From Trichoplax adhaerens (taxonomy: Eukaryota > Animalia > Placozoa), in NCBI RefSeq assembly GCF_000150275.1, contig NW_002060943.1:4112008-4176007 (forward strand): a stretch of DNA of 64,000 nt, written 5' to 3'. The notes under the pieces were generated by a model. It saw only the letters and a program-made list of their open reading frames with translations. It searched no databases and had not been told where the DNA came from. Made by a program: the position numbers and the translations under genes. Positions 1 to 64,000 of the stretch are shown one piece after another (position 1 is the first letter of the stretch; every line of letters starts with the position of its first letter).

Positions 1-339
1 ACGCTATCTTACTTCGATAATTTATATACGAATTTATTGTCCTAATGTATTTACCTTTGTTATTCGCTAAAATTAATTATCAGGACAGGGGCGGGATTCT
101 ACTGGGTGATCTATACTAAAATAATACTGCAATAATTTCAAATCGTCAAGAGTCCCTATATTGTACAGTATACTGTACGTGGCAAAGACTTAGTAGATTC
201 CTAATTGATAGTTTATCACAGACTACTTCAATACTCTATATGCGTATTAAAATGTACTTTAATTTACCGTTGACTGTGTCATCATTGCACAAGGGACATT
301 TTGCCAGTACAGAAATGATACTCGTATAATTTCAAATTG

Positions 340-620
340 TCAAAGAGTCCACATTCATAGGAAAGATTAAACAGTTACCCTTAATTGATAATGATCATCT
401 CTTGGCACCACATTTACTATGAACTTTAACATCACGACCAATTTAGCTAAATAGCACCGATATGATTATCAAAAGTCCATATTCATAGGAAAGATGAAAC
501 AGTTACCCTTAATTGATAATGATCATCTATTGGCATCACATTTACTATGAACTTTAACATCACGACCAATTTAGCTAAATAGCACCGATATGATGGTCAA
601 GAGTCCATATACGCAGGAAA
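340..620. repeat. Tandem duplication with a 128-bp period (two near-identical copies plus the start of a third)
   Basis: AGTCC anchor at 346, 474 and 602; the units differ by only a few substitutions; a degenerate partial copy (TAATTTCAAAT..TCAAGAGTCC) lies at about 132-155. Confidence 0.9.
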
Positions 621-1161
621 GATAATATATGTAATTACCCTTATCATACTACTAACTTAAAAGTCGCTATGATAGCGTCATAATACTGTATGTAGACCGT
701 AAAGATAATTCTGGCCGATGGCTGTTAATACTCAGCTTCAAATAGTTTCATCTCGTAGCTAGTTATAGCTGTGACATGTATAGCTATGACTCTATAAACT
801 TGCAGCTTTAGAATTTCGATCAAAGCATGTAATAGCTTCTTTGCCTTTTACTTATTATTAACTAATCTTTAATGTGAAATGGAATCAGTTTTGATCTGTA
901 GATAACAGTATTAACATGATACTTTCTCTGAAATTTTTACTTGCTCGTAAGCCTTACTTATGAATGTTGAATGTACGGCTGTATCAATTCTAGTCAAGTG
1001 TGCTATTTGTATAACCATGGTAGACATCTCACTTTAGAAGCTAGTTACTTGTTATCACTCTGTTATAGTAAACATTCTTGTGTACCTTGTCAACTGCTTA
1101 CGCAACAGTTTATTAAAAGTTATAATTAAGAATATATTAATTACATATTATTTATTCATAG

Positions 1162-4100
1162 GTTACTCCTCAACATGAGAGTACGCTTCATGGGTCAAGG
1201 GAGACTGTTGCTACGTTGTCAGATGATGATAAAGCACGAAGTTAGGATTATTCTGATATGTATAATAATACTTTAGTATTTGAAAAGGAAACATAATCTC
1301 GATATCAATTTTCTTAGTTACAAGATTGATGAAAAGTGAATTTAAGGACGTTGACGAAAATGTCGTTGTCACCGTTCTAAACAGCGTACGTCAGATTTAT
1401 TCTTCTATACGCTTTAGATAGCATTTCTTTGCCGTAAAATTAAATTTAGATCTATTTTTTATACTACTCTTGAACACAACTGCGTTGGTAAATTAATGGT
1501 GGGATAACAGGCCAACTTTAATGAACAGGATACTAGATTTGTTTTAAAAGAGCAACAAGGTTAGTCTATATTTTATATTTTCCTAAAATTGAAACCATGA
1601 AATTAATATCTACGAAAGTATGCGTATAGTGTAATGACAATGCAAAATCAATCGATATCCATGAAACTGATGCTATTGCTATTTTTCAAATTAATCAGAC
1701 GAGGCGCGTAAAGAAAGAAAGAGGTGATATATCATTCCAGAGACGATACAATTTCATTTATCATGTTAAATGCAGTCGTATTATCGTGATATATACCATA
1801 AATATGACGAAATTTTACAGAAAAGAGGAGGAACAACGTTTACGAAAAGAAAGAGAACAACGTGCTAAGAGAGAAGCAGAAGAGAAATTGCGCAAGGAAA
1901 AAGAAGAACGTGCTCGTAAACAAAAGGAAGATGCACGACGAACAGAACGTATGTAAAGTAACTTGTACTTGTTTGTATCATCTTAACAATCTATTTGACT
2001 TTATAATCATTAACAATTCCATTATGAACAATTTGATAGTTTTACAAAAATTGCAGAAAGAGTTTAGAGGAATCGACTCCACTGTTATAACTGGCATATT
2101 AGACGCTGTAAGTATGAATAGTCTGAATAATATTATGGGTTGTATCTGAAGGATAGATTTACAAAATTTCTGCGTTTTTGAAAATTAAGTAAATCTCATA
2201 GTTTATATCATGTCCAGATCGAGCTTATGTTATTATAATTCAATAACGCTGATATATTGTATTTTAGGCAAACTATGATGAAACGAAAGCAACAACAATA
2301 CTTCGAGAACAAGAAAGTTAGTGCTTCCTCACCTTCCATATCATGATTAATATTGTTGAATAATCAAAATAGTAAAGATCATAAACATACTAAAATTGAT
2401 GCATATATTCACACTGATTATCTAATAGATGAAAGAAAGAGAGAAGAACAAAGGCGGTAAAGGAATGCTTATTTCATGCAAGATTTTTATTCTAAACTAT
2501 ACCGTAAAAAATTTTTAATATATAACATTCAGATTCAGTTATCATTGTTCGTATTAGTGTATCTAAAACTAAGACTATAAATTATCATAATAGTATAAAA
2601 CTATTTCTATGAGAATTTCATCCGATTTAATGCTAACTACGGTAATGTTACAGGGCAGAGTCAGCAAAGAGGGCCGAAAGGGTTGCTCAAGTAAATGCAC
2701 GAAAGGAAGCGGAAGAAAAAAGTAGGAAAGAAAGGCAAGCTAAAGAGAAAGTTCTCGAAGAGCAAAGAGCATCTGATAATTGTAAGTCTTATTATGCACA
2801 TATTAAGCGTATTAAATTCATTCAATGTAACTATATTGGCCGCATTTGCAAAGAGATTGTTCTTAAATTATAAAACTGTATCCTTTAATTTACAGTATCA
2901 GTTACTTTCCAAGGCGAATTTAAAGATATAGATGAAAAAATAATCGAATCAACAATTAAATTCGTAAGTTCTCCTCAAATTATATGAATTATACATATCT
3001 GATTTGATGAGTAAATTAATATTCCAGTGTTAGTCTTCACGATAAACTATGTTGGAATAATAAGCTATCTATTAAATTTAGGTGGGCTATGATGAAAAGA
3101 AGGCTAGAGCAGCATTAAAAGCTTACCGTGGTAATATACTATAATTTATGTATTACCATAGTATGTGTTGTTATTCAATAGTAGGCTTCATGGATACGTC
3201 GTAACTGCAAATTATTGATATAAATAAAATGAAAGCAATTTATATTAGTGATTACTCTGTTAAAATCTAATGAATATGTATCAATGTCGTATAGATAGAA
3301 ATAATACAACAACATCTTCGGCTACAAGGTAAGTTATCCTACTAATTCTCTTTATTTTCCGTATATTAATTATTGTCTTTATAAAAGCTATTTTAAGTAA
3401 ATTATAAGCTGACTGTTAATAACGTAATGTAACGGTGCACTCTAAATGAGTTGTGCTATCTGATAAAATGCTGCTAGCCCATCTTTTACGAATTGTTAAT
3501 TTATTAACAGATCACCACAGACAAGCACTACCCAAGCCAAAGTAGTAAAAACACTGAAAGGAAACAGACCTGACCATAGCCTTAATCAACCCGAAAGCAG
3601 TACCAGTGCTAGTACTGAAGCTATAAGAATGCCAATTCCTCAGCCAGTGCCTTCTACAGCACCCAAACAATCTAATCTAGCTTCCAGAGAACCAGCACCC
3701 AGACAAAGTAATCAAGCTTCCAGAGAAAGATCTGCTAGAGTTTCGCCTACTGTACCTGGTAAATTGTTCGTTAATGAACTAGAACCACATCCTACCATAA
3801 TAACTTGTTTGTTCTGCTAAATCTAACATATATTCTAATAAATATAAAATTTTTGTAGTCTTTACTTAATAGCATCGTATTTCTTTAAATGATTGCTTTA
3901 GTGGCCTCTAAAAATAAAGTGCAATACAAGTCGGCAATAGCTTCTATTCCAGTTGGCCCGCAACCCGAATTTAGAAAATCTGCAAATCTAGACAATCTAT
4001 CGTAAGATAGGACACTGACCATCTAATATCATTGTTATTATGATTTATGAAATCAATCTTAATTTTAATATAATTGTAGGAAAGATCGTGTGATTGTAGC

Positions 4101-4362
4101 CGGCCCTAGTATTGAGAATTGTAATGGACCCCAAAATATTCACGCCGGTCCCTCTGTCGTTCCTTCTCAAAAGCAGACACCCAAAGGTTTAATTAAAATC
4201 TAATTTATTGATCCTATTCTTTAAATTAGCTTTTTTTGATACGCAAATGCTGATTGAATTTATTTCAAATTGCAAGGACCACAATATGATCTCAGAAAAG
4301 GACCGAATCTCTCCATACGTACAGGTCCCGTCCATTTCCAGGGTGTTCCACTTAAAAGTTAA
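1162..4362 (+). CDS. Multi-exon gene (5' end not located) encoding three CUE/UBA-like domains separated by E/R/K-rich helices, then an S/T/P-rich linker and a GP-repeat C-terminus
   Basis: GT-AG exons that splice in frame: 1162-1240, 1318-1385, 1511-1559, 1699-1723, 1821-1948, 2040-2107, 2268-2316, 2429-2456, 2654-2781, 2896-2963, 3082-3130, 3295-3328, 3511-3758, about 3902-4001, about 4080-4186, about 4277-4362 (TAA). Repeats read EFKDVDENVVVTVLNSANFNEQDTRFVL, EFRGIDSTVITGILDAANYDETKATTIL and EFKDIDEKIIESTIKFVGYDEKKARAAL. Confidence 0.75.
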
Positions 4363-5853
4363 ACGATGCTTGACATTAGCTTCTTATTCTGGATTGATTG
4401 GTACGTTGGCCGGGAGAATATCGGCTGATATCTCACAAATTTTCACATTATAAAATAGACATACTTTAAAATTGACCTGCAATATACAGGCAAAATATGA
4501 AAATATATGTAAATAATAGGGTTATGATGCTGTATTTACAGATTGGCGAGTTCTTTTATCTTGATAATTATAATTATTTTTGCGCTAAATGCGCAACACC
4601 TGTAAGAACGATGATTGGTTAATAAGCTGGTAGATATTTATGTACTTGGTACTGTAGAATTATAGTTTGCTTCCATCTTAATTTCAGGAAAGATTCGAAA
4701 TAACGTCTTTTCAATACTGTCATTGTACGTTACTGTATATGTAACGCTATTGCCATTTGCTTAAACTTTATGAAGGCTGCATATGTACTGTGAGAATCAA
4801 TTCATTTTTATTCGTTAGACAATTTATGGACTTAACTAATTATATTGCTTTAATATTCTAATACTTTGTCATGTCAATATCCACTACATAATAAAAAATA
4901 GCGAACCATAATTATCATCAGGTTTTTGGATTTAAATGCGATTTTTATGAGATTTTACTGATATCAATTTGAAAAATTGCACTACTAGTCCAATCACGTA
5001 GCTTAAAAATGTGCTACAGGATTACTCCATGCCCATATAGGGTCGAATTAAAATGTTACAGTTGTCATAATACGCATATTACTCTTTTATGTGACATTCA
5101 ATTTTAATAACTACAGGGCAAGAAAACATAAATAGAATACTAAATTTTTTAAATAACGATTTTTAATGTAAAATTAATGATCAAGTCTTTATAGTTGAAT
5201 AACATCGTAGTTAAGTTTTAGTCCACATATAAATTTATAAAAGATTTTTGTCACCATCAAAAATGTTCGATAAAGAGTTAATATAACTATTTTATATAAC
5301 AGCGGGTTGCAGTGGAGGTTTCGGTATGTAATGCTTTCATTTCACAGCGCAATTTACATTTATGGCATGCCTTTTAATTTACGAGGGCTAATAATACTGT
5401 ACATGTGGATCACAAATCATGCAAACAACATCTTTTCGTATAAACAGCACTCAAACAACAAAGATTGACTCAAAAAAAAAGTTATTTTAATTACGTAGTA
5501 TTTATAAGAAATTATATATATATTTGAAGCATCAAGGTAATGCATATATTCAGAAGTATCGATCTGCATATAATTATAATAAAGCAAGTTTTGACATCAC
5601 AAAATATTTTGTTTGAAATAAAAGTTACAGTAGTATTCCTGAAAGGATAACATAAAACGTACACATTATTCGTATAAATTCTCCTATTTAAATATTTATG
5701 ATAGCGTAAATTTGAAACTTCTTTCATCAGTTAGTCATATGTATCACTACAGAAATTAAAAATCATAGCTTAAATAAATAAAATATATTGGCTACGTCAC
5801 TTTGATGTAGTAAATATAAATAGCGATACTACTAATATCGCCTTTTTATATCA

Positions 5854-8622
5854 TTACTGGCCGAACTTTGAACAAAATTTTCTATATACACCATTACTCA
5901 TAATACATTTTACAATCAGGCTTTTTCCATTTTTGCTTGGTACCAGGTCTGATACATTTGCTTCTCGATATAGCCAACTATCATAAGCGAAAAAGGAAAG
6001 TATCAAAGATCATTGAAATCTCATAAACTCGTGATTTTTGTCTGTCATAATATACACTCTAAATCATCACATATGAAATATTACTAATACTATTACCTAA
6101 GCTGTTGGCCACCGTTTGGGATTTGTAACTTGTAAAATTGCTTGCCAGTTGTTTTCATTAAGCCATTTTCGATATTTTGACTCAATAATTCGAAATTTTC
6201 TTTCTTTGTAGCTGATACTGCCACGGCATTGTGATCATCTGTCGAAAGATTGGATTGATAGTCTTCTCTGTTTCATTGAGTTCAATATATAACGAAAATG
6301 AAAGCGTTATTTAATAACTAAACCGCTGGCAATTATAGGTAAAAACAAGGGTAAAGATTTAAAAAATTAATTTTGTCTCGTACATTAAATCTATTTTGTT
6401 ATGAACTTCAATCATATTCTCCAGGGCAGTTCTCGGCAAGTATAAATCTCTTAGAACATTAAGTACACTTGCTTTTTGCTTTTCAGTTTCAGGATGACTA
6501 ATATCACGAATATGAAGGAGTAAATCCTAGCATTTGAAAATGGAATTAATATATTATCAAAGAGAAAAAACATTCCTTAAATTGCTGGTTTAAGAGTACA
6601 CTTAGATCAAGTAGCAGCGCTATACAGTTATAGAGTATTGGACAGCTACTTACAGCGTTGATGACATCTTCCAAAGTAGCAGAAAAAGACTCTAATAAAT
6701 CATGCGGCAGGTCAGAAATGAAGCCAATTGTATCAATATAAAGAATCTGAAAGCCAGATATTAATTGCCCAGAATAGACCGTAGTATCTAGAGTAGCAAA
6801 TAGTTTGTCCTTTGGAATCATTGACTTCTCACCAGTCAAGGCTTTTATCAAAGTCGTTTTTCCTATATTTGACATTGGTTGAAGTAGAAATACGGTTACA
6901 TAGGATATGAACATGATCAATTAATGACATCAGTATACCCACACGATTGGATAAAGTAAATAAACTTACCAAGAATAAAATAGGCTAACAATGCCATTCG
7001 TACTGTCTAAAAATTTATATTATTTATTCAGAATGCCATAAGCTGATAATAACCTGCATTGGTATAGCCTAGGACTGCTACAGTAGGAATTTCATTTCGT
7101 TGGCGTTTTAAACGCACTGTAGCCCTCTTTTGACGAATATCCTTTAGCTTTCTCGATAACTGCCTATATTTATACTCCAGTGCTCTTCGGCCTATTTCCT
7201 GACCTGATTCACCAGCACGCCCAAGATGGCCTCGATCAAGATCATACGCCTCAACTGTGAAGGATAGCTGCGATCTGAAAATGAAATTATTTTGATTCTA
7301 ATTTATACAGAGTTTCTTATCAATTTGCAAATTTATAGTAATACTTTAATACGCGTCAGTAATTTAAGTATAAAAATATATGCAATAACTTTTAACAATA
7401 ATTCTACTGTACAATATTTCCTATTCGACTCTATAACTCAGTGGGTATGATTAGTTATAGCTATATTGCATAGCGTCATTGTAAATGATTAAGTATTTAA
7501 GTTAAAGCATACGTAGTAGAGGAGAAAATATACGATTGATATGCGTTTTGTACTTGAGCATGTGTAGTATTGTGATGTGTACGAGTACTTAACACCTTGT
7601 ATAGCACTTTGAAATGTCCTCCTTATGGCAAAGATGTTGAAATAATATCACCTATACATCTACTAAAGCCACAATCTAGTCATTCTAATCACTGCATCAA
7701 TTGAATTTTCTTATTATGTTTATTAATAATATATTCAATCTACAGTATATACCGAACAGCTTAACATTCTGTATTGCTGTATTGCAACAATTGTACTTTA
7801 TGATTGTTATGATGTATATTTGATATGCCAATAGAGCTAAGCCATGAGCGATTGGAGCGTTTACCTTAAATACTTTAATGAAGCTAATTCAACTTGTATT
7901 TTTGCTTCTTGAGTACGCGCATGTCGCTTAAATATTTGTAATACAATCCCATATCGATCATAGACAGGTAGCGACCATAATTTCTGTAAGGTTTGACGTT
8001 GATTAGCCTGTAACTGGGTTGTATTTAAGAAGACAGCGGTAACTTGATGTTTCTGCTTCAGCTTGTTCATCAAATTGCATAATTCTCCAGTTTTCCCTTT
8101 ACCAAAAAATGTCTTTTTATCTTCTATTTTTAACGATTCTACTGTTGTAGCAACAACTTTACCCTTTAGGGTATCCATTAATGCTACAGCCTCGGCCACT
8201 CGAAGTTGAGGTGTTGATAATGTATCCCTATTCCTTCCCCATTTAATATTGGGATGTACAATCACAACTTGAGTCAATTGATTATCTAAATTTAATTTCT
8301 CATACATTCTTTCGTATTCAAGTTCTAATTCTTCCAATGTGATATTCTTGAATTTCTCCAATGATAAGCTCATTCTATCAACGCTATCATCATAGCGATT
8401 GCAAATTGAACGACAACATTGCAGCACCACCTTTGCAATAGGTAGATTGCCTATCCTTTCCATACTCGCTCCTAACCTACTGCAGCGATAGGCTGACCCG
8501 ATAGTACAGCCCTGATTCCATGTAGAAACATATTTACAATTATTGCTAGTAGTAAAATAAAACTGATATAAATTCCTTAAACTAGACCGATAAGGCAGCG
8601 ATGATTTCAATCGTTGAAGCAT
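5854..8622 (-). CDS. GTPBP6: HflX-family GTPase (mitochondrial ribosome recycling/assembly factor), 6 exons
   Basis: HflX N-domain motifs FFGKGK and DRYGIVLQIFKRHARTQEAKIQVELA; G1 GYTNAGKT split by an intron; LFATLDTT; DTIGFISDLPHDL; NKID; C-terminus SWLYREA...KFGQ*; Arg/Ser/Leu-rich N-terminus like a mitochondrial presequence. Confidence 0.93.
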
Positions 8623-9389
8623 TTCTTAACTTGATTCGATCCAGTAAACTATTCTAGATGGACAACCTCAAGCCTTCATTGATTCCTGTTTCGATCCGTT
8701 GAATGAATAAATCTGCAGGTACAGTATGAGTTGTAGCACACCTGACGATAGTGTAGGCTATATTGCACGCTGGCTCGAAATAGATATAAGCGGTTAAGGG
8801 TGACACATTTTTGCACAGTTCAGAAGCGTACTATAAACAGGTCAAGACACCGCTAGGGTTCAATATTGTACCGCATACTGTTATGAGCACAGTCTACCAA
8901 GACTGTGCTCATTCCAAACAGCTATTAATGGAGTAAAGCATGGAGATACATGATTTAGCACATGATTAATAGAACCTCCTACACCAGTGTACACATGCAG
9001 TACTTGTGTAAATCTCGAACTGCATAGAAAATGTGGAGGATAACTAGTTCGAGATCAGGTAGATCGATCTTTTTCTACTATACTGTATACAGGTGGATAT
9101 GGAAAAGATGTCAGTGATGTGCTAAACTAGTGTCATATACTAATGTTATGATTCATTCTTCCGTAGTAATCAAACAAGAAGGCTGTAGTAAGTGTACTTA
9201 ACTGAAGGAGAAAATAATTGCCTGAGAATACGGAAAGGGCTGTAGTTAATAGTGTCCTTTATTTAATCAAAGATCTCTTTTCGAGAGTTTGGCCATGGAG
9301 AAACAGAATATATAACTACAGACAGAGATGACTGGCAGACAGCTCGGAAGTGGACAATTGGACACTGGACAGTCAAGAATGATACAGCT

Positions 9390-9665
9390 ACTGTATACAG
9401 TAGTACAATATTGCAACTGTAAATAATTGATACTGGCATTTTTTCTTCATAGTCTTATTATACTGTAGTATGGAAAATTGGCACTTGATAGAACACTACT
9501 TCAGTAGCACATTACAGTGTACAGTACTGTCAAATTGATTGTACAGCCATACAGTCCAGTACAGTACCGTCTGTCAGTCTGAGGCTGAATGTCAGAGTTA
9601 GGACTATATCGGACCGGACCGAGACCGAGAGCAATGCAAACAGTACAGTACAGTACTATACTGAG
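9390..9665. promoter_or_regulatory. TACAG/CTGTA-rich array in the GTPBP6-RPL32 divergent promoter
   Basis: CAGTACAGTACAGTACTATACTG at about 9641-9663 and GGACCGGACCGAGACCGAGA at about 9611, directly upstream of the RPL32 pyrimidine tract. Confidence 0.5.
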
Positions 9666-9689
9666 TATCAATAATACGCAAGCGCATCA

Positions 9690-9707
9690 TTCCTCGCTTT
9701 CTTCTTC
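9690..9707 (+). promoter_or_regulatory. 5'TOP/TCT-like polypyrimidine initiator of RPL32 (non-coding exon 1 ends at 9728)
   Basis: TTCCTCGCTTTCTTCTTC followed by donor CAG|GTAGGT; typical of ribosomal protein genes. Confidence 0.6.
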
Positions 9708-9878
9708 ACCATCGCCATAAGTCTGCAGGTAGGTTCTTTCGACATGTTGAACTATCCATCGATATTACATGATTTCTAATCTCCATCGGTAGATTTTAGC
9801 AATAAAAGATCATAGATACAACCATTTTACACTTGTTGACAATGTTTTTTTCAATTTTTTACTTAAAATAAAGACAAA

Positions 9879-10445
9879 ATGGTCACTCCAGTAAATAAGC
9901 GAAAAATTGTTAAGAAAAGGACGAAAAGATTCATTCGTCATCAATCTGATCGATATGTTAAAGTCAAAGTAAATGATGCTGAGATATCACTAATTCTATC
10001 TGTAGAAAATTATTAACTCTTTCTAACGCGAAATACTAACATATTCATTCTTTTAGCCGAGCTGGAGAAAGCCGAAAGGTATCGATAATCGTGTCAGGCG
10101 ACGCTTTAAAGGTCAATACTTGATGCCTAGCATTGGCTATGGTAGTAACGCCAAAACTAGACACCAAATGCCAGACGGATTTAAAAAATTTGTCATACAC
10201 AACGTCGAGGTAAACATCATGCCCTACGGACAATTTTTTAGGGTAAAGAATAGATGTAATACAGATATTTTGATCAATTGCAGGAATTAGAAGTATTGCT
10301 AATGGCGAATCGAAGTTACGCAGCTGAAATCGCTCATAACATTTCAAGTCGTAAACGTCAGAAGATTGTCCAACGAGCAGACGAGTTATCTATCAAGATA
10401 ACTAATCGCGAAGCAAGGTTACAGAGTCAAGAGGCTGAAGCATAA
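9879..10445 (+). CDS. RPL32: 60S ribosomal protein L32 (eL32), 3 coding exons
   Basis: Exons 9879-9968, 10057-10209, 10284-10445 give [60 protein letters not shown]...[13 protein letters not shown]. Confidence 0.98.
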
Positions 10446-11470
10446 AAAGGATGCAAGCTTCGTTTCTTTCCACTGTAATTGTATTTTATGGATGAACTGC
10501 AAAATATTAAAAAGCCATTTTTGTGAATATCTACATCTCCGGTGTTGTTAACTTTGTTTTGGCTACCGAGGTTTATTTACAAGTTATTTGCAACTAAAAG
10601 ATAAACTAGAGATGTTGTCCACTGAAATACCTACGGTACTCTATATTTAACTGGTAGCTATAGAATGCAAGAGTTTGCAATCCAGTCTACTTTCTACCCT
10701 ATAGTATAGATTCTACGACTTCAAACTGCAACTTGGTTATATACGCATAGCTTAACTGCAGATCCTTTAGGATCTTTAGCAGTTATTGCTCAAAATCTGT
10801 AGATTTGTTCTTTTCGTTAGCAGGACCTAATTGTGTACATGATCATACCTTTCCCAAATAATTGACAAGCAATGTCATGTCAGTGATTAAAAGTAAGTGA
10901 CAGCTGCGAATCCCGTCATATATCAAAGGTGAAAAAGCGCTGCGGTATGTGGTAGTATTAGTTTTTCTTTCTTTATATAATAGTAATTAATAGGAAGACA
11001 TTACACGATTACTTAATGCAGTTTATTAGCTCTTACTGATGATCATCAGCGACAAATGCAGTTGATGCCTGTGACAAAAGTGCATGACATCAGCACGTAG
11101 TACAATATTAAATGGAGCAGCTACGTACGCATGTACTATGTAGTCGGCATGATATTTAGTGCACTTTCCTTATTATAGTGTCAATAAATTAGTAGTGCAC
11201 ACTAAATTTTGCAAGCCAATTTATAGCGTAAATTGTCATATTTCTAAGCATTCACGTAACCGTGAGGAAATACAGACAAGCATCAACTGTAATTATTCGC
11301 TATACGAGAGTCCAACTCCACAGACTCTAATATTGCAGATAAATAATTTTAACTTAGCGGGTATTTACATAGTGCAGAAATAAGGATGCAAAATTATTAT
11401 TCTGATGACGTTATTTTAAGCGTCCAAAGCAGGAACTAGTCCTTGAAAATTTTAAAATAGCATGGCAACA

Positions 11471-14271
11471 TCACTGATTGCCGTAAAACTGTTGAATAAT
11501 TTGGTCAGTAATCATACGACCACGTTGAATGACTTCGTCTGGTAGCAAGGCCAGTATAAAGAGCACCTAGAATGAATGCCAAATTTGTCAGTTTATTACT
11601 ATCTCCGTAATTAAAACATTTATTCAATAACGGATTTTACAATAAAAGATCAATTTACCTTCTCTTTAGGAGAGTATGATTCGATATCATCAGGGAAAGC
11701 ATCGGAAATGAGTTTATTAGCAGCAATAATTTCCTTCAAGATAATGCTATAAGTAATTTCCAGAATGTTTACACACAATTACATTCCGCGAACAGAGTAT
11801 CATTCAAATCTCAACGAAATTAAATGAGTTAAAGATGCTTACTTATAGTTTTTGCTGTTCATTATCTGACTACTGATTGCAATAGTTTCAACTGGATTAT
11901 AAACCTAATAGTAAATTTTGTCATTCAAGGAAAAAAAATGGCAGACCATGAGATAGTTCTTACCCACAATAACAGATATTGTTCAGTAGAACTTTATCAA
12001 ATTAGCTTTACTCCACAGTTTATCATGTATCTGCTGTAGTTAAAGCACTCTTTATCAGAGCAAGGTCTGATGATTAAAGCTGGTACCTGATGGAACCATC
12101 CAGGTGGTATAATCAGTAATTCTCCTGCATTTTGCTCGATTTCAATGTAATTAACATTGCGAAATAGAGGATATTTTTCATCATCAATATTGAAGCTATC
12201 AATTGGACTGTATATAAAATAAATGCAATGTATTATTTTACGATTTGTAGGTTTGGCGAGTTTAGCATGAAGTTAATATGTGTTCAATCGCTAAACTACA
12301 CAGCCTCGGTTAATTCAATTTATTTACCTGTTATATTTATAACAATTCAAAGGAAAACCACACATTTGATTGGGAGTAATATAAAATTTGTTGTCTTGTC
12401 CAGGGGGAAAAAGCTATCAAAAAAAGATTAAGTACATTTCCGACAATTATAATTCAGAATAAAATTATCAACAAGTATTTAATCTACTGTTCATGTATAA
12501 CGTCACTCTGATGATAGCAATACTGTACCTTCCAACGTTTTCGACCGTGTAATACAGCATTTGTACCAGTCCAATTATATGGATCTGTTTATTGGAAAGA
12601 TGCAATCTCTTGTGATACTCGTATTATAATAAAATTTCATATATTATAATTATCGTTCGTCTCACCAATATGCAAGTGCGATCTAGAATGTGCGCTACCC
12701 CATAACAGCATAGCATCCCAAGGACGTATCTCTTCTGGGAATAATTTAAAAAAATTTTCCTTGAAATAAATCTAAAATTATAAAATATGCAAAATTATGA
12801 ATGGTATCGTTAGTCATCATCCTAAATACAAGATCGATATACAATGTTCTACGTAAATGAGCATTAAAGAACTAGAAATACAAAATTTGAGGTTAACTAA
12901 ATTTTGATAATTTACTGTAATGTACGTTATACAGTATATATATATATATAAAGACTATAGGTATTTACACGATGAAAATTAATATTGCTATACTTACAGC
13001 TTCTCCAATATCAGCTTTTAGCTTGTCATGACGGTTGATAAATAATTCATCTTGTACATAATGCCATCTCGATGGCTTTCCATCTGGTACAACCTGACTA
13101 AACTCTTCTATTGTCATAGTTTTGACCTCAGCATTAATCATAGCACCCTAGTTCCAACGAAGATTAATAATGCAAATTAAGCTAATTTACAAATTGGATA
13201 CATCAAGCTACCGGTAAATACTGAAAATTAGTTGATCAGCAATACTACAGAAATTGTCCAGGCTGTTACCAAACGCGTGTTAGTACCAATATACTGTACG
13301 TACATCTAAAATAAATGCACTATAAATGCTCAAGGTACAGTATATACTACTACTACATACACAAGTAGACATATCGAATCTCTTCAGTAATGTTGCACAA
13401 AACACGCTTGAAGTAAAAGGGGTAGAATAATTTGATGAAACTAACCTCCACACTGACAACTGGTACTTTTTGATTGCCATAATGGCTTTTAAAAAAGTCG
13501 CGATTCCATTTCATGGATGGCCACTCATTAACTACACCACGTATTAATACTGGTCTAAAGAATGCATAGATGATCAATAGTTTAAATAGAAATAGCTTTA
13601 GCCTATTGCAATACAATGTTAATAAGGACTTTGTTTATCACTGTTGCTAATATGCAAACATCGTAATATCGTGCAGCAAGACTTTAGTTTAGCAATATAT
13701 TCTACGACTTGTAGCCATGTTCATCTACTGGAGTACTGTACTGCATTTTGGGAACTCTACGTATGAATACAAGTGAAATAGTGCACTTCAAGTATAGTAG
13801 TATTATCGGCCTAAAATGAAGGACTTTGCATCTAGATTATTATAAAAATATTATTTTAGCAAAATCATCTCCTTTACTTGTAGCCATAGCTGAACTGCAA
13901 AGTTTCGCTTACAATTGACAATCGAAGTACTTGGTAAATTCCTGCAAGCTTGCATTATCCCTAATGTTTACTCGATCAGTTGCAAAGGAATAATTTTGTA
14001 GATTGAATTCGCTATTAACAAGTTCTGCGTAATTGGTTTCGGTTACATTTTTCATTTCACTAGCAGCATTAAAGTAGAGCATAATAAAACCAAAACCACT
14101 AACGAAGCAAGCTGATAGAATGATCAAACGCACGCTTAGGCCCCATATTCTTTTCTCTCCATCCGAATCATCTTCATCATCTTGTGGTGTTGTGCTGCTC
14201 CCTCTGTACCTCAAAGCATGATTACTTTTATCCTTTTGATTCACGACTGCCTTTCTATTTCTATTCGTCAT
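11471..14271 (-). CDS. JmjC-domain 2OG/Fe(II) oxygenase (JMJD4/6/8, cupin-like) with an N-terminal transmembrane helix
   Basis: About 10 exons; RPVLIRGVVNEWPSMKWNRDFFKSHYG; LWGSAHSRSHLHIDPYNWTGTNAVLHGRKRWKLFPP (HxD); QNAGELLIIPPGWFHQVYN (third ligand His); TM segment LIILSACFVSGFGFIMLYF. Confidence 0.88.
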
Positions 14272-14494
14272 TTTGTCTGTAAGCTATTTCATAATAGTAC
14301 CGCAATTAGGATGACTAAACCGATGAGTTTCTTATTTCAATCCATTTCCATGGGTCTTGAAATTGAATTTATGAAATGTTCTGCTCACTCCAATTGGAAT
14401 ATGCACTACTATAAGTAGAGGGACTTCTGTCTTAGCTGATTACTATACAGACAGCAGCCTGGAAAGAGTCGATGACCGTACGCACAATCATGCT

Positions 14495-14552
14495 ACTGCC
14501 ACCATACTATACACTGTATAGCATAGCACTGTACTGGACTGTATACTATAGG
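14495..14552. promoter_or_regulatory. CTGTA/TACAG-rich patch in the JmjC-LYR divergent promoter
   Basis: ATACTATACACTGTATAGCATAGCACTGTACTGGACTGTATACTATAG. Confidence 0.4.
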
Positions 14553-15410
14553 CAGTATAGCAACGACGAGTGGAGACCAGACATCTTCAACAAGAGCTGG
14601 CATCAATAACGATGTCCAAGCTATACTAATTGCAATTATAAAATTGGCTAATCTCTTAATTATCCATCGTAAATCTCGACTACTAAAGAAAACTAATCTA
14701 GTGACAGCGATAATCGTTTCATGTTTGCAACGGTAGGATATTTGCTTGTAGAATGAGCTAGAACTGTGCTCTCTGACATAATATGGCGAATGTCTGCCGC
14801 CATAGAGCTCCACTCAAGTTATTCTAAGCTCAGGATTTATAGCTATGATTAAAGGATCTCATCACTGTATTATAGATACCTTTTCCGAATATAGTAATAC
14901 TGTACAGCGTAGTTATCTTTTCTCTGCCTCTTCTTAGTCTATCGAAATTGCAACGTCAAATTCAAATCTCCGATTAGAATTAGCTTCAATATTGGAATCA
15001 TTCCATACGTACAATAACATCCAAGCTGCAAGAAACACCATCTTTCTGGATTACTGCAATACTGAGAGATACCTCTTTGCAATTTTGCTTTATTGGATCA
15101 AGATTAGGATGCCAAATTTAAATCTGCGACTATAATAGGTTTCAGCGTTGGAATCAAACTATACGTGTAATAATACTCGTGGTGAAGGAAAGACCACCTT
15201 CACGAACGCGTATCATCTTAGTCAGAGAGGAATTGGCTATACTACTAACCGATCAATATTGGATCTCTACAAAATATTGACCTCGTACGTATATTTCAGT
15301 ATCTTAAGGTTAAGACTAACCCAATACCTTTTCAATTAATCTTTAACACCGTATAGTAACATATATATCTACTGAAATAGAGCAAAGCTACTTCATGTAT
15401 TAGCGCTCAG

Positions 15411-15659
15411 ATGACTAGTAAGGCACCCCTTCGTTTATATACGCAACTTTTGCGGCAAATAAACAACTTTCCTGTTACCGAAATGCGAAATAAACTAAGA
15501 TACAACTTAAGGGAAATGTTTGAGGTTTATAAGCAAGAGTCCAACCCCGATAATGTAAGAAAGCTACTACAAGATGGAGAGAATCACCTAAAGCTATTAC
15601 AGTTTCTCAACAATGCTGACCGGAGCGTTATTATGTCGTTATTTGAACGCAAGAAATGA
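15411..15659 (+). CDS. LYR-motif (Complex1_LYR) small mitochondrial protein
   Basis: 82-aa single-exon ORF, LRLYTQLLR...LREMF...LLQDGE, matching the LYRM pattern LYRxxLR...F...G. Confidence 0.75.
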   Translation: MTSKAPLRLYTQLLRQINNFPVTEMRNKLRYNLREMFEVYKQESNPDNVRKLLQDGENHLKLLQFLNNADRSVIMSLFERKK

Positions 15660-16124
15660 CATGGCAGTATAATCAGTTAATATTTACTGAATATTACAAC
15701 ATATCGCACGCACGAAATAACTTGTATATGCGTATACGAAGCTTGCTTTTATTCTCTGTTAATTTATATGTTCCAGATATTCAATCTCGTATATAATATC
15801 AATAGAATACGTTCAAGCTCATTTAGTATTTTTCATTGATAAGTTAATCCACTATTTACAGATGAATTAATATACTGTATAGGCTATACTTTGCTCTTTC
15901 AAGCTTCGGATAGCCAACAATTATTGCTATCTTACAATACAACCCAATGTACTATAGATCTTAAATAGGCTTTATACAAATCAGGTTCTTTCATAGTATA
16001 TCATCGTTAATAATTTAGTAATGTGAAATATTCGAAACTGCTGAAGCTTTTTGCTATATCTTAAAATATACATCTGTTGCTGTACAAAATATCTTTATCC
16101 TAGTTTTATTAATAACGTATCGGA

Positions 16125-19100
16125 TCACGATGACTTGGACATTTTAGATTCATCGTGTATCAACAACTCTTTAACGAGATAAAATGTATCCCTTACTTGA
16201 TTATTACCGTCTGCCAAAACTGTGAATGTAGCACTGCAAATAAAAATAAATGCATCTGTTAAATATCAAATTGACACGCAGAGTAAGACTGTCCAATTTA
16301 TGAGGTGTTATCAGTACAATATACCAAAAAATAGAGTAGCTTACTTCAAGTTTTGATCAGACGACGATTTACTACACTCTTCAAGAACTCTTCGATACAG
16401 GTCGCTTCCAAGTTCATTGATACAGTGCCTAAATGAATGATACAAAATTTCAAATAATTCATCCACCTGCCGTGTTCATTTTGTGTTGCAAAATACTTAT
16501 GCGAAAGCACAAAGAATAATATTAAAGTAAACACTTCAATTTAACGTTATAGTCATTACTCTGTTATTCGCGCCTTGCATTCACTTCCTTCATTATCCTG
16601 TACCAAATCCTCAATTTGATCCTTATTTTTAGCAGCTTTTGCCGAGGTTAAAATGACCTAATGACGATGCAAAAATATATATTTTAGAAGTTTCAACATG
16701 GATAATAAAAATCTATAATTACTATGACAGCTTACCTGATCATCGTCCGATTCATAATCCTCAAAATCATCAGAGTAATCTCCGCATGACGAATGTGTTG
16801 AGTTGTCGTTAGCAGCAGTTCTGTTTTCAAAGTCCTTCCCACAACTATGAGTATCTCCACTGTCACTAGATTCGAAGTCATCGGAATAATCATTCTCTGA
16901 TTTCAATGACTGGTCTTTCAATTCATCATTGCTCGATCGTGATAGTAAACTGCTATTCTTGGCCATTTTAATGCTACCACCGGAAGAGTTTTCTTGCCTA
17001 GCGTATAGCAGAAATTTTTTGATTAAAAGTTAATGTTTTACGTATTAAATAGAGATGATTAAAGTAACGTAACTTTAATGATGATTAAGAAGTTGCGTAA
17101 TTATTATAATGTTGACATACGCGTAACCGTATATCCGGTAGAATTATAGAAAATCGAATCTTATACATCCAATGGATATAATACCTGGTATCAGCCCGAT
17201 TTGCAACTGCTTCTTGTTCCGAAATGAATAATTGAAGATTATCTTTGACGTATACCGTACTTAATAAAGCGCCAGCACTACATCAATATCAGAGAGAATA
17301 GTGAGATGCAGGCTGTAATGAGACTTTAAATTAGAATTTTTGAGGGTATATCTTTCGTGATATATACGTATATATATATATCAACAAAAGTTTGAAATTA
17401 CCTGGGCCTTTCGTCAGCATTTTTCGTTAGTGCCATTCGTATAAGTTCATTTATATCGCTAGAGAATTGTGGCGGTAATGGCTAAAAGGAGTGGATAACG
17501 TTAGGTGATGAATAATTTAATTTAGATATAGCAAAACCAACTTTAGTATAATATATCATTATTAAACTGACTTTATCGTTGTAACATTATATAGTGGACA
17601 CGTATGGAGTTATTCTTACCTTGTATTCAGTTTTGACAATTTTATAAAATAGAGTAACTAAATTTGTTGCATCAAAGGCTGGTTTTAGGGCACACAGTTC
17701 ATAAAGCAGGCATCCCATGGACTAATGCAATAGCAATAATAGATATATCTTAACAATTTACATATGCATGTGTATTTACTTTCTATATGCAATTAATTTA
17801 AAAACAACACTGTGAGTGTTAGGGTAGAGTTGATATGAAATTCTGCAGTAAGAAAGACTGTGGTATTTTAATTTTAAAAAGAATACCCAAATATCGCTTT
17901 TTGAACTATATGGCAAGTCTTGGCATAATTCTGGACTTAAGTAACAAGGAGTTCCGACTTTAGATTGAGCCATATCAAAGGTATTATCCATAATACGGGA
18001 TACACCAAAGTCACCTGCATCAATAAGATGTCAAATCTGTCTATTACATAGCTAGTTGAATGAAATCAGGCAAGTACAAAAAGCAATGTAATATATTTTA
18101 TTACCTAATTTGACTAATTGTTTCTTGGTTAAAAACACATTAGGACTCTTGATATCTCTATCCAATATTTAACAAACGATTAAGTATGATCAGCGCTTTC
18201 GTTAGTACAGCCGTTATATTAATAAGAGCAACGAATTAACTTACTTTTTTCTTATAATAATTAATAAATCACATCACATTATTACTACCTACCTATGCAA
18301 TATTTTCATAGTGTGTAGGTACTGAATTGCCATTAACAGTTGCACAAACCACTATAAAAATAATAATGTTAGCATTATATACTATTATGTAGTTTCTACT
18401 CTAATGCCACTTAAATCTAACGCGTAGAGTATTATACGCCACATGATCTGAGAATAGAGCTCAAATTTCTGTATAATAAATAAGTAAACATAATCCTGAT
18501 ATTGCATTACCTTCATAATCTGTGACTCTCCAAAATAGGTTTCATTCTATCATATATCAATAAGCATTAACTTATGATTTTAGTAGTGTATTATCATGAG
18601 TTATATTTGTATATTTTAGCGCACTAACAAGGAAATTAGTTCAGTATGCTCTATACTTGAAATTACTACGTACTTCTTTTGCTTCGCAGACTTTATCAAA
18701 TAAAGATCCACCTTCGTAATAATCCTATGGAAAAAATTTAGCTAATTGAGTAATTTATTATTTCTTTTACATATAACTTAATTGCAAACGTATTCGGTGT
18801 ATATCTTCACCTGTACAATATATAAAAATTGACCACCTTCGCCGAAAAACGAATCTTGAAAAGTCACTACGTGTGGGTGCTTCATTTTCGACAGTATCCT
18901 TCAATAGATCAAAATTATGTAATTATATAGGGCTATAGCATGATTCTAAACTGTAGTAGATAGTACAGGAAACGTAAAAATCTGACACTGAGTGAAAACA
19001 GCAATATTCTGATTATATTTAACGATATGTTTATAAATGAATATACATCAAAGTCAGAAATTATAGCAACATTTATAGTTGAAAAGCGGAGGATTCATAG

Positions 19101-19985
19101 TTTAATTTTTGCTAATGAATTGCAAGTAAATTTGATGAGTGCATACTTCTTTAAGAAACGGAAAGCTTTGAAATTTCCTAATACAACATTAGAATATAAC
19201 TATCCATGGACTACTAGGTTTTCTTTTAGTAGTTCATGGACTATCATATTTGAAAGCTTGACAATATTACAAAAATCCTAGTTCTGCGGTAACTATCTGA
19301 CTTTATCGTGATGCATATTGTAAATTCCTTCCGTTTACGTTTGAAAGCCTTACTTAGCTTCGCTTTTAATAGTTTCTGCAGTTCTATACTTGCTCTTCTG
19401 ATCCAATCGTACTTCTTTAATAGCAACCAATCTTTTAATAACAGATCGAGAGGAAGGGGTAATTCATTTTAATAATTTGCAAACACACAGTACGAAATAG
19501 CAGAGAGATTTTTTCCTATACTAAGCTATACGACATTAGGACAATTTAATAATTCTGCCTTAATAGAAATACTCGTATCTTGTATTATCTATGCTTAGCT
19601 TGCAATTAGGTTACGAATCATCACTACTTTTTATACATATACTAGTTTAATTTTTTAACGACAGCCTCCATAGAAGAAATGATTCATTATAATAGATATT
19701 ATTACGAATTCGCTAACTTCATAACCCATTTGCTGGTAAGGTAAGTTCCATAGAATATGCTCACCCTTGGATCATTTATTTTACAGTAATGTTAAACTGT
19801 ACAAATTTGTAACTTACGATCAGTTATAACAAGTAATCATGAATAAAATAGTATGGAATGCCATGTTGAATATTAACAGGACTATATTATCTTACAATTT
19901 ACCTTCGAGTAATATGGGAGCGCGCTAGAAAGACCTGGCTAAAACTACCGTTGCCTAATAACTTGAGTTTGTCGTAGGACTCCAT
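16125..19985 (-). CDS. NIMA-related (NEK) Ser/Thr kinase, about 15 exons, with an acidic linker and a C-terminal helical domain
   Basis: MESYDKLKLLGNGSFSQV; VAIK; HPHVV; WFVQL; HRDIKSPNVFL; DFG; GTPCYLSPELCQDLPYSSKSDIW; GCLLYELCALKPAFDATNL; C-terminal HCINELGSDLYRRV. Confidence 0.93.
19203..19240. mobile_element. Miniature inverted-repeat element (CATGGACTACTA family) in NEK intron 2
   Basis: TCCATGGACTACTA-10 nt-TAGTAGTTCATGGA; the arms match those at 51016/51400 and 54171-54214. Confidence 0.5.
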
Positions 19986-21720
19986 AGGGAAGATTTGAGC
20001 ATTACTGTATAGTTTGTTTATTTAAAATTAAGTTCCGTTAACTCTAGTAAGCGAATACTGTAATCGTGAAATTATAGAAGCACGACCATAATATGCTATC
20101 AAGGTTATAATTGACTAGAGAATCCCAACATCGAAACATCCATGATCGCAAGATTTAAGCTGTAAACGTCAGAAAGGTTAATATAACTCTTATGAAGCTA
20201 TACACTAATACAGTTATTGGGTTGCTAGTGAATTTTTAATTAGTACTAGTGTTAGCAACTCGGTCTGCAATATAGTTAACACTGGTCAAACTAATGTATT
20301 CGGGTACCTAATTCTAAACTATACAGTGTACTACAATGGCTGCGCAATGGTCGTATTGTGCTGTCTATTTATACAGTAATGTATACAGTAAATAGATATA
20401 CTATACGTGACTACGTATACCAAAACTAGAGTACTAGCAGAAGCGCCTTAATAGTCCATTACTAATCATGGTTCCAATGCATTGTGACGAGAGAGAAATT
20501 AAAATATTATTTTATTATTAATTCATTTTTTAGAATATCGTACTAGGTAATAAAGCAATGGTGAATAGTAAAAATATTACAACAAACGCGAGTTATTACG
20601 CGTGAGCGATGAAGAAATGCTTACAGAAAATCAATCTCCACGCAATTTAGATTAACTACTCGTATATTCTGGCTCTTTATACTATCTATAACGTAAATCC
20701 CATGCAGTATAATGTAAGTATGGTAGTCCACGTACTGCATATACAGTATATTACCCACTATCATCCAGTAACCAATAGGATTTTGATAGGTATATATTAT
20801 ACGCTACGTATATACAATCCCTTCAAAATGGCCGGCTAAGTGTTATATCTTACTGCCTTATCTCAGTAATTGTCCTATTTTATATACAGGAAATAAATTT
20901 TCAATATTCGGCTATTTATTTTAACGACAAAATAAAGTTGTAAACACTTATTTATTGATCATTCATTCATCGATTAAAAAAATATCTAATAGTGTAACCA
21001 CGCTTAAGATCAAAGCAATCAACGTAGAATTTACTTACTAATTTTTTATGCGGCTCAATCATCTCAAATTAGAATAATACATAGTGTAATAAAAAATCAA
21101 ATTTAAAACATCATAAATAAAATACTAACTGTCGAGTTTATTACTAGCACATTTTAAACCAAAGATTGAATCTTTTAACGTAATACGGCCTCCCTAAATC
21201 TGACGTTGATATGTGAGAAACCTACATTAGCTATTTGACGATGTTTTCAGATTTAAGAAAGATCTAATAGAATAATAATTATTATACTTGATTAGTTCGT
21301 AGATCATTCTGCGTGTGTCGATGATTATAATATTAACGTAGACGCTCAGTTGTTTTAAATTTACTTCACAACAAAAATAGTATAGACGCTCTCCCAATTT
21401 GCTGGCTTAATCTCACTAAGGACTTTGTATTAGTATACGATTAAAAGCCGTAATAACTATAATTAATTATTTCACTTATAATTTTCATATCATAGAATCA
21501 ATCAAGTACGTAGAGCGACCGAGAGTTTGATTTTAGACATGAATCATTTGCTTCCTATTCATAATCGGAGTCATTCCGTAAATTTAGCTAAATTAGCATG
21601 ATATTGCTATTGTATAAAAATCACTAATAAATTTATAAGTGCAAATTATACTGTACTAGTGAACATCAATTGGTGAGGTAAAAGGAATGTATAGCTTTTG
21701 CCTATGGTGTTCCTGGCGGA

Positions 21721-23451
21721 TTAAGTAGATACGTAATCATTTATAATATACAATTCTTTGTGCTTTCTCCAAACTTTTCTAGCCCAGTTTGGAACATGAG
21801 TACGCCACCTAGATTTCCATTCGTCTAATGCACTATCGGATAAGCTGATAGTCTATGTATAAGAGAGATTAATTATATTATGCATTAATTAATATAATAA
21901 GATTGCAATACAAAATTACTAATGATAATGATATGCATTAGTTGCATGTCATACCAAGTGAGGAGGATAGTTTGCGTCCATATGACCCATAATTATATAA
22001 TCTTTGGTGCTTATCAAATTTGCACCGATACACGTAGAATTAATATGTAATGTGGTAAATCCTTTCTTTATGTGAGCTTTCGCAAATAAAACCTCTGATA
22101 TTCTTACAAGAACTTTAGCAGAGGTATCGAATTGTTCCACTGAAATAACACGAGCACGAATACCTATATGAAATTATCGAGCCGTTTTAATAGAATTAAT
22201 TTGTTATGAAGCTATAACTCATAAATATTTCTATAATATCTAAAGCAATTATTATTGACTTCCATTTAAATGGAAGATGCAGTACCCTTACCAAATGTGT
22301 ATCGTCTCTTACGAAACTGCCACAAACTAGGTTTATCAAATCTATTTAGGCAATATTCTACAAAGGCGGAAAAAAACCAATAATGAGATCTTTAATCATT
22401 AACTCATTTTATATCTATAGGATTTCAGTCCTCACTTATGACTGTTAACTCTCATTTTTGCTATAAATCAAACTTACTAATTCCACAGTCTTTAAGGTGA
22501 CAAGGATTAAGTTCGTTAATTTTAGAGCATGAACCCTCAATGTGAATAAATCGGTATCTCTTCGCATATCCTGCGTTGCACTCGCGTGAACAGTTACCCC
22601 AACTTGACCATGTGGTTTCACATTCTGGAATAATAGCAGATTACAATTTACTTTTTAGAATACTATAAAAGGAAATAAGCTTGAAAGGTTATGGGCTAGT
22701 AATTTTAATTGACATGATATATTTCAATGTAATTCTACTTAATTTAGCTGCATAAACAAGTTGTTATTGCCTTGTATTGACTCTGTGATTTAAAATGTTA
22801 ATATGATCAATTCTACTATTTACATAAAATGCAGATGGGTTCATAGTAGCTACCGTACCTTCTCGGCTTTTTATAGGGGGTGGTGTTGATGTACCTGTAC
22901 ATATATAAATTATTAACGTTATTAAAAAAACGCTATTCCACTGTGGTAAGTAAGTCAAATAAAAAATTAAGACTATTTAATAACAGAAGAAAATATATAC
23001 CAGAAATAATTGAACTCGGCTTGATACAGACACCAAAATCATGTACTGGAAATTTGTTACAAGCTAAAGCAGTTGGCCAAGTTTGATTATTAAATCTTTT
23101 GATAATGGGCTCTGCTATATTGCGAGCATCCTCACAGACTGATTGACAAGGTGGCACCGGCTTTGCCATCTCGGAACATATTGGAAAATAAAGAGTGCAT
23201 AGAAAGAAACGTAACTTTTCATACCATGATCTATTAATTGCTTTGATGTAGTCCACTAGAAGTATGTAACGTTCGATTTCTGATTTTGCAATATCTTGAT
23301 TTTCGTGATATGCCCTATTTGGAAATTTTGTATGATTATAAATTTCTCTGCACATAGACATTTTCATAGGTTGACAACCATTAGGGAGAGGAGCCAACCA
23401 TATACACGGTAACCATATTAATAGAAAGATGAGACTGATGGTCCTTTTCAT
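21721..23451 (-). CDS. Secreted Frizzled-related protein-like: signal peptide, Frizzled CRD, TSP1 repeat, NTR/C345C domain
   Basis: Exon 1 signal peptide plus CRD (CQPMKMSMC...YNHTKFPN...FFLCTLYFPIC...PCQSVCE...WPTALAC); exon 22624-22478 TWSSWGNCSRECNAGYAKRYR; exons 22357-21721 NTR-like (YTFGIRARV...KDYIIMGH...DEWKSRW). Confidence 0.85.
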
Positions 23452-26400
23452 CGTAAATGCCAATAGTATTGCTTAATTTATTCCTATGTAAGTGAAGTTA
23501 AGTCCAATAATATTTGATATGCAGATCCAAGCGTACTGTAAATCTAAAGTATACTAGATTGATTAATGATTTGTAGCAGAGTTATCTTCATCACCTTCTT
23601 ATAAATATTTCGGGATGACGAATTTCGTTGATAAGGCTGAGTAGACGGCGCCTTGATGTAATTAATTACTAGCTAGCGATAAGTATTCTTACCAGACAAG
23701 TCTACTAAGTAATAAAGACCTCCCTTTGTTGACCTCTTTATACTCTACCGTTTATACGCCGAATACTACGGTACCGTTATTGCTCCTCTCTCATCTTGCG
23801 TATGATATCTTTATAGATGGATTCTTAAAGCCTCCTTTATCGTTATTTGTTATAGCATTGCTCGAAAATATTAAAAATTGCTTTACTAATATTATTACCG
23901 TTCATAAACGTTTACACAAATATGTACCTGCTGATTACCGTCATCTTTTAACCGGAGAATAGACTCAAACAAATATTGATGGGATTTCAGCTTACGAAAT
24001 TTAATAAAATCAATATTAGTTAAGATACTAGATATCCAAGTGGCTATATAAAATGCACTCGAAGCAATTTATTTGAAAACATACCGTAACATCAGTGGAT
24101 CTATTGCCATTGACATATCCACAGATTCCATTTAAAGTAGCATTGTCATATCGGATAAATTATTCAACGCATTCAATTGCATATCTGATAAATCCCACGA
24201 ATTCTATTATTTGTAGTTATTATTTGTAGAATTTTGTTATTTTCAGATAATAAATTCTAACTCTTTAATCATCCAATCATGCTAGTTTGACGCGGACTAA
24301 CCTGAGCTATGCACCCTAACAGAGGTTACTATAAAAAATAGAAGCAAATTAATTCAGCCATACCGGAACTTACTGATTAGCTACCGGTGTATCTATATAC
24401 ACAGTATACAGTTTCATTCTTGGTTTATCACTTCCTTTTTCGATATATGGTGATTTACGCAAGTTAGATGGACATATACAGTTGATTGTACTAATAGCAT
24501 AACTGAAAAAGAGTGCCGCTAAATTAAGATACTGTCTGCAGCATTTTAAAATTATTCCGTAATCATATCTTTATTAGATCAAATTGTAGCTTTATTCTAT
24601 AGTATACTGGGCGTGTATTACATTTTGATGTCTATACCAATTCACAATAATATCGCGATCGTTTAATGCTGAAACAATAGAATTACGACAAAAATACCAC
24701 TAATTGCTAAATTTCTATAACTAATGAATGCAATTTAATTTTTCAAAAGGTCGATAATTGCTTGATTTAGGCCGCACACTTGGGTTATGGCGCCTACAAC
24801 GTCATTAGCATTAAAGGAATAGTTTAAGACGTCCTTGATTCATTTAGATATATTACGCCGTTGCTTTAATTTCTAGTGTTCATATTTCTTGTTTTCGTAC
24901 CTTTCATATAGTATCAGTGTTAGTTATTTCAATGTTGACATAAGAATTGCCATGATTAGCATGACATTAACAGAGCACATAACTATCCTAACTTACGTAT
25001 TGCATTATACAACAAAAACTAATGTACAACATTTAATATAACCCCATCAAAACATGTTGATAACAAATACAGGCCTAATAAGATTGTTTTATTAGAACTA
25101 ACTTGTGTTTGTTGTCGACGGCAAACATCATCTTCACAACAACATTGACATTTTTAAGTAACCATAATAAAATCGATTAATAATTATAATAATGAACAAG
25201 AATGCACGAGCTTGCCTTCGTCATAGTACGGCAAAATCTAATCGTCAAATTTGTTTTTTACTGTATACCTACGGTATATGATCACTACTTTACTGATTTA
25301 ATGTTGAAATTGATCAAATGATAATTATCGTCCTTCAAACACAATAATTGTTAGTATCGGACACAGAGTTTTATTAGGTAAACAGAACAAGATTTATGAT
25401 GTCGCTAGCAATTTATCATTTATTATCAATTTTATCATTTTATTCCTTTACATGAAGCGCCCGACATAGATAATATTTCAAAGAGCCGAATATGGATTTA
25501 TGAAATCATCAGTCTAATATGAGATAACCTTCTTTTGTCTGGCCGAAACTCTTTTTGATAAAGTAACAAAGTATTAAATATATTCGCCGAATAGTTATTT
25601 TTTCAATTTGATCCAACTAGAATGCCAATTATTGAAGAAATGCCTAAGTGGGAAACTGTTGTTGATAGAGATTAAATCAATATCTAATTTCGAATTTTGA
25701 GTCATTGCGCTTCTTAATGGATATTGTATACTATAGAACGAGATTTGATTTCGTTCCATTTTGGCTTATTCTCTCCAATGGACGTATATACTCATGAATG
25801 GAAATATCGATATAGTAAGTTATCATCTATGATATCTTATGCTGAGATAAACTAGCAGACGTAGTACAGCAATTTAAAAACGGTTATTAAATTGGTAACA
25901 TTATTTATGAATGGCATGTCGTGATTACTGTAGGTAAACGGTAGCTAGCAAAACAAGAAACTGTGATTGATTCGAAAGTAAACAATAGCTAGCGATAGCA
26001 TTAAATAATAATACTGCTGTTCATGCCATAATCAGAAGATTATAGAAAATATAAGGAACCATGCTATTTACCGGATACGTCAGTGATCCCCATTATAAAG
26101 TAGTTAGTCGAGGTAAATTATAATGACGATAGAATTAAAATATTATTGTATTTTTAGTTTACTCATTCTATCCCATCGATAACATGAATGTAATTACACG
26201 GTTATTTATTTATTCGTAATAATTAATTTATAGTTTTAAATCAAACATTCTAAGGCATACGATCAAGTTAAACAATACCACATCAGCGATTCTACTGACG
26301 TCCATCCTGATACAGTAATGAAAAATGTGACGATTTGAATTTTACATTTTAAGATTAAAACTGAGGCATTTTATTTTCTTTTCAATTACTGTACATTAAT

Positions 26401-28949
26401 AAGGTAATAGTTCAGTTTTATGACTTCTATTTACTTTGTATTAGAGGATTGATCACCTAATTCGCAGTGTTACATAAAATCCTATGCTTTTACCGTGTAA
26501 TTCTGAAAGAAAGTTTGAAAGTTCTATAGTATAAAAAGGTAGAAACATTAACTTTTCTATGTTGAAATACTTGATTGCAATTCTCAATTACATTACTGTA
26601 CTATAGAAAGATAAATGACCTGTCGTGGATTAATATCGTACAATCCAATTTTTTATCAAATTTTTTGCATGAGAAGACTTAGAATTGTTTGGCATTCATT
26701 GGGAAATCTTGGAAAATATTAAATTCATAAATTGTCAACGATATTTTATACTTTTCTTTCATATCACTATAGTTGAACTAAGGTTTGACTCATTAATGTA
26801 CGAATAAGATCTAATTAAAAACGTCAACAATGTTATGGCTATTATAAGACGAGCTTTCATTTATGTACCGATATGTGTAAAGTTGACTTAAAACCAGCTC
26901 GAAGCACACAGTGTTTATTGTCACTGCTGATACTTTTGTTAACTTAATACGAGGTCGTGAGGCATTCTATATTTCCAAATTGACAGTTTCAATATCTAAA
27001 CTATTAATGTATGACTGCAACTTCTGAGTTTATTGTTTATATTCATAATTAATACGTTTTCGATCATAATATAATAGTATATGACTAATAAATATAGTTC
27101 TTTTACAGCCTACAGTACAATATGTGGTGTGTTCTATATTTATTTTGAAATTATAATCCCGATTGTCAAGATCATAAGACTGATACCTGTATACAGCTAT
27201 ATTAATATTGCCTTGATTGTGCCAGTATCAGCCGTAAATGATATAATGTACTATAGTGTAATAAATTGTTACGGGAGCATAAATTTCAATGCTTCAACAC
27301 GGTATACTGACAGTAAAAAAATGAGATAAAATATTGTATTTCAAGGTCGCAGCAATGCCGTATGAATGAAATTAAAATATTATACTATAAAATATAAGGT
27401 AGGCCTAAAATATTTTAAGATTTGTTACCGTTTTGCTGTTGATTTTAAGTGCTGATTACCTCTCTAAGAATAACAATTACGAACTACTGAATAGTGCTAA
27501 AGATGCATACGCTGGGTAATTTTATTTCACGAAAAAGACTAATAAAGGGCTCATTAGAAGGTCATACTGCTCCTTAGAATAGATTGAATGATAATTTCTA
27601 TTCTAAAATTCAATTTAATCGAAAGAGCTTCATACAGTACTCTACATTTTGGAGTTAATTGAACAACTATGTTGACGATTATTGGCTTTGGATGGATATT
27701 ATGAAGATTATAATAGCTATCCACATCTTCGTAGTCCTTTCAGTGGAAAGTTTGAATTATCCTTTAATAGTACTAGGTTATTATGATTTATAGAAATATA
27801 CACTGATTTAATTCAGGTTCCTGAAGTGAAATTTTTACTTGATTGTTCGATTCTTGTATCGCTGTGATTTAACCTTGATTAGACAAAGAGAGTGATTACT
27901 CACACCGCAGTATACGCTATCAATATTGCTTACGTTGTTTAATAATAGTGTGAAGTTAGTATACATTTTACCATAAAAGTATCTGTACGATTTCTACTGG
28001 GAATTTCACAACCTTACAAATCTGAAAGAAAAGAAACTGCTACTTAGAATTTCTTTAGACTTTAGATCTTTGGTTAAGAACGTAGGTTGTATTTCAACGT
28101 GAAGTACTATATATATAGACATGTAAACTTTCATGAAGTAATGATTTTAGAATATCTATTATCAAAATATCATAAAGGGTAAATATTGGAGTGTTGTCGA
28201 AATGAATTTAACCTATGACACGATTTCAATTCCACGCTGGGATATGTATGATGATTGCACAACTCACAACTCACTAACTGGTTATGTTTACAAGCCATCA
28301 ATGTTGCATTAAAATAAAACTGATCATGAGCTTGGATTCACCCATTCTAAGTAAGCCACGTATGGGATTCCCATAATTTATGTCAAGATCTATTTGTGTC
28401 ATAACTCATGAATTATTATGGCCTAATATAGAACACTAATATCACAATGTTGTGGATTAAATTTGGGTCGTGCGTCCTATACGGTGGGATCAATGCCCCT
28501 AGGTAAGACTGGGATAAGCATTTTCTGCATCCTCTCTTTCTTTTAGGGTCTCTAGAGTTCACTATACATTATCACCGCGTAATCACGATTATAAGGACTT
28601 CCCTCTATGCAGTCACAGGCCACTTTTTTTAGGGATTCCGTGCTGTACTTGGCGTATTTACGGTGTCTATCAACGAAATTTGATTCCTGCTAGAAGCATG
28701 CTTCTATATATTACATTATTCATTCTTTGCATAATCTTGACATCATCCAGACAGCAGAGGCTAGTGACAAGGCACAGATTGATTCAGACTTACATGAAAT
28801 GACGATTGGTAAACTACAATTATCATATAGTACATGAGGCTTCGTGAAATTAAAGCTTGATATCGTAAAATTTAAATTATCCGCACATAGGAACAATCAT
28901 GGTCTTTATTGCATTATTTACGTCCGCTTACTTAGGTATTCAACAGGTA

Positions 28950-28999
28950 NNNNNNNNNNNNNNNNNNNNNNNNNNNNNNNNNNNNNNNNNNNNNNNNNN
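28950..28999. other. Assembly gap (50 N)
   Basis: Run of n characters. Confidence 1.
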
Positions 29000-30112
29000 T
29001 GAATGAAGTGTTGCACTGGTGCCATGTTTTACCTACTCACAACTAATATGAATCATTCCATGTATGGAAACGTCTCTGTTCATTGTATTACTGTGCAATA
29101 CTGTATATTAAGTTTATATATGGACAGGAAAATACTTTACCGTGGCAAGCAATTCAGCTAGGATAGCTATATAAGGTATTAGAGGGTTGATTTTACGTAA
29201 GCGTTTCAATTTTTAGATTAGGACACACAAATAGGCAGCTTCACTTTCAGTGAAATACGTTTGGATTGCACGCTTGTGATAATCACGTAGCACTAAAAGG
29301 TGGAAGATAGAGCATAATTTATCACGTATGTTGGTTAATATGCTTTTAAGTTAGTATTGATCGCACTTGGTTTTTAAATAATCAGATAGGTGTCGTTTTG
29401 CTGATATAATAAGGATCATAATTGCTATTATTGATTATTGGATACAGTCTAATGGTATAAAACAAACTTTTAATGTAGATGAGCTAGTACCTGTAATGAA
29501 ATTCAGTTGAGTAGATCAGTCGCAGAAAGGACAGACATGTTAATTTATTGCTTCTAATAGTAAACAATGAAGTATTCCATTTACCTCATAAGCACGGTTC
29601 GTGTAGTATATTGAAGGTTGCAATCATATATCAGTAGTAAAGTACCTTATAACGAAATCGTCTTTGTAAACTTGTATAACGTGTATACCTTATAAAGTAG
29701 AATGTTTTAAAAAATAATAATGGTGATAGAGTTGTTAGCATATATATATATACTGTTGAAACTTTTATGATACCATAGAATCAGTTTAATGATTCTTGAA
29801 GTAAACAATAGTAAATATTTTGGATATGCTTATTTCTTTAGTCATTATTAAAGTAAATCCTTCAAGGTTAGCAATCGATTGATATAGTTTTTAATGCCCA
29901 CACAATTTAACGTTGGTCTAGAAGTGTCGTGAGAGGAAATTGCTGATTGAAAATGCGAAGGAGTAAATATTTTATAAATGACGGTAAGTTGAGTAGACGG
30001 TTCTCTAAGTGGAGGCTGCCCTTTACTGTTTACAGTCGCATGATGAATCTGTTTCAATAGTAATGGAGTTGATAAAAAAAGGCAATTCGATTAATTCATA
30101 ATTATTTTGAAG

Positions 30113-32384
30113 GTCCTAGATCTGAATTCTTCGATACTAAAGTAAACCCGTTCGAGGAAGTATTTGAGAAAGAAAGACTCAGTGATAGGGAATGTGAACT
30201 TGATTCGGTTCAGCTGTCACCTAAACCATTCGATCAGAATGATTCAAGGATAAAGAAGCACGCCAAAGCTGGAAAAGTTAAAAAGAAGAAAGAATCGAGA
30301 AAAAATAGAACAGATAAGAAGGTGATTACTTTTTCTTTAAAATGATTATGTCGAATAATGTGAATTTACTTACTTGACATTAGCAATTCATAAGCAAAGT
30401 AGATTGAATTCTAATGATATACTGTATCTATATTATTCAAACAGTGTAAGGGTAGTTCTTTTCTAAGTGCAATAAAAGATACAGTCAATTATACCCATGT
30501 TACCCTAATCCCTGAGCGAAGATTGACGGTTAGTAAATGAATTCGTTATTCGTTTTGGGGTTTCTACAATCTTTGCTATGTAAAATTATATTGTAGTACA
30601 TAGAAACCCTCTTTGTGTACATACTGTATGTATACTGACAATATTAAATACTGATATAATAGCAGAAGCTTTTGCCAATAATCACTACGGGAGCGAAAGC
30701 GTCAGAAGTTATAAAAAGAGGTTAATAAAATGCTATATTGCAAAAGCTGACTAGCTATATTTAATCGATACGACACTGTTATAACTGATATCTGTTACTA
30801 AAATATAAAGGTGAACATATCCAACTGATCTAATCCAGATTTACAACTATCTTTGTAGATAATGAAAATGAAGTTGTCGTCACTTCGAAACCATCCTCTA
30901 TCACGCATGTGAAGGTATTCACCATTGTAACTGTTTTATAGTCCTTTGCAACTTATACTAAGAATTAGTATAAGTCTGACACAGTTGCATACGTATGCTC
31001 TTTTGGATTTTGATGAGTAACCATCATGCATTGTAAATCATAGATTCTTCTGTAGTCTTATTTTGAAGGAAATGATAGCGAATAGGAGTTTTAAATAAGC
31101 ACATTTAGTGTTATCGTAAATGGAATAAGATCTGCTTATCATATAGTAGTAATCTAAAGTTATCTAAGTCGCATTAATTATATAGTAAGGCATGAATTTG
31201 CAAAGTTATGTGTATGGATTGATCTAGGCTATACAACTAATTACAATTTTATTTATATTTAGAATAATTCGGAATTGCAGACAAATCCTCAGTGTAGTAA
31301 ATACTTCAATGATTGGGACAAATTTTCGGCCGATGGTAGTTCAACAAGTATTGTTGATAGTGTAAAATCAGAATCTGATGAAACACTAATGAAAAATTTC
31401 GGCAAACCGTAAGAAATCATTTTTACTTATTCAGATTATGTTTAATTTGCAATGAATATAGTATACGAGAAGTTGTATGCTTGCATACTTTCACATACAA
31501 AAGCGCTTAAGATTCTTAAAAGCTACCACTTAATACTTTTAATATATGACTTTTATTATTATTATTTTAGAAAGGTCAACATCGATAGTTACGATTGGCT
31601 TGACGAGGTATGATGATGAGGTTCAAGAATTGAATATTTGGCCTGTTTAACTTCTAGTAGCTTACTTTATCTATTACATTTAACAGGATACCTCTGCATT
31701 GGATGCGTGCAATCATGTCTGCTCTACATTTAGAAAAAAATTCACATTGAATTGCACAGGTTAAAAGGCAATTTTCGACAATGTTGTCTGTAATACTTAA
31801 AAATTCACCTTCAGGTTTCTTTTAGGATACTTTGCCAACGTTAGGGAATCTCTATTAAAAGAAAGGAAAAGGTATACATTAATACATAGCATATACTAAT
31901 CAGATGCAATAATTATAGAAAGGCTGAGTAGTTTTTTGACTCTCTTTTAACACGTTAACTAAATCGAAATCGTTGCTAATTCATTTACTCTTTGTAACTT
32001 AGAAACAGTAATAATTAATGATTGTTTTACTTTTAATCAAAAATTTTTATATATATATGATAGTTCTCTAAACAGAGCAATATACAAAAAATCTGAAACG
32101 CACAACTTTACAAAGAATCAGTCGAGTGAAGGTATAGCCGCGTATATAGAATTTTCCATCTGTGAATTCTATAATTTTGTGTATAGTGTATACCCATAGG
32201 TTTACTATTGCTATAAAAGCGATGCCATATTTATAAAATAAGGCATTACTTTATGGGAATGGAAATTTGAGCTCATTTCTTATAACTGATTAATCTTGCT
32301 TTCATAGATTTATTCCAGGAGGTAGATTATACAAGTACTTTATCTCCGCTAGACTCCTTCATCTCAGATGCAGACATGTTCTAG
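30113..32384 (+). CDS. Uncharacterised multi-exon hydrophilic protein (start codon not located)
   Basis: About 10 short GT-AG exons splice without stops: PRSEFFDTKVNPFEEVFEKE...KVKKKKESRK...DWDKFSADG...DSYDWLDEDTSALDACNHVC...DADMF*; no family recognised. Confidence 0.6.
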
Positions 32385-33869
32385 ATGTGGCAATAATGCC
32401 CAGAATAGATATTGTTTTTTGTAAATATACGTATACGTATATCAGACAACTTTCAATTATTTTAATACGGTGTGGCTAATATTCCGTACTTGAAACTGCG
32501 ACTTGCCACGAACTTGAAATTCATTTTCTGTCCTTAATTATATATATATGCTAATATATCTATCTATCTATATATATCACTTTAATATATTATGACACAA
32601 GTTGACTGAGATTGGATAGGAAAAGGCGTACATAGTATCGAGAGACGAATTTGGACCTATCCTTCCTAAAAAGCGTAAGAAATATTGGATCGCAAATTTG
32701 GACTTTTTTTCGAATAATCCTTCCGGATAGTATTTGAAATTTGTTGCAAGCTCTTCCCTATCTTTCACGATCTCAGCGTTTAATCATTGCCTACTATTCG
32801 TTGATTCAATTGGAGACTAGCTGAATGCATGAATAAAAATATCTTTGCGTTTTAATTATGTTTTAGTGGTCGATAGTAGTCTGAGGTAATCGCTTTTACA
32901 TTTATTATGATACTGGGCTGAGTAATTAATTAAGAGCATTTTCTAAATGATTCTGTTGGCTTATCGACTGCAATGAATAATTCAGGAAATAAGCTTAAAG
33001 ATTATGATTTAAATATGAGAACTTGCTGACTAAATATTTAGTAGAGAAGGTTTGATATCCACATGCTGCGTTTGCATACTGTGTTCACTAGTATGGGTGT
33101 ATCGTAAATTAGAATTAGATACGAGTATATGCGTTGCGTTCAAAATCGAACATTTCAATTCTGATATGATACAAGCATTGGCAATTTTTTGGCTAATGTA
33201 TCCTGGTCATGGATTATTTCAAATGAGAGTAATGGACGACATGCGGCTTATACAAAATGATGCGCCCTGGGGTGATAGATTACGGCTGACAACAATAAAG
33301 CAGACAATAATGAAATTCTTGTTGATTTCCGTGTATAATTCTGTAGTTATTTGTTCAATATAACTCTGGCGTAGGTCAGCCCATTGCCGTAGTTCGTATT
33401 TTTACATTACACACGTTGAATATTTGCAGTTCAAAGAGAAGTTATGCCATGATACAGTGCTATGTCGAATATCTGTACCCCACAAGTTTCTACATTTTGT
33501 ACAAAATTGTATTCCATCAATTGATTTATTGACTGCAAAGTTTGAAATGGACACAATGTTAGTCTGTGGTTTTCGCGTAGTGGTTACTGTACAGAGTGCA
33601 ACGCGCGTTACAAGTACTGGATAGGCATGGCGAATGTGTTCAGCAGATGGTAATTGTAAGTTTGGCTGTTGTGCAGTATCCACCATTTGCTGATGGTTAC
33701 TTTGATTTGGCTGTACAGTACTGCATGGACGGCCATTATGATGATATTACGGATCATTCTTGATACACGTGTCGTGCTTTCAACCTGAGTTGCACTACAG
33801 CTGGAACGTGGGCGGAGAATAGTTGCAGTGCATCAGTGTTATGCTGTACACTCAGTGTACGTCCATGTG

Positions 33870-34545
33870 ATTTATAGTACTGTACAGTATTTGTGCTTTC
33901 AACTGGATCAAATCAGGCAAATTGCCTATAAAGTTAATTAACAGTACAGTCAGTTAATAAGATTACTATGATTGTTTTTTTGCGAGGTACACAGCATCGC
34001 AGAGTTTTATTCTACTGTATTTTGGGACTATTTTTTTCTTTTTTTTTCTTCAGAGTGTATTGTAAGCAGTACAGTACAATAGAACAGCACTATACTTGTA
34101 CTGTACTGTACGTACTGTACTCGCCTTTTCATCTAGTGTACAGTACAGTACCGTACAGTACAGTATGCGAATCTGCTGTACTGTACAGTACAGTACAGTA
34201 CAGTACTGGACTTGGTACAGTAAGTTAGCACTCCATGTTTTTTTCTGAACTCTACTAGACCAGACAGTATGAAATCTGCTTAGCGCATATGAAAATGACT
34301 TTCCTGCGAATCTGCTAGACTACAACACTTGCACTGAGTGCCGTGTACACTGCACAGGACGATGCTAAAGCCTTCTTACTTTTATGGCCGCTCTGCACGT
34401 TTTTACACCACCGTGCTGACACTACAGTACTGTACACTGTACACTGTACGGTAGTATCATGTGGTATAGTAGAGTGACTGACCGCTTGAGTCACATACAG
34501 CGGTGTACGTATAGTATACAGTAGTGTAAAGTACTACAGTTTCGG
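33870..34545. promoter_or_regulatory. (TACAG)n/(CTGTA)n array upstream of the Pur-alpha gene
   Basis: Examples: GTACAGTACAGTACCGTACAGTACAG at about 34138-34163 and CTGTACTGTACAGTACAGTACAGTACAGTACTG at about 34176-34208. Confidence 0.55.
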
Positions 34546-34626
34546 CTGCAGGCCTGCAACAGTACGGCAGTTTGTTGGATGAGCACGCGCATACTAAGGT
34601 ATAGTACTTTTTTACGGTCAAGGGAG

Positions 34627-37600
34627 ATGGCGGAGCGGCAAGGAGCTGGAAGTGATTTACAGGCTGAGTCCACTTCGGAATTCAGCGGTAATGAGTATGA
34701 AGGAAATGCGAAAGGTAGGCGAAATATGTTTACAATGAAATAGTCATGGACAAAGATGTATTTTGCAAGTGATTGCTGCTTTCTGAACTTTGGGATGTTT
34801 AGTCAGGAGTTGCAGCTCGACGCCTCAAATGACGATGGCATTTTTAGCTATACTGTATTGTCATGTATTCTCCTCTACTCTACTACTTTGTTGTATGTGG
34901 TATAGTATGCGTAAAGCAGTTCGTGATTGATAATTGCCACACAACATTGAATATTGTACGTTGCATTTATTTGAATATTACATTGAATGATTGCGTGATA
35001 GTTGTTCAATGGGTGATATGATATGTTGTTGCTTAAATGTCCGATTACGGTTTATGCAACTAAAATGTTCGTACGTACTTTGCTATCTTACTATACATCT
35101 TGTAGGTAAAGACGATCTAGCATCCAAAACGTTGCATATCCAAGCTAAACGTTTCTACCTGGATGTCAAACAGAATAGAGGTGGGCGCTTCATTAAAGTC
35201 GCTGAGGTAAGCTAGCATCGTAGGTACACTGGAAAGAGTTACTATATAAACTTCTGCTTTTGGATCAAGTGCAAAATAGTGTCTGATTTTGGAAGAGCCT
35301 ACACTGCTAAGGTTTCTCCTTGATCGATCATACTGTAGTGTACAGTATCATCACTACCAAAGTCTACGCAACCATGATACAGGACTGCAGTAAACGTATA
35401 CAGTGCCCTATTTGATGCTGATTTGACTTTCAGACGGACATTGGCACAACTAATGTACAGTACAGTACTCTACTCTACTCACACCACTGCACGGTATGTT
35501 TCTGCAAGATTTCTCCTTCAAGTTTGTAAACTGACACAAAGTTGGAGAATAAAATTGATTGGCGTATTATCTCCAAAGAGTTTATATTCATTAGTATGAG
35601 TTCTGAATTGGGAATTTGGGTCGTTGGATTGTCGCGGTCTAATATACGCTATTGGAGACATCAAAATTGGCTGAGCAAGGCGCGTTTGAAAGTGACAGTA
35701 GTTCAGGAGAACTTGACGACCTCAGCGCTACTTTGACTACTTTTGCCATTGCCCCCATTTTCCATAGACTGTCTTTGTAGCGTGGTACTGTGCTGTAGAG
35801 TGTACAAGACGCGACCCACTGACCATTCATACCGTATGACCGTTAGTTTACAGTACAGTACTGTACTGCAGTCTTGAGTCTCCTAATCAATAAACGCCGC
35901 CGCGTTCAATATCAGGAGTACTTTGAAGTTGGTAGAAATCGGCCTAATACACCAAGTTTAGCACCGTTACCAATTGTAGTCTATGATCCTATGTACACTA
36001 TTTGAAGGGCCAGTTATTAGCACAGTCATTTCATCATTTTTTGGCGTACTATTTACTTTGGACGTGAGGTTTTACTCCTCGTCCCTGTCTATTCAATGCT
36101 TCAGCGCTACCGTCAAGAGGAAACCGAAAAAAAAACTTCGTGGAAAAGTGGATCGTCAAGTACCGTACATACTATAGATAGAGTACGATAGAAGCGTGTA
36201 GCAAAAGAAGTTTTTCCCCTTACTGCACTCTACACTACAAGTACAGTACAGTACACAGTGAGTGGAGTGCAAGTGCGCAACAGGGTCCAGCGCAGGCCAG
36301 ACCAGCAAGACCTTCAAAGTCTGCACAGTACGGTACGGCACGGTACGGTACGGTACCGGGAAATGATGGGGAGGCGTCAGCGCTCGCTCACTGCTCGTGT
36401 CACGAAAAGCGTCACTGATCGGGGAGGTCATTAGCAAGGTGAGACGCACCCTACTTGGACGCCAAGTCAGAAGGTATACAACACCTTGGACTTGTTTGCT
36501 ACTGCAGTCCCTAGGGGTACAACACTGTCCTCACCAATCAGGATTGCTAATTTGAAATCATGGATTACTGAAGCAATGAGTAGTGGATAGCTTAAGTCAA
36601 CAGTTAAAAGAACAGCAGTGACTTGAAAAATACTCAATCAGTCGTGAGAAATGGATCAGTGTGGAACCCTGGCCATTTCTCTACAAAATCTTGCATCCTT
36701 GATAAAATCAATCCACCCATAACATGGTGACACTGGTGGACGTAGAGGTCACAGAAAAAAACTACTCATCTCTATGCTTATGGGGATATACAGGACAGTA
36801 ATGCGAAAATGACTGCAGTACTGACAGTATTTAACACCATGAAAGTAGACAGTACATAAACGAGCTGGGACAGCTGAATGGGCAACCCGTTAGAAGAACT
36901 GCAATCAATAGGTAAAGTCAGACAAAGCAACGATACTTCACTGACTAGTTGTATTGCTAGGGGTCGATCTCGTCTTTTATTCAGTCAGACGACAACTTGC
37001 TCAGTTAAGGATTCCTAGAATCCTGGTAGATTCTAGGAATCATTGGGTGGGTCGTACAAGACGTCGATAGTTCTGTAAATAATGAATTGGAATGTTTTTG
37101 AGTCGATAGGTCTGTAGATTTCTAGGTGGAGTAAAGTTAAATGATTCATGAATAGAATGTGATGCTAGCTGTGTTAGTATCCAGTCACAAGATATAGTTA
37201 ATAACAAGTCACAAGATATAGTTAATAACAAGTCTTCATACAGTATTGCTAATCATTGGACAGATTAGTTAGTTGCTTACGTTACATCGACTCATCGATA
37301 CAGATGATAGCATCCACGTGCAAAAAATTGGGATAAACTTTACTGCAGTATCAGTTACTACTTGAGGAAATTTGACTATCATTTATGATATAATATTGGT
37401 TACATAATAATGAATTATAATTGATATTACAGGTAGCTTCCAATGGAAGCAGGAGTCAAATAACTTTCGGTATGACTTTGGGTAAAGACATACGAGATCA
37501 GTTGGATGATTTTGCTGATTTCTATGCTTCACTTGGTAAATTTGATATGATCTATATTTCTACCTATTTTGTGAGCTAATGTACAATTGATATTGCTGCC

Positions 37601-38518
37601 TTACTATCACTTATTGATGCTAACGGTAGAAGTCACAGGTTGTGTTAAATATTCAAGATAGGTGATGATGTAGTTGGATACTGATAGTAAGAAAATGAGT
37701 ATTTTATTATCTATTAAAGCTTTAATGTTATTATGATAGACCCTGGCAACCGAAATGAGGAAGGTGAAAGTGGAAATTTGAAGAGGTAATTTTATTTCAT
37801 AGGTTGAAACATAGCTAGATAGCGACATTATTTCCAATTTCTTGTGTACCCAACTTAAAATGGCTTTCCTTTACGCTTTAATTTAGTGGGGTTATCCGTA
37901 AGGGAGAGAAATGGTATTATTTGGACTTGAAAGAAAATCCTCGTGGAAAATTTTTAAGGGTAAGTTATCCATTTGTGTTATTCTGCTTATAATCTCAACT
38001 TTAGGTAGTCTGCTCTTCTTTCTTAATAATTATAATAACCCTATTTTAAATTGTACCTCTATTTGATAGATCAGTCAAGTTTTGCGTTATGGGGGTCGTA
38101 ATCAGATTGCACTACCTGCTCAAGGCATTGCAGAAATGAAAGATGCCTTAAGTGACCTTCTAGATGAATTTGGGGTAGAAGATGTTGAGACTGAGCAAAC
38201 GTCTTTAGACAGCCAGATGTTACGCGCAGAAAGCAAGAGAATTTACTTCGACGTTGGAAAGAATAATCGCGGAACGTTTCTAAGGATCACGGAGGTACAT
38301 CTATTCACTGATATACTTTTTTGTTTAATATTTTCATAGAAATGATGGAACGATTTCCTATAACCTTACCTAAAATTGTGTCCTTGTAGGTCCGTGGAAG
38401 AACTCGTAATGCTGTAAGGCTTCCTCAGTCATGCTTATCAAAGTTTAAAGAGATTATATCGGATTACTGCGATAGACTTGGAGTGAAAGACGATGAAGAA
38501 AAAAGTGCTACTGAATAA
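34627..38518 (+). CDS. PURA: Pur-alpha/beta family ssDNA/RNA-binding protein with three PUR repeats, 7 exons
   Basis: Exons 34627-34714, 35106-35207, 37433-37536, about 37740-37784, 37887-37959, 38070-38293, 38390-38518; [30 protein letters not shown]; [16 protein letters not shown]; [10 protein letters not shown]; [21 protein letters not shown]. Confidence 0.95.
37183..37234. repeat. Perfect 24-bp tandem duplication in PURA intron 2
   Basis: AGTCACAAGATATAGTTAATAACA x2 followed by AGTC. Confidence 0.9.
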
Positions 38519-41409
38519 GATAAACTGTTATAGTGATATTTCACTGGACAATTTTGGATTTGGATTGCATGAAAGTCTGGAAGGCATCATCCCGAGCTCT
38601 ATGAAGCTCTCAAAGTAAAATCTAAGATTTGTAAAATTATGCGAGAATAAAATAGTCAATAAATAATACTTAAACAGTACAGTAATTACGTTAGTTGAAT
38701 GTGCTTTTTCTATAACAATTTCTATAGCTACTGGTATACGTAATATGGTATTGTCTAGAGTTTACAATCTAAATTACGTGTTATCGGCAATTTTCAATAA
38801 TCGACTTAAAACACGTTATGTTATGTTGTTTATTGAATAATCTACTTTTTAGAAGATGTCGTGACGTATTGATTTTTCGCCTTTAAAGTTACTACAATAG
38901 CGTGCACGTACAATGTTAGAAATTTCATTTAATTGTAATCTTAAGGCGTGTACGACTCGCTATTATTTAACAGCTAAATGGGTGTATATTGTGTGCTACA
39001 GTTATCAACATTCCTACACACATTTTTACACTCGTAACTGAATGATTTTGGTAGTTTCGGTTACACTGCTTTAATGCCACCTAAGTTATAAAATCAATCA
39101 TGTATCAAGCCAGTATCTGATATACAGTATTTTTATCTTACCGATTATGATACTTTTAGTTCATCCACTTTAGCACTTCTAAGCGATATCGAGTATTGCA
39201 AATCGGTAACCGTTTATCATAACAAAGTAGTCAGAAAAAAGAATATTTAGTGAACTATTCGTTGTTTCGCAAGATATTACAATTCTTGCTATAATTATTG
39301 CAATCATAAGTACTGTTACATTCAATAATATTGCAATAATACCGTATAAACATTTTTTGTTACTGTCTTATTTTATTGCGAAACATTCCAGTAACCAGTT
39401 GGTGGCTTATATACTGTTCATGTAGTAATACTCAGCAACATACAATATTAGCACATCGTAGTTAATGAATTAGCTTGAATAGGCTGAAGAAATATACAAT
39501 TACAATTATCATGTTTGATTTTAGTAAGCAAAGTATTTACAAACTGTCACAATGTTTCCTGTATGTGTACGCTGTAAAAGAAGCAAACTATTGGTTATTC
39601 CGAGTAGCAGTTCCTTATGTTAGTCATATTTTGCAATGGACCTTTCTTCCTATGGTTATGTAAGGCAATTAGATAACAACGCTCTTACTGATTGTCTTAT
39701 CGGTCATGTTTTGATAGATAATTTTATGTGGTACTACAGGTTAGATCTGTCAATTGTAACTCAAGTACTGCATAGTGCCTAGGAAACGGTGTTTCGATTT
39801 ACTAATGCACTAACTTTGTTTTATTGCTTGTTTAATTATTTTTATTTTGGAAAAGACACGGCAGATGTGAAGTTATTCACTTCATAAGTAACATTAATGC
39901 TATTATTGACCGTAAACGTTAAGTTACAATAAACGTAATTATCAAGTAATTTAGCGATAAAATAAAAGTTCGGATTTTAGGTATATTAAGTGATGTCTGA
40001 ATAATGAATGTCATAAACAGTTTAAGTTTGCTTAGTCATGTGTTCATGTCCTACATTTTCTTTGTACTTGAATTCTGAAGTGTGGTTAACTTATGTGCGT
40101 TATTGAGTTCATACTGATTGCATACTTATCTAAGGCGAACAGAAAAATATAATTTGTTTTTCTTTTAAGGATACTGTAATGTCATGGAATCTGCCGAGTT
40201 AATTTGCTATTAAATGTTAAAGAGTTCTCACTTATAATGTATGACCTATTTGTTATGGTAGTAACGTCTTCAATTGCCTTGATAGATATTTTATAGAAGT
40301 CAACGTACAAGATGCAGACAGATGGCAATTTCTTCTTGGAAGTGTTAGTCTTGATAGTGTGAATATTACTGTAGTGAACTTCGCGTTAGAGACTCGTATG
40401 GCTGTTTCTCATCAACATTAGGCTTATTGCTGCCAATCATATCAATGTACACTAAATTGCATTGTATTTAGTAATAAGTCCGTTTGCACAATAGTGCCGA
40501 ATTTATACAGTATCATTTATACTCGTGTTTAGCTGCAATAGATATGGTGCATGAAATCCTTAGAGAAGATTTTAATCTTTAACTTTTAGTTTCACACCGT
40601 AGTTCAGAAAGGCAATGGCTTACCTTGGAAGTTAAGTAAAGGTTATTGGTATCAGAATAGTCTAATCATAGAGGTTTTCTGTATCTCTGAGTCTAATCTC
40701 CAGTAGATCGAAAATAATATTCTAATATTGCATGGGTTTAATGTACAGTATCTAGAGGCTAGCTTTAAGATTAAATTTGATGCTATTTGCGTACGCGAGC
40801 GCCACGTATAGAAATTTTATCATTACGTATATAATTAATTTATTGAAATCTTAGTAATCATAATTAATAGACGTACAATAAAAGAATTTTGAGCTCAAAT
40901 TCGAGGCATTTACTTGCATAATTTGCATATTATTATTTTTACAAGGGTAGTAAGCTTGAAACATATAGTACTGCATATGAGGTCGAATATGAGAAAATGT
41001 ATAATATGGTAAAGTTATAGTAGACATATCTACTGCCTAAACAAGAATAAGTACTGTAGAATAGTGACTTTCGAAGATCTTGCAATACTCATTATACTAT
41101 TGATGTGAACTAAGTTAGAACTATTGAGCTTTGACACAAAATGTTGTAAGACGACAGGCCGTTGATAATGTGCACATCGTCTGACAACTTGACTACCTGA
41201 GCATGTAGGCGAAGATAGTGACTTTAATTTTAATGACAAATTTCCATGAACAAAAATAAATCTAGCATTAGTTCCAATTGTAATTCACAAAGTGAGTGCG
41301 GGATATTGTAGAGCGAAGATTGATTTGCATACTAATCCAATTCTGCTCAGTCAAAATAAGATTGTATTATTACGATATCAATTGGATGGTATCAATGTAG
41401 ATATCATTT

Positions 41410-41979
41410 TTAGCTTTTATTGGAGTATTCATTTTCTTTGTTGTTGGTATCATCGCTAAGTGTTAATTCTAAGTCATTCGTTTCGGATAATTTACGGGTG
41501 CTCGTATCCTGTTGATATTCTTGTACATCGTTATTGAAATCGCCATTATCATTGTCGTCAATATCTTGCTGAAAGTAATGGTCGTTTTGACCTAAGCGTA
41601 TCAGGGAAAGGGCGTACTGGACAGCCTTCTTACTACCAAGATTTTCAACCTTGTGAACTACATCAACGAAGGGTAACTTTGGGTATAAACGATGCGCCCA
41701 ATGTTCGTAGATTCTTAGTATAGTTATTAAATTATTATGATAATCTTTCTTCTTTTTAAAGTGTAACTTGTTAAATTGTTGATGTAAGGCTCGTAATCCT
41801 CTTTCAGAAGTCAGGCGATCGCTGTCTAATTTAGGTCTCGGTTGACGAATTACTTTACGTTTTAAGCCATTTTCAATAGCTTGTATTTCTTTTTCGTCTT
41901 GGAGTCCATTTGCAGTACTTGGAATATTTCCATCGAAAAGTGTTTCTTCATCGTTGATTGGCATAGGTTGTTCATTCAT
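41410..41979 (-). CDS. TIPIN: TIMELESS-interacting protein (Swi3/Csm3 family), single coding exon
   Basis: RQPRPKLDSDRLTSERGL...YEHWAHRLYPKLPFVDVVHKVENLGSKKAVQ, the Swi3 domain signature. Confidence 0.93.
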   Translation of the reverse strand: MNEQPMPINDEETLFDGNIPSTANGLQDEKEIQAIENGLKRKVIRQPRPKLDSDRLTSERGLRALHQQFNKLHFKKKKDYHNNLITILRIYEHWAHRLYPKLPFVDVVHKVENLGSKKAVQYALSLIRLGQNDHYFQQDIDDNDNGDFNNDVQEYQQDTSTRKLSETNDLELTLSDDTNNKENEYSNKS

Positions 41980-42267
41980 CGTGTTTGCAGCAGCTCTGTA
42001 CTGGATCGAAGAGGGAGACTACAGCACAGAGTTTAATATGTTAATTAGCTGATCGATATCACAGTCAATGGAAGGACTATTCACTCTTTTCCTATCAGAA
42101 TTGTGTAGCTTCCTCAATGTAGGCCATAGAGCTTTGGCAACTTTATTTCATCCTCTACTCCAAGACTCTTCTCCACCTTGACTGCAGTCAATCAAAGTGG
42201 CAACACTTCTCTTTTGTTCGGTTTGATTTCCCGCTAAAACCAAGCAGAGAGCATTACAGTGATTATG

Positions 42268-42965
42268 ACTGTACACTGTACACTGTACACTGTACAAAAT
42301 CTTTGCTTAGAAATTCTCGAATTTAACGTACAGTACAATGTACTGTACACTGCATTGTACTGTAAAACCAATGCAGGTACAGCACTGTAAATTTATAGCT
42401 CTCAGTATAGAATTTACAGTCAATCTCTGACTGTACTCTACTGTACTGTACTGCTTAGCGAGTTTGTACTGTACAACCACTGCAGGTACAGCACTGTAAA
42501 TTTACAGCTCTCAGTATAGAATTTACAGTCAATCTACTGTAGTACAGTACAGTACTGTACTATAGCTGAGCGAGTTTGTACTGTACACTGTACAAAATCT
42601 TTTGCTTACAGTACAAATTCTCGAGCTTAGCGAGTTTGTACTGTACTGTACAGTACATTGTACAACCACTGCAGGTACAGCACTGTAAAGTTACAGCTCT
42701 CAGTATAGAATTTACAGTCAATCTAGTACTGTACAGTACTGTACAGTACTATAGCTGAGCGAGTTTGTACTGTACACTGTACAAAATCTTTTGCTTACAG
42801 TACAAATTCTCGAGCTTAGCGAGTTTGTACTGTACAGTACAGTACTGTACTGTACTGTACATTGTACAACCACTGCAGGTACAGCACTGTAAAGTTACAG
42901 CTCTCAGTATAGAATTTACAGTCAATCTAGTACTGTACTATATAGTACTGTACTGTTCAATACTG
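42268..42965. repeat. Complex tandem repeat in the TIPIN-U1A divergent promoter
   Basis: Core TGCAGGTACAGCACTGTAAAkTTAyAGCTCTCAGTATAGAATTTACAGTCAATCT at 42372, 42481, 42670 and 42874 (spacing 109, 189, 204), embedded in CTGTA/TACAG pentamers. Confidence 0.92.
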
Positions 42966-44011
42966 AACGCCAACTTTCAGAAAGAAACTTGTAAGCGAGC
43001 CCTTTTCAAATTTCTACCCACAGGTCCAAAGTAATTAGCCATAGTTGCCGACTGAATCCTTCGATTATCGCAGCCATCTCTTCGGTAAGCCATCTGATAG
43101 CTTAATGATGAAAAGGTGATGCTAATGGGTGACTATTTTTGTCATGCCTTTACATATCCACCAGAATGTATAGTCGATAATCGGTATTTTTTGCACTCAA
43201 ATAGAGGATGTCAACGGACATTGTACGGTACTGCACGTCTTGATAGTTTCATCGACTTTTGCTATGCCAACGACATGATGCACTGACAGTTATTCAGTAA
43301 AGACGATAGGAATAGGTCACCTAATTAATATACTGTACGTATAAAATGCACATGTATCAGATCACTATCGCTAGTTGATTGGATACTACTGTATAGTGCA
43401 GCTGAGATTGATAGGAAATAGTACTTAGTTAGCGACTAGAAAAGGATTAATGGACGCATGAACTGTAAATGGACTTACACAAGACTCTACTCCAAGTATA
43501 CAGTATATATTATTGTAATGCTGATGGAGGTCTTTTACCATTATCAGGTAATAGCAATGAGAGTGTAAAGTATTGGAATGGCTAACGGTAATCTTCATGC
43601 TTTGAAAACACAAAAAAATGACTAAAATGCACTTTGTTCGCGTCCACTATTCCATTGATTATGCCGTAGCTTTGTTGAAGTATCCCGTTGCAACTGTATA
43701 AACTACTATACGCGTGCAGTCACTACTGTACGGTATGACCGTAGAATGCAATTCAAAGAGGTTGACTGAGAATGATAATTATACTAAAGTACTGTAATTC
43801 AGTTCAATCTCCAAAGGAATTTGGCTAGCAATGCTTCGTTTGACTGCAATTACGATGTTGCAATCGTAGAAGTAACGATGGAACGTTTAGTGACTGCAAT
43901 ACCAACTCAATAAACTCCGAGCTACAACTTGATTTCTTGATCGTCTTACCAATAACAATATTATTGTTTCCTTTCTATAGAAATCGTAACATTGGATATT
44001 CCTAAGGCAAG

Positions 44012-45857
44012 ATGTCAATCGATATCCCTCCAAATCAAACTTTATACGTTAATAATTTAAATGAGAAGGTCAAGAAAGAAGGTTAGTTCAACAGCAAGAC
44101 AGCAGATAAATGGCAATCTTTTAGCCAGCCAATAAAATCCTATCGCTATTGCAAAATTCATGTAGTATTAAAGTAAATTTATGATGGACTTTCGTATCTT
44201 TAGATAGTATTTGCACGTTTGCTGATATAATTAGTTATTAGGATCACCCATATCGTAGTAATTATGCAAGCGCTACCATAGCCCATATACTCTAACGTCT
44301 TTACAGTTATAATGATAAATTAACGAAATACCGTAGAGAAAGCAAAATACGTATATGTTTCGATGGGTATGAAAACTTGAGTAACCAAGATACAGACATA
44401 ATAATAAGCACGAATTTACTCGCAATACATAGGATAATATACACGTTACAAAAGTTTTTATTACGGTATATCAACTTTGCATTTCCCAAGGATCTATCTA
44501 ATGATTATATATAATTTAATTTATTACCTTTGGATTAGAATTAAAGAAATCCTTATACGCGATATTTTCTCAATTTGGCGCGATATTGGATATCATTGCC
44601 ATGAAAACTTTAAAGATGAGAGGACAAGCGTTTGTAGTTTTTGAGGATATTAGTAGTGCTACTAACGCACTACGAGCGATGCAAGGATTTCCTTTTTATG
44701 AGAAGCCTATGGTAATAAAGAAGTCATTGTAGACTCATACAAATTTTACTACCCTAGGCCTTTATTTGCACGACTTACCAGTCGATATATCGTTATACGT
44801 ACTTTCCGTATGTGCCTAGTAGCTATTACGTGCTAAAGTGAATTAATATGCTATTGATATGAATTGACAATCATATATTTAGAAAGTAGCTTCGGCAAGA
44901 TCTATAAATTTTTGATATCAATACTAATCGGTAGTGTTACATAAGAGTAAAACGTTTGCGATCTTGGTTAATGTTTAAAAGAAATTAATAAAACATTTGT
45001 GAAATATTACAAATTAAGCAAATAGAATTTGGTGTATATAGCACTCGAAAATATATAACTTACAAATTTATTCTTCCTTACTTAACAATGAATTTTAGAG
45101 AATTACTTATTGTAAATCGAAATCAGATGCGGTAGCTAAGAAAGATGGCTCATATGTACCTAGGGAGAAGAAGGTTAGAGAGAAGAGAAAGCCCGACGAA
45201 GGTTAATACAAGAATACAATATAGCGTTATATTAGTACCTTAGTATTTACTTGCATGGTATCAATCTTATTTTCTAAATATGCGTATGGTATAAATCTGC
45301 TCAGCTCCGAAACCGAAACCTGCCAAGAAACAAGCTCCTGCTGCTGGCGAACCTGCTCCTGCTGCGACTGGTAGAGCTTCTTTCGGTATGACTGTCAATA
45401 CAACTTCGATATTTACGTACCTAATTGGTGGCATTTGTTATTAATTTATTGATTTAAAAATTCAATTTTTTATTCTAGGAATGCCACATGCTGCCGGTAG
45501 CCAAGAGGAACTTCCTAATAAGATCTTATTCTTAACTAATCTCCCTGAAGAGACTACGGAATTAATGCTTTCGATGTTATTCAATCAGTATGTCCTTTTG
45601 TCCATAAAATTTGAAAAAGTCTTGATCAGTATTACTTTTGTGAGTGTGTATGATTTTGAGCTGTATATTAATTCGATCATGGTGTGTTCATTGACAGATT
45701 TCCTGGATATAAAGAAGTCCGTTTGGTTCCAGGAAGACATGATATTGCATTTGTCGAATTTGAATCGGAGATTCAAGCAGCTACAGCTCGTAATTCATTG
45801 AATGGCTTTAAAATTACACCAACTCATCAAATGAATATCGCATTTGCCAAAAAATAA
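44012..45857 (+). CDS. SNRPA: U1A/U2B''/SNF two-RRM snRNP protein, 6 coding exons (probable non-coding exon ending at about 43084)
   Basis: [52 protein letters not shown]...[13 protein letters not shown]; RRM2 [46 protein letters not shown]...MNIAFAKK*. The loop-3 region resembles SNF/U2B'', so the symbol denotes the family. Confidence 0.95.
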
Positions 45858-45951
45858 GCTCATGGTGGTTATTACCGTCCACCATTATGCGGTAAAAATG
45901 ATCGTATTTAGTATTGGTAATGCTGAAAGCCTTTTCTGTTCTACTTTTAAG

Positions 45952-46144
45952 AATCGTCCCTTGCATTGCACTTTGCATCGGTGATTGATTTACTGTCCAG
46001 TAATTACGAATTTTTGATCCTATTATGCGCCCTTGTTTACATATTATAATTTGATTATTAGAGACTTAGCATTGCACAAAGCTGAGTCATTAGGAAATTA
46101 ACATTTTATATAGTACGAAACGTTTAGCATTGGATTTGGCTAAG
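45952..46144 (+). promoter_or_regulatory. U1A-binding stem-loops (U1 stem-loop II mimics) in the U1A/SNF 3'UTR
   Basis: C-[ATTGCACTTT]-G loop 45965-45974; GACTTAGC-[ATTGCACAAA]-GCTGAGTC 46063-46088; TTTAGC-[ATTGGATTTG]-GCTAAG 46123-46144; AATAAA at 46461. Confidence 0.75.
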
Positions 46145-47094
46145 AATGAGTGTTTTGGTGAAGAAGCAGTGAATGAAGAATGGCATTTGCACCTAAGTTT
46201 AAAAATTTAATGTAACCTATTAGAGCGGAGCTCGTAAAGATTAGAATATGCGATACCATAGTCACTGGTTCCACTGATAAGGAAGTACGTGTAATATTTT
46301 TTATCGAGGCGATTGCTGACATAAGGCTCATGTGATAGGTCGTAGCGTTTCAATCTCGTAAGGGATGTCACGCAAAGGGATAGAACAGATACTACACCTT
46401 TGACCTTTTATTACCTTCGACATATTATAATATTGTACTTTTGGTTAATGACTGTTCAACAATAAAGGTTTATTGAACTAAAGATGATCATGCGTGCAAT
46501 GCCCTGATTACCAAAGAAGCTAAGGAATTGAAAGTTCTTAGATGTGTGTTTGTGTCATTTAGTGCAGTTACTTATAGTCTAAATTATTTTGATAAAAGTA
46601 TCATTATGATAAGGAGATCGATTACAATTCGTAGACCTTTTAGTGTTTCGTGACTTGCAAACGGTTTAATAATTATGCACACACAATCGGACCGTAGTTA
46701 GACTGTTACTTTATCCAATCATTGTGACAGACTCGAGCTTTTTCAAGCAAGGCAATGATAGTATGTATACTTTGTCTTGACTATAGATCCGATCTTATAC
46801 GATATGAAAATTGCAACATAACTAAAATAGTTAAATTATGCCAAGAAAATTGAAGGATAAGCCACATCTTTGAAATAATTGCATAAACTCTATATTTTTA
46901 TCTCTACTTAATGATGCAGTATAATAGAAGTAGTAATCGTTATGATGGCGAAAGTTGCCGTTATTGATTTATAGCAATATTTCACAATTCCATGAAAATT
47001 TACAACTAGCTAATCAAGAATGAACGATGCAGTTGTACAGTACTGTAGACAATTAAAAACTATTAAGATTTTACAATAGAGACTAAGGTGTAAC

Positions 47095-50000
47095 CTAAAC
47101 TTTCTTCAAAGATGCTGAAATATCTTTCGCTCCTTTAGCTTTTCGCCATAAGATAATTTCCTATTCGATTAGATCAACAAAACAAGTATAACTTTAATAA
47201 GTACATGTCTACATCGCACCAGTAACTGGATTACTGAAAGGAGCTTATACGAAGTTATTATTTGGTATCGTAACGTAAATACCATCCGCCTTGGTAGTCA
47301 TCAATCTGCGCATAAAATACACTACATCTTGTTGAGATACTATAATAAAATTAATTAATTTACCTGTTGCTTAAAATATCTCCTATCTTCTTCATCGATT
47401 AGAACAAGATTGAGAAAATAGCGGACAGAGAATTTTTTGTTTACGTCTTTTAAAGTAGGCGTTAAATCGTAGTTAGCTAGGAACAAACGGATTGGAATGG
47501 ATTCCCCTACAGAAGAGTGAAGATCTTTTATTTCACCAGTAATTCTAATTGTTAAATACTTTAAAAAATGCAGACCTCTAACTGGTGCGCCATCCATAAT
47601 CTCAAACTTTGCAACGGTTTCGTTCTCATGGTAGACATTTGCACCTGTTCCTGTCTGTTCTCGCTTGATAATGGCCAATTCCATGTACTTAATCTTGATT
47701 CGGACCAGTAAAAAATATATTTTACCAACGATTACGTCATTCAAGGAGTATCTAAGAAATGCCATATAAATCGAACCATGAAATATTACTCTTATCGAAA
47801 TTATTTACCGATATTAATTAATTAATTAATATTAGGAGTATTTCGTAAGTTTTGCAATAAGATATTACTTAGATTTATTATATTCAAATTCTATATGCAG
47901 ACAATCTTCAATTCCGACTTCCATTTTGATACTGCAATATTGAAAATTTAGTTAAAAGTAGCATAAAATATTAAATTAAATTAAATTTAGCAAGCCATCT
48001 CTGCTATTACCTGTTATTAATATCAGGATATTGGGAAAGGGTATGGACGCCAATATCCAGCTCTTTTACGATATCAGAAATACGACGACAGATGGATGCA
48101 CGCAGGAAATACCTACATTTTAGCGTTGAGTATAATTTATGTCAAGAACTATGCTGGTATATTTACAAGGTTTTAGAGTGATGTAATTTAGTCATACGTT
48201 TTTTAGGCTTGACTAACCTAAGCCTAACATTGTTGCCACTATAGGTCTCAAAAGGTTTTTCAACATTAACAAATTCGAAATCGATGGCAGCATTTTGAGT
48301 TAATTCGCCGGGATGAGCTAATTCTTTTACCAGTGAGATGAATTCATGGTGATTGCCACGATCATAATACAGTTCTATATAAATAGACCAATAGAGTTTA
48401 ATTATTTCATTGTTTTCATAAAATATTAATAGATTGATTAAAAGTTAACAAGGTATATCTAGGCCCTCAATACATATATTAAAATAATAACAAAATGTAT
48501 ACACGGATACTGCTTTTCGACATTAAGGGCTTGAGCTAAATTTTGGGATTATCTATTTATTAACTGTATATAAAGTATAACCACGTAATAAAGCTCTATT
48601 AATAGACATTACGAAAGAGTTTGAAGTGATTGCTTTTATGCTTGGAAGTTTTCGAACTTAGTCAGTATTTACTGCTCTATGATGAAAACATAACCAAATG
48701 AACTTATCTCCAGTTCGACTTACCAATTTGACCAACAAATTCAATTTTAATACCCTGGTGTTCTAGCTTTTTTCCAGGATTCTTTAATTGAATTTTTAGC
48801 TAATGTAAATTTGATGATGTATTGTTAGGTGAAGTTGTACAATTAATACCTTGAATACACATAGTAGATTAAATCATTTCGAATATTGAATATACTATGC
48901 CTCACCTTGCCCTTAATATTTTCACCATCATAAAAGAGAGCTAATTTCTCAAGCTTGCCTTCTTCGGTTTTTATTTCAGTTGGCTGCCTATCATCTGCGT
49001 TGTCAAGTTCGATTTCTAAGTCAGCTGACTGTCCAAATCTGAAGAAGCTCTATAGCGTAATTGAGACATTGGGTTTGTATGAGTGAAGTGGTGATATATC
49101 CTCGGTTTGAGGAGTAACGTATATCTGTACTTTTAATTCATATTATGCAACATGACTTGACAATTTTACGATTAAAGATACTGAATACTGTAGTTTGAGG
49201 TATACGACATTTTCGTTCGTAGTATGAACTCATGCGGGGGGGGGGGGATCGATAGCAGTATAAAAATGTGACAAAGCTGTAAGTAACTTATGACGGTATA
49301 TTTCCGATTTAATTGATTAGACATTAGTACGGAAATAAAGCGGTAGATGGTTTACACTTTCTTATTTAATGGCTGTTGACAATGACATAAATTTATGATA
49401 TAAGGAAGATATGTATTACTCTTCAATCATCAATTATACCGTTGCATACAATTTACTCATTTAACGTGAGTACAATTCCATAACTAATTGGTGTAATATC
49501 ATCCATTTCGGAGTTCAATTTGATTTGAATTCATTACTATAGCTATCATTTGTTCAAATAGATTTCTAATGGTGTAAATATGCAGTAAGTACTGTAGAAT
49601 TGATATCCTAGTAGTAGTTAAAAGCTATCGCAGTTGGCCGGATATGAAAGTTTATACCTTTACGAGTACAGTACCTATGGATTTATATTCAATGGATGAG
49701 GAGATTATTGAGGTAATAAAATAGTTATTTTGTGTTGCATAATCAAGTTGTTAAAAAGAATTAACATTTGTCAAGGTAAGAGTTGTTTCGTCTGTATAGT
49801 TAGTTAGTCGACACAAGACGATAGCAACCAACCACTGCATACTAGTAATGAATTGGATCAAAGCAATGAAATCTAAAAAACCAATATTGTACAAAGTATT
49901 AAGTTACATCACAGTAAAGTATTTCTTCAGTATCAGGTGATTTCATTGATGCATGCATTGGGTATTGTTGTGTCCTATGACTTTAAGGCAAGTTTAAAGT

Positions 50001-50514
50001 GAGGATAACTTTAGGATTTTGGTAGGCCATGAAAAATAGATTGCTTCCCTTGAAATCAATCGATCTGTCTTTTGCTGTAATGAAGGTTACCGTCATTTTA
50101 GTTAAGGCATCGCCGTATTACATTTATCTTTGGACAATGAGGTACCTCCTACGGTACAAGTGGATACTAAAAGCCAATCATGTCTGTTCGTCTATCCTAT
50201 TTCGATACACATACTGTCTATTTGGCTATGTGGCAAGGAAAGATTGATCAAGAGTGAAAATAAGTAATTTTCTGCACGATGATGACCAACATCATCTGTA
50301 CACAGCAGTCCTACAGCAACTGAGTGGGTGACTACTTCCTACGACTGGAAGTGCCAATTTTCCTACACTTCATTTTCTTATACTAGCCGAATAGGATATC
50401 TCTAGGCATATTTCTCATGAAACAGAGGTCAACTAAGGTATTCTGTGCATGGAATTGACTTTTAAATGAAGTAATCCTAGTTGCAAATGAATTGTAGTTG
50501 TAATTTCTCACCAT
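47095..50514 (-). CDS. VPS26: Retromer subunit VPS26
   Basis: ATG-only first coding exon (50514-50512, then GTGAG); SFFRFGQSADLEI; KLEHQGIKIEFVGQIELYYDRGNHHEF; MEVGIEDCLHIEFEYNKS; FEIMDGAPVRGESIPIRLFL; LVLIDEEDRRYFKQQEIILWRK. Confidence 0.96.
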
Positions 50515-50609
50515 TTCCACTAGCAGTGATCTTCGCTGGCTGGCGGTGCAATTGCTTATGATGAAGGAAGTGGGTCGAGATTTTTTCTTCTGCGCATACG
50601 TGCACACGC

Positions 50610-50795
50610 GCCGTACTGTACGGATGACATAATTGATGAGTACGCGAGTGCTTGGAAAGTGGGTCCGGTATGGTCCGGTCCGGTACGGTACGGGACAGTT
50701 GATTGACTGTAGCAGTGGGGGTGGTAAGCTTCTCTTCGACAGTCGTTCGTGGTACTATACTGTATTGACAATACTCTAGTACTGTACAGTATGGA
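50610..50795. promoter_or_regulatory. TACGG/TACAG-rich promoter region upstream of VPS26 exon 1
   Basis: GGTCCGGTATGGTCCGGTCCGGTACGGTACGG at about 50662-50693 and TAGTACTGTACAGTA at about 50777. Confidence 0.45.
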
Positions 50796-51011
50796 CTCCT
50801 CAACCACCCCACTAGACAAAATTAACCAACTACCAGGACTTACTCCATGTTTTTTTAAGTTCTTCTAGTAATCCATGCAACTACCTACTTTTGGTGAATT
50901 GGGAGTGATGAAGCAGTTTCTGATAATACTATAGGCTATAGTATTCTGTGCATAGTTTGAGTTTTTACTGTCGGTATCCTGCAGCCACTGCCAGATTCCA
51001 CCCTATTAACT

Positions 51012-51404
51012 CCACCATGGACTACTAGAAGAAGACCTGCTGTAGGTCGCCCTGGACTAGACAGACGGACCGTTCTTACTCAAGCAGGCCGTCAAGATCC
51101 CAAAATGACCACTTACAGCGGTATGGATCTTCCATGCTTGTTTTCTAAATCACTGGTACTCATTGAAATTGCGTCTATGATCTGTTTTCAAGCAGCATTT
51201 TATAACAGATAATAAGATTCAATGGAATATTCCTTGATAACCAAACTATCAGTCAAAATTCAAAAATTGACTGTCTTTCTATTAATAGTACTGGCCTAAC
51301 CAAGCGTTTGATACAATATTTGAAGGAGATGAGGTGGGAAATGTCTATCCGTCCGAAGGAGTGATCCGTCGACAGTAAGGTCTTCTTCTAGTCATCCATG
51401 ATGG
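51012..51404. mobile_element. Candidate MITE of about 390 bp with about 27-bp terminal inverted repeats
   Basis: Left arm CCACCATGGACTACTAGAAGAAGACCT (51012-51038); right arm reverse complement CCATCATGGATGACTAGAAGAAGACCT (51378-51404); no internal ORF; target-site duplication not clearly identified. Confidence 0.55.
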
Positions 51405-51725
51405 TTAGCGTTAACTTAGTGGACATTATAGGATTATCGCAGCAAACTACAATAGAGATTCATGTCTGCATCTGTTCATAGACAGTAGTGTAGTAATGTA
51501 GAACTTACATACTTTACTGTATATTATAATAGTGAATGTACGCTTTTCCTGCAGCCAATAACTGCCAGATTCCTCCAGTCGTCCATCTTACTGGAGCGTA
51601 CAATTGTATCCTGTACACTAGAGTGGACTAGGAAGGGGAAATGAATGAATTCGAGAATGATGGAGTATCCACGGCCATGGCATCTACAACAACAGGACAC
51701 TCTTAATCAAGTACACTTTGCACAA

Positions 51726-52795
51726 CGACTACTTAAACAAGGAAAGAGGGACATCAAACTGTCCTTCGCTATACTGGAAATGGGCAATCTGAGTACTTTT
51801 TACTAGTAATATCATATCGAGTGAGATGACCACCTGGCCACTCTGATGTTTTCTCCAACAGTATAGGATAAATGCTGTGGGATTATGACTACGTGTTTAT
51901 TCGTGTTTTGCCACTTTCTTCTTTCCTCTGCATAGAAGAGCATTGTGTGTAAGACAGCCATATACAGTATACAGTCGACTACTCAAAGAAGGAAAGAGGG
52001 ACATCAAACTGTCCTTTGCCATACTGGAAATGGGCAATCTGACTACTTTTGCTAGTAATATATCATATCGAGTGAGATGACCACTTAGCCAACCCCTATG
52101 GGGCGTGTAGATCAAGACTAGCCTTCAGGATCAAACCTTTTCTCCTAGAGGTAGAATGCCGTGGGATTATGACTACAGACTAGGTATCCATTCGTGTTTT
52201 GCCGCTTTTTGTAAGACAGCCATATACAATATACAGTCCACTAGGCAGTCGACTACTCAAAAAAGGAAAGAGGGACATCAAACTGCCCTTTGCCATACTG
52301 GAAATGGGCAATCTGACTACTTTTGCTAGTAATATATCATATCGAGTGAGATGACCACCTAGCCACCCCTATGATCAAAACCTTTTCTCCTAGAGGTAGA
52401 ATGCCGTGGGATTATGACTACAGACTAGGCATCCATTCGTATTTTGCCACTTTCTTCTTTTCCTCTCTGCATAGAAGAACATTATGTAAGACAGCCATAT
52501 ACATTATACAGTCCACTAGGCAGTCGACTACTCAAAAAAGGAAAGAGGGACATCAAACTGCCCTTTGCCATACTGGAAATGGGCAATCTGACTACTTTTG
52601 CTAGTAATATATCATATCGAGTGAGATGACCACCTAGCCACCCCTATGATCAAACCTTTTCTCCTAGAGGTAGAATGCCGTGGGATTATGACTACAGACT
52701 AGGCATCCATTCGTATTTTGCCACTTTCTTCTTTTCCTCTGCATAGAAGAACATTATGTAAGACAGCCATATATATAACAGTCCACAAGGCAGTA
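51726..52795. repeat. Tandem repeat, about four copies of a 250-275 bp unit, upstream of UAP1
   Basis: GGAAAGAGGGACATCAAACTG at 51741, 51991, 52265 and 52540 (periods 250, 274, 275); copies 3 and 4 are nearly identical. Confidence 0.95.
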
Positions 52796-53063
52796 GCCGA
52801 GGTGAGCATGAGTTGGAGTGTTGATGGCTAGGCCCGATGAAGACTGCTCTAGACGACCCTACTGTATACTGACGCAAGACAGTGAAAGCGTGATAGGCTA
52901 GTTGGTGAAACAGTCCAACCGGGACAGTTTATAGACAGTATCCAATCGATGACTGATATCATCGCCTGTGGTCGTAGTGATGCCTAAGCGATACGCCTAG
53001 CAACACCCTTGGGCTGGACAAACCGACGCCAATCATTTCCCTTCCATCACTCAAGCAGCAGCC

Positions 53064-56000
53064 ATGACCGACGAATTAAAGACTCGCTTATATCATAAAT
53101 TGAAAGCCTATCATCAGGAGAATTTACTACAATATTGGGATGAGTTAGATCAAACTCAACGCCAATTACTAGCTGATGATATCGATAGCTTGGATTTGCA
53201 ATATGTAACGCAATCATTTGAAAAGGTGATGCAAACCGGTCAAAGCCATTCGCAAAAGAAGGATGATCATATCTTGCCACTCCCAGAAGATGTTTATTGT
53301 ACATTGCCTAATGTCGATAGCCATCGCCAAGATTGGCAAACATTAGGGTTAAATCTAATCGCAGATAATAAAGTGGCTGTCATTTTATTAGCTGGTGGTC
53401 AAGGTACACGACTAGGTGTTGATTACCCTAAAGGGATGTACTGTGTTGGCTTACCTTCCGGCAAATCTTTATATCAGATTCAAGGCGAGAGAATGTTTCG
53501 ATTGCAACAATTAGCCCAAGAGCGAACAGGCAAAAAAGGCACTATACCGTGGTAAGTTGGTTCATTTTTTTTTGGGGGGGGGGAACCATTTTACCCTATC
53601 TTATTCCTCTCTCCATTGACTTGGAATCACCAACTATTTGGATATTATTAAATAACCCATTGAAGAATGGCATGAAGCGTAAAGCGATTGCTTGACTTGA
53701 ATAATAACATTAATTTCATCATCCTCTTACCGATAGAAAACCATCTCTACCTTCAGCTCACATCATTTCTTGTTATGCGGACGATAGTAATAATTTTTCT
53801 ATTTTTCTTTCAATGAATTTAAAGATTGCAGACGATTGACTTACGCTTAACATGTATGATCTATTCTTAATGGACTATCAAACAGTATCTACATAGGAGG
53901 TTATTGTAGGATAACCTTGATGCAATACTGTAGGTCGATGTTATCAAGAAAGGATGACCAATGTTCGACAGTTCTATATCGAATGAATGGCTAGACATGG
54001 CATCTTTTTTGGCACAATCAGAATTCAAATCTGCACGATAGACTATTATTATCAGTAACAGTATCTATCTTGCAAGATAGATATTGCGTTGGTAATGAGA
54101 CAGTCTACATGGTCAGATCAAATCCAGCACTCTTTTAGAGGAACGTTTACAAACCCTCAATGTAATCGGAGTCATGGGCTACTAGTCCCAAATTCTCTTC
54201 TAGTAGTCCATGACATTTTCTCAATATTACAATTGGATTAATTAATTTTATACAGTATTTTCAAATTGTCCAAAATCAAGTCTCCTCATGATATGTACAG
54301 TATTGCTGTGATTATTTGCTTGGCTTATATAAACACCTTCTTCATTTCAGTTATCGCTACTTGGCAGTGATAGAGATGTCGAGGCTTATCATACTGTATT
54401 TGCAAGTATTTGCTTTGGATGGCAGATAATGTTTCTTTCTCATTTTACTCCAAACTACATTAAATTTATTCTTTTATCTTCAACTGTACATACTCTTTCT
54501 TCATATTATTTTCAATAATTTATTAATTACTGATATAATTTTAGCCGAAGAAAAGTGTTTTCTGTAAATAATAATATTAAATTGTGCGGGTTCAGCTAGT
54601 ACAAGGGCTTCCAAGAGAATTTTCTCGGACAGTTCGACTACTATATAAAATCCCCAGGGACGGTGAGGTAAAACTCTTTTTACTGTAACTCTTTACCAGT
54701 TGCTAGTAGATGGATAAATCAGCTAATACAATATCGATCAACTTCGCTCGGTCAATAACTTTATCACTTCTCATCCTACTTCATATTACTTTGGAGTTGT
54801 TAGCTTTTAAAACATACTTCTTGTAGAGCTATAATGCATTCAATTTCTATCTCTACTCACTTTGTTCAATTTGGTAGACCGAAAATTAAATCGACACATG
54901 TGTTGGTCAATTTCTAAATACAGTAGATAAAGTACACAAATGGACATAAAGTGATGTACATGCTTTAAAGAATGAATACGTAACATAAACAGCTCAATTA
55001 GTAGTACAATATGACGATAGAATAGTTGCAAAATTCAAGTAGCCAAATTCAAACTGTCTACCTTATGTCATGCGATAGAGTTAGATTGGATTGACATCTA
55101 CTTTATCATCCAATTATTGAATCTCCACTGCATTATGGATAGTCTCAAAGCTGTCGTCATCGTCATCGAGTGCCAGTTACAAAGTGTGATAATTGCCATC
55201 AATCATTGATTCTAGACAGCATAATTTCGTAGCGATTTCTTAACATGGGATGCAACAGCTGGTGCAGTCTTGTACATTTCTAACTTTTATTGGACTCACC
55301 ATTTTTAGACATTTTTTCCAATGAATAATTGACTCGCGTGCGTAGACAACAAGGCTATCCCTTACACACACACATCACCAATCTTTCCTATGATTTACCC
55401 TGATGTATACTTCAACACCAGCAATAATATATATATACTCGTACACGTATCGAGAATTAATATCGCAATTTTGACATTGTTAGCGGAAATGATTCTCATT
55501 CAGTGTCCATTAGCGTAGGAAATTTCTTCTTTATTTTGTGCGGATTGATATCCAGTTGCTATCGCAAGTAATAAAAACTTATCACATTACAGTAATTCGG
55601 CTAATTTCGATCATACAGTCACAATCTCTTAAAATTATGTACAGAAGTAGCGAACTCCATTGATAAATAATGTGGCCAATGAAATGAAATGGATTGCGTA
55701 GTAGCTAGTATGTTTTATGAACATGAATTACTTTAGTATCTTTCTAAGCCTCTATAATAGTATGATTAGTTTCTCTATGTTTGTCAAAAGCTTACTCTAC
55801 TGTACATCTTAATAAGTTAATTGGCGAAACCAAGGTGAACATTTTGTATTGTTTACACAATCAACTGAATTAGAGCATTCTTCATTTTACTTTAGTGTAT
55901 ACTATGCAGACGATCACAATGGAGTTTCTAACCTATTCATTGAGCTCACTTCATACTTTGTTGTAGCAATTAGTTTAATTTCCTTATACTTTATGTTAAA

Positions 56001-58329
56001 ATTTCAAATAGGAAGTTTCATTCAGTTGTTGTACAGAAAAATGGATCGTCAATTTATGGATGATACGTTTACTCTATGTTATCATACCATCATAATTGGA
56101 TGGAGTAATGATCTTGGGATAACTTTATGTTCATATCGTCTCGATGATCATGATTAACGAATCTTTTGCCTTACGATGACTTTATGATGTCAAGAAGGCA
56201 CTCAATGTCGGCTTTTAATGAATTCCTTGAAATGGATAAAAAGCTTACATCCGAGTTTTTATAAAATAGACAATATTTGCTCTTGAAGCATTCAATTCTA
56301 CCGTTATCGATTCTACTGGTTGTATGCATTTTTAAGCATAAATAGTATGTAGATCAGTATCAATAGTGATGAATTATCGTAACTGTCCTTTAAATATCAA
56401 CGCTATCGATATTAATGCTCATGATCGTATTTCTTCAAGGTATATCATGACTAGTCAGCATACTAAGCAACAAACTAGAAATTACTTTGAAAAGCACAAA
56501 TTCTTCGGCTTAAACGAGAAAGATATCATGTTCTTTGAACAAAGTACTTTACCATGTTTCGATTTTGACGGCAAAATTATTTTGGCTGCTCCGGATAAGA
56601 TTGCTCGCGCTCCTAATGGAAATGGAGGCCTTTACAGTGCACTATCGAATTGTGGTATTTTAAAGGATATGCAGGATCGAGGAATTGCTCATATTCAAGC
56701 CTATTGCGTGGATAATATTTTAATTAAAATGGTGGATCCTGTCTTTACTGGCTACTGTGCTAGTAAGAATGCTGATTGTGGAGCCAAGGTACGCGTGACT
56801 GAAACTGACATCATAAATGTTTTTATTTTACATCCTACCGCATGCAAATGTTCCATTTTTATCATATCATAGGTTGTAAGGAAAGTGGATGCCAGTGAAT
56901 CTGTTGGTTTGGTATGTTTATGTGACGGCACGTATCAGGTACACTAAATACCTAAAAAGTTGAGTGTTCTAGACTGTTGTTAGGGGTAAGGTTATAATTT
57001 CTTAACCGTTAAGAATTCATTTGAGATATAGGTTATTGAATACAGTGAAATTTCAAAGGAAATGACAGAAAAACGAAACAAGAATGGCGAATTGATGTTT
57101 AATGCAGCCAATATTTGTAATCATTATTTTAGTTACGATTTCTTATCTCAAACTGTTAGGTTAGTATGAGCATTTACAAAACGCATTGATAATTCCCCCC
57201 CCCCAAACAAGAATGTAATTATATTGTCCATCCTCTTGATAATACACACTATTTATCGATCACTAAATTTATTTATAGCGCTAGAGAAAATGAACTACCA
57301 CATCATATGGCAAGAAAGAAAATTCCTTATGTCAATGAATCAGGCCAAACGTATGAATTCATTATGTTATACTAGGATATAATGGATTTAATAATACCAT
57401 GGGAATATATTAAATAGGATAAACTTTCCTTTCATTGATACACGTATTATAATTATACTTCCATGGTATAGAGTTAAACCTGAGACCCCGAATGGGATTA
57501 AGATGGAGAAATTTGTTTTTGACGTCTTTTTATTTTCTAAGTTAGTATTTATTATGGAAATAAAAATGGAGCTATAACGTTTTGAAAGTTATACTTACAA
57601 TTTATAATCGATATACAGTATAGGGCTAACCATTTGAATACGATATATCATTTGCATTAATCTTATAGAAATTTTGCGGTAATGGAAGTCAAACGAGAGG
57701 ATGAATTTTCTCCATTGAAAAATAAATGTGGAACAGGAAGAGATTGTCCAGAAACTGCTAAGGCTGCTCTTGGCAAATTACACGGACGTTATATTCTTGA
57801 GGCTGGGGGTAAATTTGTTACAAAGGATGGAAAAGAAATTTCGGATACTTCTAGGTACAGTATTTTGACTCTTGCTCGTTAAATTCGAAATTGACAATAT
57901 TAGAGCTCTAATATAATTAAACTTGAATTCCTCTTTGTAAGTGTATCGTAGATGATTAGGCATTGTAGTAACTATGCGTACGCTATCGTTTCTGTAAGTT
58001 CTATCATTATAATGTTTCATTTGAAATTATATTTTTAAATATAGCTTGAAAGATGTAGTAGACTTTGAATGTGAAGTATCTCCCAACCTGTCTTTTGCTG
58101 GAGAAGTAAGATGAGTTGCTAATAAAAGTAGTAGATGGAGTCATTAGTTACTATTGTATTACCTTCTCTTAAATAACAACATTATCAACTTGTGTACATT
58201 ATTGGCCATATTCATCAGATGACATTCAATAATTGTCTTTCTTTGTAATTTGAACAGAATTTGAGCGAACTTGTTGGGGGAAAAGTCTTAGATTTTCCTG
58301 TTTATCTAAAAGCTGAGTGCGACAAATGA
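53064..58329 (+). CDS. UAP1: UDP-N-acetylhexosamine pyrophosphorylase, 9 exons
   Basis: [17 protein letters not shown]; IPWYIMTS; APNGNGGLY; YCVDNIL; QVIEYSE; NICNHYF; [14 protein letters not shown]; [10 protein letters not shown]; [14 protein letters not shown]. Confidence 0.97.
54171..54214. mobile_element. Miniature inverted-repeat element (CATGGACTACTAG family) in UAP1 intron 1
   Basis: GTCATGGGCTACTAG-14 nt-CTAGTAGTCCATGAC, 14 of 15 positions complementary. Confidence 0.5.
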
Positions 58330-59585
58330 AGCAATCCATGTCATTTATTACTAACTGGATTCTGGTTGTTACCATAGTTGACAAACTTTACTGGGACGTT
58401 GTCATAATTGGCATATACTTATACCTAAAAAGTTCGTTTTGAGAGCTTTAATAATGTTACGCAAATTCATTAACCATAACCAAATTTTTAGATTCATCTA
58501 TGTATTTGCTATGAATATTTTTGCATATGAGGACGTTCAGATAGTACACAGTATGTCCAATTAAAACAATCCTATTGTATTCTCTCTTATTTTGATTCTA
58601 GGATACAGTTGTAGGCTAGTCTTTATGAATATAATAAAATTTTGAGTATCTGAGATGCAAACTACCAATTAATCCACTGTTGATTTAGAATTTCTTAATC
58701 GTTCACAGTAATTAATTAAACAAATACAACATAAGCAAGAAATAAAATAAAAAATTGAACTGTTAGATGATTGTACTTTGATATAGATTAGTATTCAAAA
58801 ATCTCTAGAGCTAGGATTAAGAAATCAACGATATATAATATCTTGTGTAACTTGGAATACTTGCAAAAACTACTACATTACTCTACTTGATAATAATTTA
58901 TTTACCAATGTAATCTACGAACTGTAAGTTACAATATCCAGTTCGTAAATTAATATATACTGTACGCATTTGCAATATTATCATGGGTATTATTGTGTGC
59001 AAACTATTCTGATCGCTGATTCCTGGCTTTAATTGACATACGGATTCATTATCGTAATTGACTTTTGGCATACGATACGGATAAAATAACGTTACTAATA
59101 AGTAGATACGCATATATAAATACCTAGTAGATAAATGACTGCATTGATGGGCATGGACATGTCCATAATGGTACAAGAATTGACGAAATTAAGCTACTTT
59201 TGAGCTATAATTTGGAACATTAACTTGTAGCATGCATAGGGCAGGATATGTTAAAATTATTCCAATTGCGTCAAGGCAAGATTAATGAATATGGCGTTTA
59301 GAGCGAAATATAGCAATTTTGATTCATGGATCATCGATAATTAATTGTTACATGGGATCATTTCTAATTCTTGTTGCTATGTGCGTAGTCTGACGGAGTG
59401 ACATTTCCTATCATACCCATATTACTGATGAATCTTTTGTAGGGTGCAATCATAAACTGCTAGATCAATGTCTATATATTGAAACAGATTTATTGAAAGA
59501 GCCGTACAACATTTATTTCGGAATCCGAATAGTGTATAATCACATTAGCTATTAGACACAAGCTAAAATTCTTCGATCGTAGTGT

Positions 59586-60890
59586 TTATTCCTGATAAAG
59601 GTAATAAAAAAGCGAATTAATACGACAATTGCTGTATACCAGTAGTCAAGTAACAGAATTTCATTTATATATGAAAGTGGAGGTAGTCATACAAGTTGAG
59701 GAAATCAACTCAGAGCAATACTTACTTCAGGAATGGCTATAGAACCATCGTTAATTCCGTCAATGACATCATGAGGATGTTGTTGCTCAACTGTACAACC
59801 AAGAGACTGAGCAGTCCCAAGGATTTCCTTAACGGTACCTTCTAGTTTTCGTGCCATGGATCTTGGTCTCATAGTACGAGCGATATCGATTATCTGATCT
59901 AACGGTACGTTGCCAGTATGTAGGACTGCGAATAAAAGCATCATGTTAATGATTTTAGCTTATCATTTTGTAAGTTGAATACTGGTATTACATGCGAGAG
60001 ATTGTGTTTCTATCTAGAGCATAGAAAGGTGCCTATTTATGTTGAGTAAATACTAACTATTTTTTTGCTTCTTTCTGTCTCTTGGTGGTTCTTTCAGAGC
60101 TTTAATTACTAGTGATGAAGCACTAGGAACTACATCAATTTTGGCTTGTCTGTTCTGGATAGTTAATCGAACAGTGATACGCAAACCTTTCCAATCCTGG
60201 GTAGATTTGGCAATATCGTCACCAACTTTTTTGGGCGACTATCATGGGTAAGAAAAATTCAATGTTAGAAGTAGCAACGCTCAATTGTAGATATCAATCA
60301 AGAACTACATTGCATTGATGGAGAATGTAGTAGCTAGGTCATGGACTACTTTGTTTCTGTTTGGTTATCCATATTGAATTGTATATTTATTTGACTTTGA
60401 TAGCATTCTATCCCATTCTAACAAGCATGTTGACGACAATATAAGTAGCACTATTGTCAATTTTAATCTTTTCCTACGGATATCAAAGAACCTACCAATC
60501 CAAGTGGACCTAATTTAGGTGCCAAAGAGGAGGTAGCACCAACTTCACCACCGGTAACGCGAATGTGAACTAATGATAGAAATAATCATCGCAAGGGTTA
60601 TTAACAACTTATTCATAAAATATATCATGAACATTATCCTACAATCGTGGAGCAAGACAATTAGCAATCTATCTTTCATGTCATTATCGAGATTAGATCA
60701 TGATCCAATTCAAGTACTGCATATCAATGTCGTCGATCATGTAGGGGTACGCTACCATCAGCCATAACCGATGGCGATGAAAGAGTGAATCAAGTCCAAT
60801 CTATCGAGGGTTTTGCTTCAAAAAGATAAGATTAAGATTGTATCATGACTAACCTATCTTAACTTCGTTAGGATCGAGTTTTGGAGGCAT
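59586..60890 (-). CDS. RPL12: 60S ribosomal protein L12 (uL11), 5 coding exons
   Basis: [48 protein letters not shown]...[17 protein letters not shown]...[10 protein letters not shown]...[17 protein letters not shown]; last exon codes only GAA TAA. Confidence 0.98.
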
Positions 60891-60974
60891 TTTGATGTGA
60901 TGGATTGCTATGGATGGAAGTGTGGATGAGCCAATTAATCACAGACCCTACCAAGATGGATGCACTACCAGCCA

Positions 60975-60990
60975 GGGTAAAAAGGAGGAA
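60975..60990 (-). promoter_or_regulatory. 5'TOP/TCT-like polypyrimidine initiator of RPL12
   Basis: Minus strand TTCCTCCTTTTTACCC about 90 nt upstream of the ATG. Confidence 0.6.
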
Positions 60991-61064
60991 TTGCCGCATG
61001 CCATGCAGTTTACATAGAATTGGCTGGAGGTTAGTTTGCGCAAGCTCAGTACGAATGAGTTCTG

Positions 61065-61530
61065 TTGTACAGTGTACAGTACAGTAAAGTACAGTACAAA
61101 ATATTGTACTGAACACTGTGCACTGTACAGTACACTGCACTGCAGTGGTCTCATGGATGGTGAGACCACTATATGGCTGCTATCCATCTAGTGATTGATG
61201 TATTTGAAAGTTTATAGTGGTTTTTGACTAGCATGTTCTTTTTGAGCATTTTGAACAGTCGGCTGTTGTGTAGTAGAAGTTCAATTATATCATATTCCGC
61301 TCTGTAAACCTCGAATTTTCTTTATCTCATTAAAATACTGAGGAGAATCTCAGTGTATACACTATACAGTACAGTACAGTATGTCACCTTCACCCTAAGC
61401 CTAACCACTATACTGTATAGTACAGTACAGTACACTAAGCTGTTTGTCTGAAATTGACTCTCGGATTCTCAGACGGATGGACGCTACCAATGAAAATGTG
61501 AGTTACAGTACGAAATACAGTACATCGGTA
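61065..61530. promoter_or_regulatory. TACAG/CTGTA arrays in the RPL12-SCNM1 divergent promoter
   Basis: GTACAGTGTACAGTACAGTAAAGTACAGTACA at about 61067-61098, TACAGTACAGTACAGTA at about 61365 and AGTACAGTACAGTACA at about 61419. Confidence 0.55.
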
Positions 61531-61671
61531 AGATGCACTGTACGCTTTGTCCATTGATTTCACCGTGTAGACAAGGAAACGATCCGGTCAAAGCTTGGAT
61601 GCCATCGGCCGCTAGATTGACATCGAATTTAAGCGCCAGTAATCCTCGAGAATAGTAAATAAATAAGTAGA

Positions 61672-63876
61672 ATGTCCTTCAAGCTTGTTGGTGACAATTT
61701 TACTCAACAGAGAGTTCTCAAGGTACAGAATCAATGTTATTAAACTCTAGTACAAGAGGTAGACATTTTACTCAAGTTAAATACGTAAACAAGATCCTCA
61801 ATGCTTTACTAAATAAACGTTTGCTTGCTACTTGCAAGAAACCCAACATCCACTTGTTGTTGTTGTACAACATAGATATATATAGGTATCTTTGTAGTCT
61901 AGCTATATAGAATCGAGTATTATCATATGGATAACTTATACCTCACTATACAGTAAGATGCTCACTTTTTCTTCATGGATAGTTGCATATCGATATGATA
62001 TGGGTACAAGGCTAGGATTGCAATCAATATTATTATTAAACAGGCACTTGTCATGCCTAGTCTATTATTTAGTCTAACGTACAGTCTAGTACTGCACATT
62101 ACTACACTGTCAATCCGAAGTTTCTCACTTCAATGCACTATATATTCAATATATACAGAAACGTCGAGTAACGGAACTCCTGGCAAATAGCATAGATGAA
62201 GATGAGGCTCAACTCACAAAGAATGGACGGTATTGTTCTGTTGATGGAAATCTTGATCATTAACTGTTGATTAGCCAGTATAGTGTGCGTCTTACATAAG
62301 AATTGGGCAAGAAATGATTAATTGGAAAAATTCTATTTCATCATCTACAATCAATGGTTATACCAGTTTTTGAATGATATGAATTGCAACATACAGCATA
62401 TTCAATAATGATACTTTATAATGTGATAGACTGTATATCTTCCAAGTTCATGAGATCTTTTTATTAATACAACATATCAGCTCCAATCTTGCATACAGCT
62501 TGAATTACATATACGTATATAGTTATATACTGTACTTCACTCTCTTTCTTTATACAGATATACTATATATTGATATACTCTACCGTATATATACTTTAAG
62601 CTCTCATATCTTTAAGTAATACAATAATGATTACTTCTAGCTATTCCAAGTATTCCATTTTTGCATTGCATACACCTAATTTCATGTTAAAATATAAATG
62701 ACCGGAATTATAAAAAGTATTAGCAAAATGTAGTAGTGTTTTTATATATCTTAAACAAAAATTAATTTTTATTTGTAGTAATACTACGTATGATAGATGA
62801 GCATCCTAAAATATGACTCTGGTGCTATTGGCTCTGAATATCGCATAAGTAATAAATATATATATATAATTTCTTATCATCTAGCTATGTTTGCCTAGTA
62901 TGCAGCAAACATCCAGTATTTGATACGATTGAAATGCTCTGTGTGCACAGAAAAGGCAAAAAACATGCTCACTGTAAGTATTGAAATTACGTGATAGTAG
63001 TACTGTATAGGCCAGTATTGTACGCGCGCTTTGTAACTTATTGCTTTCCGTGTCGTCATGATATAAATAATATTTATTTAAACTTCTTATCGATAGGGTC
63101 TGCTAAGCAACTTGATAAGAAAAAAGAGATTTTAGAATTATTAGAAAAGAGGCAGCAGGTGGAACCTGTAAGTATGTAGGGCATCATTAGATTAACGGTA
63201 GATCCCAGTGGTTAACATGCTATACATTAAAGCTTAAACTTTTATTTGAAGAAGAGGATGACGAAAAATGGAATCCTTCAATTTTTCGTGACATTTCATC
63301 ATTATTAATAGAGTTAAGATGATTGAGATTGATAACTTAGTAATATTTGTCGAAGTAATTTACTTATTGTTTAGGTGATTTATAACTCTTGCGTTGAGAT
63401 CTGTCAATTTTCGTAGCCGTTAACTATGTACATTAATAGTATTTCCAGTTCTATCTAAGTGATAGAAATAAAGCTAAATTTCTCGTACTTTAGTAGTTTA
63501 TGGAATATTTTCTAATTAAATCCGTTGATATTTCGCATTAATTGAGGCCAATTACATCAATAATTTTGTATTAGGAAACGCTTGCAACAGCATCTAATGC
63601 TACCTCAGTAGACCCTCTCTTGCGGGATTCTCGGAAAAAAACCATACATGCATTATTGACTGCGACGCCTTATAACCCATGTGTAAAGCCACGAAATGCC
63701 GTAAGCATTTTTCAACCGTTAAAGAGAAAACGTGACGAAAATCCACGGTGTAGTACTGATGAAAGTTCTAAGAACAATGAAGGTACATGTATCTCGAAAA
63801 GTAACGAAAAAAATAAAGAAAAGAAAGTCTACGTATTTCCACCCAAACATACGAAATTAAAAAATGATGGAAACAA
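61672..63876 (+). CDS. SCNM1: Sodium channel modifier 1 (U1C-like C2H2 zinc finger, minor-spliceosome factor); 3' part lies beyond the window
   Basis: MSFKLVGDNFTQQRVLK|KRRVTELLANSIDEDEAQLTKNGR|YVCLVCSKHPVFDTIEMLCVHRKGKKH, matching the SCNM1 N-terminus and zinc finger; later exon PLLRDSRKKTIHALLTATPYNPC. Confidence 0.9.
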
Positions 63877-64000
63877 GTAAGTTGCCGTTATATCCTTGTA
63901 TTTATTGATTTAGTTAGTCTAGGATCAATATAGTCTATAGAATAATAAATACCGTCATCGTAGAGTATCTTTTCACTAGAGGACTTATATTAATACTTTA

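Follow-up and report, generated by a model that had tools for sequence, protein, structure and literature searches.

U1 stem-loop II loop mimics in the 3' untranslated region of the single U1A/SNF-type gene of Trichoplax adhaerens: a candidate self-regulatory element

The U1A/SNF gene and its transcript

The window analyzed here, a stretch of 64,000 nucleotides from contig NW_002060943.1 of the placozoan Trichoplax adhaerens, carries on its + strand a gene of the U1A/U2B''/SNF family, which is predicted to encode a protein of 231 aa and whose transcript ends in a long 3' untranslated region (3'UTR) with several hairpins. The structure of the gene was derived from a transcript map for which contigs of four public runs, one of them recorded as RNA-seq, were placed on positions 43800-46900 of the window. 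In this region the contigs skip five GT..AG introns, and the gene is accordingly made up of the following parts:

end at ~43082, + strand: 5' leader exon, spliced onto 43980 (a loose contig end matches window 43053-43082)
43980..44081, + strand: coding exon 1, with the ATG at 44012 (spliced contigs, GT..AG joints)
44539..44711, + strand: exon 2, the RRM1 core, with the RNP1 segment and the contact residues K50, M51, R52, Q54 and F56 (human numbering)
45099..45201, + strand: exon 3, which completes RRM1 and continues into a basic segment with REKRKP, aligned to human U1A residues 83-114
45305..45385, + strand: exon 4, a linker rich in Ala, Pro and Lys (GT..AG joints seen in four runs)
45479..45587, + strand: exon 5, the start of RRM2 (contig joints)
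45698..45857, + strand: coding part of exon 6, the end of RRM2 (...NIAFAKK), with the stop codon TAA at 45855-45857 (homologues found)
45858..46482, + strand: 3'UTR of ~625 nt, covered by coding-exon contigs that are continuous to 46482 (X14), 46454 (X10, RNA-seq) and 46465 (X18)
46461..46466, + strand: poly(A) signal AAUAAA, with contigs stopping 0-16 nt beyond it

The protein searches were run exon by exon, and orthologues were reached through short C-terminal ORFs. When the exon 2 peptide was compared with PDB chains (phmmer), it matched Drosophila SNF (6f4g, E=1.2e-27) and human U1A (3pgw, E=2.6e-27) with an identity of ~80%, and the RRM1 residues that contact U1 stem-loop II in solved complexes (Y13, K20, K22, K23, L49-R52, Q54, F56, S91 and D92) are all kept. 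Exon 3 matched human U1A (1fht, E=7.5e-4), and the basic segment that follows RRM1 (window 45162-45200) pairs with human U1A residues 103-114, the REKRKP motif being identical in both proteins. A second RRM ending in ...FAKK is present at the C-terminus, and the translation of exon 6 recovers 201 short C-terminal ORFs of the family (Pfam RRM_1). In a six-frame search of the whole assembly (105.6 Mb, 1,414 contigs) with exon 2, in which the best candidates were scored, no second U1A/U2B''/SNF member was found at E<=1e-3. As the only family member detected in the genome, the gene can therefore be regarded as coding for an SNF-type protein, i.e. one gene serving both U1 and U2. The first-pass annotation, which had been made from the DNA letters and had called the gene U1A/SNF and its product SNF-like, agrees with both the exon 2 matches and the detection of a sole family gene.

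Since the spliced contigs run continuously from 45698 to 46482, all three hairpins described below are located inside the 3'UTR. The same annotation had assumed this location from the position of the hairpins downstream of the stop codon, and the assumption proved sound: the contigs that are spliced over the coding exons reach the three end points given above and thus extend well past 45950, the limit set for a refuting early cleavage. No alternative splicing was apparent among the U1A/SNF contigs of the four runs. The RNA runs of organisms A, B and C are near-identical across the UTR, with one difference, at 46376, and therefore add no comparative power. A neighboring transcript starts or ends ~170 nt past the SNF poly(A) site (46651-46900), as indicated by contigs beginning at 46651-46692.

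U1-type hairpins in the 3'UTR and their conservation

The 3'UTR contains three hairpins and two further conserved elements, conservation being judged against a divergent placozoan contig, L003, which is described below:

45952..45986, + strand: hairpin 1 (HP1), UGC[AUUGCACUUU]GCA, with outer pairing AAUCGUC/GGUGAUU
46063..46088, + strand: hairpin 2 (HP2), GACUUAGC[AUUGCACAAA]GCUGAGUC, with an 8-bp stem
46123..46144, + strand: hairpin 3 (HP3), UUUAGC[AUUGGAUUUG]GCUAAG, with a 6-bp stem and a 10-nt loop
46378..46397, + strand: 20-nt block GGATAGAACAGATACTACAC, identical in L003, the second longest such block of the UTR and unrelated to AUUGCAC
46432..46438, + strand: heptamer AUUGUAC, identical to vertebrate PIE box 2; it is part of a conserved 9-nt block and precedes AAUAAA by 22 nt

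In both HP1 and HP2 the heptamer AUUGCAC opens a 10-nt loop from the 5' side, and the loop is closed by a C-G pair. The HP1 loop occupies positions 45965-45974 (closing pair C45964-G45975) and the HP2 loop positions 46071-46080 (closing pair C46070-G46081), so that the two heptamers are 106 nt apart and lie 496 and 390 nt, respectively, upstream of AATAAA. The positions that had been assigned to the stop codon, to the three hairpins and to AATAAA in the first-pass annotation were all recovered in the sequence. AUUGCAC in a C-G-closed loop is the target recognized by RRM1 of the U1A/SNF proteins (PMC6884704, PMC5071671, PMC9977717).

A single U1 gene was found in the assembly (158 bits), and its stem-loop II has the form C[AUUGCACUUC]G. 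The loop of HP1, C[AUUGCACUUU]G, is identical to this loop in 9 of its 10 bases, and the loop of HP2, C[AUUGCACAAA]G, has the seven recognized bases in common with it. The proposal that the hairpins mimic U1 stem-loop II is thus borne out for HP1 and HP2, whose loops copy the genome's own U1 loop AUUGCACUUC. The likeness to U1 stem-loop II extends to the 10-nt loop beginning with AUUGCAC, the C-G closure and the variability of the three 3' bases, whereas the hairpins differ from it in being part of an mRNA, in having stems that are unrelated in sequence and, in the case of HP1, in an inner stem of 3-4 bp.

The genome's own U2 snRNA (L002 1501-1689; G000:C1410:1489810-1489998) was also located, and its stem-loop IV loop reads UAUAGCACUACUU. 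The human U2 stem-loop IV loop has AUUGCAG at the corresponding place, from which the placozoan loop differs at heptamer positions 3 and 7; this difference may be relevant to the discrimination between U1 and U2 by a single SNF-type protein.

When the whole UTR was folded, HP1 and HP2 were both present in the minimum-free-energy structure, as the first-pass annotation had led us to expect. The closing pair of HP2 had an ensemble probability of 1.00 and that of HP1 one of 0.27; overall, the ensemble probability of HP1 was modest, at 0.27-0.56, and the inner stem of this hairpin comprises just 3-4 bp. The stability of the whole-UTR fold was no better than that of shuffled sequence (z=-0.32), and local windows around the elements of other organisms likewise gave insignificant z-scores. 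The signal resides in the combination of motif and geometry and not in folding energy. A scan of the window with Rfam at gathering thresholds matched no family; none of the curated models accommodates hairpins as short as these.

A comparison within the placozoans became possible through a search with the peptide of the last exon, which led to a C-terminal ORF of 96% identity (P0001) on the metagenome contigs L003 and L004; the source sample of L003 is a marine-biofilm metagenome (PMC6355793). Between L003 and the window, identity amounts to 48% in the last intron and again 48% in the DNA past the poly(A) site, to 89% in the last coding exon and to 61% in the 3'UTR overall. The longest perfect block of the UTR coincides with the core of HP1 (45961-45984, 24 of 24 positions identical). 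Both heptamers and both C-G closing pairs are kept, and the HP2 loop has changed only at its eighth base, which falls within the three-base 3' spacer, a part of the loop whose bases vary among the natural loops compared. In the stem of HP2, an A-U pair is replaced by G.U, a U.G pair by U-A, and one U-A pair by a C.A mismatch. The arrangement of the elements along the UTR has changed little:

stop to HP1: 108 nt in the window, 107 nt in L003
HP1 to HP2: 106 nt in the window, 108 nt in L003
HP2 to HP3: 58 nt in the window, 59 nt in L003
HP2 to AATAAA: 390 nt in the window, 388 nt in L003

Conservation of the loops in a sister species, on which the first-pass annotation had staked its proposal, is therefore seen for HP1 and HP2 in heptamers, closing pairs and spacings alike. 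RNAalifold applied to both placozoan UTRs recovered all three hairpins. A two-sided compensatory change was found in no pair of HP1-HP3 across the two placozoan sequences, and since there are only two sequences, the RNAalifold result stands for consistency and not for proof of covariation.

HP3 had been taken for a third mimic with a degenerate loop, and this part of the earlier proposal did not hold. Its loop carries AUUGGAU and never AUUGCAC, the loop sequence AUUGGAUUUG is changed to GUUGGAUGUG in L003, and the ensemble probability of its closing pair was 0.03. The stem of HP3 is kept in L003 by way of two one-sided changes, and the loop, which differs at 2 of its 10 bases, retains UUGGAU.UG. 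HP3 is thus a conserved stem and not a U1A-type loop, and some other factor may bind there. The AUUGUAC heptamer at 46432 is without a convincing stem and without C-G closure; it may represent a third, weak site close to the poly(A) signal. Inspection of the two sequences by eye revealed no convincing and conserved long-range helix that would bring the hairpins near this signal.

In the window as a whole, ATTGCAC occurs nine times on the + strand and seven times on the - strand. Seven of the + strand copies are additional to those of HP1 and HP2, in agreement with the figure of about seven others given earlier. With 16 copies on both strands relative to 10.3 expected, the heptamer is not enriched in the window, a count of 16 being reached in 10 of 100 shuffles; the heptamer count alone therefore proves nothing, and it is the hairpin context that constitutes the rare part. 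The core pattern GCATTGCACNNNGC has 34 occurrences when both strands of the 105.6-Mb genome are counted, and HP1 and HP2 account for two of them. The expected number per given 625-nt stranded stretch is ~1e-4, which results in P(>=2) of ~5e-9 for a stretch fixed beforehand on biological grounds. Of the 32 sites elsewhere, 21 form no pairs besides the two G-C pairs fixed by the pattern, and no stem among the 32 exceeds 6 bp, compared to 8 bp in HP2.

Outside the UTR, a 6-bp stem is reached by just one member of the GC[AUUGCACNNN]GC class, UGUUGC[AUUGCACGCU]GCAGUG, which is located at G000:C1412:4503528-4503541 on the + strand (L042) and could be a further SNF target. A metagenome scan with the core pattern of HP1 led only to a GC-rich bacterial contig (L019), which was rejected as a chance occurrence that is not placozoan.

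Elements after other SNF-type genes and relation to known systems

The 3' flanks of ten further clusters of C-terminal ORFs were scanned for comparable elements; contigs P0112, P0114 and P0117, whose C-terminal peptide is identical to that of human U1A, were left out. Similar elements were detected after the stop codon, in putative 3'UTR sequence, in 4 of the 9 non-vertebrate-type SNF genes with usable flanks. A sponge-metagenome contig (L022) stops 13 nt after the stop codon and is outside this count. The four positive cases are the following:

L015 (GCA_013332975.1, JAAUXT010022770.1) and L016 (metagenome): five hairpins C[AUUGCACNNN(N)]G with stems of 6-8 bp (L015 2447-2656), situated in L015 178-363 nt past the stop and ~300-480 nt before the first AATAAA
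L013/L014 (ERZ25069859): three boxes, with AUUGCAC and AUUGUAC in hairpin loops and a third AUUGCAC without a simple stem
L011 (SRR34115421): one hairpin, GGAGC[AUUGCACG]GCUCU
L008-L010 (ENA GROS21-1 metagenome scaffolds): a PIE-like double internal loop (L008 2826-2880), 117-155 nt past the stop, in the gene of an SNF-like protein of ~217 aa

Hairpins 3 and 4 of L015 are near-duplicates, which suggests local duplication as a route of expansion. The L008 element, folded with its heptamers held unpaired, presents two AUUGCAC on opposite strands of one stem, with a 5-bp helix between them and each heptamer following the C of a C-G pair. Such a PIE-like loop in an SNF-like gene implies that the compact PIE may not be confined to vertebrate U1A. 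At the position of REKRKP the L008 protein carries ERPKRLKPEGEPKKKKKK instead.

A vertebrate-type control with a non-human C-terminus (L021) displayed the canonical PIE, i.e. AUUGCAC and AUUGUAC in opposed internal loops, 285-320 nt past the stop. No element was found in the scanned flanks of L005/L006, L007 (arthropod-like signature), L017/L018, L020 (the moth Phthorimaea) and L023. Across all loci, 11 strict hairpins were counted in 11.9 kb of downstream sense sequence, and the remaining 206.6 kb (both strands) contained none. Moreover, a covariance model (R1) built from three L015 hairpins, one L014 hairpin and the genome's own U1 stem-loop II, i.e. from a set with no placozoan UTR sequence, was run unfiltered over the whole window (128 kb searched). 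Its best score fell to HP2 (24.8 bits, E=3.3e-4); HP1 shared second place (16.0 bits), and HP3 came sixth (13.1 bits, E=0.69). As to the two origins named in the first-pass annotation, ancestral to animals or convergent, the recurrence of such elements in at least four other non-vertebrate-type lineages favors a wide and old distribution; repeated convergence may also have occurred.

Autoregulation of U1A via the PIE is a textbook instance in which an RNA-binding protein controls the 3'-end processing of its own transcript. In vertebrates, U1A binds two PIE sites on the pre-mRNA that encodes it and, via the basic segment that follows RRM1, blocks poly(A) polymerase (PMC6884704, PMC5071671, PMC9977717). 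The PIE spans 47 nt just upstream of the poly(A) signal; its heptamers form asymmetric internal loops of 7 nt, which face each other on the two strands of a single stem with a 4-bp helix between them (PMC5071671). The placozoan element resembles the vertebrate PIE of the SNRPA 3'UTR in its position within the 3'UTR of a gene from that family, in having two U1 stem-loop II heptamers (AUUGCAC and AUUGUAC in the PIE), each after the C of a C-G closing pair, in presumably binding two protein molecules via RRM1, and in the retention of REKRKP after RRM1 of the encoded protein. In contrast to the PIE, its heptamers are located in the terminal 10-nt loops of two independent hairpins and not in opposed internal loops, they lie 390-496 nt upstream of AAUAAA and not just upstream of it, and the protein concerned is a single SNF-type member and not a specialized U1A. 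The first-pass annotation had likewise described a build unlike that of the vertebrate PIE, with separate hairpins about 105 nt apart and distant from the signal, a description that the measured spacings uphold. The element is outside the PIE class as defined, with neither the internal-loop architecture nor the signal-proximal position, and is most suitably classed as a novel architecture among elements of U1A/SNF self-recognition.

Among the non-vertebrate-type genes, L015 shares with the window the hairpin-type, signal-distal arrangement, and the positive loci as a group (L015/L016, L013/L014, L011 and L008-L010) differ from the window in copy number, which ranges from 1 to 5, in their stem sequences and, in the case of L008, in the internal-loop layout. 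A full-text literature search, with many subscription papers outside its scope, yielded no description of U1A/SNF 3'UTR sites beyond vertebrates. The principle that mimics of an RNA target in the own mRNA regulate that mRNA is also found for the ribosomal proteins L30 and L10a (reviewed in PMC6884704). Systems of this type follow the same logic, in that surplus free protein attaches to its own transcript at a copy of its structural RNA site, but they act mostly through splicing or NMD, whereas the sites described here are in the 3'UTR.

Proposed feedback, competing readings and meaning

From these data we infer binding, sign and step of a regulatory circuit: HP1 and HP2 are probably binding sites for the protein encoded by the same gene and would close a negative feedback, likeliest at nuclear 3'-end formation or poly(A) addition. 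SNF protein produced beyond the uptake capacity of the U1 and U2 snRNAs would give rise to a free pool, which would bind, through RRM1, to HP1 and HP2 of the (pre-)mRNA that encodes it. Occupied hairpins would then lead to a lower SNF output. The step that is hit would most likely be, as it is in vertebrates, the addition of poly(A) or the formation of the 3' end in the nucleus. REKRKP is kept in the protein, and two bound molecules would be available.

The readings that compete with this feedback diverge at different points. Binding of SNF to the hairpins could be real, yet its output could be stability, export, translation, localization, buffering or even raised expression, and not repression of polyadenylation. 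The distances speak for such an output, since hairpins at 390-496 nt from AAUAAA in the window and at ~300-480 nt in L015 are unlike the PIE just upstream of the signal and make a direct inhibition of poly(A) polymerase less obvious here. In addition, the tail of poly(A) polymerase that is targeted by U1A was reported to be vertebrate-specific and not conserved in flies, and tethering experiments in human cells demonstrated that U1A recruited to transcripts can also increase expression (PMC9136276), which renders the sign of the effect uncertain. The signal-distal sites together with the vertebrate-specific polymerase tail thus make a different output a serious rival. Against it stand the retained basic REKRKP segment, the presence of two sites, as needed for the two-molecule complex of vertebrates, and the PIE-like structure of L008, which argues for continuity with the vertebrate mechanism; on balance, we regard a non-polyadenylation output as rather unlikely.

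A more radical departure would be that the hairpins are structured elements for another factor, or serve folding alone, and that their resemblance to U1 stem-loop II is incidental. HP3 and the block at 46378-46397 are indeed other conserved UTR elements unrelated to AUUGCAC, and the UTR overall is more conserved than the intron. However, heptamer, 10-nt loop and C-G closure occur together twice in the one gene whose product recognizes them, the same combination is found with unrelated stems after the SNF-type genes of other lineages, and the heptamer of HP2 is invariant while stem bases vary, all of which makes an incidental resemblance improbable. Likewise, two AUUGCAC might have arisen by chance in a foldable, AT-rich UTR, as the lack of heptamer enrichment in the window would allow, but this is contradicted by the P of ~5e-9 for the two pattern matches in the UTR, by the perfect retention of heptamers and closing pairs in L003 amid a neutral identity of ~48%, by the E-value of R1 for HP2 and by the complete absence of strict hairpins from the 206.6-kb background. 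The chance reading can be considered effectively refuted.

As to the history of the proposed feedback, we put forward tentatively that self-regulation of U1A/SNF via copies of the U1 loop may be an ancestral animal circuit, which would predate the duplication of the vertebrate U1A/U2B'' genes. The signal-distal form with multiple hairpins would then be the older one, and the compact PIE, already present in L008, would represent a derived fusion of two sites, with losses in some lineages such as the arthropod-like and moth genes.

The conserved copies of the U1 loop in placozoan and other non-vertebrate-type SNF genes suggest an ancient dosage control of an snRNP protein, and they bear on the question of how the supply of a single SNF-type protein is balanced among U1, U2 and free pools. 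One and the same protein-RNA recognition appears to have been built into mRNAs in no fewer than two architectures, namely signal-distal terminal hairpins and a compact double internal loop. Together they offer a natural series in which the influence of distance and geometry on the output can be tested, along with the question of whether the original mechanism was inhibition of poly(A) polymerase. The self-regulation of U1A known from vertebrates may thus be much older and more varied in its build than has been described, and both the age and the mechanistic flexibility of this classic feedback loop are now directly testable.
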